A DNA stretch of 63,525 nucleotides, filler included, from Octopus bimaculoides (GCF_001194135.2; 5 parts of 4 records of this genome joined end to end with filler, not necessarily neighbours in it); one strand, 5' to 3'; positions 1-63,525 are shown, numbered from the whole stretch's first letter. Translations and numbers: made by a program. Notes: generated by a model not told the origin, from the sequence alone.

Positions 1-699
1 ATATATATATATATATATATACATGTATATATACACACACATATATATATAGACATATCTACACACACATACATACATATGTATATATGATAAAAACAGA
101 CGAATGGGTTATCTGGTACTGCCACAATTGTTTCATTGAAAGTTTTTATTGTGACGTGCACATGGTACAGTCAGATGTGTAGTATGCGCAACATATATAA
201 TATTATGTATACGTTACGCAAGACTCAGCTCTTCAAATTTACTAAATATTCAACTGACATGGTGAGTATGTGAGCAATGAGCAGATCACTGAAAAGTGAA
301 ATGTCGAATCAGAATTATCAACATCTAGGAAATGCAAAGCAGGTGGGACTAAATGGTGAATTGCAAAATTAGGCTGTAAATTATAAAATAGTTAAAAAGA
401 TGTCAACAAATTTAGTGCCGTCATCCGTAAAACTGGTCCTGACAAAACATGCTTATATGCCAGCAGATAGCAAGCGCCATGCATGACATTTGACCAAATC
501 AAGACATTTTTAAACTCAGTTGCCGACATTTAAAATGTCATATTGTTTAGTACATCAAAGAAGTGATATGGTTAATAAAGTCAAGCTTACTTATTCATTT
601 ACTTAATTCCTATTGATTAAAGTATACCGGTTAATCATTGCAGCAAATCGATTAAAATCATATAGGTTAAGTAGATAGATCGGATCAGTAATAGCTATA

Positions 700-1135
700 A
701 TAATTAAAAATTATGGGGAGCATTAGGAAAATGCTCAAAGAATTTATAAGAATAATAAAGAACTATAAAGGTCACACGCGTTAAAAGAATTTATAATAGT
801 AGTAATAATAACGAATGTAATTCTTTTGGAATACTTGGGAGATTGAATAATGTTTATAATAATAGCTGTACGAATTATGGTAATGTAAATGTTGATGGAG
901 TGGCTAACGCACATAGCAACTCTACTGGTTATGGATGTGTAGCGGAAACTGATACGATTTATGTAAACCACAATATTCTTCTCCTGACGTTAACTACATT
1001 ATGTAATTGTAAAAGGAAATTTGAATGTCCTCATAGAAACAAATGCCTAGCCAGAAACATAATATGTAAATGTGATATTTAAGCTAATCTTCATACTTCC
1101 GCATACGTAGTTTCTACTTCTAATTTTAAATTAAA
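700..1135 (+). mobile_element. Penelope-like element fragment
   Basis: CNCKRKFECPHRNKCLARNIICKCDI resembles the Cys-rich linker preceding the PLE GIY-YIG domain. Confidence 0.6.
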
Positions 1136-1317
1136 AATACAAAATCATCTTCATACATTTAGAAGGAGATATGAAGCGAAAGCAACAGGTAGATAGATAA
1201 ATAAATAGATAGACAGATAGATAAATAGATGGATTGATAGATGAGTGGATAGATAGATGGATAGAGAGAGAGAGAGAACGAGAGAGAAAGAGAGAGAGAT
1301 GGATTGATAGCTGGGTG

Positions 1318-1395
<78 letters not shown>

Positions 1396-1636
1396 AACTG
1401 AGAGGAAATTGTGAACCACATATGAAGAAAATCAGTGTAAGAGGTTGAATGTGAGAAGAAAGGTGGGTGACAAAATTGGGGAGATGGAGAGATAGGGAGA
1501 GTATGAGAAAAAAAAGGGAATGAAAATAACTGTATAGATATATGAAATGAAAATGGGTATGGGTGTGGTTATTTAAGTATCTATGAGTGTGTGCGTGTAG
1601 TTTTGCGTGCATGTTTGTATGCATGCGTGTAAATGC

Positions 1637-1673
<37 letters not shown>

Positions 1674-1975
1674 AGAAAGAGAGAGAGAGAGAGGGGGAGA
1701 TTTTGTGTGTCTGTGCGTATGTAATGTGTGTGAGTGCATGCGGGCGTCTGTACATGCCCGTTTGCATGTGTGGATGCGTATATGCGTGCATGTATGTGTG
1801 TATGTATGTATATGTGTGCGTGTATGCAGGATTTCTGGCACGCATATGTCTCGTGCATTTCTGCATGTGTACGTACGAATGCATGCATGCGTGTGCATGT
1901 GCGTGCGTGAATGCGTATGCATGTACTTGCGTCTGTGTGTGTGTAGTTTGTAAACATTGAGAGCACCCAAATGAA

Positions 1976-2433
1976 GTGAAAAATGTCCATGCATCAGCGC
2001 CACCACTACAACCACCAACACCACCGCCACCACCACCACCGCCACNNNNNNNNNNNNNNNNNNNNNTACAACCACCATCACCCTCTCCATCAACACACCA
2101 CCACCACCACCACCACAACAACAACAGTTATCACCAGCACTATTATCAGCAATATCAACGCCATCATTCGTACAACCACCATCACCCTCTCCATCAACAC
2201 ACCACCACCACCACCACCACACTACCGTCGCCACCACTATCACCACCACCACCTCCACCATCACCATCACCACCATCACCACCAATACCATCACCAGCAC
2301 TATCATCACCGGTACCAACACCATCACCAGTAGAACAACCATCACCACCAACACTACTATCACTAACACCACTACTTTCACCATCACCACCACCACCATC
2401 ACCACCATCACCATTACCACCACCACCACCACC

Positions 2434-2467
<34 letters not shown>

Positions 2468-2500
2468 TCATCAGCAGCAGCAACAGCAGCAGCTACAGCA
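1976..2500. repeat. (CAC/CAT) trinucleotide low-complexity tract
   Basis: Direct reading; internal duplication of tacaaccaccatcaccctctccatcaacacacc. Confidence 0.9.
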
Positions 2501-2522
2501 GTCGCTACATTGACAAACAAAG

Positions 2523-2674
2523 ACCGGAAGTTCTCTGACAAATCGATGTTTCACTATAGTGTCAGGACGTGGAGACTTGCATTTTGCCTGAGAGCAACAA
2601 CAACGAAACAATGTGTGACTCCTCCGCGTGGTGCCAGACGGAAGGACTAGGCATCAAGTTGTTGCCATGGAGAC
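2523..2674. promoter_or_regulatory. Promoter-like island: ETS motif (accggaagt) and RFX X-box-like motif (GTTGCCATGGAGAC)
   Basis: Motifs at 2523-2531 and 2661-2674 in a GC-richer non-repetitive patch; no transcript evidence. Confidence 0.3.
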
Positions 2675-2946
2675 AATAGAGGGTTTAGAAAGAAGTGTTA
2701 GCTTTGAAGAAGCTTTGAAGAAGTTAACACCTACTTGAAAGCGTGAAGATGTTGGAACTACTCCATATGCTGCACGTTGCACCATTCTGCAACACTCGAA
2801 GAAAAAAGGAAGCAGTCACTACATATCACAATTACACATACATACATAACAGCGCGCACACACATATACATGAGTGAGTGCTACATGTATATGCATGTGT
2901 GTCTGTGTGTGTACATATACATACATATATATATATATATGTATTT

Positions 2947-3299
2947 ATTATTAATAAATTTCAGGGTAGCAAAAACATTATTTAGAAATTTTTTGCTACC
3001 AGTGGTCTAGCGTGAAGAAAAAAACTAGTCAATAGACTATATATTATTCATATAAATGCAGTGTACATTTAAACACATAAGAGATGGCCATGATAGGACA
3101 TCTAACCCGCTAGAAGGAATAGTTAAAATCCAAACCACTATTAGGGGTGATTTCGAAATCATCTCTTATGTGTTTAAATGTACACTGCATTTATATGAAT
3201 AATATATAGTCTATTGACTAGTTTTTTTCTTCACGCTAGACTACTGGTAGCAAAAAATTTCTAAATAATGTTTTTGCTGCCTTGAAATTTATTAATAAT
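2947..3299. repeat. Near-perfect palindrome: 140-bp arms, 73-bp spacer
   Basis: 2947-3086 is the reverse complement of 3160-3299 with about 3 mismatches. Confidence 0.95.
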
Positions 3300-3671
3300 T
3301 TTTTTGGCTAATTTTGAAAGAAAATCAGCATTTTTTTCTATTTGCTACCGATAAAAAAACTGCACTTGCGCGGTGGATTTGAAAAATTATAACATGTAAG
3401 AACGAGGCATGTTCTGCATTGCCTCGTATTTATATGTTAATCTTGGCTTTCCTGCTGATGATAGCAGCGCCTAGCAAATATNNNNNNNNNNNNNNNNNNN
3501 NNNNNNNNNNNNNNNNNNNNNNNNNTTAATTAATTAANNNNNNNNNNNNNNNNNNNNNNNNNNNNNNNNNNNNNNNNNNNNGATTCATTGTACATTAAGC
3601 TAAACCTTTTGTGTATATAGCTATATATATATATATAGCTATATATATATATTTTTTTCTTGCCTTTAACC

Positions 3672-4170
3672 CTCCTACGCGGTGTATAGGCCACTTATAA
3701 TTGAATTCCATGTTGCATAATTTCTTGCTTCTGTACTTATACTCTGCCATGAATGTCCCCCTTTCTCTAGTTCCTTGTGTGTTGATCTACGCCACGAGTT
3801 CTTAGGCCTACCCCTCTTTCTATATCCATCCGGATTCCACTGTAAAGCACTTTTCCCTACATTTGGTGTGTCCTTTGTAATTGTGCTACCAATCCACTTC
3901 CACTTTTCCTTTAATATTTGCTCCCTAATCGAAACTTGATTCGTTCTTTGCCATAGCTCCATATTGCTTATGTGTTTGGCCATCTAATTTTAAGTATACT
4001 ACGCAAACACCTGTTGATGAATGATTGTATTTGCTTATTTGACTTAACTGTTGTTCGCCATGTCTCAGCCTCATACAATAACACCGCTTCTATGTTAGTG
4101 TTAAAAATTCTTATTTTGTTCTTTATTGAAATTACACTTGCGCTCCATACTTTTTTAACAATATATTTTA
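3672..4170 (-). mobile_element. RTE-clade LINE 3' fragment
   Basis: ELWQRTNQ...KWKWIG...ALQWNPDGYRKRGRPKNSWRR typical of RTE ORF C-terminus. Confidence 0.85.
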
Positions 4171-4340
4171 TTTAGAAGCATTAACATATAGCTGAGTAGT
4201 GTTTGAAATGAGCATATGTCTCATACACATGTTTTAACATATCAACAACAACTGGTCACTGGGTATCTTTGATAATAACTCTGCACAAAAGTGGGATGGA
4301 GTATATATAGTTCTGCTCTCATAAAATAGCATCAACTGAG

Positions 4341-4431
4341 GAAATAGAAGGGCAAAGGAGGGCGAAATAGAAGGGCAAAGGAGGGCGAAATAGAAGGGCA
4401 AAGGAGGGTGAAATAGAAGAGTGAAGGAGGG
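4341..4431. repeat. 23-bp minisatellite x about 4 (gaaatagaagggcaaaggagggc)
   Basis: Direct reading. Confidence 0.9.
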
Positions 4432-4617
4432 ATGAGTGCTACGATGAGGAATTATGAGGATGGCTTGATGGGTAAAGATTGGGAAAAAAATGAAAACAAA
4501 TATTCCTATTGCCTGTTTCAGCTGAAATTAACAGATATTATACAGTAGTTATCTGATTAAATGGCTAAATATGAGACTGAGTTTTATATCAAACTGTAAC
4601 ATATGATTACAGTTACA

Positions 4618-4623
4618 TTTATT
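4618..4623 (-). terminator. Candidate polyadenylation signal AATAAA
   Basis: tttatt on the + strand just downstream of the candidate terminal exon; AT-rich context so weak alone. Confidence 0.3.
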
Positions 4624-4652
4624 GTTCAACAAAATTAGATAGTGGAGCTGGG

Positions 4653-4660
4653 TTATAATA
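4653..4660 (-). CDS. Candidate terminal coding exon (V-L-stop)
   Basis: atatttttcttggtctag|TA TTA TAA in phase 1; AATAAA about 30 nt past the stop. Confidence 0.4.
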
Positions 4661-4869
4661 CTAGACCAAGAAAAATATAGTAAATCAATAATATAGTGCC
4701 ACAGAATTAAAAAGGAATAGAAATATTTCATCTTGTAGTTCTTAGTTATTTTGAAAAATTAATATTAAAACAATGCTGATGAGGTTAGTAATATTTCATC
4801 AAAAACGAACACAAACATTGAAAAAAGAAATGCATTTCCAAAATAAATTAATTAGAAAAGTATACATAC

Positions 4870-4899
4870 CAGATACACTATGGACTGTACCAAAATAGT
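4870..4899 (-). CDS. 30-nt micro-exon (phase 1-1)
   Basis: ctgtgtttacttctag|ACTATTTTGG...GTATCTG|gtatgt; DYFGTVHSVS. Confidence 0.65.
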
Positions 4900-5303
4900 C
4901 TAGAAGTAAACACAGAAAGGAACAAAATAGTCCAGAAGTGAATACAGAAACAAAATACAACAATTCTTCCAATATACACCTATTTTTAGAACTAGTTGAT
5001 TTATTCTTTTCATGTTTATATCAATCAACAAAGATTATTTTAAATGGGTTATTTATTTTAATTAATATTTAGAATATTAGTAAACATCAGAAAACTTAGT
5101 GAAAATTTTAAGTTAGAGTATATCATAAAACCAAAGTATTTTGGGGATGTTTAATATAGAGAGAAAATCTAATCCTTTATTTTTTTGTTTCTTTTCAATA
5201 TATTAAAAATTAAAAATATAAAGATTATTTGAATATTTAAAGAAATAGTTAATAATTTAAAAAAGTTTACCTATTTAGATATTTTAAAAGAGTTTATATA
5301 TCT

Positions 5304-5340
<37 letters not shown>

Positions 5341-6312
5341 TTTATATATTTATACACATACATTATATATACACACACACACATTTATANNNNNNNNNNN
5401 NNNNNNNNNNNNNNNNNNNNNNNNNNNNNNNNNNNNNNNNNNNNNNNNNNNNNNNNNNNNNNNNNNNNNNNNNNNNNNNNNNNNNNNNNNNNNNNNNNNN
5501 NNNNNNNNNNNNNNNNNNNNNNNNNNNNNNNNNNNNNNNNNNNNNNNNNNNNNNNNNNNNNNNNNNNNNNNNNNNNNNNNNNNNNNNNNNNNNNNNNNNN
5601 NNNNNNNNNNNNNNNNNNNNNNNNNNNNNNNNNNNNNNNNNNNNNNNNNNNNNNNNNNNNNNNNNNNNNNNNNNNNNNNNNNNNNNNNNNNNNNNNNNNN
5701 NNNNNNNNNNNNNNNNNNNNNNNNNNNNNNNNNNNNNNNNNNNNNNNNNNNNNNNNNNNNNNNNNNNNNNNNNNNNNNNNNNNNNNNNNNNNNNNNNNNN
5801 NNNNNNNNNNNNNNNNNNNNNNNNNNNNNNNNNNNNNNNNNNNNNNNNNNNNNNNNNNNNNNNNNNNNNNNNNNNNNNNNNNNNNNNNNNNNNNNNNNNN
5901 NNNNNNNNNNNNNNNNNNNNNNNNNNNNNNNNNNNNNNNNNNNNNNNNNNNNNNNNNNNNNNNNNNNNNNNNNNNNNNNNNNNNNNNNNNNNNNNNNNNN
6001 NNNNNNNNNNNNATATATGTATTTATGTATGTGTATATATATGTGTAATAGTTTAATAAATTTTGATTCTTATGTATTAAAATAAGTATTTAGTAAGTCG
6101 GTATTTTCTTATCAATCACTCAACAGAAATTGGTAAACAGTGTGTATAGTTTCAATAGCATGGTTTATTTTTAAAATTTTATTTTATCTTAAAGAAAAAG
6201 TAGATGATAAAATGAATGGTGAAACATATTGACCGATGGCGATGGCGATCATACATTTCACTGCTGGAAAAAAAGACTGAACATGATTAAGTAAGTTAAT
6301 ATCTATTTTTAA

Positions 6313-7100
6313 CTATTGTAGATTAAATCTTGTTGAATGGAGGCAATTCCAGAGAGATGAGTCATTAGCAAAATGTTCTGTAGGAATTGTAGGAAGGGAA
6401 ACACAACTATGAATGCTTAAATGATGACATGTGTGTATGGAAAACCTGAGGAAAGAAAGTGTGAAACAGCAATGGTTATAGTGACAATAGCAGTTAAAAT
6501 AGAGGATGAAATTGGTCAAAAGTTTACCTACCAATTTTTCCTCAAATTCTGTCCAATGTGGTTGGCAGGATTAGAGGGTTGCTTTCTTGGAAATGGGACA
6601 CACTGTTGTGTGTATACAAAAATCAGGATAGATTTTGGTGGAAAATGAAAGACTGAAGAGTTTAGTGAGTATAGGAGCATGTTCTGTGTTGCAATATTTG
6701 AGTTTAATGGGAAGTACCTCATCAGAGTTGGTGGCGTTGTTAATCTCAAGAAACCATTGGTATTTTCAAACTTGACACATGTGTTTGCAATATGATAAGC
6801 CTGGTGGTGAAAGGTGATAAATTTGGAAATTTGCCAGAGGTGTGTAGTGTGGAGTTGGACAGAAAATGGACAGCAAAGATGAAAGCTTTCTTTTTTTAGG
6901 AAAGCTGTCTATGGAACTATTATTGTTATTGAGAAGTGTAGAAAGAGAGAATTCTGTGAAGCTGGTGAGGATTTGTTTTTAAGCGAGGAACCAGAAGAAC
7001 CAACTAGAGAGACAGAAAAGCTTGAGGGCAACACATGGTATTATAAGCTTTGTTTCTGCCTGCACTGAGTGGGGAAACTGGGAACATTGAATCAATCGGA
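6313..7100 (-). mobile_element. Highly decayed CR1/L2/Jockey-like LINE remnant
   Basis: C-terminal ...HFANDSSLWNCLHSTRFNLQ resembles the RTSxLWNxLP tail; no intact ORF. Confidence 0.35.
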
Positions 7101-8338
7101 AATACTTTAATGAAGGTATTTGAAATATCTATTGTATCCTATAACTTTCTTCAAACCCTTAGGAGAAAATATTTCCCTTACATAAACCAACATCAGTGAA
7201 CACATATTCTTCCCTGCCATGCCTTCTGTATCTATCACTGACCATTACATTCCATGGTTAACACTCTATCACCTGCATAATGATGACACATCTCATTTTA
7301 TCTCACCATCATAATTTAGTTGCTTTCTATTTTATTGGGAGACTGAAATCTATTTTTATCATTTAGATCACTAACCAACAGGCATTTAGCTTTTCTTCGT
7401 TTTTTTCTGGTAACTATGACCAAAGAAAAAATTCTTCACTGCTTTTCAGATAACATTCAAAAGTGGAAAATCACAACTAGTTGAATCATTACAATGCCAC
7501 TTATGCCACCTAGGCTGGACTCAGTTAACTGATAATAGAAAGTAGAAAAGAAACCTAGTGTTGGGGAAAAACTAGTGTGAAAGGACAAGAATATGAATAA
7601 AGAAGAAACATGCGGGCAGTGAAATCACAAAACTCAGAGTTTTGATACAAGGAAGTTGTGAAAAACCTATTAAACTGAATTCTTTTTATTATTGATAAAA
7701 ATGTTTGAAATAACGTAAATTACTCTGTGGTGTAGAAGTTAAGTTATACCATTTAATTTAAATGTAATTGGACAGAAATGAAATGGAATATTCATAATTT
7801 CTTGCATTAGCATATCTGAGAATTTTAGGAGATGAGGAAAAAGGAAAATGCAGCATTCAAGTTTTTCTTAAAATATCATGTCATTGTGGGGAGAAAAGCC
7901 AATATTATACACCTTTTAAACCTTCTTATTCAGGTAACCATGAGTAATAGGGATAAAGTTGACGATGGATGTGAATTGCTGATAGTTGATGATTGGAAAG
8001 TGACAGAGTTGAGAGGAATGTGATTCTAAGGAAGAAAGATTTATCCAAGCGTTTTGTATGAGATCTGAAAAGGAGAAGAAAGTGGTAAATGAAGTAGGCT
8101 TGTAAGAAGATGGAATGGAAATAAAGCCATTTTATGAACTCTCAAAAGAAATTTTCAGTGGATGAATGCACTTGCGACTGAGATTAGCATCGAGTAAATA
8201 GAAAGAGTGTAATGGATGAGATTTATCTAATCTATAAAGTTGAAGTTTAAAAGGAAAATAAAGAATAAAACGTTTATGTCTATATGTTTAATTTACTTTT
8301 AATCACATGAATTTTTATTGCATGAAATGGTTCCATAC

Positions 8339-8371
8339 CTTGGTAAGGTGTTTCAAAATCAACAGGAATAA
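8339..8371 (-). CDS. 33-nt micro-exon (phase 1-1)
   Basis: gattatttttttag|TTATTCCTG...TACCAAG|gtatgg; VIPVDFETPYQ, shares TPY with array exons. Confidence 0.65.
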
Positions 8372-9042
8372 CTAAAAAAATAATCAATGGAAAGTTGAAC
8401 ATTATTCTCTTTATCTTCAGTTTCAAATTAATCAATTGGCAACATGGCAGTTTGATTTATTTATCCATTTTTAAAAAATATATTTAGAAAATTTTTTAAA
8501 TTTTATATGATTGCATTACTTTAGTAAAATTGAATAAAAATTAACAATTACTAATTTTAAAATTTTAAATCGTTAAAATATTAATTTATAGATCACCAAT
8601 ATTCTCAATGTTAAATCATTTCTGCAAGTTGAATATTATTTCTTTTAAATTATTGAGGACATACTGAGATTTTCTTTAAATTAGGTTTATCAAGGTTTAT
8701 AAATATTTTTTTTTCTCTAATAATTATAATTTTGCTGGTAACAGAGAGGTTTGTCATTTTATGATATTTTTGTTTAATATGTTGATATTTTCATTGCAGA
8801 GATGACATTTTTATAAGCTACTTAATATAGAAACGAAGTTCCTTCTTATTAATGTACTTGTTAAATTATTTAAATGTAAGGCCTTTTGAACAATAATTAA
8901 TTACAAGTACTTTTTCCTAAAAAATGTATGATTTTAAATCAAAAGGAAATTGAACTTAAAATATATTTAAATTGTCAGGTTAAGTGAAAAAGAGTAAACA
9001 AAAAGATGAAAATAGCATTCTGGTGATAGAAAGAGAGTGTCA

Positions 9043-10300
9043 TGAGGGTGGGCTGACAAGTTCATAGGTTGACTATGAAGGAGTGAAATCTTACATAGAT
9101 TAATTCCAACCCTTATTAATAACTGTATTGTTTCTTTTCACATAAACTGACATCTCACTGTTCAAAGAAGACTTCAAAAGTAACTTGTAGTGCCTTCTCT
9201 TGAAAATGGAGAAAATTTGGCATTGTGGTGTTATCAAGTACCTACAGATAAAGGGTTTAGCCTCCAACGACATTCATACCGACATTAGGAGATGATGCTC
9301 CAGCTTTATCAACAGAACACAAGTAAGCAGCTGAATTTAGAAGGGGGAGAGAGAGTCTTGAAGATGATTCAAGATCTGGACGTCCTGCAGCTGTCCCCAC
9401 CAAGGAAAACATTGATCATGTTCACCACATTGTGATGGACAACAGGCGATTGACTATAAATCAAATAGCCAATACTATTAGCATATCCCATGAGAGGGTT
9501 GAGAATATTCTGCACTATGAACTTAGCATGACAGAAGAAAATCTGACATTGCTTGAAGCAGATCCAGTGGGTTTCCTAGAACATTTTCTCAGCCAGGATG
9601 AGTGTTGACCTCATCACTTTGAGCCAGAGACAAAGGCAATCTATTCAGTGAAAACATGTCTCTTCACCTGCTCCAAAGAAGGCCAATGTTGCTTCATCAC
9701 CAGGAAAGTTGATGGCTTCAGTGTTTTGGGATGCAAAAGCATTGTTTTTATGGACTATCTTCAAAGGAGTCACACCATCAACTGAGAGTATTATGCCAGC
9801 TTGCTGAGGTAGTTACAAAAGGCTATCAAGACCAAACGCCCTAGAATACTGACAAAAGTGGTCTTGTTTCATCGTGATAATCCTCTGGAACACAAGTCCT
9901 AGGTTTTAATGGCTGCTGTGCATAACAGGAATTAAAGTTTTTAGTTGACTAGCAACTATTTATGGTTCTCCTATTAAATATACCTCTCCTATATAATGAT
10001 CATCAGAATTTATCTTCTTATTTACTACAGGTCCCTATTCTTTTGGTTTGCTCCCCTCTGACTATTATCTCTCCCCCAGATAACATTTGGCTGAGAAGTG
10101 ATGATGACATCATGTCTGCTGTTGATGACTTTTTTTGAGTAAGAGGTTGAAAGCATCTTCATTAATGAGATCCAAGCACTGCAACACTGATGGAAGAAGT
10201 GTGTGGACTGCAAGGGGGACTATGTTGAAAAGAAAAACCTCATTTGGTCACATTGTGTGTGAGTATCTTGGTAAGCCTATGAACTTCTCAGCTGACACTC
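9043..10300 (+). mobile_element. Decayed mariner transposon with imperfect TIRs
   Basis: Ends gagggtgggctgacaagttcatagg / cctatgaacttctcagctgacactc; remnants DNRRLTINQIA, FLSQDE.*.HHFEPETK, FHRDN, LLPSDYYL with stops and frameshifts. Confidence 0.88.
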
Positions 10301-11054
10301 CCACATCGTTTATGGTTAATATTGGAAACATGAAGTAAAATGCAAGAAGATTAATTTATATTTGCTTAAAAGCATAACACTATAACTGCTCTAGAATTTC
10401 AATATACAATTTTGAATTTAAACCATTTATTATTTAGTATCCTAACCTAACATAATTTATTTTTAATGTGTAGAATTTTGAACAATTCAATGCAGAATTA
10501 GCTTACTTGCTGAAGCCTCAGAAAATACTTAACTCTTCTAGCCCACTCCACCTAGCTTTACACTGGTATTTCAACTTGTAAACTTAATTCAGCTCTGGCA
10601 TGTATGCCTCAGAAACAATTTATCATTAATTTGTGCAATTTTTAACTTAGTATACAAAGCAAAAATCTTCTTATTGTTTCGGTAATTAAAACTACTACAA
10701 TGTCTCTTCACTTGTCGGGCTTTATTTCCATTGAGATTTCAACCCCCAATCAGTCAAAATATATTTTCATAAATAGTCTATCATAATGTTGAGAAGGTAT
10801 ATAATCTTATAATTTAAGATGAAAGAGGCATTTGTGAGGTTTACCTCTTCATCAAAAACAATCTTAGTGGAAGCAAAGTGAATCAAATTCAAAGAAGAAT
10901 AAAAACCACATTGCAAACCTAGATTTCTTTTAGTGTATTTCTTGCTTTATTAGACGTAGTAAAATATTAGAATATATCAAAAGAAAATGATTCAGCTCTT
11001 TATTTTGATCTACCGTAACCCAATAAATATACATACCCATTAATATGTACATAC

Positions 11055-11184
11055 CTTTCTTGAAGCAACCTTTCAGGGACAAAGTGATTTTCATGTTTTT
11101 ATAACTTGAAGGTTTAAATTTAATTAAAATCCCTCTGGCTTTTGTTCCACTTGGAATAGAAGTACTTGCATTAGCATGACGGGT
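11055..11184 (-). CDS. Exon B3, C-terminal part of module 3 (130 nt, phase 0-1)
   Basis: ggctttgcag|ACCCGTCAT...AAGAAAG|gtatgt; TRHANASTSIPSGTKARGILIKFKPSSYKNMKITLSLKGCFKK; aligns with B1/B2. Confidence 0.85.
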
Positions 11185-11634
11185 CTGCAAAGCCATAACA
11201 AATCTATTATTCTCAATGTAAACAAATAAATATAGTTTTCAATTTTCAATAAAATATAATACCTTTAGAAAACAATATTCTGAGCCATGGAACTGGTTGT
11301 TGTTAATTTTTAAAAATTTGTTATGATCTGGAGTTTCCTAATGGCTATTGACTGTGAATTCCATGTTTTGGTGTCAAAAAATTCTAAAGAACTTATATAA
11401 AGAATGTTTACTATAAACCAGGAGAGAGATGATATGTATGTTATATATTCTGTGCAGCAATAGGAAAAGTCAGCAATTTTCAAAATACACATAAGATATA
11501 TATCATATATTTACAAAATTTTTTTGAAAAATATCACATTTCTCACTAATAGCATCAATAAGCCAATGATAAAACCTTTTCTGGTCTCTTGATCAGTTAG
11601 AAATAGCAGCCAAATTCTCTCAAATACACTGTAT

Positions 11635-11945
11635 TGACCTTAATAATAATAACAACATCAAAAAAATACCTTAGGAATGAGAACCCAGGTTCAAAATTTC
11701 CTCAAGACACCTGATGAAGGCTCGAGGGTATATCAGCCAAAACATTGAGTTAACAACAAACAAGATGAGTACAAATATCTGTCAAATGAGTGGCTGTGTG
11801 ATAAGTAGCTTGCTTACCAACCACATGGTTCCGGGTTCAGTCCCACTGTGTGGCACCTTGGGAAAGTGTCTTCTACTATAGCCTCGGGCTGACCAAAGCC
11901 TTGTGAGTGGATTTGGTAGACGGAAACTGAAAGAAGCCCGTCGTA

Positions 11946-12014
<69 letters not shown>

Positions 12015-12291
12015 ATATGTTTGTGTGTCTGTGTTTGTCCTCCCCCCACCAACATCGCTTGACAACTGATGCTGGTATGTTTACGTCCCTGTAATTTAGT
12101 GATTCGGCAAAAGAGACCGATAGAATAAGTACTAGGCTTCCAAAGAATAAGTCCTGGGGTCGATTTGCTCAACTAAAGGCGGTGCTCCAGCATGGCCACA
12201 GTCAAATGACTGAAACAAGTAAAAGAGTAAAAGAGAATGTAACAATGTAAATAATGTACATAATTCCTCATCTCCTAAATATAGAACTGTA
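11635..12291 (+). mobile_element. 5'-truncated repeat with hammerhead-like motif, interrupted by a SINE
   Basis: Homologous to the reverse complement of about 54985-55222; gacac-CTGATGA-aggct...agcc at 11706-11738. Confidence 0.7.
11788..12235 (+). mobile_element. tRNA-derived SINE, family 1
   Basis: gagtggctgtgtg..aagtagcttgc...ggttcagtccc head, internal (TA)n, aaaagagt tail; paralogs at 14911, 29041, 43523, 47797. Confidence 0.9.
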
Positions 12292-12599
12292 TCAAATTAT
12301 CAAATTCAAATAAACTCAATTATATATTCATTATCATTCTGATAAAGCAATTTTCTTCAAGTCCATGAATACAACTCCTTTAAATTTAATTGTCCATAAA
12401 TGAAATTTTTTTTTCATTAAGAAAATAATCTCTTTAGCTTCTTTAAACATGGAAAGAATAATGAAATATGCTTTCTAGCAATTAACACAGTTCAACTTGA
12501 TTAACTTAAAATTCAACATTTAGCACAGTTCACGAATCTTTCTTTTCATGGAGCGCTTCTTTAATTCAACAGTTCTGGCATGTTGATTTTTCATCCGGA

Positions 12600-24975: not shown

Positions 24976-25017
24976 CTATTGCTGGAGGTTCTGAAGGCAG
25001 TGTAGATACAGCCGGTG
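24976..25017 (-). CDS. 42-nt micro-exon, divergent
   Basis: tcaattttcag|CACCGGCTG...GCAATAG|gtttgt; APAVSTLPSEPPAI; flanks homologous to the array units. Confidence 0.8.
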   Translation of the reverse strand, partial: HRLYLHCLQNLQQ

Positions 25018-25235
25018 CTGAAAATTGAAAATAGGTTATTTTATTCCATAGAATATCGAATTTCTGATTTTCTCAATATTTTATACAAGTGGTTCTTACA
25101 CACACTCATACACATACATGCACACACAGTCACATACAGTCATAAACACACATATACACACACACACACACATTCACCTGATGAATTAAATGGTATCACA
25201 CAAAGTGTTTTTAATTCATGATAATATGTACGAAC

Positions 25236-25277
25236 CTGTTGCTGTGGATTCTAAATATGGTGTTGACACGGATGATG
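25236..25277 (-). CDS. 42-nt micro-exon, TAT variant
   Basis: tcaacttccag|CATCATCCGTG...GCAACAG|gttcgt; ASSVSTPYLESTAT. Confidence 0.85.
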
Positions 25278-25479
25278 CTGGAAGTTGAAAATAGATATTT
25301 TATTCCATACTGCATTTAACAAAAAAATGAAATACATATCTAAAACTCAAGCAAACTCTCAGTCAATCACTACTCCCCTAATGATGTGACATACATTTCT
25401 CCATTATTGCCTTTTCCAAATTTGCTTATAATTTACTTTCACACACACACATTCACCCGTTGAATTAATATGTACGAAC

Positions 25480-25521
25480 CTGTTGCTGTAGATTCTAAAT
25501 ACGGTGTTGATACGGATGATA
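25480..25521 (-). CDS. 42-nt micro-exon, TAT type
   Basis: Identical exon sequence; 766 bp (about 3 periods) from the 26246 copy across an N gap. Confidence 0.85.
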
Positions 25522-26245
25522 CTGCAAATTCAAAATAGATATTTTATTCCATGCNNNNNNNNNNNNNNNNNNNNNNNNNNNNNNNNNNNNNNNNNNNNNN
25601 NNNNNNNNNNNNNNNNNNNNNNNNNNNNNNNNNNNNNNNNNNNNNNNNNNNNNNNNNNNNNNNNNNNNNNNNNNNNNNNNNNNNNNNNNNNNNNNNNNNN
25701 NNNNNNNNNNNNNNNNNNNNNNNNNNNNNNNNNNNNNNNNNNNNNNNNNNNNNNNNNNNNNNNNNNNNNNNNNNNNNNNNNNNNNNNNNNNNNNNNNNNN
25801 NNNNNNNNNNNNNNNNNNNNNNNNNNNNNNNNNNNNNNNNNNNNNNNNNNNNNNNNNNNNNNNNNNNNNNNNNNNNNNNNNNNNNNNNNNNNNNNNNNNN
25901 NNNNNNNNNNNNNNNNNNNNNNNNNNNNNNNNNNNNNNNNNNNNNNNNNNNNNNNNNNNNNNNNNNNNNNNNNNNNNNNNNNNNNNNNNNNNNNNNNNNN
26001 NNNNNNNNNNNNNNNNNNNNNNNNNNNNNNNNNNNNNNNNNNNNNNNNNNNNNNNNNNNNNNNNNNNNNNNNNNNNNNNNNNNNNNNNNNNNNNNNNNNN
26101 NNNNNNNNNNNNNNNNNNNNNNNNNNNNNNNNNNNNNNNNNNNNNNNNNNNNNNNNNNNNNNNNNNNNNNNNNNNNNNNNNNNNNNNNNNNNNNNNNNNN
26201 NNNNNNNNNNNNNNNNNNNNNNNNNTTGAATTAATATGTACGAAC

Positions 26246-26287
26246 CTGTTGCTGTAGATTCTAAATACGGTGTTGATACGGATGATA
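26246..26287 (-). CDS. 42-nt micro-exon, TAT type
   Basis: Identical to 26503-26544; 257-bp period. Confidence 0.85.
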
Positions 26288-26502
26288 CTGCAAATTGAAA
26301 ATAGATATTTTATTCCATGCTGCATTTAAGACAAAATAAAATACATACCCATAACTCAAGTAAACTCTCAATCAATCATTAATCCCCTAATGATGTGACA
26401 TACATTTCCCACTATTGCCTTTTCCAAATTTGCTTCTTATAATTCACTTTCACACATACACACATACACATACATTCATCTGATGAATTAATATGTACGA
26501 AC

Positions 26503-26544
26503 CTGTTGCTGTAGATTCTAAATACGGTGTTGATACGGATGATA
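26503..26544 (-). CDS. 42-nt micro-exon, TAT type
   Basis: Identical in sequence to 30589-30630, same AG/GT flanks. Confidence 0.85.
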
Positions 26545-27093
26545 CTGCAAATTCAAAATAGATATTTTATTCCATGCTGCATTTAAGACAAAATAATATA
26601 CACGTTCATAACTCAAGCGACTCTCACACAATGGTTTCTTCCCCACTGATGAGGCTGAAAAACCTAGATTCCTTTATTTCAGTAACTTTCAAAATGGCAC
26701 AAACATGACATACATGTTTCCACTATTGGCTTTTCCAAATTATATCAGAAAGAAGTTAACAGTGATGGTCATTACATATTTTGCTTTTATCAGGGCAAAA
26801 TTCTGTTTCCAGTTGTGTCCAGGAGTCATTATAGGTACATTACAGACAGGTTTACTCAACTGGTCTATTGACCAATTGAGGAGAATTGGACAACCTAAGG
26901 AAATTAATGCTACTTTCATCAGAACCATTTCTGGTTATAAGAAGCAGAGCACTGGAGGAATGGCTTTTGTGTGNNNNNNNNNNNNNNNNNNNNNNNNNNN
27001 NNNNNNNNNNNNNNNNNNNNNNNNNNNNNNNNNNNNNNNNNNNNNNNNNNNNNNNNNNNNNNNNNNNNNNNNNATTAAATATGATTAACTTAC

Positions 27094-27229
27094 TTATTGT
27101 TTGGAAACAGCCAATAATTGACATAGTGACAGTCATTTGTTCTTGTGAGTTTACTGATTGGAAGTGAATCAGAATCTGGCTTGCATTTGTTCCTTGTGGT
27201 ATTGTACCATTTTCAGTTGCTTCGAAAGT
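27094..27229 (-). CDS. Exon B2, C-terminal part of module 2 (136 nt, phase 0-1)
   Basis: TFEATENGTIPQGTNASQILIHFQSVNSQEQMTVTMSIIGCFQTI; ag...|gtaagt. Confidence 0.9.
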
Positions 27230-27528
27230 CTATTGAACAAAGAACCAGACATGATATTAAGAGAACACAGCTTTACAGAGTGTAGTCAATACCCAGTGTC
27301 TTGTCTTATATTTAGACTATGTGAATACCTAGTCATATTCGATAAAATATCCACCAGAGATATAAATTAGAACTAAACCAGTTTATTCACATTATTAAAA
27401 TCTCAAAACAATAAGATAATGCATAATTAATTTAAAACAAATGTGAATGAATAAGTATTATGTTTAACAGAAAAACCTGAATGTTAAAGGGTTAAACTAA
27501 TATAAAAGTAAATATTTATGTCACTTAC

Positions 27529-27791
27529 CCTAATTACATTTGAATGATCTTTCTGAAAACTTATGGTAAACGTAGCTACATTTTTATGCTTCTGTAAAAT
27601 AACTGCTGCTCCATATTTCAAAATGTTGTTATCAATTTTAACTCCAACTTTTGATGAAGCAGATGGCTTTATTTTCCAACCTGTTCCAAATGGCCGTAAC
27701 ACTTCTGGAGATTCCTTAGTTGTCATTAAGATATCAGAATCTGGGATATATTGCCCATTTGCCATTCCATCCATAAATCTGCAATTTTCAA
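27529..27791 (-). CDS. Exon A2, N-terminal part of module 2 (263 nt, phase 1-0)
   Basis: VENCRFMDGMANGQYIPDSDILMTTKESPEVLRPFGTGWKIKPSASSKVGVKIDNNILKYGAAVILQKHKNVATFTISFQKDHSNVIR; same splice sites as A1. Confidence 0.9.
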
Positions 27792-28029
27792 CTAAAACAA
27801 GAATTAAAAGGGTTTTGTTAAAATATCACATTTGAAATTCATGAGGTAAAATCTCAACAGTAGCTGAATTCTTTGGCTCAATGGTAGGGTACAGTTCACT
27901 GTTGTATTTAGTAGAGACATTAATAACATCATTTTTGATAAATAGAAAATTTGTAGGGGAGAAAAGTGAGTTAATAAGATTCATGTTTTCCTAAAGATAA
28001 TAGAAGAAGAAATAAAATGTTTATCATGA

Positions 28030-28940
28030 CATATGAAAACCGTGGCTGTCAATCTATATTTCTACCAATCTCTGTATTACTTTTCCTCAATTTTGACACA
28101 GATATACACACACTTAGTATGTGTGTGTGTATCTATCTATTTATCTATCTATCTATCCATATATATATATATATATATATAAATATATATGTGTATGTAT
28201 GTACTGATATGTAGTAGGAAGAAAGAAATTGGGAGAGTATGCCCATACATCTCAAAGCACACATATATACAATACATAAATATATGGTGAGATGTATCCA
28301 CACATTTACAGGATCCTACAACCAAATATGCATATCCCCCCATATTGACATGAAGATATATAGACGGACATGCATTTGCACTAACACACACACACATGCA
28401 ATGAATTGAAATGGTAGCATATAAATGGTTTTAATTCATGGTAATATTTACTAACCTGTTGGAGTAGATCCTGAATATGGCGTTGAGCTTGATGATCCTG
28501 GAAATGCAAAGTAGATAACTCATTTTACATTTTGGTAGAAACAAAATATAGCACTAGAAATTATGTTCACTCATTTTAGGTAATTTCTAAAATGGTATTA
28601 AAATGGCAGAGATGTCTCTACAATTGCCCCTTTATAATTTCAGTCTTTTATTTTCTTTCTAACAGTGTTTATGTTTAAGTCCAAAGAAATTAAATATTAA
28701 AGTTATGTGGAGTTTTTGATTATGAGAGAGAGTATTGACCAAATACAGCAAAGTGTTTTCATGTTGTGTGTGAAATACTTATGCATGTGTTTTTGTATTT
28801 ATGTAATTACACACATACAAAATTAACATATTGTTATGAGCAACAAATTATGTTAATGATAATTTCAACTTTGTACGACACATGTTAGATCACTGATCTC
28901 TGATTTTCCAAGGCAGGACAAAAACATTTACTGTAGGTTT
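28030..28940. repeat. Intragenic duplication of the TPT micro-exon block (partner about 32200-33240)
   Basis: Collinear similarity over about 900 bp including the TPT exon. Confidence 0.9.
28456..28497 (-). CDS. 42-nt micro-exon, TPT type (phase 1-1)
   Basis: ttgcatttccag|GATCATCAAG...CCAACAG|gttagt; GSSSSTPYSGSTPT; paralog of 32713-32754. Confidence 0.85.
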
Positions 28941-29040
28941 NNNNNNNNNNNNNNNNNNNNNNNNNNNNNNNNNNNNNNNNNNNNNNNNNNNNNNNNNNNN
29001 NNNNNNNNNNNNNNNNNNNNNNNNNNNNNNNNNNNNNNNN

Positions 29041-29292
29041 CTGCTAAGTTACAGGGATGTAAACACACCAACATTGGTTGTCAAGTGATGATGGGGGACA
29101 AAGACTGACACACAAATATATACACATATATATAATGGGCTTCTTTCAGTTTCTGTCTATCAAATACATTCAAAAGGCTTTGGTCGGCCCAAGGCTATAG
29201 TAGAAGACACTTTTCCAAGGTGCCTTGCAGTGAGACTGAACCCGGAACCATGTGGTTGGGAAGCAAGCTACTTACACATAGCCATGCCTGCG
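29041..29292 (-). mobile_element. SINE family 1 (partial)
   Basis: Reverse complement of the 14911 copy. Confidence 0.85.
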
Positions 29293-29294
29293 TC

Positions 29295-29345
<51 letters not shown>

Positions 29346-30374
29346 ATATGTGTATATGTCACTAAATGTGATTAGGATGAAAAAAAAAACATTTACATTG
29401 CTGGAAATCAAAAANNNNNNNNNNNNNNNNNNNNNNNNNNNNNNNNNNNNNNNNNNNNNNNNNNNNNNNNNNNNNNNNNNNNNNNNNNNNNNNNNNNNNN
29501 NNNNNNNNNNNNNNNNNNNNNNNNNNNNNNNNNNNNNNNNNNNNNNNNNNNNNNNNNNNNNNNNNNNNNNNNNNNNNNNNNNNNNNNNNNNNNNNNNNNN
29601 NNNNNNNNNNNNNNNNNNNNNNNNNNNNNNNNNNNNNNNNNNNNNNNNNNNNNNNNNNNNNNNNNNNNNNNNNNNNNNNNNNNNNNNNNNNNNNNNNNNN
29701 NNNNNNNNNNNNNNNNNNNNNNNNNNNNNNNNNNNNNNNNNNNNNNNNNNNNNNNNNNNNNNNNNNNNNNNNNNNNNNNNNNNNNNNNNNNNNNNNNNNN
29801 NNNNNNNNNNNNNNNNNNNNNNNNNNNNNNNNNNNNNNNNNNNNNNNNNNNNNNNNNNNNNNNNNNNNNNNNNNNNNNNNNNNNNNNNNNNNNNNNNNNN
29901 NNNNNNNNNNNNNNNNNNNNNNNNNNNNNNNNNNNNNNNNNNNNNNNNNNNNNNNNNNNNNNNNNNNNNNNNNNNNNNNNNNNNNNNNNNNNNNNNNNNN
30001 NNNNNNNNNNNNNNNNNNNNNNNNNNNNNNNNNNNNNNNNNNNNNNNNNNNNNNNNNNNNNNNNNNNNNNNNNNNNNNNNNNNNNNNNNNNNNNNNNNNN
30101 NNNNNNNNNNNNNNNNNNNNNNNNNNNNNNNNNNNNNNNNNNNNNNNNNNNNNNNNNNNNNNNNNNNNNNNNNNNNNNNNNNNNNNNNNNNNNNNNNNNN
30201 NNNNNNNNNNNNNNNNNNNNNNNNNNNNNNNNNNNNNNNNNNNNNNNNNNNNNNNNNNNNNNNNNNNNNNNNNNNNNNNNNNNNNNNNNNNNNNNNNNNN
30301 NNNNNNNNNNNNNNNNNNNNNNNNNNNNNNNNNNNNNNNNNNNNNNNNNNNNNNNNNNNNNNNNNNNNNNNNNN

Positions 30375-30380
30375 ATGATA
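30375..30380 (-). CDS. Partial TAT-type micro-exon cut by assembly gap
   Basis: Same acceptor and upstream intron unit as the 30589 copy; first 6 nt (TATCAT) precede the N run. Confidence 0.7.
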
Positions 30381-30588
30381 CTGCAAATTCAAAATAGATA
30401 TTTTATTCCATGTTGCATTTAAGACAAAATAAAATACATACCCATAACTCAAGTAAACTCTCAATCAATCATTAATCCCCTAATGATGTGACATACATTT
30501 TCCCACTATTGCCTTTTCCAAATTTGCTTCTTATAATTCACTTTCACACATACACATACATTCACCTGATGAATTAATATGTACGAAC

Positions 30589-30630
30589 CTGTTGCTGTAG
30601 ATTCTAAATACGGTGTTGATACGGATGATA
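30589..30630 (-). CDS. 42-nt micro-exon, TAT type (phase 1-1)
   Basis: ttgaatttgcag|TATCATCCGTATCAACACCGTATTTAGAATCTACAGCAACAG|gttcgt; VSSVSTPYLESTAT. Confidence 0.85.
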
Positions 30631-30963
30631 CTGCAAATTCAAAATAGATATTTTATTCCATGTTGCATTTAAGACAAAATAAAATACATACCCATAACTC
30701 AAGCGACTCTCACACAATGGTTTCTTCCCCACTGATGAGGCTGAAAAACCTTGATTCCTTTCTTTTGGTAATTTTCAATATGGCACAAATGTGACATACA
30801 TGTTTTCCACTATTGCCTTTTCCAAATTATATCAGAAAAAAGTTAACAGTGATGGTCATTATATATTTTGCCTTTATCAGGGCAAAATTTTGTTTCCAGT
30901 TGTGACCAATTGAGTTGTCTTTTACTTATTGAATTCCTGATTTTCTCAATATATTATACTAGG

Positions 30964-31352
30964 GTGGAGGCGCAATGGTCCAGTGGTTAGGGCAGTGAAC
31001 TCGTGGTCATAGGATCGCGGTTTCGATTCCCAGACCAGGCGTTGTGAGTGTTTATTGAGCGAAAACACCTAAAGCTCCACGAGGCTCCAGCAGGGTGGGG
31101 GGGGGCGAACCCTGCTGTACTCTTTCACCACAACTTTCTCTCACTCTTACTTCCTGTTTCTGTTGTGCCTGTAATTCAAAGGGTCAGCCTTGTCACACTG
31201 TGTCACGCTGAATATCCCCGAGAACTACGTTAAGGGTACACGTGTCTGTGGAGTGCTCAGCCACTTGCACATTAATTTCACGAGCAGGCTGTTCCATTGA
31301 TCGGATCAACTGGAACCCTCGAGGTCATAACCAACGGAATGCCAACTACAAA
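30964..31352 (+). mobile_element. tRNA-derived SINE family 3 with 11-bp TSD
   Basis: A box tggtccagtgg, B box ggtttcgattccc; attatactagg at 30953-30963 and 31353-31363; paralog 60405-60692. Confidence 0.88.
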
Positions 31353-31560
31353 ATTATACTAGGAGTTCTGATACAACTACACTCACATGCACAAACTTGT
31401 GAATTTACACTTACACAAAAATGTACACATACAAAAATTCATACACACAAATACACACAGACACACGTGCACACTCACACACATATGCATACACACATCC
31501 ACCTGATGAATTAAATGGTATCACACATATTGTTTTTAATGCATTATAATATATACAAAC

Positions 31561-31602
31561 CTGTTGCTGTGGATTCCAAATACGGTGTTGATACGGAAGA
31601 TA
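31561..31602 (-). CDS. 42-nt micro-exon, TAT type (phase 1-1)
   Basis: ttgaatttctag|TATCTTCC...GCAACAG|gtttgt; VSSVSTPYLESTAT. Differs from the identical copies only at synonymous sites. Confidence 0.85.
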
Positions 31603-32285
31603 CTAGAAATTCAAAATAGATATTTTATTCCAAACTGCATTTAAGACAAAATAAAATACATATCTAAAACTCAAGCAAACTCTCAGTTAATTGCTACTCC
31701 CCTAAAGATGTGACTTAAAAACCTTGATTCCTTTCTTTTGTTAATTTTCAAAATGGTACTAATGTGAAATACATTTTTCCACTATTACTTTTTCCAAATT
31801 TGCTTCTTATAATTTACATTCACTTTGTGCTTTTGTTGAAGTGTTAACACATTAGATATCAAAATTGACATTTGACATGTGTGGAATGCATCAACAAAAT
31901 ATATTGACTGTTTTCTCATCTCTTTTAGTTATGATCTGTATATATACCAGTTCCTCTTTGTATACCATTATACAAGTACCAATCTATGCCATCTCAACCA
32001 TTCAAGCCACCATTCATGTCAATTAAAAGAAAGAGAACCATTGAAAATGTTAGTTTTTTTAAATTCAAAAATATGTTTGTTGGTACAGCTCTCCAACAGA
32101 CCAATTTCAGTCAACCCCTCTAACCCATGCCAGCATGGAAAAAAAAAACGTTAAATGATGATGATGATGGAATGATTTTATTTGTGTTTGTCTGTCTGTC
32201 TATCTATCTATCTATCCATCAATATTTTAACCTATCTCTGTATTACTTTTCCTCACTTTTGACAGAAACATAAACACACTCAGTA

Positions 32286-32318
<33 letters not shown>

Positions 32319-32712
32319 CCCCCTCTCTCTCTCTNNNNNNNNNNNNNNNNNNNNNNNNNNNNNNNNNNNNNNNNNNNNNNNNNNNNNNNNNNNNNNNNNN
32401 NNNNNNNNATATATATATGTAAAAATATATATATATACGTATGTATGTACATATACGTAGTGTGGGGGGGGGGAGAAATTGGGAGAGTATGTCCATACAT
32501 ATCAAAGCACACACGCACACATATATACAATGCATAAATATATAGTGAGATGTATCCACACATTCACAGAATCCTATAACCTAATATGCATATCCCCCCA
32601 TATTGACATGAATATATATAGATGTACATACATTTGTACTTATACACACTCACACAATAAACTGAAATGGTAGCGTATAAATGGTTTTAATTCAAAGGTA
32701 ATATTTACTAAC

Positions 32713-32754
32713 CTGTTGGAGTAGATCCTAAATATGGCGTTGAGCTTGGTGATA
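32713..32754 (-). CDS. 42-nt micro-exon, TPT type (phase 1-1)
   Basis: ttgcatttccag|TATCACC...CCAACAG|gttagt; xSPSSTPYLGSTPT. Confidence 0.85.
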
Positions 32755-33526
32755 CTGGAAATGCAAAGTAGATAACTCATTTTACATTCAGGTAGAAACA
32801 AAATATAGCACTAGAAACTATGTTTACTCATTTTGGGTAATTTCGAAAATGGTATTAAAATAGCAGATATGTTTCTACAATTGCTTTCTCAAATTGCAGT
32901 CTTTCATTTTCTTTCGATTAGTGTTTATGTTTAATTCGAAAGAAGTTAAATATTAAAGTTATATGGAGTTTTTGATTATGAGAGAGAGTATTGACCAAAT
33001 ACAGCAAATTGTATTCATGTTGTGTGTGAAATTCTTATGAATCAGTTTCTGTATTTATGTAATTACACACATACAAAAATAACATATTGTTATGAGCAAG
33101 AAATTATATTGAGCAAGAAATTATATTGAGCAAGAAATTATACTGAGATAATTTCTCCTTTGTACGACACATGTTAGATCACCGGTCTCTGGTTTTCTAA
33201 CGCAGGACAACAAACTTTTACTGTGGGTTTGTTAATATTTGAAGCATAGGCAGTATGATTTTGGTGTTATTTTTACTGTTTGGGCGAACTATAAAGCCTA
33301 CTCATTGACATGTGGTAAGTTAATTCGTGTTGGGAGTTCATGCTGGAAGCCGATGTGAAAAATTCAGGAGGCTGTGTGTGGCGTAATAATATATACACAC
33401 ATTTATATACATAGATATATGTAAGGTAAAAGAAAAAAGAAAAAACAGAAACAAACACATACAGACACCAAACACAGCAGTAACACATTAAAGCACATCA
33501 GATACAATGAAATATGATTAACTTAC

Positions 33527-33662
33527 TTATTGTTTGGAAACAGCCAATAATTGTCATAGTGACAGTCATTGGTTCTTCTGAGTTTACTGATTGAAAGTGA
33601 ATCAGAATCTGGCTTGCATTTGTTCCTTGTGGTATTGTACCATTTTCAGTTGCTTCAAAAGT
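33527..33662 (-). CDS. Exon B1, C-terminal part of module 1 (136 nt, phase 0-1)
   Basis: ttttttcaatag|ACTTTTGAA...CAAACAATAA|gtaagt; TFEATENGTIPQGTNASQILIHFQSVNSEEPMTVTMTIIGCFQTI. Confidence 0.9.
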
Positions 33663-34130
33663 CTATTGAAAAAAGAACCGGATATGATACTAAGAGAACA
33701 CAGTTTTACAGAGTGAAGTTAATACCCAGTGTCTTGTCTTATATTTAGACTACAGAAAATTAAACAGTCATTAGAATCTGAAATCCATAAATGTAACCAA
33801 TGGATTACACTGGAATTGCCATATGGAATGTGCCATTTCTTCTTTTTCATTATGCAGTGTTCAATTAAAATATACGATATTTCAGGTATACGATCATAAC
33901 AAGTACAAAGATAGCTAAAACAGTATAATATCAAATTAAATGCCTTCTAGTCATTAAATGCCTACAATGTGATTCTCAAAATAGACAATTATATCATTAA
34001 AATTTCAAAGCCACAAAATAATGCATAATTAATTTAAAACAAATGTGAATGAATAAACTTTATGTTTAAAAGAAAAATCTAAATTTTAAAAGGTTAAATT
34101 AATATAAAAGTAAATATTTATGTCACTTAC

Positions 34131-34393
34131 CCTAATTACATTTGAATGATCTTTCTGAAAACTTATGGTAAACGTGGCTACATTTTTATGCTTCTGTAAA
34201 ATAATTGCTGCTCCATATTTCAAAATGTTGTTATCAATTTTAACTCTAACTTTTGATGAAGCAGATGGCTTTATTTTCCAACCTGTTCCAAATGGCCGTA
34301 GCACTTCTGGAGATTCCTTAGTGGATATGAAGATATCAGAATCTGGGATAAATTTCCCTTTTGCCATTCCATCCATAAATCTGCAGTTTTCAA
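34131..34393 (-). CDS. Exon A1, N-terminal part of discoidin-like module 1 (263 nt, phase 1-0)
   Basis: ttcttgttttag|TTGAAAACTGC...GTAATTAGG|gtaagt; xENCRFMDGMAKGKFIPDSDIFISTKESPEVLRPFGTGWKIKPSASSKVRVKIDNNILKYGAAIILQKHKNVATFTISFQKDHSNVIR. Confidence 0.9.
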
Positions 34394-34482
34394 CTAAAAC
34401 AAGAATTAAAAGGGTTTTGTTAAAATATCACATTTGAANNNNNNNNNNNNNNNNNNNNNNNNNNNNNNNNNNNNNNNNNNNN

Positions 34483-34494
34483 TTAATTAATTAA
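34483..34494. other. Assembly spacer TTAATTAATTAA inside an N run (also 3526-3537, 55443-55454, 60816-60827)
   Basis: Identical 12-mer giving stops in all six frames, centred in N runs. Confidence 0.9.
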
Positions 34495-34538
34495 NNNNNN
34501 NNNNNNNNNNNNNNNNNNNNNNNNNNNNNNNNNNNNNN

Positions 34539-35025
34539 CAGAAATTAAGGCCAATAGACCAGATATAGTTGTCAAAGATCATGCAGGAAAAAAATGCTTT
34601 CTAATTGATGTATCAATACCAACAGATGACAACGTTTCCCTAACAGAAATGGAGAAACTTTCAAAATACAAAGACCTGGAAATAGAGATAACTCGAATGT
34701 GGAATCTAAAAACAGAAACAATTCCTATCATAGTAGGTGCCTTAGGTATAATAAAAAAATATTCAGACAAATACATAACAAAAACACCAGGACTTACAAA
34801 TATATATAACATACAGAAAATTGCACTACTGGGTACTGCACACATTCTACGCAAAACACTTTTAATACAGTAAACATAAGAGCACCACAGCAAACCACAG
34901 CACATACCCAAGGCGCACAGAGCTGCGCTCGGTAGTGAAGTGAAAGCACGTTATAAAAATAAAACTACTGAATAATGATAATAATAATAATAATAATGAT
35001 GATGATGATGATGATGATGATGATA
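34539..35025 (+). mobile_element. R4/Dong-like LINE 3' end (restriction-like endonuclease) with (TAA/TGA)n tail
   Basis: NRPDIVVKD...CFLIDVSIP...EKLSKYKDLEIEITRMW...IPIIVGALG...GTAHILRK. Confidence 0.9.
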
Positions 35026-35179
35026 ATCACTAATATTTTGTGATGATAATATTAACGATGAAAGGATGGTGTTGGAACCTCCCTATGCTCTGATTGTTAA
35101 TGCCACAATAAAAACACTGGTAACTGAGCAACCTGATAATCGCTGCCTCATATGAGTGACAATGGAAAAACACAATATT

Positions 35180-37713
35180 GTGAATAACGGCGGTAATGAA
35201 ACTGAAAACCTAGATGGTGATAGTGTTGCACCCGGAAAGCTCAGAGATACTGGTCCGACTCCAGCCTGTCGTTATCCAGCAAGGGACCAGCACAAACGGC
35301 GTAGATGAAACACTCAAGCCAATGCAGTTTGTCATGGAGTGTTATTACCTGAACAACCCCGTAGACGAAAATGGTGTTCATCTTAGGGGATACCGACAAC
35401 ATATGTATGATCAATGAAAAGAAAGAAGATTGTTTCAACTCACGGAACAGAGATTATGTGATCAAGCCAGAGCAATAAGAAGAAATCGTTGATTCACAGA
35501 AGTAGAGCTTGAATGTATCAAAAAGCGAGTATTGGAAAACAGCAGCAGAGGAAACGATGAAAATAGAGTTCCTAGTGATAAAAGTAATCTCATAGCAGAA
35601 AACAGATATGAAATCTCAAATAAGCCACAGGAAAGGAACAGTGATAGCTTGCTCGATGAGAGACATGTAGATGGTTTGGAAGAAGAAAATAAAATTAATG
35701 GTGACATGACAGATGGGCAAAAGACGATCTAAGACAGGATAAAGGCAAGGATACGGGAGAACGATAGCGACATTATTTGCTACCTTAAAAGTTTGATCGT
35801 TGGAAATTGACCCAGGAAACAAAAAATGTGAATGAAATTCTGAAATGCATCAGAACACAAAACATCACAGAAACAAACAATTTGATCAAGGCAGCAAGTA
35901 TTGCTGTAGCAGAAAATGTGGGTGCTGATGTCAAGAAAAAGAAATGTAATGGGAGTGACAAAAGAAAAGATCCATGGTGGGAAAGACGAATGTAGGTAGA
36001 GTTAGATATGCTTTCGAAAGACATTTTTGTGTTAGACCGAAAAAAGAAGTGGGAGCTTAAAAGTGAACAGAAATACAGGACACTGAACAGGAAGTATGGT
36101 ATTGAAAGAAAGGGTGTGAAAGTGGTAATGGAGGAACTGAAACAGCGCCTCGTTGCAAAGAAAGCAAAGATGGTAAGATACAACTCCAAAATGAGTGGGT
36201 ACCAGCAGAATAGGTTATTCAGAGTAGATCACAAGTGATTCTACAAAGAAATAAATAAGGAGTGTACAGATGAAAAGTTGATACCAGATAACATTGAAAG
36301 TCAAAGGTTTTGGTGACATGTGGAGTAAAGACAAGGAGCACAAGAAGGATGCTGAATGGTTGCAAGAATTGAAACAAACAGTGGTCTGTCCACAACAGGC
36401 AGAACTAGACATTTCAGTTAGGGAAGTGAAGGAAATTAGCAAAAAAAAATGAGCAACTGGAAGGCCCCGGCACCAGATGAAGTCCAAGGCCACTGGATCA
36501 GGAAATTTGGTGAATGTCATGCACGAATAGCTGCACAGCTCAACACCCTGTTAATTACCGACCAAGTAACACTAGAATGGTTCACAATGGGTAGTACAGT
36601 GCTGTGCTTGAAAAACATCGAAAAAGGCAATACGGTAGACAATTGCACACCGATATCCTGCTTGCCACTTATGTGGAAATTATTGACTGGAAGATTCAAA
36701 GTACGGACATCTGGAAAAAAATGGAGTCCTGCCACGTGAGCAGAAGGAATGCAAGTGTAAGTGTAGAGGTACCAAGGATCAACTCCTGGTAGACAAAACT
36801 GTACTTAGAGATAGCAGGAGAGAAACTAACTAAACCATGTCATGGATCGATTATCGTAAGGCGTATATGATCCCACATTCTTGGATTATGGAACGTGTGA
36901 ACCTATTTGATATTGCATCGAATGTTGAGCGATTGCTTGGAAAAAGTAAGGCGAAGTGGTAGACGGAACTGACAGCATATGGAAGAAGTTTAGAGACAAT
37001 AGAAACCAGGAGAGGCATCTTCCAAGCGGACTGCCTGTCCCCACTGATCTTTGCACTGTGCTTGATACCACAAACACTAATTCTAAGGAAAGCAAATGCT
37101 AGGTATGTATTCAAAAGCCGCCAACAAAAAGTCAACAACTTGCTATTCACAGATGACCTCAAACTTTATGGTAAAGATGAAGCCCAAGTCAGTTACCTTG
37201 TTGATACGGACTGAAAAAGTGTAGTGTGTTAGTCTTGAACAGAGGCAAAATCAAATGTATGGACGGGCTAGCGATACTGCGGGGAGGTTATGAATCAGAT
37301 AGAAGAGACGGGCTATAAGTACTTGGGGATATTGGAAATGGATAAATTGATGGAGAAAGAAATGACAGAATAATTTAAGGTGGAGTACAGAATAAGATTG
37401 AAGCTATCAACACCTAGGCGGTTTCACTACTTAGATATTCAGCAGGGGTAATCGCATAGACAGCAGACGAACTAAACAGCTTAGACAGAAAGACAAGGAA
37501 GTTGCTGACTAGATATGAGATACCCCACCCAAACAGTGATATAGACAGACTGTATGTACCAAGAAAAAGAGGGGGAAGAGGAAATATTGGATGCGAATAC
37601 AGCATTAGAGCAGAAGACAACATAGTATCGTATGTAGAAAATGCCAAAGAACAACTGTTATTGGACATAAACGAGTGAAGTGAAAGCACGTTATAAAAGT
37701 AAAACTACTGAAC

Positions 37714-37752
<39 letters not shown>

Positions 37753-37760
37753 AATAATGA

Positions 37761-37829
<69 letters not shown>

Positions 37830-38750
37830 GCTTCATTTTGTCATGAAGCAGAGCAAAAGATTTGTTAGTAACTTCGTGCATAGCACCTAGTTTGAACAAC
37901 ATGATGGAAGTGCAACAACTGTTGTGGCAAAGAAGATGAGATCCATGCCAAAGGAAAAAGTGTTTGAACAATTGGCTCATAGGTGGGAACAAAACCTCTG
38001 CAAGACAAATATGTGGCCCTTAGCAAACAATCTGATGTAGACCAGAAAAACAGTCACCAGTGGCTACGGAGCTCAGTTCGAAAGGCAGAGACCGAAGGCT
38101 TTATCTTAGCTGCTCAAGATCAGAACTTATTGACCCGGTACTATAAAGTCAATGTAATGAAAAATGGAGTAGACACAAAATGCCGATTCTGCAAAGATGA
38201 GATTGAAATAATGAACCACTTACTCTCTGGGTAAAATGTTTTAGCACCTGTAGAGTATAAATCAAGACAAGACAGAGTTGGCCAATATCTACACTAGTTA
38301 ATATGTCGGTATTGTAGAATCAATCTGCTGCTGACAAATGATACAAGCACAGCTCGTAAACTGTAACTGAGAGAGAAACTGTAACGATTCTTTGGGGTTT
38401 TCTAGTACATGCACACCGGACTATCAAATCTAATAAACAAGTTAGTGCTATGAAAGCCCAAAACAATAAAGCCTATTTATTGATCGACATGAGCATATCT
38501 TGTGGTCATAACATTTCGACAAAAGAATTTGAGAAGCTCAGATGATTTAAAGATTTGCTGATTGAAATCGAAAACATGTGGTATCTCAAAACGGTTACAA
38601 TACCAGTAATTGTAGGAGTATTTAGAATGATCAAAAAAGGAACTGAAAATTATTTGAGGACTATCCCTTGCTTACCATCCATGTAAGAAGTACAAAACAT
38701 TGTTTTAACTGATACGTCACACCTATTGAGAAGAGCATTGTCGCTGGAAA
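35180..38750 (+). mobile_element. Decayed near-full-length R4/Dong-like LINE
   Basis: RLCDQARAI N-term, [63 protein letters not shown] knuckle; second 3' tail nested at about 37670-37830. Confidence 0.92.
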
Positions 38751-39143
38751 TTTTCTTTCCCTCTCTTCCTCTATTTTCTGCTTTCGTTTGTTTTCCTTTT
38801 TTAATAATTTTTTCGTCTTTCCTTTTCCTTTCTTTCTTCTCCTTTATTATTATTTTTTTTATTTTTTGTCTATCACACGACTTTGTAAATTAAGCAATCT
38901 GGTGTGTTTATTTTGATGGCCTACCAATATATACAGTGAGTATCTTAGCCCTAAGTCTCGGGAAGACACTTGCCAAAAAATGGAAACAAAATTGAAACAA
39001 GGGAGTAATGATTATAATAACAACAACAACACAAATTTACCAAAGGGAAATCACTATTAGATTCAGCACGGATTTACCGAAGAAATCAATACGAAATTCG
39101 GCTTAGAAAAATGTGCCAAAGCAAGGTTGAAGAGAGAAAAACT

Positions 39144-39826
39144 GGATCTATTTTAAAACGGGGGCCACAGTATTTTCTTAACGAAACACTTTGAAACTTG
39201 GAACACTGGTAGAATGTGTCATATAAAACATCTTTTTCTCTTAGTCTTCTTAAAAAAAAAAAGAAATCCCTAAGTTATTCCATGTTAAAGTTGTCGTATT
39301 TCTGTAATTTCAACCAATCACTGACGTCCATTCAGTCGATATACATTAAGTGACGACTACATAAACAAACGATTCTGAAACAATTCTATCGGTGATAAAA
39401 TTATTATTTCCTTGTCAAAAAATGGCTGAAGCATATTGGCAGTAGCTAATAAACCTTTCTATTATAGGGTTAGGGTTAGNNNNNNNNNNGAAAAAAGCAA
39501 ATTTAAAATGAAAAAAAGCAAATTTAACGAAGGAAAACGAACACACGTGTTGCCTCTCTGCAAATGTCAGAAGTTATGGAGATTAAATACGCTTTACACC
39601 GCTTAATCAGCCAAAGGAGTAAATGTAAACAACTGAATACTTGTCAGTGATTGGTTGAAATTATCGAAATAAGACAATTTTTTACATGAAATAAATTCGA
39701 ATACAAAAATATTTTTCTGTTCTATAACACAAAATAGATAAGTATACGAAGTTTGAAAGTCTTTCGGTACCAAAAACACTACGTAAAACATTAATGAAAA
39801 CTGTGGCCCCGTTTTAAAATAGATCC
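39144..39826. mobile_element. MITE with long TIRs and 8-bp TSD inserted into an R4-like RT fragment
   Basis: ggatctattttaaaacggggg.. / ..ccccgttttaaaatagatcc; gaaaaact on both sides; inner inverted aatttcaaccaatcactgac. Confidence 0.9.
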
Positions 39827-39834
39827 GAAAAACT

Positions 39835-40700
39835 AATTAAGACAACAATATCATACTAGATAAAGAATCTGAAATAACAGGACTAGACCAAGGCTAGGCA
39901 TACAAATACTTAATAATTGATGAACCAAAAGTCAAAGAAGGGATATTATATATATATATGAATTAGATTACTTCTTAAAACAGAGCTATATTAAAATATA
40001 TATAGTATTAAGCATCAATACTTTGCTGTCAGAAATATGTTCCAGTTTTAATATTAATTGGGCGCAAAATGAACAAGTAAGTGTAAACAGGAAAACATGA
40101 AAAATAATGACTGTGCACACCCAGGAATTGAAGGCGATAGAGGCCTTATGCAACTAGAAAACAATTACAAAATATCCGCGACAAGACTATAAAATTATCT
40201 AATTCAGAAACAAGGAAAATTGACGCAAAACATGGTAAGTTCTTTGGAAATGACAAAATAACCATAATCTGGGATATACCATAACCAACAAACAGGGAAG
40301 ATAAGGACAATCGACTAGATAATGTGACGAAGGACAATGAAGAAATAAGCGTCCCATTTCTAAAAGAATTGGAGAGACTATCAAACTGTAAGATCTGGAA
40401 ATGGAAATTAACCGACTGTAGAGTTTGAAAACAGAGACAATTCTTATAATGATACATCATAGTATGACCAAAAACATTCAGGCAACTGCATAATCAAAAT
40501 TCCAGGACTTACGAATATCTATAACTTATACACAATAGCGCTGCTAAGTACCGCGCACATCTTACGGAGAGAGAGCACTTTCAATACAGCAAAAATAACT
40601 TCAAAACAGACCATAGCACACACCCAAGGCACACAGAACGGCGCTTGGTAATACAGTGAACGCACGGAACAAATATATGACTACTAAATGACGACGACGA
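39835..40700 (+). mobile_element. Rearranged R4/Dong-like LINE fragments
   Basis: Continues FGLEKCAKARLK across the MITE; PGLTNIYN...ALLSTAHILR 3' end and (GAT)n. Confidence 0.7.
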
Positions 40701-40731
40701 CGACGACGACGATGATGACGATGATGATGAA

Positions 40732-40799
<68 letters not shown>

Positions 40800-43001
40800 A
40801 GGCAAAGGCCCAAAAAATTTGAGGCTAAATGATCAGTCAGTAGCACAGACCCAGCACTAGACTGGTACTCTACTGTATTGACTGGTACTATACTTGTACT
40901 ATACTGAAAGGATGAAAGACAAAGTCGGTTTCACCTCAGCAGAATTTGAACTCAAAATATAAAGAACAGGAACGGCAACGCGAGAAAGTGCGGCAGAAAC
41001 AGATTGACAGAGAAATAGGCAGAAAGACGAATGTGTTTAATCCTTGAACACTGAAAATTATAAGACATTGTCGGAACTGATTTTTTTGGAATATCTTTTT
41101 GAGTACAGGACATATGGAATGACGTTCGTAAGTCTGATGCGAAATTTTGATCTTTCGCAACATACTATTTGACAGTCGATTGCTTTCAATCAGAACATCG
41201 ATTACTGATTCATTTGGCTGATTTGTCCAGTTTAGGCATTCCTATACTCACACATCTGTTTCTGATCGATTGTGCACAGCTGAATGCACTCAACCATATA
41301 TAAGAATTTGTTTCGTTACAAGTAAGAATTTGTGTCTATGTCACGATATAGTGTAAGTATTCGTTAAATTTTGACCATTTATTAAAGTATCAGGTTTTGA
41401 AACAAATACGAACAGTTAGGGAGAAAAAAAAACATTCATGGGATGCAATTTAATGATCATATACAAGTCAGAGAGTGATACAGTAAATTATATTATATTA
41501 AATTTTGCTTGACAACATAATAATTATATAAGAGTAATGCGTGGAAATTGATGATGCTCTAGTTGTCACTACGTAAAAACCAAATTATTCAAGCAATGAA
41601 ATAAAGTATATGCACAGTATCAGAAAATTTATTCCATTACTAGAGTTATTTGCCTAATAGTTGAAATTAGCTCAATATTCCTCGGGTTACTCTGTGTGCG
41701 GATTATATAATCGTTGATTTATTCGTCCTGGTAGTATAATAATATCTGTAAAATTACATACAGAATATTTTATACCGATCGTATACAGAACATTAACATC
41801 TAATACAGAATGATGGAGAGAGAACGAAATAAACTGGAAAAGAGACAGGAGTGATATATGTAAAAAGCTATATACACCAGTTTCATTAACCAATGTGTCC
41901 TGTTTTTGAATCTTTGAGATGGGATTTGAGGGAGATTTGGTTGCTAATTATAGCCATTCGACAGTGTTTATATTAGTGGTGCATTAGTCTTCCTAGTAAG
42001 CCACACATTACTGACAACGCTATTATGCGTTATGCTGAAGTAATATTTTGAGAACATTCGTTCACAGCTACAAGCTATTGTTCAAGATATTGAATCTGCA
42101 TCCATTGTCATCATGTGTATGTTTTTGTTGCATGACACGCTTTTTCGGGATTTTATTTTTCTAGTAGATTGTATAGAGAAAACCTTTGACGTAAGATGCA
42201 GCATACCTGTAAATCGAAGTTTATTAGTTTGATTTACGACGTCTATAGTTAATGGTTGTCTTCGCAAAGATATGTAGGTTTATTTGCTGGCATATGTATA
42301 TTTGTATGTGTGTCTGTATATATATGTGTGTGTGAGAGAGAGAGAGTGTGTGTTTGTGAGTGTACATACACACGCATACACACATACACATTTATATATG
42401 TGTGTATTATGTATATAAACACATAATATTCCATTTGTGTTAATACTTATGTATGTCAGTAATACACGTACATGTATCAATGGTTCAGAGTGTTTACTTG
42501 AACGTACATTTCATACAGAAGCACACAAACGTGTGTGTATGTGTGTGTGTGCGTGCGTACGTGTGTGTATGTGTGCTTGTGTGTGGGTGTGTGCATATGT
42601 GAATGTGTGTGTATGTGTGTGTGTGTTTTTATGTGTGCGTGTGTGTGTGAGGAGTATGAATGAGTGTCTCACATATGTTAAGAGAAAGAATGTATATGGG
42701 ATGTTTTGGATAGACAAATTTCGTCGTATTTTGTATATGTATGTGTATGTATATAGAGAATTATATAAAATTATATATGTATATATACATATTACAACAC
42801 ATACACACACATTAGTCGCCAAATTCTCGGAACAACAAACTATATACTTTTTCTTCTGCATGCATCCTTTTTTCTAGTGCAAATTTGCAACTACTACAAA
42901 TTACATAAAGAAACTAGGTCTTGTCCTGGTTTCCAGTAGAAGCACAGAAGCACTTTTCATATGCGACATAATATTTGGACAATGTGAAACAGTACTTTTA
43001 C

Positions 43002-43073
43002 TTAGAGTCAATATAATATCCATAAACATAATACAAGCAGTCAACAGATATCTAGAAGCTATCATTATGCTAT
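43002..43073 (-). CDS. Candidate hydrophobic exon (signal peptide or TM), 72 nt, phase 1-1
   Basis: ctgagttttacag|ATAGCATA ATG...ACT CTA A|gtaaaa; MIASRYLLTACIMFMDIILTL; ends in the phase needed to join exon A1; donor weak. Confidence 0.35.
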
Positions 43074-43522
43074 CTGTAAAACTCAGACACAAACCCGAAT
43101 GCAGCGTAGTTAAGGGAAACACTGCTGACTTGAACAGAACCTTCAAAACATCGTGATTCTTCTTTTAAATATTCTTCTCGTAACAAATCTTACGGTTTCA
43201 AGCTACAACTTACTTGAATACTTCTAAAATACTATTAATATAAACTATCGACAATAAAATGTTCTAGAACAATTAGTCAAATATTCTATAAAACGTAAGC
43301 ATACTTTGTTGGACTTTCCCAGAGAGTTTTTCATTTTAGGATGTTCGCATAACAGTATCCCGTCATGGGGCATGGGTATTTCTGCATGAGTATTTCAATC
43401 TGCATTAGTAAAACCTTTCATTTGTTTTATCCTGGAAAGTTTTAGATAGAAATTAAATCTGGTACAAGTGTAATTTCAATATAGACAATGTTATATTATG
43501 GAAGAAAATAATACTAGATAGA

Positions 43523-43672
43523 CGCAGGGGTGGCTGTGTGATAAGAAGCTTACTTCCCAACCACCGATAGAATGTGCTAGGCTTACAAAGAATGAGTCCT
43601 GGGATCGATTTGTCGACTAAAGGCGGTGCTCCAACATGGTCGCAGTCAAATGACTAAAACAAATAAAAGAAC
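43523..43672 (+). mobile_element. Internally deleted SINE family 1
   Basis: Head fused directly to cgatagaat...ggtgctccaacatgg tail. Confidence 0.8.
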
Positions 43673-45073
43673 AAAAAAATAGTTGGTAAAATACTGGTAT
43701 GAAAAAATTCAGCATGATGGAAATATACAAGAAACATACAAAATTCCATGCAAAATATAAGCCAGCTTGTAACTATCACATTACACGCACCGCTTTTCCA
43801 AGGGTATCATACTTTTCTAAATGTACAGTAAACCAAGTAAATATTAAATATTTGGACGACATTGACAGAATTTATTTGGATATAACATCGAGCATTTCCA
43901 TATCTGCAATTTGTTCATGTTAGGTATCACGGAATATTCTGCTGCACTGTTACAATTATTCTGAAAACAATCGGTTGGAGGAGTAACATGCCTTCTAACA
44001 ACCTGGCACATTGTTGATAGAGCCATTTCAAACTTTAACGGGTCAGGAACTACAAATTTTGCCTGACTGCAAAGTTCCACATGCCGAACTAAATTGCGAT
44101 ACCGCATTAGCGCAGATAAGATGAATTGTTCAGTGCCACATCCTAAGAAGGTTCTTCTCGGAAAACATCCAGACTGAGGAAGATCTGTTTATAAAATTAG
44201 CTTTGATAAGTTCTCGCTAGTCAGCCATAGGATGAATTACATCGACAGTGGCAGAACTGGACAGAGTAGCCTCCCCCTACTTCACTATAATACAAGAACA
44301 GAATTCCCTACCATCGGCAACGAATCCGATCATGTAGACAGCCTTTACGAGGAAAACTTTCCAGTGAAAGGGCTTGGATAGCATGATACATTAAGTTGGT
44401 TTTCACAATTATTTCCAGTATCGTCGAAAGTCACACGTATACATCCTCTGTGCGTGTGCGAAACTCTGAGTAACGATTACATGAATCACTCACTGACTTC
44501 ATTGACTCAGTACTCTTCTTTCTTTTACATACAAAACATAAATATAAAAATACACATACATACCCACATATATATACGTATGTGTATATGTATGTATATA
44601 TATAATTATATAAAATTATAAATGCATATATACATACATATTACAACACATACACGCACAAAATATATGCATACATATGTGTATGTGTGTGTGTGCGTGT
44701 GTGTGTGCGTGTGTGTGTGTGTGCGTGCGTGTGTGCGTTCGTGTGCATTCATTTATTTGCACTGAACTTAATCAAATAAAGGTGTAATTCATATGGGTGT
44801 TTTTCTTGAAAGTTATTAGATTAACACAATCGCAACATGCCTACAATTAATCCGAAAACAAAAATTTAACAATCTCAGAACATACGCATGCACACACACA
44901 CGCACATACCATGCATATACATTATATATATNNNNNNNNNNNNNNNNNNNNNNNNNNNNNNNNNNNNNNNNNNNNNNNNNNNNNNNNNNNNNNNNNNNNN
45001 NNNNNNNNNNNNNNNNNNNNNNNNNNNNNNNNNNNNNNNNNNNNNNNNNNNNNNNNNNNNNNNNACATTATGC

Positions 45074-45105
<32 letters not shown>

Positions 45106-45193
45106 AACTGTATACACACAAACTCGTGCAGGACTCATATATAATTACCTCTTCAAAAGAAAATTCACTGGTACCAAACATAGAAACATACAC

Positions 45194-45278
<85 letters not shown>

Positions 45279-45947
45279 CCCATTTCTTCATGCATGTATA
45301 CATTTACATGCACACGTGCAAACAAATAGATATGATCACCCACCCACACGCACGCACGCACGCACGCACGCATATACGTGTGTGCGTGCACGCGTATGAG
45401 AGTGTGTTATGCGCGCGCGCGAATGTGTGTGTGCTGTGTGAGTGTGTGTCCGTATGTATAAGGAAAGAAATCCATACTTAGGCAGTTGCACAGATGCATT
45501 GTAGCACCTGCATATTTATATAATCACAAGTCTATTAAAATCAGAAAATAAAATCAATACCTACTTCCTGTCTAACTGCCTGTAATGGAGCATGCAATCC
45601 AAATTCCATCAAATTGCCTCGCTCACTGTCAGCTTTTTCACCAGAAAAATCGACATGCTGCCGGAAACTACTGAATATGTGTGCATGCATATGTGTGCCT
45701 GTGCTCATGTTTACAAGTGTGTGCGTGTGTATGCTTGTAAGCGTATGTATGCATGTATGCGTGTGTTTGTATGCATATACATATATAGAGAGAGAAACAT
45801 ATATATATGCATGTGGATATATATCCATATTTATGCATGCATACGTGTGTATACATATATATATTTCATTTACATATACATATAGATATGTGTGTGTATG
45901 AGTATGTAAATATGGGCATATATATGTATATGCGTGTATATATATAA

Positions 45948-45985
<38 letters not shown>

Positions 45986-46880
45986 TGATAGACAGAAAAT
46001 CATGTATGTATGTGAATGAGTGCGCATTGGTATACTTTGGATATTCTATAGTTTAAATTTATTAGGTATCTATACAACCACATGTATATAAATAAAATGT
46101 GTGATACATACATATATGTGCATAGAGATGCACACATGTGTAACTTTGTGTGTGTGTGCGTGTGTTTGTGTTTGTGTGTATGTGTCTTTGTTTGTTTGAC
46201 GGGAGGGAAGACAAAGAGAGAAAGCGTGAGAGAGAAACAGAGAGAAAAAAATCTCTGAAAGGTGAGAGCTGATTTATGTATTTATATTTCTATATTATAA
46301 CGATAAATATCTCTCCTAGCCATTGTGTCTCATAATGTTGGTAATTTAGCTCCTGGTTTGAGCAGCGTTAAACAGATGAGAAACGACTCTTCTGCTGGAT
46401 AGGATGCAAATTTACTGCAGGTAGCATTCCCGGAAGTTCTTTTATCGATTCCTACTTAAATAAACTGGAAATATAGACTGAGTATTTTGAAGAGACTTAA
46501 TGAAAAATTGTGACATATACGAACGCAATAACCTTATCTACTCGGCCAATTTCTCTTCATTTTTATCATAAAAGTTTTTGTATTTTTTTTTTATTTATAA
46601 CGCTGAAATGTTCAAATTGGAGCCAATATTCCTTCCCTGAATATAAATGAGTCAAATGAGCTTTTTTTTTTTTTTCATATTTTTTATTTCACTTTTTTAA
46701 AAAATTACTTTTTTTCCNNNNNNNNNNNNNNNNNNNNNNNNNNCCATATTTCTTTCTATATATCAGCTAGCTTCGTTCTTACAGCTACCTTCGCGCCACA
46801 GGTTTTCTGATGTTTTATCACGCAGAGCTAATCGGACTACCCAACGAGAACATCATTATTATTTATCTAAATATTAATTC

Positions 46881-46925
<45 letters not shown>

Positions 46926-47796
46926 GCATTCACATCATTCTGTACGATCATATTGTTATTTCGCAGCATGTCATACGCTCGGTAATTGATAATGTAAAAG
47001 TTTAAAATAAAAACAAAGAATGCAAAAACAAATCGGAAATATCTTTAAGTCGCCAATTTTTATTAACTATATTTCTAACGATGAATGGTGAGATGAAATC
47101 GATGCTTTCTTCGCCCGCTCTTTCCTCTAACATTATACGGAATATACGCAGACATATAATGACAGACACTTAACTGCCTTTGAATCTTAAACACACACAC
47201 CACCGTCGTAGTCGACATCATTCTAATTGAGTAAGACATCCATCTGGTGGTTATCATGCAAGATAAGTTTAACATAAATTGTAAATCAGTCAAATGCTGC
47301 TGATCACTCGTCACACGCAACACGCATACTAAATCAGGATCTAGATCAAATAACAAATGTTATCTGAGAAGACTGACTGGTGCTAGCAAGACGTTGAGTA
47401 TTGAAGTGGTTTCATATTACATTATTTAGGTCTCTAGCAGCTTTTGAACCTGATAGCACCGGAAAATAACAAAATTAATTTCTCTCGTTGATTACAAACT
47501 AGTGTTGATGCCTACTGCTGTTGCTGCAGTTTAACTCCAAGTCGGAGCTGACTGAGTCGACGCAACCTCAAAAGCAATCCAGCTGGCATTATTCCGTTGT
47601 AACTTTTATATATTTGTTCCCTGTATTATGAGTCCACCATATTTTTGAGAACAAAAGGGTGTGACTAGAGAAAGATTCTATTGTTATTTCTTGATCTAGC
47701 TACAACACAGGTGTTCTTTCATTATCTTCCAGCTCACAGTGATAACTTCTGCCAAAATGTGATACATGTTTACATATGTGTACACTAACTGTAATA

Positions 47797-48202
47797 TAGG
47801 CGCATGAGTAGCTGTGTGGCAAATAGCTTGCTTACCAACCACATGGTTCCGGGTTCAGTCCACTGCGTGGCATGTTGGGCAAGTGTCTTCTACTATAGCA
47901 TCGGGCCGACCAAAGCCTTGTGAGTGGATTTGGTAGAAGGAAACTGAAAGAAGCCCGTCGTATATATGTATATATATATGTATGTGTGTATATGTTTGCG
48001 TGACTGTGTTTGTCCCCCAACATTGCTTGACAACCGATGCTGGTGTGTTTACGTCCCCGTAACTTAGCGGTTCGGCAATAGAGATCGATAGACTAAGTAC
48101 TAGGCTTCCAAAGAATAAGTCCTGGGGTCGATTTGTTCGACTAAAGGTGGTGCTCCAACATGGCCACAGCCAAATGACTGAAACAAGTAAAAGAGTAAAG
48201 AG
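47797..48202 (+). mobile_element. SINE family 1, full length
   Basis: Near-identical to the 14911 copy. Confidence 0.9.
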
Positions 48203-49897
48203 TATACCAGTACCCGTTTATTATACATTGCATTTTCTTCTATAATGATCATTAATGTAAGCTGGATAACACGGTAGCTCGAGACTTCGAATTACATGTA
48301 AACATAGAAAAATAAGTCCACTGAATCTAAGCTTGTGCATGTGAAAAAACCTACAGATGTGATTATACACGATCACTCAACCGACTCTATGTATCCACTA
48401 GAACAATGGAGATTTTTGGCTGGTATTTCCAGTAAGTTTAAAGATCACTTAGAGCTCTACTTTTCACGCAAGCCAAACTTCTTTTAGTTTGATATGATTT
48501 ACCAAACATATTTTCGCAGGTTTCTGATTACTACTAATGATATCTTATCACTGAGGTTCAAGGAACTTTCAAATATCAATTTTATATTCTTCTTTATGAA
48601 TATACCCATTCCTATACTAACCCGTCACCCGGATTTCATCACCATCCCTTGATATCAACATCTCTTGGACGTATTTACGATGTCTATTTTTTTAAATATA
48701 TTGTTCAAATCAATATGGATAATTTCATATCATGATATGCTGCTTTCCTCTGCATCTTGATTAAGCATAGTGTCGAAGTGTGTTGTTGGTTATCTGCATC
48801 GTGAGCATCTCTTCCATTTTATACCCCGGATCTCATTGCCCAAAGTTTTCTTTTCCTTTTTAAGACCATAGCGTGTGATTTTAGATATATTTAGCTGCTA
48901 TTTTTGGCAATTGGGTTGACGCATAGAATGCTTCTCGTGGGTTTGTTCAATAGTGTGTTTTTCTTTAGCTTCAGGTCTACGCTGATCGGACTGAAATATA
49001 ACTTTTAAATATTTCAGCGTCATCGGTGATTCAACAGTAGGGATCTTCCACCAAATACGACTTGATCACGATCTCACAACTACCGTCTCATGCACCTAGT
49101 AATCACCCCTATAATCTGAGTCACTCACCGCTGGTGAAAGACTTCCATCGCGTTTCAGGATTTGACCTTCATCAAATGAAGGTCAAACTATAAATCATTA
49201 TATTTTTCACTCTAAATAAAATTATCGAACTACCCTGCCAAATTTTCATAAACAAATTTGGCATATTTGTTAGCTAATACGAACGTACGAATCGTCAACT
49301 AGAATTACAATGCTCTATACACTAAAATAAATCCATACAAACCTAGGATATAATTCTTCCATTATAGCAAGGAAGTTGTCTTCGTAAAGAAAAAAAAGAA
49401 TGGCCAGCAGTTCAGAATTCTATTCTAATATCATTATGCATTAATCGCAGTTTCATACAACGGAATAAATCATAAATCATAGGTATATTTTCATTTTTTC
49501 TATTGTTATCCTAGAAGTTTTTCTCGAAGTTGTTCAAAATTTTATATATTCAATTTTACTTTATAAAATATTATACCAAACATAAAATTCTATACATAAA
49601 TATATAAAATGTCCATGTTGAAACCTTGGATCTTCCACACACACACGCGCGCACACACATGTATACATGAATGCGTATATGAATATACATTTATATATGT
49701 ACATATGTATACATCTACATATGTATGTATATGTAATTGAAATACACATTTAGAATATATGTAAAACAAGAATATATAGTTATATACATATGTACATACA
49801 TATATGCACGTGCATATACATGTCTACATATACATGCATATATGTATATATGCATGTGTATATAAATATATATATGTGCATATGTACACACCCATAC

Positions 49898-49967
<70 letters not shown>

Positions 49968-51114
49968 CGAGCATATAAAAGAGAATGTATTTAACTTAAC
50001 CGTCATAAATTTCTTCTAATTCCCGAAGAAAAATGTATGAGAAATCGAAAATATTCCACCTACCTTTGCAAGAAAATGTATGCAATAAACTAAAGGAAAT
50101 TAACTAAAAGTGACATAATTCTTTAGAATATTCTTTTCTTTTTAGTTATATTTCCATTAAGTGTTTATGTTTTTCGTGCTTTTTTTTCCGTTAAAAAAAC
50201 TGTGGTGAGAAAAATAGGTTTCTATGAATATAATATTTCGATGAGAAACTAAAGATGGGGAATGAATTTTTTAAAAAGAAAAAGAAAACAGAAATTATTA
50301 TATATTTTAAAAAATACGTAGTTATAGAAGCAGCAGTTATGTGTGAGAGTGCATGTGTGTGTGTGTGCGTGTGTGTGTGTGTGTGTTTGCATGTGTATGT
50401 GTGGAGAAAGTATACGTGTATGTCAGTTCACACACACAAACACACACACATATATGTGTGAGTGTGTGTTAACATATATGTATGTATGTATGTATGGTTT
50501 AATATCTTAACAAATAAGCTATAAAATTTCGTATATGTAAATAGTTATGTATGTGATAAATCTTCAAACAATATCCATGCAAAGAATGTGTGTGTGTGTG
50601 TGTGTGTGTGTGGATATAGAAAAATAGATACAGATATTAATAGAAGGGAAGATGATGATCCATAGCTCTTCTTTACATCTGTTTCAAAAATTCGGTGTCT
50701 GGTTAACACAGTGATTTGCATTATGAAACAGACGTAGATAATTATGCAACAAAACAGCGAAAGCAAAAATTGGTATTACTATATCCCTTACCCTTTTTGC
50801 TAATTGAAGGAAAGCATATACAATATATATTTATGTAACATTTTTATAAGAGTTCTGTAGGTACACCATGATTATCTTCTTCCCTCTTAATGTATGTCTC
50901 TATATCATGTTCAAATTTTATATCATCTATAACTACTTGACCCTCTTTGTCTTTATTTTTATATGCTCGACCAGTGAATGTTTTATTACTAGCTTTTGTT
51001 CCACTGGACTATTTTGCCATGATTAAGACACTGGATTTTTAGAAATAAATCTGGTTCGAGCAGTAGTCATTCCATTCTTCATCTACTCTACCCCTACGAC
51101 ATCTACTTACCCAT

Positions 51115-51153
<39 letters not shown>

Positions 51154-51163
51154 NNNNNNNNNN

Positions 51164-51200
<37 letters not shown>

Positions 51201-51585
51201 CCGTCGTCGTTTAATGTCTGCTTTCCATGCTGGCATGTGTTGGACGGTTTGACAGACGACTGGCAAGCCACAAGGCTGTACCAAGCTCCAATCTGATCTG
51301 GCAAGGTTTCTACAGCTGGATGCCCTTCCTAATGCTAACCACTCCGAGAGTGTGGGGAAGCTTTTTACGTGCCACTGGCACGAGGGTCAGTCAAGCGGTA
51401 CTGGCATTGACTACGCCCGAATGATGCTTTTTACGTGACACCGGACGGGAGCCAGTCAGGCGGTACTGGCAACGAAGACATTCGAATGGTGTTTTTTTAC
51501 GTGCGGTGGTACGGGTGCCAGTCAGGTAGTGCTAGCATTGGCCACGATGATGACTTCACTTGACACAACAAGTCTTTGCAAGCAC
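51164..51585 (-). mobile_element. SINE family 2
   Basis: Reverse complement of the 19395 copy with (CAT)n tail. Confidence 0.82.
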
Positions 51586-52379
51586 ANNNNNNNNNNNNNN
51601 NNNNNNNNNNNNNNNNNNNNNNNNNNNNNNNNNNNNNNNNNNNNNNNNNNNNNNNNNNNNNNNNNNNNNNNNNNNNNNNNNNNNNNNNNNNNNNNNNNNN
51701 NNNNNNNNNNNNNNNNNNNNNNNNNNNNNNNNNNNNNNNNNNNNNNNNNNNNNNNNNNNNNNNNNNNNNNNNNNNNNNNNNNNNNNNNNNNNNNNNNNNN
51801 NNNNNNNNNNNNNNNNNNNNNNNNNNNNNNNNNNNNNNNNNNNNNNNNNNNNNNNNNNNNNNNNNNNNNNNNNNNNNNNNNNNNNNNNNNNNNNNNNNNN
51901 NNNNNNNNNNNNNNNNNNNNNNNNNNNNNNNNNNNNNNNNNNNNNNNNNNNNNNNNNNNNNNNNNNNNNNNNNNNNNNNNNNNNNNNNNNNNNNNNNNNN
52001 NNNNNNNNNNNNNNNNNNNNNNNNNNNNNNNNNNNNNNNNNNNNNNNNNNNNNNNNNNNNNNNNNNNNNNNNNNNNNNNNNNNNNNNNNNNNNNNNNNNN
52101 NNNNNNNNNNNNNNNNNNNNNNNNNNNNNNNNNNNNNNNNNNNNNNNNNNNNNNNNNNNNNNNNNNNNNNNNNNNNNNNNNNNNNNNNNNNNNNNNNNNN
52201 NNNNNNNNNNNNNNNNNNNNNNNNNNNNNNNNNNNNNNNNNNNNNNNNNNNNNNNNNNNNNNNNNNNNNNNNNNNNNNNNNNNNNNNNNNNNNNNNNNNN
52301 NNNNNNNNNNNNNNNNNNNNNNNNNNNNNNNNNNNNNNNNNNNNNNCTTATTTAAAAGTTCCTATACATTTATAAACAT

Positions 52380-53700
52380 AATTAAGGGAAGAGGAAGAAG
52401 AAGAAGAAGAAGAAGAAGAAGAAGAAGAAGAAGAAGAAGAAGAAGAAGAAGAAGAAGAAGAAGAAGAAGAAGAAGAAGAAGAAGAAGAAGAAGAAGAAGA
52501 AACCAGACTACAGCTCGCAAATTAACTGGTAAAACTATGCCAGAGTTACAGAAGAAAACTCTTTGCTGGAAGAAGTAAACAAGACATACACAACCAGATA
52601 CAATCTAAATACTCACCCTGGTGATCAAACCATTGCAGATGTACATACTAAGGAGACTACCAACAATTTAAAGAAAATAGATAATGTTGGTAACAAGGCA
52701 AAGACCTGAAAAAAATTTGAAGAACAAATAATCGCTGAATGGATCAAAGTCCTAAATATAGACATGAAGAAAATTCACAATAATGAAAACAATGAACAGG
52801 ATAGAAGACAGTGGAGACGTTCATCAAAATGTATCAAATGAAATTATAAGCAAATTATTAAAAAGAAGTATCAACAAAAAGAAAAAAATCCCGAAAAGTG
52901 GAACAGGTACAAGCTTCAGTCAAATACCTTCACATGTCCTGAAATATTCTAACCATCAACTGCTTCGGCTGTCACTTCCAGGTCCTGAAGGCGCTTGCTG
53001 TGAATGGGACCGTACATTCGTGACATATTCAATACTCTTTCTATAGATTTACATATTTTACCTGCACTGCCATGCTTGTCGCTGTTCTTGAGATGTTTCT
53101 ATTGTTTGTCTGATATGTGTGTGTGTTCTTGTTTTGTAGATAGATATGATTTTTACATCTTTGCTTTATTACATCACTGCATTTATATTACTCTATTGTG
53201 TGAAAATGCAGAACAATGCTATTGTTTTAATGTTCTGTGGTTGAGGCAATCAAAGTATATTGTCTTTTGTATACTTAGCTGCATCGGTGCACCCATTTTG
53301 TTGCAGTTTTTGTGCTGTTAACTGCCATATAATAGTTTATTCTATTGTTATGTGTTTATTCTTAGAAATATTTTCTAGTTCTTTCAAGGAAGTAGTTTCG
53401 TTTGCTACAATTGAAATATCTATAATCAGAATTGTTTTGTTTCTACGCCCCTTCATAACGGTCTCTGGTCTTTTGACTTCATCATTTTGTTAATATACAA
53501 CTGTTTCTCATTTTAATATCGTTATTGTATTTGTTATAGGAGGAAAGCAGAAAGTAAAGTTATACCATCTGTTATCCTGTTCCAAGTTTTGTAGGTTTGC
53601 CAATGTTGATGCCAATTTGAATAGCTAACAACACTATTGAACCTCTTCATGTACTCTTTTTTTATATATATTAATGAGGCAACCCCATACAATATGGTCG
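52380..53700. mobile_element. R4/Dong-like LINE remnants (+ strand about 52380-52900, - strand about 53050-53700)
   Basis: Minus strand ILIIDISIVANETTSLKELE resembles the REL domain; (GAA)n tract. Confidence 0.5.
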
Positions 53701-54984
53701 ATTATTTGAAGGAGTGTGAGAATGAGAGATTTATGGAAAGAAGAAAACACAATAGAAGTACCACGTAAAATGGAAAGGAAAAAAATGAAAGAAAAAAAGA
53801 AACGTGAATGACTGAGGCAGTTGTATTCTATTACAATACAATTTATCTGTAAGACTTGAAAACGAAAACAAAAATGAAACCCTCGTAAGAAAAAGATTGT
53901 AAAGGTACGTTAAAGAAAACAAAAATTTTTAAAGGTGATGTGTAAAAAAAAATACAGCCAGGAAGAGAAAAGAAATAGACAAGAACAGTTGCAAACGTGA
54001 TGAGAACAAGGTTATTTGTCAAATACAAGTTGGGTCAGTGATAGAGAATATTAAAACGGTAATCTGTAAACGGAAAACATAATTGAGTAATTATTCCTAG
54101 AAATTGCTTTAGGCAGAGCAAAATAGCAGAGAAATGTAAGGAAAGAAAAGTAGGAAATACAGTGTTAAAGTTTCTTATGTATTTCTGGCAACAGGTATTA
54201 TTTTGCCGTGCATTTTTCGTTCATGTTATAGTTGTATGTTGCTGTTGTTTCCTCGTTTCTTGTACTTGTTGTCCTTTTAAACGACGACGAAGGTGGTGCT
54301 GGTGCTGGTGCTGGTGGTGCTGGTGGTGGTGGTGGTGGTGGTAGCGGTGGTGGTGGTGCTGCTGCTGCTGCTGCTGTTGCTGCTGATATAGACCAGGTGC
54401 GAGACTACGATGACGATGATAATCATTTGTTTATCTCAAGCAGTGGCACTCACAACAACCTCTACCTTATGCAAGATTTCGGAGAGACAGAGAGAGAGAG
54501 AGAGGGGGAGAGGGGGAGAGTGGGAAGAGAGAGAGAGAGAGAGCGAGAGAGAGACAGGCGGTAACAAATTTGGTTCCAGTGTCACGCTAATTAATTTGTT
54601 TCCGGTCGGATAGATCATCGCCACTTGGCGGCTATCGCCGGGCAGTAGAGTCCGTTCAATGTTCAGATAAAATGACCACCAAACAGAACCGTTTCGAATG
54701 ACTTGTTCGGTCGGTCAAGATTGTGTTTTCGCATTTGTTCTGTATATATTGATTTTCGAACCACAACTACAGAAACTGAACGATTTAAGGAGAATTTTGC
54801 TCGAACTGGGATAAGGAGGAGCCAAGTTTCCACATGCCAGCAACATCTCCCTAATTATAGTAGCGGACAACACAGAAGTCAAGATGTTCGGCTTTAATCT
54901 AAAGGAATACGAGACGACAAAAGCAAAGAGGCACTTGGACACGTCGGTGGACTTTGGACAGGACATATGATCCAGATAAGTTAC

Positions 54985-55180
54985 AGTTCAGTTCTATATT
55001 TAAGACATGAGGAATTATGTGCATAATTTACATTATTTACATTTGACGGATATTTGTCCTCGTCTTGTTTATTTTTAACAGAACGTTTCGGCTGATATAC
55101 TCTCCAGCCTTTAACATGTCTTGGGGAAATTTTGAGCCTGGGTTCTCATTTCTAAAGTATTTTACGATATTATTATTATA

Positions 55181-55220
<40 letters not shown>

Positions 55221-55398
55221 TCACTGCCTGGAATCGAACTCGGAATTTTGGGGTTAGTAGCTCGCGCTCTTAACCACTATACCATATGCCCGTGGGGAAT
55301 TATGGAGTGATTTATAAGCCCTAAAATTCACTCGTAATTGCCCACGGGCATATGGCGTATTGGTTAAGAGTACTAACCCCAAGATTCCGAGTTCGATT
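54985..55398 (-). mobile_element. tRNA-headed repeat with (AAT)n linker, hammerhead-like tail, and an inverted copy of the head
   Basis: Head with A/B boxes at 55217-55296 (-), inverted head 55341-55398 (+), ggctg...cagccgaaacgtt at about 55076-55123 (-). Confidence 0.75.
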
Positions 55399-55498
55399 NN
55401 NNNNNNNNNNNNNNNNNNNNNNNNNNNNNNNNNNNNNNNNNNTTAATTAATTAANNNNNNNNNNNNNNNNNNNNNNNNNNNNNNNNNNNNNNNNNNNN

Positions 55499-55556
<58 letters not shown>

Positions 55557-56199
55557 ACACACACACATTCACTCGCATAGATAAGCAGGTATATATGCAT
55601 ATGTATACTTATATATTTGTGCATATATATATATGCATATACACATGTACATATACATCTATATGTATATATATATATGTTTATGAATGTATATATTTGC
55701 ACATATATATATGCATATACGTGCATATAGGTATACATATATGTATATATCATGCATACGCACACACGTATGCATATACATATGTATATATATATGTGTG
55801 TGTTTGTGTGTGTGTGTGTGTGTGTGGTTATATATACATACATACATACATACATACATATATTCTACACAAACACTAGTATAATTGTATATTTTGTAGT
55901 AACAAAAACAATAACTGTTAATCCTCAATGCAACTTGCTGTTGAAAATGTGTAGAATCATATATATGTTAATTTGCGTAAGATAAATAGGGATTACATCT
56001 CAGAACTCTGATTTCATTTGGTCGGTTGACCATACGCATCAGCAAAGGAAGAATTTCATTATGTTTTGGCAAGTGCAATTTAGCTTCTTTTCTCTAATAA
56101 AATAGACATTAAGATTTTGGTATTCGGCAGCTGACGTGGAGTCACTCTGTGAAGTAGGGGCTACATGACTGTCCCTTATCTAACACCGCACACGGGATA

Positions 56200-57960
56200 C
56201 TCCTGGTCTCTTATCTGACTCACGATTTCCAAATGTACTTTGAAATTGTTGAATTTTCTTGATGGGGTTGATGAAAGAACTGTTTTGTTGGCAAAGATGG
56301 TTATTAATGAGTTCTTTGCAAAGCTAATGCTGTTGTTGGTTAACTATAGGTCAACTCTGATTGAGCAGACCTATGATAAAAAATATTCCACTTTCAACCA
56401 CTCCGGCCAACTTTCGACCAACTGATATTATTCAGTTAATAGTGCATCAAAGACAGCACTATCCGGTATTTTTTCTACCGCAGGATTTTAATATCTAGAA
56501 TACTTGGCAAAACTCGCTGTTTGTGACCCATTGATGTCTGAGGAGTTCTTTATTGAGAATGCTTTGTTAGTGGAAAGTACAGATACCTGGTTAATGAGTT
56601 TCCAAGTATACTGGGAGACGGATGTAAAGTTTTCACTCTTTCCTTACACAAATGAGTGTAGATGCTGCTAATGATGATTTTTGAAAATGTTTGCAGTGAG
56701 TCCTGTGTAATTTCTTCCAATACCGTCATGGTGTGTAACAGACGCTAGATATACCAGTGCGTTAGAAAAATACAAATTCTTGAGTGGAAGGATTTCGTTG
56801 GAATGTTGGCTGTTGTGTGACATTGTTTGGATGCATGTTTCCCGTTGTAATGTAAGATTTGGGGAGTGAAGTATACAGGCAAGAAAATATGTTCTTAACA
56901 TTATGAGTGTTGAAAGTTTGTTGCGTTTATGAGTTGGAACGCAACAAACTTTTAAACAACTATGATGTTACTAACAGGTTCTCTTGACGTATTATTATTT
57001 CAATGTTCATAGAGTCTTCCACTTCAGTTTGAAGTAGTCCTATATAAAATTCGATGAGATATGCACAGAATTCTTGGAGATTTATATGATATATACTATA
57101 ATTCTTGGTTTGAAATACATATGCTGACTTATGGCAGGATATACAGATGATCGTTCTGAAGTTTCAATACATTTTAACACGACTTTAATGCTTAGATTAG
57201 TTTCTCGGACAATTTTCTTTAATCTATTTGCCATTCCCTTTTGGATACGGAATCTTTTATTATGCGAACAAACATTTTGTTATCGTTCCACATACGGGCT
57301 TCAGCTATCGCATATTTTCTGCAACTACTCTCTTCAGAGTGCAGCGGTATACTTATATTAAAAGTAGTGTATTTTGCCTTATCTATCCATCCCACCACAA
57401 CATAAGAATGTTTGCAATGTACATTAATTCCAATACAGATAGCACCGACCTTCACCAATTTAAAAAGTGTTTAGTTAAATTTGAATATGATTTTTGAAAT
57501 GCTTCTAAGACTGGCTCGGATAGCAGACACAATCACTGTTCTGACACTCATCATCTGAAGAAGCCGGTGTCAGTTTAATCAATCCAATTCAGCATTCACT
57601 GGGGCTGGGCATTTTTTCTTTAAACCAGAGGTAACAGTGATAGATGTATCTTATCTAGGTCGAATAGTTATGCTTGGAGGAGTATTTCTTACTATAGGCT
57701 AGAGGTAAGAATTGATTCAGTGATTAAAAAACCCTGTTAATCTGAATTGAAACAACTATGAAAATACTCTGTAGAGCAATCTCGAAGTGAAGACGTCGCA
57801 GATAGAATATTCATGAAAGCTGAACCCATACAAAATGATTTTGAGGACTGAATTAGTGTGCACAGAGAGGTTCCAGTGGATTAAAACTAATTTCGATCCT
57901 AAAATGTCTTCCCAAAATTTATAAGACATAATAAAGTTAATAACACCCATTTGACCATAT
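56200..57960 (-). mobile_element. Decayed Penelope-like element (RT to GIY-YIG)
   Basis: TFNTHNVKNIFSC and NALVYLASVT...YTGLTANIFK resemble PLE C-terminal motifs. Confidence 0.6.
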
Positions 57961-58058
57961 AGAAAAATGTTTTAGGAGAGACTCCCTTTGAAATGCACCG
58001 GTTTTTCGGATTTCTCCGTTTTCAATCTTCGTTGACATACACTCTCTTGAATGATAAA

Positions 58059-58135
<77 letters not shown>

Positions 58136-59816
58136 ACACTTCCTCTCCCTCTCATACACACGCACAATCCTACACATATACAAAAAATATAGTCAGTGGC
58201 GGAAAGTCATGTTTGCCATTTAAGTGCGCAGAATTTACATTTCTTGTAAGTGACATGTAACAGTATTTGATGCTAGTTTGGATCTGTTAAGAGACACTGA
58301 TGTCGCTTAAGTGTTTCAATGTGGTCAGGTAACCTCGAGAGTGAGATGCTAACCATTACACCGTAAAAATTAAACGGAATAACATTAAGTTGCTTGGATA
58401 AGATGTGTCCTCATACTGAATGCATCTCATTTCTCATTTTGATCACCAGCAACTGAATCAGACTTCCATTCCACTTGTAGCAAGGTTAAAGATACAGCAT
58501 ATATCTATCTGTAGATAGCAAAGAAACTCTTTTAATATTTGTCACGTGATCACCGCTGTTGAGTGTCAAACGTACATATTTGCTCTGATATATTTTTTTA
58601 CTTAGCATATGTAATACCATATTTTTTTCAACATTGTCATATTTTGGAAGAATGATATTTCTCAATAAACAAATATATCTAAATACCAATTACAATTCAT
58701 TTGGCTTTCCTTATTTTCATATCTGTACATTACAGTTTCTTATCTCCACATACGAAACAGTTTTTCTCTCCAGTTTGTTTCCTTTACAGAAGCTCCAAAT
58801 TACATTTTAAAATATTTTTCTAACCTTTCTTTCTTTTCCAAGTAAGGTCAACATAAGATCAGATCTAACACTCCTTTTCATTTATTCCAGATATTTTGTG
58901 AAATCCACCTTTTCACGTATCTAGATTCGCTGCCAGCTACAGTTTGTGATTATAGTTAACTACCACAACCAGTATTTGATGCTGTTGTTATTGTTGGCGA
59001 TGTGGCTGCTTTAGTATTTTACTGTCCGCCATATTTCAATCTGCATTTCTCAGCGGATTAATAAGAATGGCGAGTGCAGCTCTAATTTATACAAACATAG
59101 ATTTTTGTCTTCGTCACAAGGTCGATTGTTGTCAGGGAGAAAATATAATCGATTGTATCGACATCATTTAACTGCTCTGTTTATTACTTAATTATGTTGG
59201 GTGGTAATAAGAAAAGCGAGGTCAACTGCAATGGCACCAAGAGGCAGTAAATTATTGAACTCGTTTCTGTTTTGCATCAGCCATTTACAAATTTTGGTCG
59301 TTATCGTCTATTTATAGAAGTAGTAATGAGCTGAATGAAACTAAAGTGTGTTGGAGTTATTGAGAATTTTAATACCTGAAGTGAATTTGGTAAAAAGATT
59401 AGAACCTTGGACGTAAGGGTTTAAAATATCTAGTTTTGTTCCTTCAGCTTCTACGTTCAAATGCTATCGTGATCAACTTTTCTCTCAAGGAAATCGATGC
59501 AATGCTAACAATATATAATAGAATTAATTTGATATTGTCTCCTCTTCCCTAAAAATGAACAAATCAATTTATGAGTGATTAACTTAATTACAAAGATTTG
59601 GTAGAATTCACGAGAGAAAACTCCAACAAGCAACAGTAAATCCACAGAGTGCAGTAAACAATGCCCCGCATTTTACAGGTTGACAAAAGTTTCAACAACA
59701 CACACACACACACACANNNNNNNNNNNNNNNNNNNNNNNNNNNNNNNNNNNNNNNNNNNNNNNNNNNNNNNNNNNNNNNNNNNNNNNNNNNNNNNNNNNN
59801 NNNNNNNNNNNNNNNN

Positions 59817-60246
59817 GCAGAGTCCTGTTGCCAGACGTAGGGTCTTCCAGCAGCCACCCTCTTGACACAGGGCAGCACTTCTTCCTCTAGGCACTTGATG
59901 TAGGCCTTCGTGTTGAGTGTGAAGCCATGTGGGAAGGTGAATGGAGGCATAACGTCGCTATCACTAGTGATCATTCTATACTCCATGATATTGACTGGAC
60001 GTTTGATTTTTATCACTCTCAGCTATTCTATGTGTTCACTATCTAGCTTCCAGTACGAGTGGCAAGCAGTACAGAATGTCGTTTCCAAATTTCTGGCAGA
60101 GTGAATTGTATCATGGTGTTGTTTTCCTCAGGGATGGTGCCCAACTGTTCCTACTATACTGTGTAGTCGACAAAATCAGAAACAGACAATGTGCATGCGC
60201 AAAATTAAAAATATAAAACGGCGACAATTTACCTATCGCACCCTGT
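59817..60246 (-). mobile_element. Tc1/mariner (maT-like) internally deleted element
   Basis: TIR tacagggtgcgatagg; VMPPFTFPHG..LNTKAYIKCLEE.VLP...GRPYVWQQDS. Confidence 0.88.
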
Positions 60247-60257
60247 ATACATATGTA

Positions 60258-60330
<73 letters not shown>

Positions 60331-60404
60331 ACATTCATATACATATATACATATATGCACATATATTCTTATATACATAAATTCTCATATTTATACACAT
60401 ATAC

Positions 60405-60692
60405 TACGATCACAAGGTTGTGAGTTCGATTCGCGGTGACACGTTGTATATTTGAGCATGACTCTTTAGTTTACCTTGCTTCAGTCCACTCACCTGGCAA
60501 AAATGAGTGGTTCCTGTATTTCAAAGGGTGACTCTTGTCATATTCTGTGTCAACGCTAAATCTCCCCGATAACTACATTAAAGGTACGCGTGTCTGTAGA
60601 GTGCTGAGCCACTTGCACGTTAATTTCACGAGCAGGCTGTTCCATTGATCGGATAAACTGGAACACATGCCGTCATAATCGACGGAGTGCCA
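60405..60692 (+). mobile_element. SINE family 3
   Basis: Similar to 30964-31352. Confidence 0.8.
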
Positions 60693-61606
60693 GTTATATA
60701 TGCACACAGACACGGATATATATACATATGCACACAGATGCACACGCATGTGCCAGTATATATATATATATNNNNNNNNNNNNNNNNNNNNNNNNNNNNN
60801 NNNNNNNNNNNNNNNTTAATTAATTAANNNNNNNNNNNNNNNNNNNNNNNNNNNNNNNNNNNNNNNNNNNNTCTCACCTTTTTGGAATCTCTCATTAGTT
60901 ATTTCTTCGTACCTTTCTTTCTTTCTTCCTTTCTTTCTTTCTTCCTTTCTTTCTTTCTTTCCTTCCTTCTTTCTTTCTTTCTTTCTTTATTTCTTTATTT
61001 CTTCCTTCCTTTCTTTCTTTCCAGCTTTCTTTCTTTCCAGCTTTCTTTCTTTAATTCTTTCTTTCTTTCTCTCTTTCTTTCTTTCTCTCTGTCTTTCTTC
61101 CTCTCTTTCTTTCTCTCTCTCTCCTTCACTCTCTCTGTGCCTCACTCTCTCTGTGCCTCACTCTCATTTGTTCAGAATCTCTATCAAGTTCTTTCTTACT
61201 TTCTTTCTTCCTTTCTTTCTCTCTCCTTCTCCCTTTCTCCTCCCATCTCCCCTCTTCCCGAACCTCTCTTTCTCTCGCTCATTTTTTTTTTCTCCCTATA
61301 TATATATATCTCACGTTTCCTCAATTTTTCTCTTCATGCAAATCAAGTTAGGTATTCTGATCCGAAATGAATTCAGCTCGTAAACTAGGCACACGCAACA
61401 CACACACACACGCACACACGCACACACGCACACACGCACGCACACACACACACATACACACACACACACACACAGAGTCACGGACGCGCGCGCGCTGCTC
61501 ACTAATCAAGCTTTTCAACCGGATGTATCGCCATTGTAAAATGTACGTGAGGTGAACACAAAAAACAAAAATAGTGAACGCCATCACTACGACGACGACG
61601 ACGACC

Positions 61607-61638
<32 letters not shown>

Positions 61639-61903
61639 CAACAACAACAAAAACAGCAAAACCTTAAACAATAGGAAAGGCGGCAATGATATAATAATAA
61701 AAAAACACTAAAAACAATATCATTTTTCGTTTCTGTCTCAACACTTACTTTTTTTTTGTTTTTGAAAGAAGCACAGTATTTAGCTTAGCTTTGCAGCTTA
61801 AAGCCGCAGGGAGATAGCCGTAGGCATACGCATGCGCACTAGCAACGACACGCTCCTCACATGTGTGCGCGTGGTGGGGTGCGTATATATATATATGCGT
61901 GTG

Positions 61904-61937
<34 letters not shown>

Positions 61938-62281
61938 TATATATATACATACATACATATATATGTTGATAAATATGTCTATATGAATCACCAAACCAAT
62001 ATGTATATATATATGCGTATCTCTGTGTGTGTATTTGTGTGCGTGTGTGAGTGTGTGTGTGTCTGTGCGTGTGAGTATGTGCACTGGATCTTAACAATTA
62101 TTTTCATACATAGATCTCTTTCTCATTATGCACATAGATATTCACACACACACGCTCACACAGGCACATACACACACACACACACTCACACACCTGTATA
62201 TATATACACACAAACATATATATATATGCATATAAATACATATAGATATATATAATACATGCATGCGCACCTGTATATGCA

Positions 62282-62347
<66 letters not shown>

Positions 62348-62702
62348 TACATATATATATACATATACATACATATATATATATAAATGCATACATTATA
62401 TATATATACGTATGTGTATGTGTGTGTATATGTACGTATGTGTGTGCATATATATATATATATATGTATGTGTGTATGCGTGTGTGTACACAATTGTACG
62501 ACATGAAATACGGTGAATTAAGAAACCTCCATTAACCGAGATGTTCTTACAATTTAAAGACAAGAATTCTCTTTGGGGATTTTGTTCAAGAGCTGAAAAC
62601 ATCTAGGAAGGGACCAAACTACAGCACTATCAATTAATCCATTACTACCTCATATCATAATCGTACGGAGAGTATTACACGTGTATGTGCATGTTTACAT
62701 AT

Positions 62703-63236
62703 ACAGGGGTTGGACAAAAATATTGGAAACACCTTAAAATTTCAAACAAATTTATTTTAATATGGGGTACGACCGCCTTTGGCAGTAGTTACAGCTTGAA
62801 TTCTATGAGGTACAGCCTCGTACAAAGTTCGAATTGTTTCCAAAGGAATTTTTGTCCATTCTTCAGCTAAAACAGTCTCCTGTTCTTGTAGTGATGATGG
62901 TGGAGGATATCGACTCCTTCCTTGTTTTTCTAAAATGCACCATAAATGTTCAATAATATTGAGATCTGAGGACTGTGGTGGCCAGATAAGATGTTCAACT
63001 TCATTAGAATGTTCCTTTAGCTGTGTGAATTCTTGCCTTATCATCCTGAAAGATTGCGTTTCCCTGCAGAAACAGTTCTGCAACCATAGGATGAATTTGA
63101 TCAGATAAAATGCTTAAATAGTCTTGACTATTAATTCTGCCATGAAGGGAAACCATTGGGCCGGCCGACTTCCAGGATATAGTAATGCAGATCATCACAG
63201 ATCCTGCTCCATGCTTAACAGTAAGAAGAAGACAGC
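62703..63236 (-). mobile_element. Tc1 (DD34E) transposase C-terminus with TIR
   Basis: HGAGSVM, IFQDDKARIH, WPPQSSDLNIIEHLW, AKGGRTPY-stop; caggggttggacaaaaatattggaaacacc terminus. Confidence 0.9.
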
Positions 63237-63525
63237 ATATGCATATATACATACCTACATCTACATGTATATATAGATGCATATTCGGGTACAGGACGTC
63301 AAAAGAACGTGGACAAAAAAGGAACGGGAACATAAACAAAGCACAAAAAACGAACATTTTTTTATGGACAACAGAATGAACACATAGGAAAAGAGACAAG
63401 CCACTTATGGAACTTTTCCTTCATCAGCTGCCTCTATTCTAAACTAGGCGTTTCGAAGATGAGGCAGAACGTGTTCTTAGAATAGCTCTTCCCGCGAAGG
63501 AAATTAAGTGAAACCTGCTATGCGG

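Follow-up and report, generated by a model that had tools for sequence, protein, structure and literature searches.

A probable mucin-like gene of Octopus bimaculoides with a short symmetric exon for each spacer repeat

Introduction

Phase 1-1 modules of metazoan extracellular proteins and the PEVK exons of titin are symmetric, duplicated in tandem and skippable, and provide disordered spacer repeats. Two further kinds of gene bear on the locus described here. Micro-exon genes (MEGs), as characterized in one account (PMC4350168), have coding sequences composed mostly of micro-exons, occur only in platyhelminths and encode small proteins that bear signal peptides and are secreted. In chicken Muc13 every PTS repeat has an exon of its own, and alternative splicing was proposed to set the length of the PTS region (Lang, Hansson & Samuelsson 2006, PMC1552070). 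As for the domains concerned, mucin-like proteins of lophotrochozoans characteristically bear F5/8-type-C domains (PMC4948705).

We analyzed a stretch of 63,525 nucleotides, filler included, from Octopus bimaculoides (GCF_001194135.2; five parts of four records joined end to end), referred to below as the window. An initial annotation had described at least 13 micro-exons building S/T/P-rich linkers between lectin-like domains, and had likened them to schistosome MEGs. On our reading, the minus strand probably contains the 3' portion of a gene encoding a mucin-like extracellular glycoprotein, in which discoidin-like domains alternate with S/T/P-rich spacers and each spacer repeat is encoded by one exon of 33-42 nt.

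Results

All of the peptides quoted in the initial annotation lie on the minus strand, which is the strand of the gene. From domain exon A1 (34393) to the stop codon at 6768-6766, 19 exons join into an open frame of 572 codons ending in TGA, with AG/GT at every boundary (Table 1). The A exons run from phase 1 to 0 and the B exons from phase 0 to 1, which fits the phase 1-1 micro-exons. Every module starts and ends in phase 1, so that the gain, loss or skipping of an exon leaves the frame intact; the symmetry of the micro-exons and their placement between two-exon domains bear out the earlier claim that any subset could be skipped in frame. Micro-exons account for 483 of the 1718 nt (28%) of visible coding sequence, and the remainder lies in domain exons of 130-272 nt. 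The 5' side of the gene, and any signal peptide with it, lies beyond position 34438, where the piece ends, leaving the 3' part in the window.

Table 1. Exons of the gene model and associated segments, in window coordinates.
Feature	Position	Strand	Length (nt)	Phase	Sequence or remark
Domain 1 exon A (A1)	34131..34393	-	263	1 to 0	starts VENCRFMDGM; homologous exons in O. vulgaris L001
Domain 1 exon B	33527..33662	-	136	0 to 1	ends ...IIGCFQTI
Linker micro-exon X2	32713..32754	-	42		SPSSTPYLGSTPT
Linker micro-exon M	31561..31602	-	42		SSVSTPYLESTAT; 3 synonymous differences from other M copies
Linker micro-exon M	30589..30630	-	42		
Cut M copy	30375..30416	-			upstream intron flank and first 6 nt of exon (30380-30375); exon cut by gap 29415-30374
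Linker micro-exon X1	28456..28497	-	42		SSSSTPYSGSTPT
Domain 2 exon A	27529..27791	-	263	1 to 0	
Domain 2 exon B	27094..27229	-	136	0 to 1	donor GT 20 nt from edge of gap 26974-27073
Linker micro-exon M	26503..26544	-	42		
Linker micro-exon M	26246..26287	-	42		at edge of gap 25555-26225
Linker micro-exon M	25480..25521	-	42		at opposite edge of gap 25555-26225
Linker micro-exon, M variant	25236..25277	-	42		ASSVSTPYLESTAT
Linker micro-exon, diverged family member	24976..25017	-	42		APAVSTLPSEPPAI
Linker micro-exon ATSA	22756..22788	-	33		ATSAAVSSVPT; flanks homologous to M units
Linker micro-exon GFAT	17951..17989	-	39		GFATTSAYFTTPI
Domain 3 exon A (A3)	14568..14839	-	272	1 to 0	
Domain 3 exon B (B3)	11055..11184	-	130	0 to 1	
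Cassette micro-exon VIPV	8339..8371	-	33		VIPVDFETPYQ
Terminal exon, coding part	6766..6800	-			GLSYCKHMCQV and TGA stop
DYFG candidate of the initial annotation	4870..4899	-			DYFGTVHSVS; 3' of stop codon, probably non-coding

The micro-exons of the minus strand are real sequence features. Modest splice-site criteria yield 13 candidates on the minus strand and one on the plus strand, against a mean of 0.75 and a maximum of 5 in shuffled sequences; since a single exon-plus-intron unit accounts, through its paralogous copies, for 11 of the hits, the enrichment of 13 over 0.75 does not stem from independent events. All 13 segments are bounded by AG and GT, have lengths that are multiples of three (30-42 nt) and are free of stop codons in phase 1-1, as first described. 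Their exon coordinates are shifted by 1 nt from those given earlier for the peptides, because the G of the acceptor AG had been taken as the first base. The count of at least 13 holds less well: 12 of the 13 fit one in-frame model, but the remaining segment, DYFG, is probably spurious as a coding micro-exon, lying (at 4899-4870) about 1.9 kb downstream of the stop-bearing terminal exon common to both O. sinensis isoforms, with conservation not above background and a match of a quality expected about once, in isolation, by chance. The S/T/P-rich character ascribed to the peptides is evident in the linkers as a whole, where S and T make up 47% of residues and S, T and P together 59%, but does not extend to VIPV and DYFG.

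Assembly gaps affect the count as well, although none interrupts a proposed complete exon. The gap at 5390-6012 has flanks that align colinearly, and at an agreeing distance, with a gap-free stretch of O. sinensis (695 versus 736 nt), the gaps at 15547-15847 and 21070-21244 are intronic, with the order and orientation of their flanks kept relative to O. sinensis, and the gap at 32335-32408 is bridged by a colinear paralogous copy, at 28046-28940. Four others (25555-26225, 26974-27073, 28941-29040 and 29415-30374) are not bridgeable and all fall in linker regions, which makes the number of linker exons uncertain and the lower bound of 13 not firm. The edges of the gap at 25555-26225 are 99% identical over 95 nt and each bears one M exon (25521-25480 and 26287-26246), meaning that these two exons may represent a single exon counted twice, or that the gap may conceal more copies. 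The contig bearing X1 begins within sequence that is found elsewhere after a B exon, and the gap upstream of 28940 may conceal an entire domain unit.

The domain that alternates with the linkers is about 130 aa long and split between two exons, with a Cys near each end (Cys4 and Cys129, both conserved). Foldseek searches with an AlphaFold2 model of the domain (pLDDT 91.9) give the b1/b2 discoidin domains of neuropilin as the best PDB matches (TM 0.58-0.64), neuropilin b1 being the nearest solved structure; the top set, spanning TM 0.56-0.64, also includes a Bacteroides F5/8-C domain and retinoschisin. On this model the fold is a discoidin or galactose-binding-like beta-sandwich, and the original label "lectin-like" is a fair one at the level of the fold. 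None of the three domains of the window has any match in Pfam, and the best match of a homologue to PF00754 (F5/8 type C) scores 18.3 bits against a gathering cut-off of 28.2. A profile search, run against 1.84 billion proteins, found tandem copies of the domain with PTS linkers in Patella vulgata (10 copies in a protein of 4007 aa), Bugula (15 copies in 2921 aa), Mytilus californianus, Argonauta and other proteins of O. bimaculoides, with full-length hmmsearch matches at E-values from 1e-13 to 1e-4. With dN/dS of 0.43 for domain 3 (D3) between O. bimaculoides and O. sinensis and 0.48 between domains 1 and 2 (D1 and D2), the domain exons are under purifying selection. N-glycosylation sequons and the pair of terminal Cys residues point to an extracellular protein.

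Standard annotation mishandles the locus, as had been anticipated: the O. bimaculoides entry A0A0L8FRM4 in UniProt fuses exon A3 with intronic transposon ORFs, matching both exactly. The O. sinensis models (LOC118768321; XP_036370448/9) have the same A3-B3 junction, but start at a Met inside A3 and contain no upstream micro-exon. Taken at face value, they would divide the window between at least two separate genes: a short independent gene comprising D3, the VIPV exon and the terminal exon, and an upstream gene or decaying duplicate comprising D1, D2 and the M arrays; the A1-to-B3 transcript of the initial annotation would then not exist. The related locus of O. vulgaris (L001), with a single linker exon between two domains and no M array, counts against the mucin-like gene model in these linker features. 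Its two domains also fit a division: within 11 kb downstream there is no D3, a Na/Ca-exchanger gene being present instead; and D1 and D2 compared with their O. vulgaris copies give dN/dS of 0.77-1.03. The counterpart of X2 in O. vulgaris (L001, 21207-21323) forms part of the predicted protein P0001 as APSSPTPYLGSSPT. Against separate genes, the O. sinensis model looks truncated at its 5' end, because the Met comes 9 codons into an exon with a conserved acceptor and upstream frame, the N-terminal Cys conserved in the family is lost, and a signal peptide is missing. The interval between D2 and D3 is moreover filled by ATSA and GFAT, members of the M family on the gene strand whose frame and splice sites are intact in O. 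sinensis, and the phases are compatible throughout. We consider a division into separate genes unlikely, and favor a single mucin-like gene in which D1, D2 and D3 would lie within one transcript.

Eleven of the micro-exons belong to one family of exon-plus-intron units duplicated in tandem. About 30 nt of upstream and 50 nt of downstream intron sequence are conserved among the units, and in the tandem array of 42-nt exons (SSVSTPYLESTAT-type repeats with homologous introns) the unit spacing is about 244-260 nt. The exon lengths found in the family (42, 42, 33 and 39 nt) differ only by multiples of three. Four of the M copies are identical. The repeat copies display a coding-type substitution pattern: 5 of the 6 variable sites among M copies are synonymous, versus approximately 29% expected (p ~0.01, binomial estimate). 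The X1 and X2 exons differ by nonsynonymous changes only, and so does the ATSA exon between species, indicating that the linker sequence is in places under weak constraint or none. Tandem duplication, both of the exon-plus-intron unit of ~250 nt and of a larger block comprising domain and linker, probably gave rise to the exons.

Less probable still than separate genes is the view of the M units as an intronic tandem repeat, its 42-nt segments being unspliced pseudo-exons with AG/GT bounds and an open frame left over from one amplified ancestral exon. The VSSVSTPYLESTAT repeats are carried by no protein in a collection of 5.8 billion sequences, the identical copies would fit a very recent amplification or a duplication in the assembly, and the array is absent from the O. 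vulgaris locus. Such leftovers, however, agree poorly with the bias of differences among M variants toward synonymous sites, and in diverged members of the family the length is still a multiple of three, the frame open and the splice sites good. The Patella homologue also has linkers that RefSeq models as several short exons, and the O. vulgaris prediction with its X exon lends further, indirect support to splicing. We accordingly give pseudo-exons a low probability, and the exons of the 42-nt array would, on the mucin-like gene model, be spliced into the mRNA.

In-frame skipping is annotated for the VIPV exon only, in the sister species O. sinensis: isoform X1 (XP_036370448.1) reads ...GCLMK-VIPVDFETPYQ-GLSYCKHMCQV followed by the stop, and isoform X2 (XP_036370449.1) lacks the 11 residues in the middle. 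The exon lies outside the repeat array, within a block of 106 nt (8320-8425) that is identical in O. bimaculoides and O. sinensis and is the longest such block of the orthologous alignment. Regulated cassette exons typically have ultraconserved flanking intron sequence. In the array, the exons have strong, uniform splice sites. It is doubtful that the tandem 42-nt exons are regulated cassettes as well, producing a ladder of mucin-like isoforms whose spacers differ by steps of 14 residues (42 nt). Least likely of the alternatives is a genuine MEG-like generator of diversity, in which, as the initial annotation proposed, combinatorial skipping of many micro-exons would yield a range of variants differing in linker length: every module is phase 1-1 with any subset skippable, and the VIPV cassette is annotated both as included and as skipped and has an ultraconserved flanking intron, but annotated skipping is confined to that one exon outside the array, strong uniform splice sites would favor constitutive inclusion, and the gene lacks the predominance of micro-exons that defines MEGs.

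Discussion

The preferred model of a mucin-like glycoprotein gene gives each spacer repeat of 11-14 aa what would be its own phase 1-1 exon of 33-42 nt between two-exon domains. The linkers encoded in this way would probably be O-glycosylated, and their length may be modulated by skipping. If the 42-nt exons are indeed regulated cassettes, they would place the length of mucin spacers and their O-glycan load under the control of splicing. To our knowledge, splicing control of mucin PTS length, though proposed for chicken Muc13, has never been demonstrated. Splice-controlled spacer length may be common to mollusc mucin-like genes, because the linkers of Patella are also split into short exons. 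Among the loci examined, the regular array of 42-nt exons is present at this locus only; in the octopus paralogue LOC106867630 the PTS sequence occupies ordinary exons of 96 and 315 nt.

The locus resembles schistosome MEGs in its symmetric micro-exons that could be skipped in frame, in a probably secreted product and in fast protein evolution. It is not a gene of the schistosome MEG type, to which the initial annotation had likened it: micro-exons hold only 28% of the visible coding sequence, whereas MEGs have most of the coding region in them (PMC4350168). Unlike the unique micro-exons of MEGs, the octopus exons mostly form a homogeneous repeat array, and sequence homology is lacking; the profile search of 1.84 billion proteins retrieved mucin-like proteins of molluscs and bryozoans but nothing recognisable as a MEG. 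Among schistosome genes, the nearest analogue would be VAL-6, a composite in which a domain is joined to a MEG-like segment. Titin PEVK exons and other phase 1-1 modules differ from the octopus gene in protein class and exon size.

The relatives of the octopus gene are the gel-forming-mucin-like proteins of lophotrochozoans, such as the "mucin-2-like" protein of Patella vulgata (XP_055959230.1) and the "mucin-17-like" protein of Mytilus californianus (XP_052090872.1) (Lang et al. 2016, PMC4948705), in which a Pfam-less discoidin-like domain also occurs in tandem with PTS linkers. The pattern C..GM...IPD...RP..GW...NV...C is common to the octopus domains and those of both proteins. Their domain is divided between two exons as in the octopus, and the Patella linkers modelled by RefSeq consist of several short exons of roughly 18-81 nt. 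Both proteins exceed 4000 aa (Patella 4007 aa) and have VWD-C8-TIL N-termini, whereas the octopus gene is seen only in its 3' part; VWD-C8-TIL-region domains occur in the Patella protein and beside the octopus paralogue LOC106867630.

The closest precedent is chicken Muc13; the idea of spacer length tuned by splicing is not new, having been put forward for that gene in 2006 (PMC1552070). The two genes share a short exon of its own for each S/T/P-rich repeat, near-identical tandem copies and an assembly gap in the array. The repeats of Muc13 are longer (20 aa, against 11-14 aa or 33-42 nt in the octopus), and Muc13, a transmembrane mucin with a SEA domain, has a single PTS block, whereas the gene of this mollusc has short arrays between repeated discoidin-like domains.

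Gene structure and reading frame

The peptides singled out in the initial annotation are all encoded on the minus strand of the piece at 3582-34438 (NC_069007.1), which has a G+C content of 34% and contains 11 runs of N. Three copies of a ~130 aa discoidin-like domain (D1-D3) lie on this strand, each divided between two exons, A and B, with phases uniform among all A and among all B exons. The proposed symmetry of the intervening micro-exons stands: every candidate has AG/GT bounds, a length of 30-42 nt that is a multiple of three, and an open 1-1 phase. While largely right, the observation erred in strand, took the G of the AG acceptor for the first codon base and so ran one base off, included one probable false exon and gave a count that depends on assembly gaps. 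All exons except the candidate at 4899-4870, joined to the terminal exon, form a single uninterrupted frame of 572 codons, closed by TGA.

Predicted exons of the locus, in positions of the window
Feature	Position	Strand	Phase	Remark
D1 exon A	34393-34131	-	1 to 0	
D1 exon B	33662-33527	-	0 to 1	
D1-D2 micro-exon	32754-32713	-		
D1-D2 micro-exon	31602-31561	-		
D1-D2 micro-exon	30630-30589	-		
D1-D2 micro-exon	28497-28456	-		
D2 exon A	27791-27529	-	1 to 0	
D2 exon B	27229-27094	-	0 to 1	
D2-D3 micro-exon	26544-26503	-		
D2-D3 micro-exon	26287-26246	-		
D2-D3 micro-exon	25521-25480	-		
D2-D3 micro-exon	25277-25236	-		
D2-D3 micro-exon	25017-24976	-		
D2-D3 micro-exon	22788-22756	-		
D2-D3 micro-exon	17989-17951	-		
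D3 exon A	14839-14568	-	1 to 0	
D3 exon B	11184-11055	-	0 to 1	
Candidate after D3	8371-8339	-		
Terminal exon	6800-6766	-		holds stop codon TGA
Candidate after D3	4899-4870	-		

Domain family

A Pfam scan of D1-D3 gave no match, the same scan of distant homologues returned only F5/8-C and VWC, both sub-threshold, and a sequence-profile search of the PDB yielded nothing significant (best E=0.31, the C-terminal region of TXNL1). Searched with a profile built from the octopus copies, 1.84 billion proteins gave 37 matches at E<=0.001, of which some are spurious. The informative matches carry tandem domain copies with Ser/Thr/Pro-rich (PTS) linkers between them: a Patella vulgata "mucin-2-like" protein (4007 aa) with at least 10 copies and an N-terminal VWD/TIL/C8/LDLa region, a Mytilus californianus "mucin-17-like" protein (4412 aa) with tandem copies, and a Bugula neritina protein (2921 aa) with 15 copies; Argonauta hians and two other O. 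bimaculoides loci give further matches of this kind. AlphaFold2 with a 17-sequence alignment predicts a beta-sandwich (pLDDT 91.9, pTM 0.85), superseding a low-confidence run with five sequences only (pLDDT 61). The best PDB matches of the model (TM 0.56-0.64) are neuropilin b1/b2 discoidin domains, a bacterial F5/8-C domain, retinoschisin and CBM16/22/32 modules, so that the earlier description of the domains as lectin-like is fair at the level of the predicted fold. According to Lang et al. (2016, PMC4948705), mucin-like proteins of lophotrochozoans characteristically carry F5/8-type-C domains. The family defined here has no Pfam model and is widespread in such proteins. Moderate purifying selection acts on the domain exons, with dN/dS of 0.43 for D3 between species and 0.48 for D1 against D2; against the O. 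vulgaris copies the ratio is 0.77-1.03.

Micro-exon family

At modest splice-site criteria, the gene strand holds 13 micro-exon candidates, the opposite strand one, and shuffled sequences 0.75 on average. Eleven candidates are paralogues of one exon-plus-intron unit, alignable in every case over ~30 nt upstream and ~50 nt downstream, the diverged APAV, ATSA and GFAT exons included; all differences in their lengths (42, 39 and 33 nt) are multiples of three. The ~250-nt unit went undetected by Tandem Repeats Finder, because the array is broken by gaps and indels. Three distinct sequence variants of the M exon vary at six sites, five of them synonymously (p ~0.01 by our own binomial estimate, with ~29% synonymous sites expected), and the flanking introns of these variants are equally diverged (11-18%). 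The pattern of the family looks like that of coding sequence. The predicted linker product is of the SSVSTPYLESTAT type; proteins with VSSVSTPYLESTAT repeats were absent from the databases searched, and no database protein was found to reach upstream of D3.

The X1 and X2 exons differ by three changes, all nonsynonymous, and ATSA (22756-22788) differs from its counterpart in the O. sinensis locus on CM016886.1 (~2908-2940, counted within that locus) by five nucleotide changes, likewise all nonsynonymous (ATSAAVSSVPT versus ATSSAAPSKPT), diverging more than its own flanking intron. Since these changes are nonsynonymous, constraint on the linker sequence is not uniform; the divergence of ATSA reflects fast adaptive evolution, relaxed evolution or lack of a coding function. 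In O. sinensis the reading frame and splice sites of both ATSA and GFAT are preserved, which is weak evidence given a background divergence of ~9%.

Assembly gaps and exon count

No complete proposed exon is cut by a gap. Four gaps are bridged: 5390-6012 by spacing (695 versus 736 nt in O. sinensis), the intronic gaps 15547-15847 and 21070-21244 by flank order and orientation kept relative to O. sinensis, and 32335-32408 by colinearity of the paralogous copy. Over 95 nt the two edges of the 671-N gap at 25555-26225 (25460-25554 and 26226-26320) share 99% identity, with a complete M exon in each; the gap would represent either overlapping contig ends, with one exon counted twice, or further hidden 250-nt units of the array. 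The gap at 29415-30374 is unbridged, and an additional M exon is truncated by it at 30380-30375. Because the array contains such ambiguous or unbridged gaps, the proposed number of at least 13 exons is not robust: ten to twelve credible linker exons can be seen, and there may in truth be fewer or more.

The contig carrying X1 begins (28940) in sequence that adjoins the 3' side of a B exon at three other places (copy 2, the O. vulgaris locus and the unplaced contig LGKD02032813.1); for this reason a domain unit is probably missing from the scaffold upstream of X1, in the gaps at 28941-30374. LGKD02032813.1 itself (964 nt) holds a third D1/D2-type unit, comprising part of exon A, exon B and the downstream intron, 90-93% identical to the other two. 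It was rejected as the filler of this gap, as its 31-nt overlap (region of 28861-28940) is only 84% identical.

Comparison with O. sinensis and the cassette exon

The O. sinensis locus on CM016886.1 is colinear with 23300-3583 at ~91% identity, introns included. RefSeq isoform X1 of LOC118768321 ends in GCLMK, VIPVDFETPYQ and GLSYCKHMCQV followed by the stop, and isoform X2 lacks exactly the 11 residues VIPVDFETPYQ. These models confirm the A3-B3 junction and the stop in the terminal exon, and they establish VIPV (8371-8339, 33 nt) as a real exon, annotated as a cassette in O. sinensis. A 106-nt block around it (8320-8425) is 100% identical between the two species, the longest identical run in a ~20 kb orthologous alignment otherwise ~91% identical, which suggests that the flanking introns hold conserved splicing-regulatory sequence. 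The third-longest identical block covers the terminal coding exon. The other candidate proposed 3' of D3, DYFG (4899-4870), lies ~1.9 kb past the stop and shows background identity between species (87%); about one such isolated candidate is expected by chance, and it is probably spurious.

The O. sinensis models begin at a Met nine codons into exon A3. They look 5'-incomplete, because with this start the family's conserved N-terminal Cys is lost and a signal peptide is lacking; equally, they lend no support to the upstream exons.

Linker organization in related loci

In the Patella RefSeq model the domain has the same two-exon split as in octopus, and several consecutive short exons (~18-81 nt), with introns of 0.3-1.4 kb between them, encode the (GTSPTAP)n linker. 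The octopus paralogue LOC106867630 has its PTS region in exons of ordinary size (96 and 315 nt), and the O. vulgaris two-domain locus has one X-type micro-exon between its domains, present in the predicted protein as APSSPTPYLGSSPT. This O. vulgaris locus was rejected as an ortholog: it lacks D3, has a different downstream gene and shows ~87% identity versus ~91%. From these comparisons short-exon linkers emerge as a recurring trait of the gene family, and the regular 42-nt array is particular to the O. bimaculoides locus described here among the loci examined.

LOC106867630 (CM046602.1:7748395-7779607) has one discoidin-like domain and a PTS region, and on the same strand it is preceded by a VWD/C8/TIL model and followed by a TSP1/TIL model. 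All three may be pieces of a single giant gene of mucin- or SCO-spondin-like type.

Annotation faults and intron content

The octopus annotations now available for this locus are either incomplete fragments or chimeras that include transposon ORFs. UniProt A0A0L8FRM4 (O. bimaculoides v1) is identical to exon A3 (14839-14568) joined to ORFs of the A3-B3 intron (12676-13197, minus strand), and the model is chimeric. The intron ORFs look transposon-derived; the only one scanned against Pfam (12898-13197) gave no match.

The introns are rich in transposon remnants, with RVT_1 reverse-transcriptase fragments and an HTH_32 transposase-like ORF (23865-24606 and 9327-9605, plus strand). Two inverted element pairs are 94-95% identical (13442-13883 with 17649-17226, and 3652-4052 with 20645-20244). 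A dispersed ~440-nt SINE-like repeat with a TA/TG microsatellite (11788-12235, 14919-15332, 29043-29300, 23181-23305) has 7-10 copies in each of the O. vulgaris two-domain and O. sinensis loci. The ATSA-GFAT intron carries a tandem repeat (18323-19294, minus strand) of ~235-310 nt in 3-4 copies, with repeated minus-strand ORFs such as GLLHRVIAAFVEYINSLAACFYGDCQNDVDASDKNPIRFE. Because the region containing it (18179-21569) corresponds to only ~413 nt in O. sinensis, the repeat seems to be an insertion specific to one lineage.

Relation to known systems

Mucin PTS regions normally lie in one large exon, and their length differs between alleles, not within an individual. With an own symmetric exon for each spacer repeat, splicing could set the length and glycan load of a mucin spacer. 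The skipping interpretation of the initial annotation finds partial support, in that in-frame skipping would be possible with the predicted architecture and the sister species has one annotated cassette micro-exon; this annotated cassette makes the locus a concrete, testable cephalopod case. Our literature search found no paper on micro-exons in octopus.

The locus should not be classed with the schistosome micro-exon genes (MEGs). Defining features of MEGs are a coding region built mostly from very small symmetric exons, a signal peptide and confinement to platyhelminths (PMC4350168), whereas in the octopus locus micro-exons contribute only 28% of the coding sequence in view and there is no homology; in principle, the locus could work like a MEG. 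We rate it as a lophotrochozoan discoidin-domain mucin-like gene with predicted repeat-per-exon linkers. Its closest precedent is chicken Muc13, where each PTS repeat likewise has its own exon and alternative splicing has been proposed to set the PTS length (Lang et al. 2006, PMC1552070).
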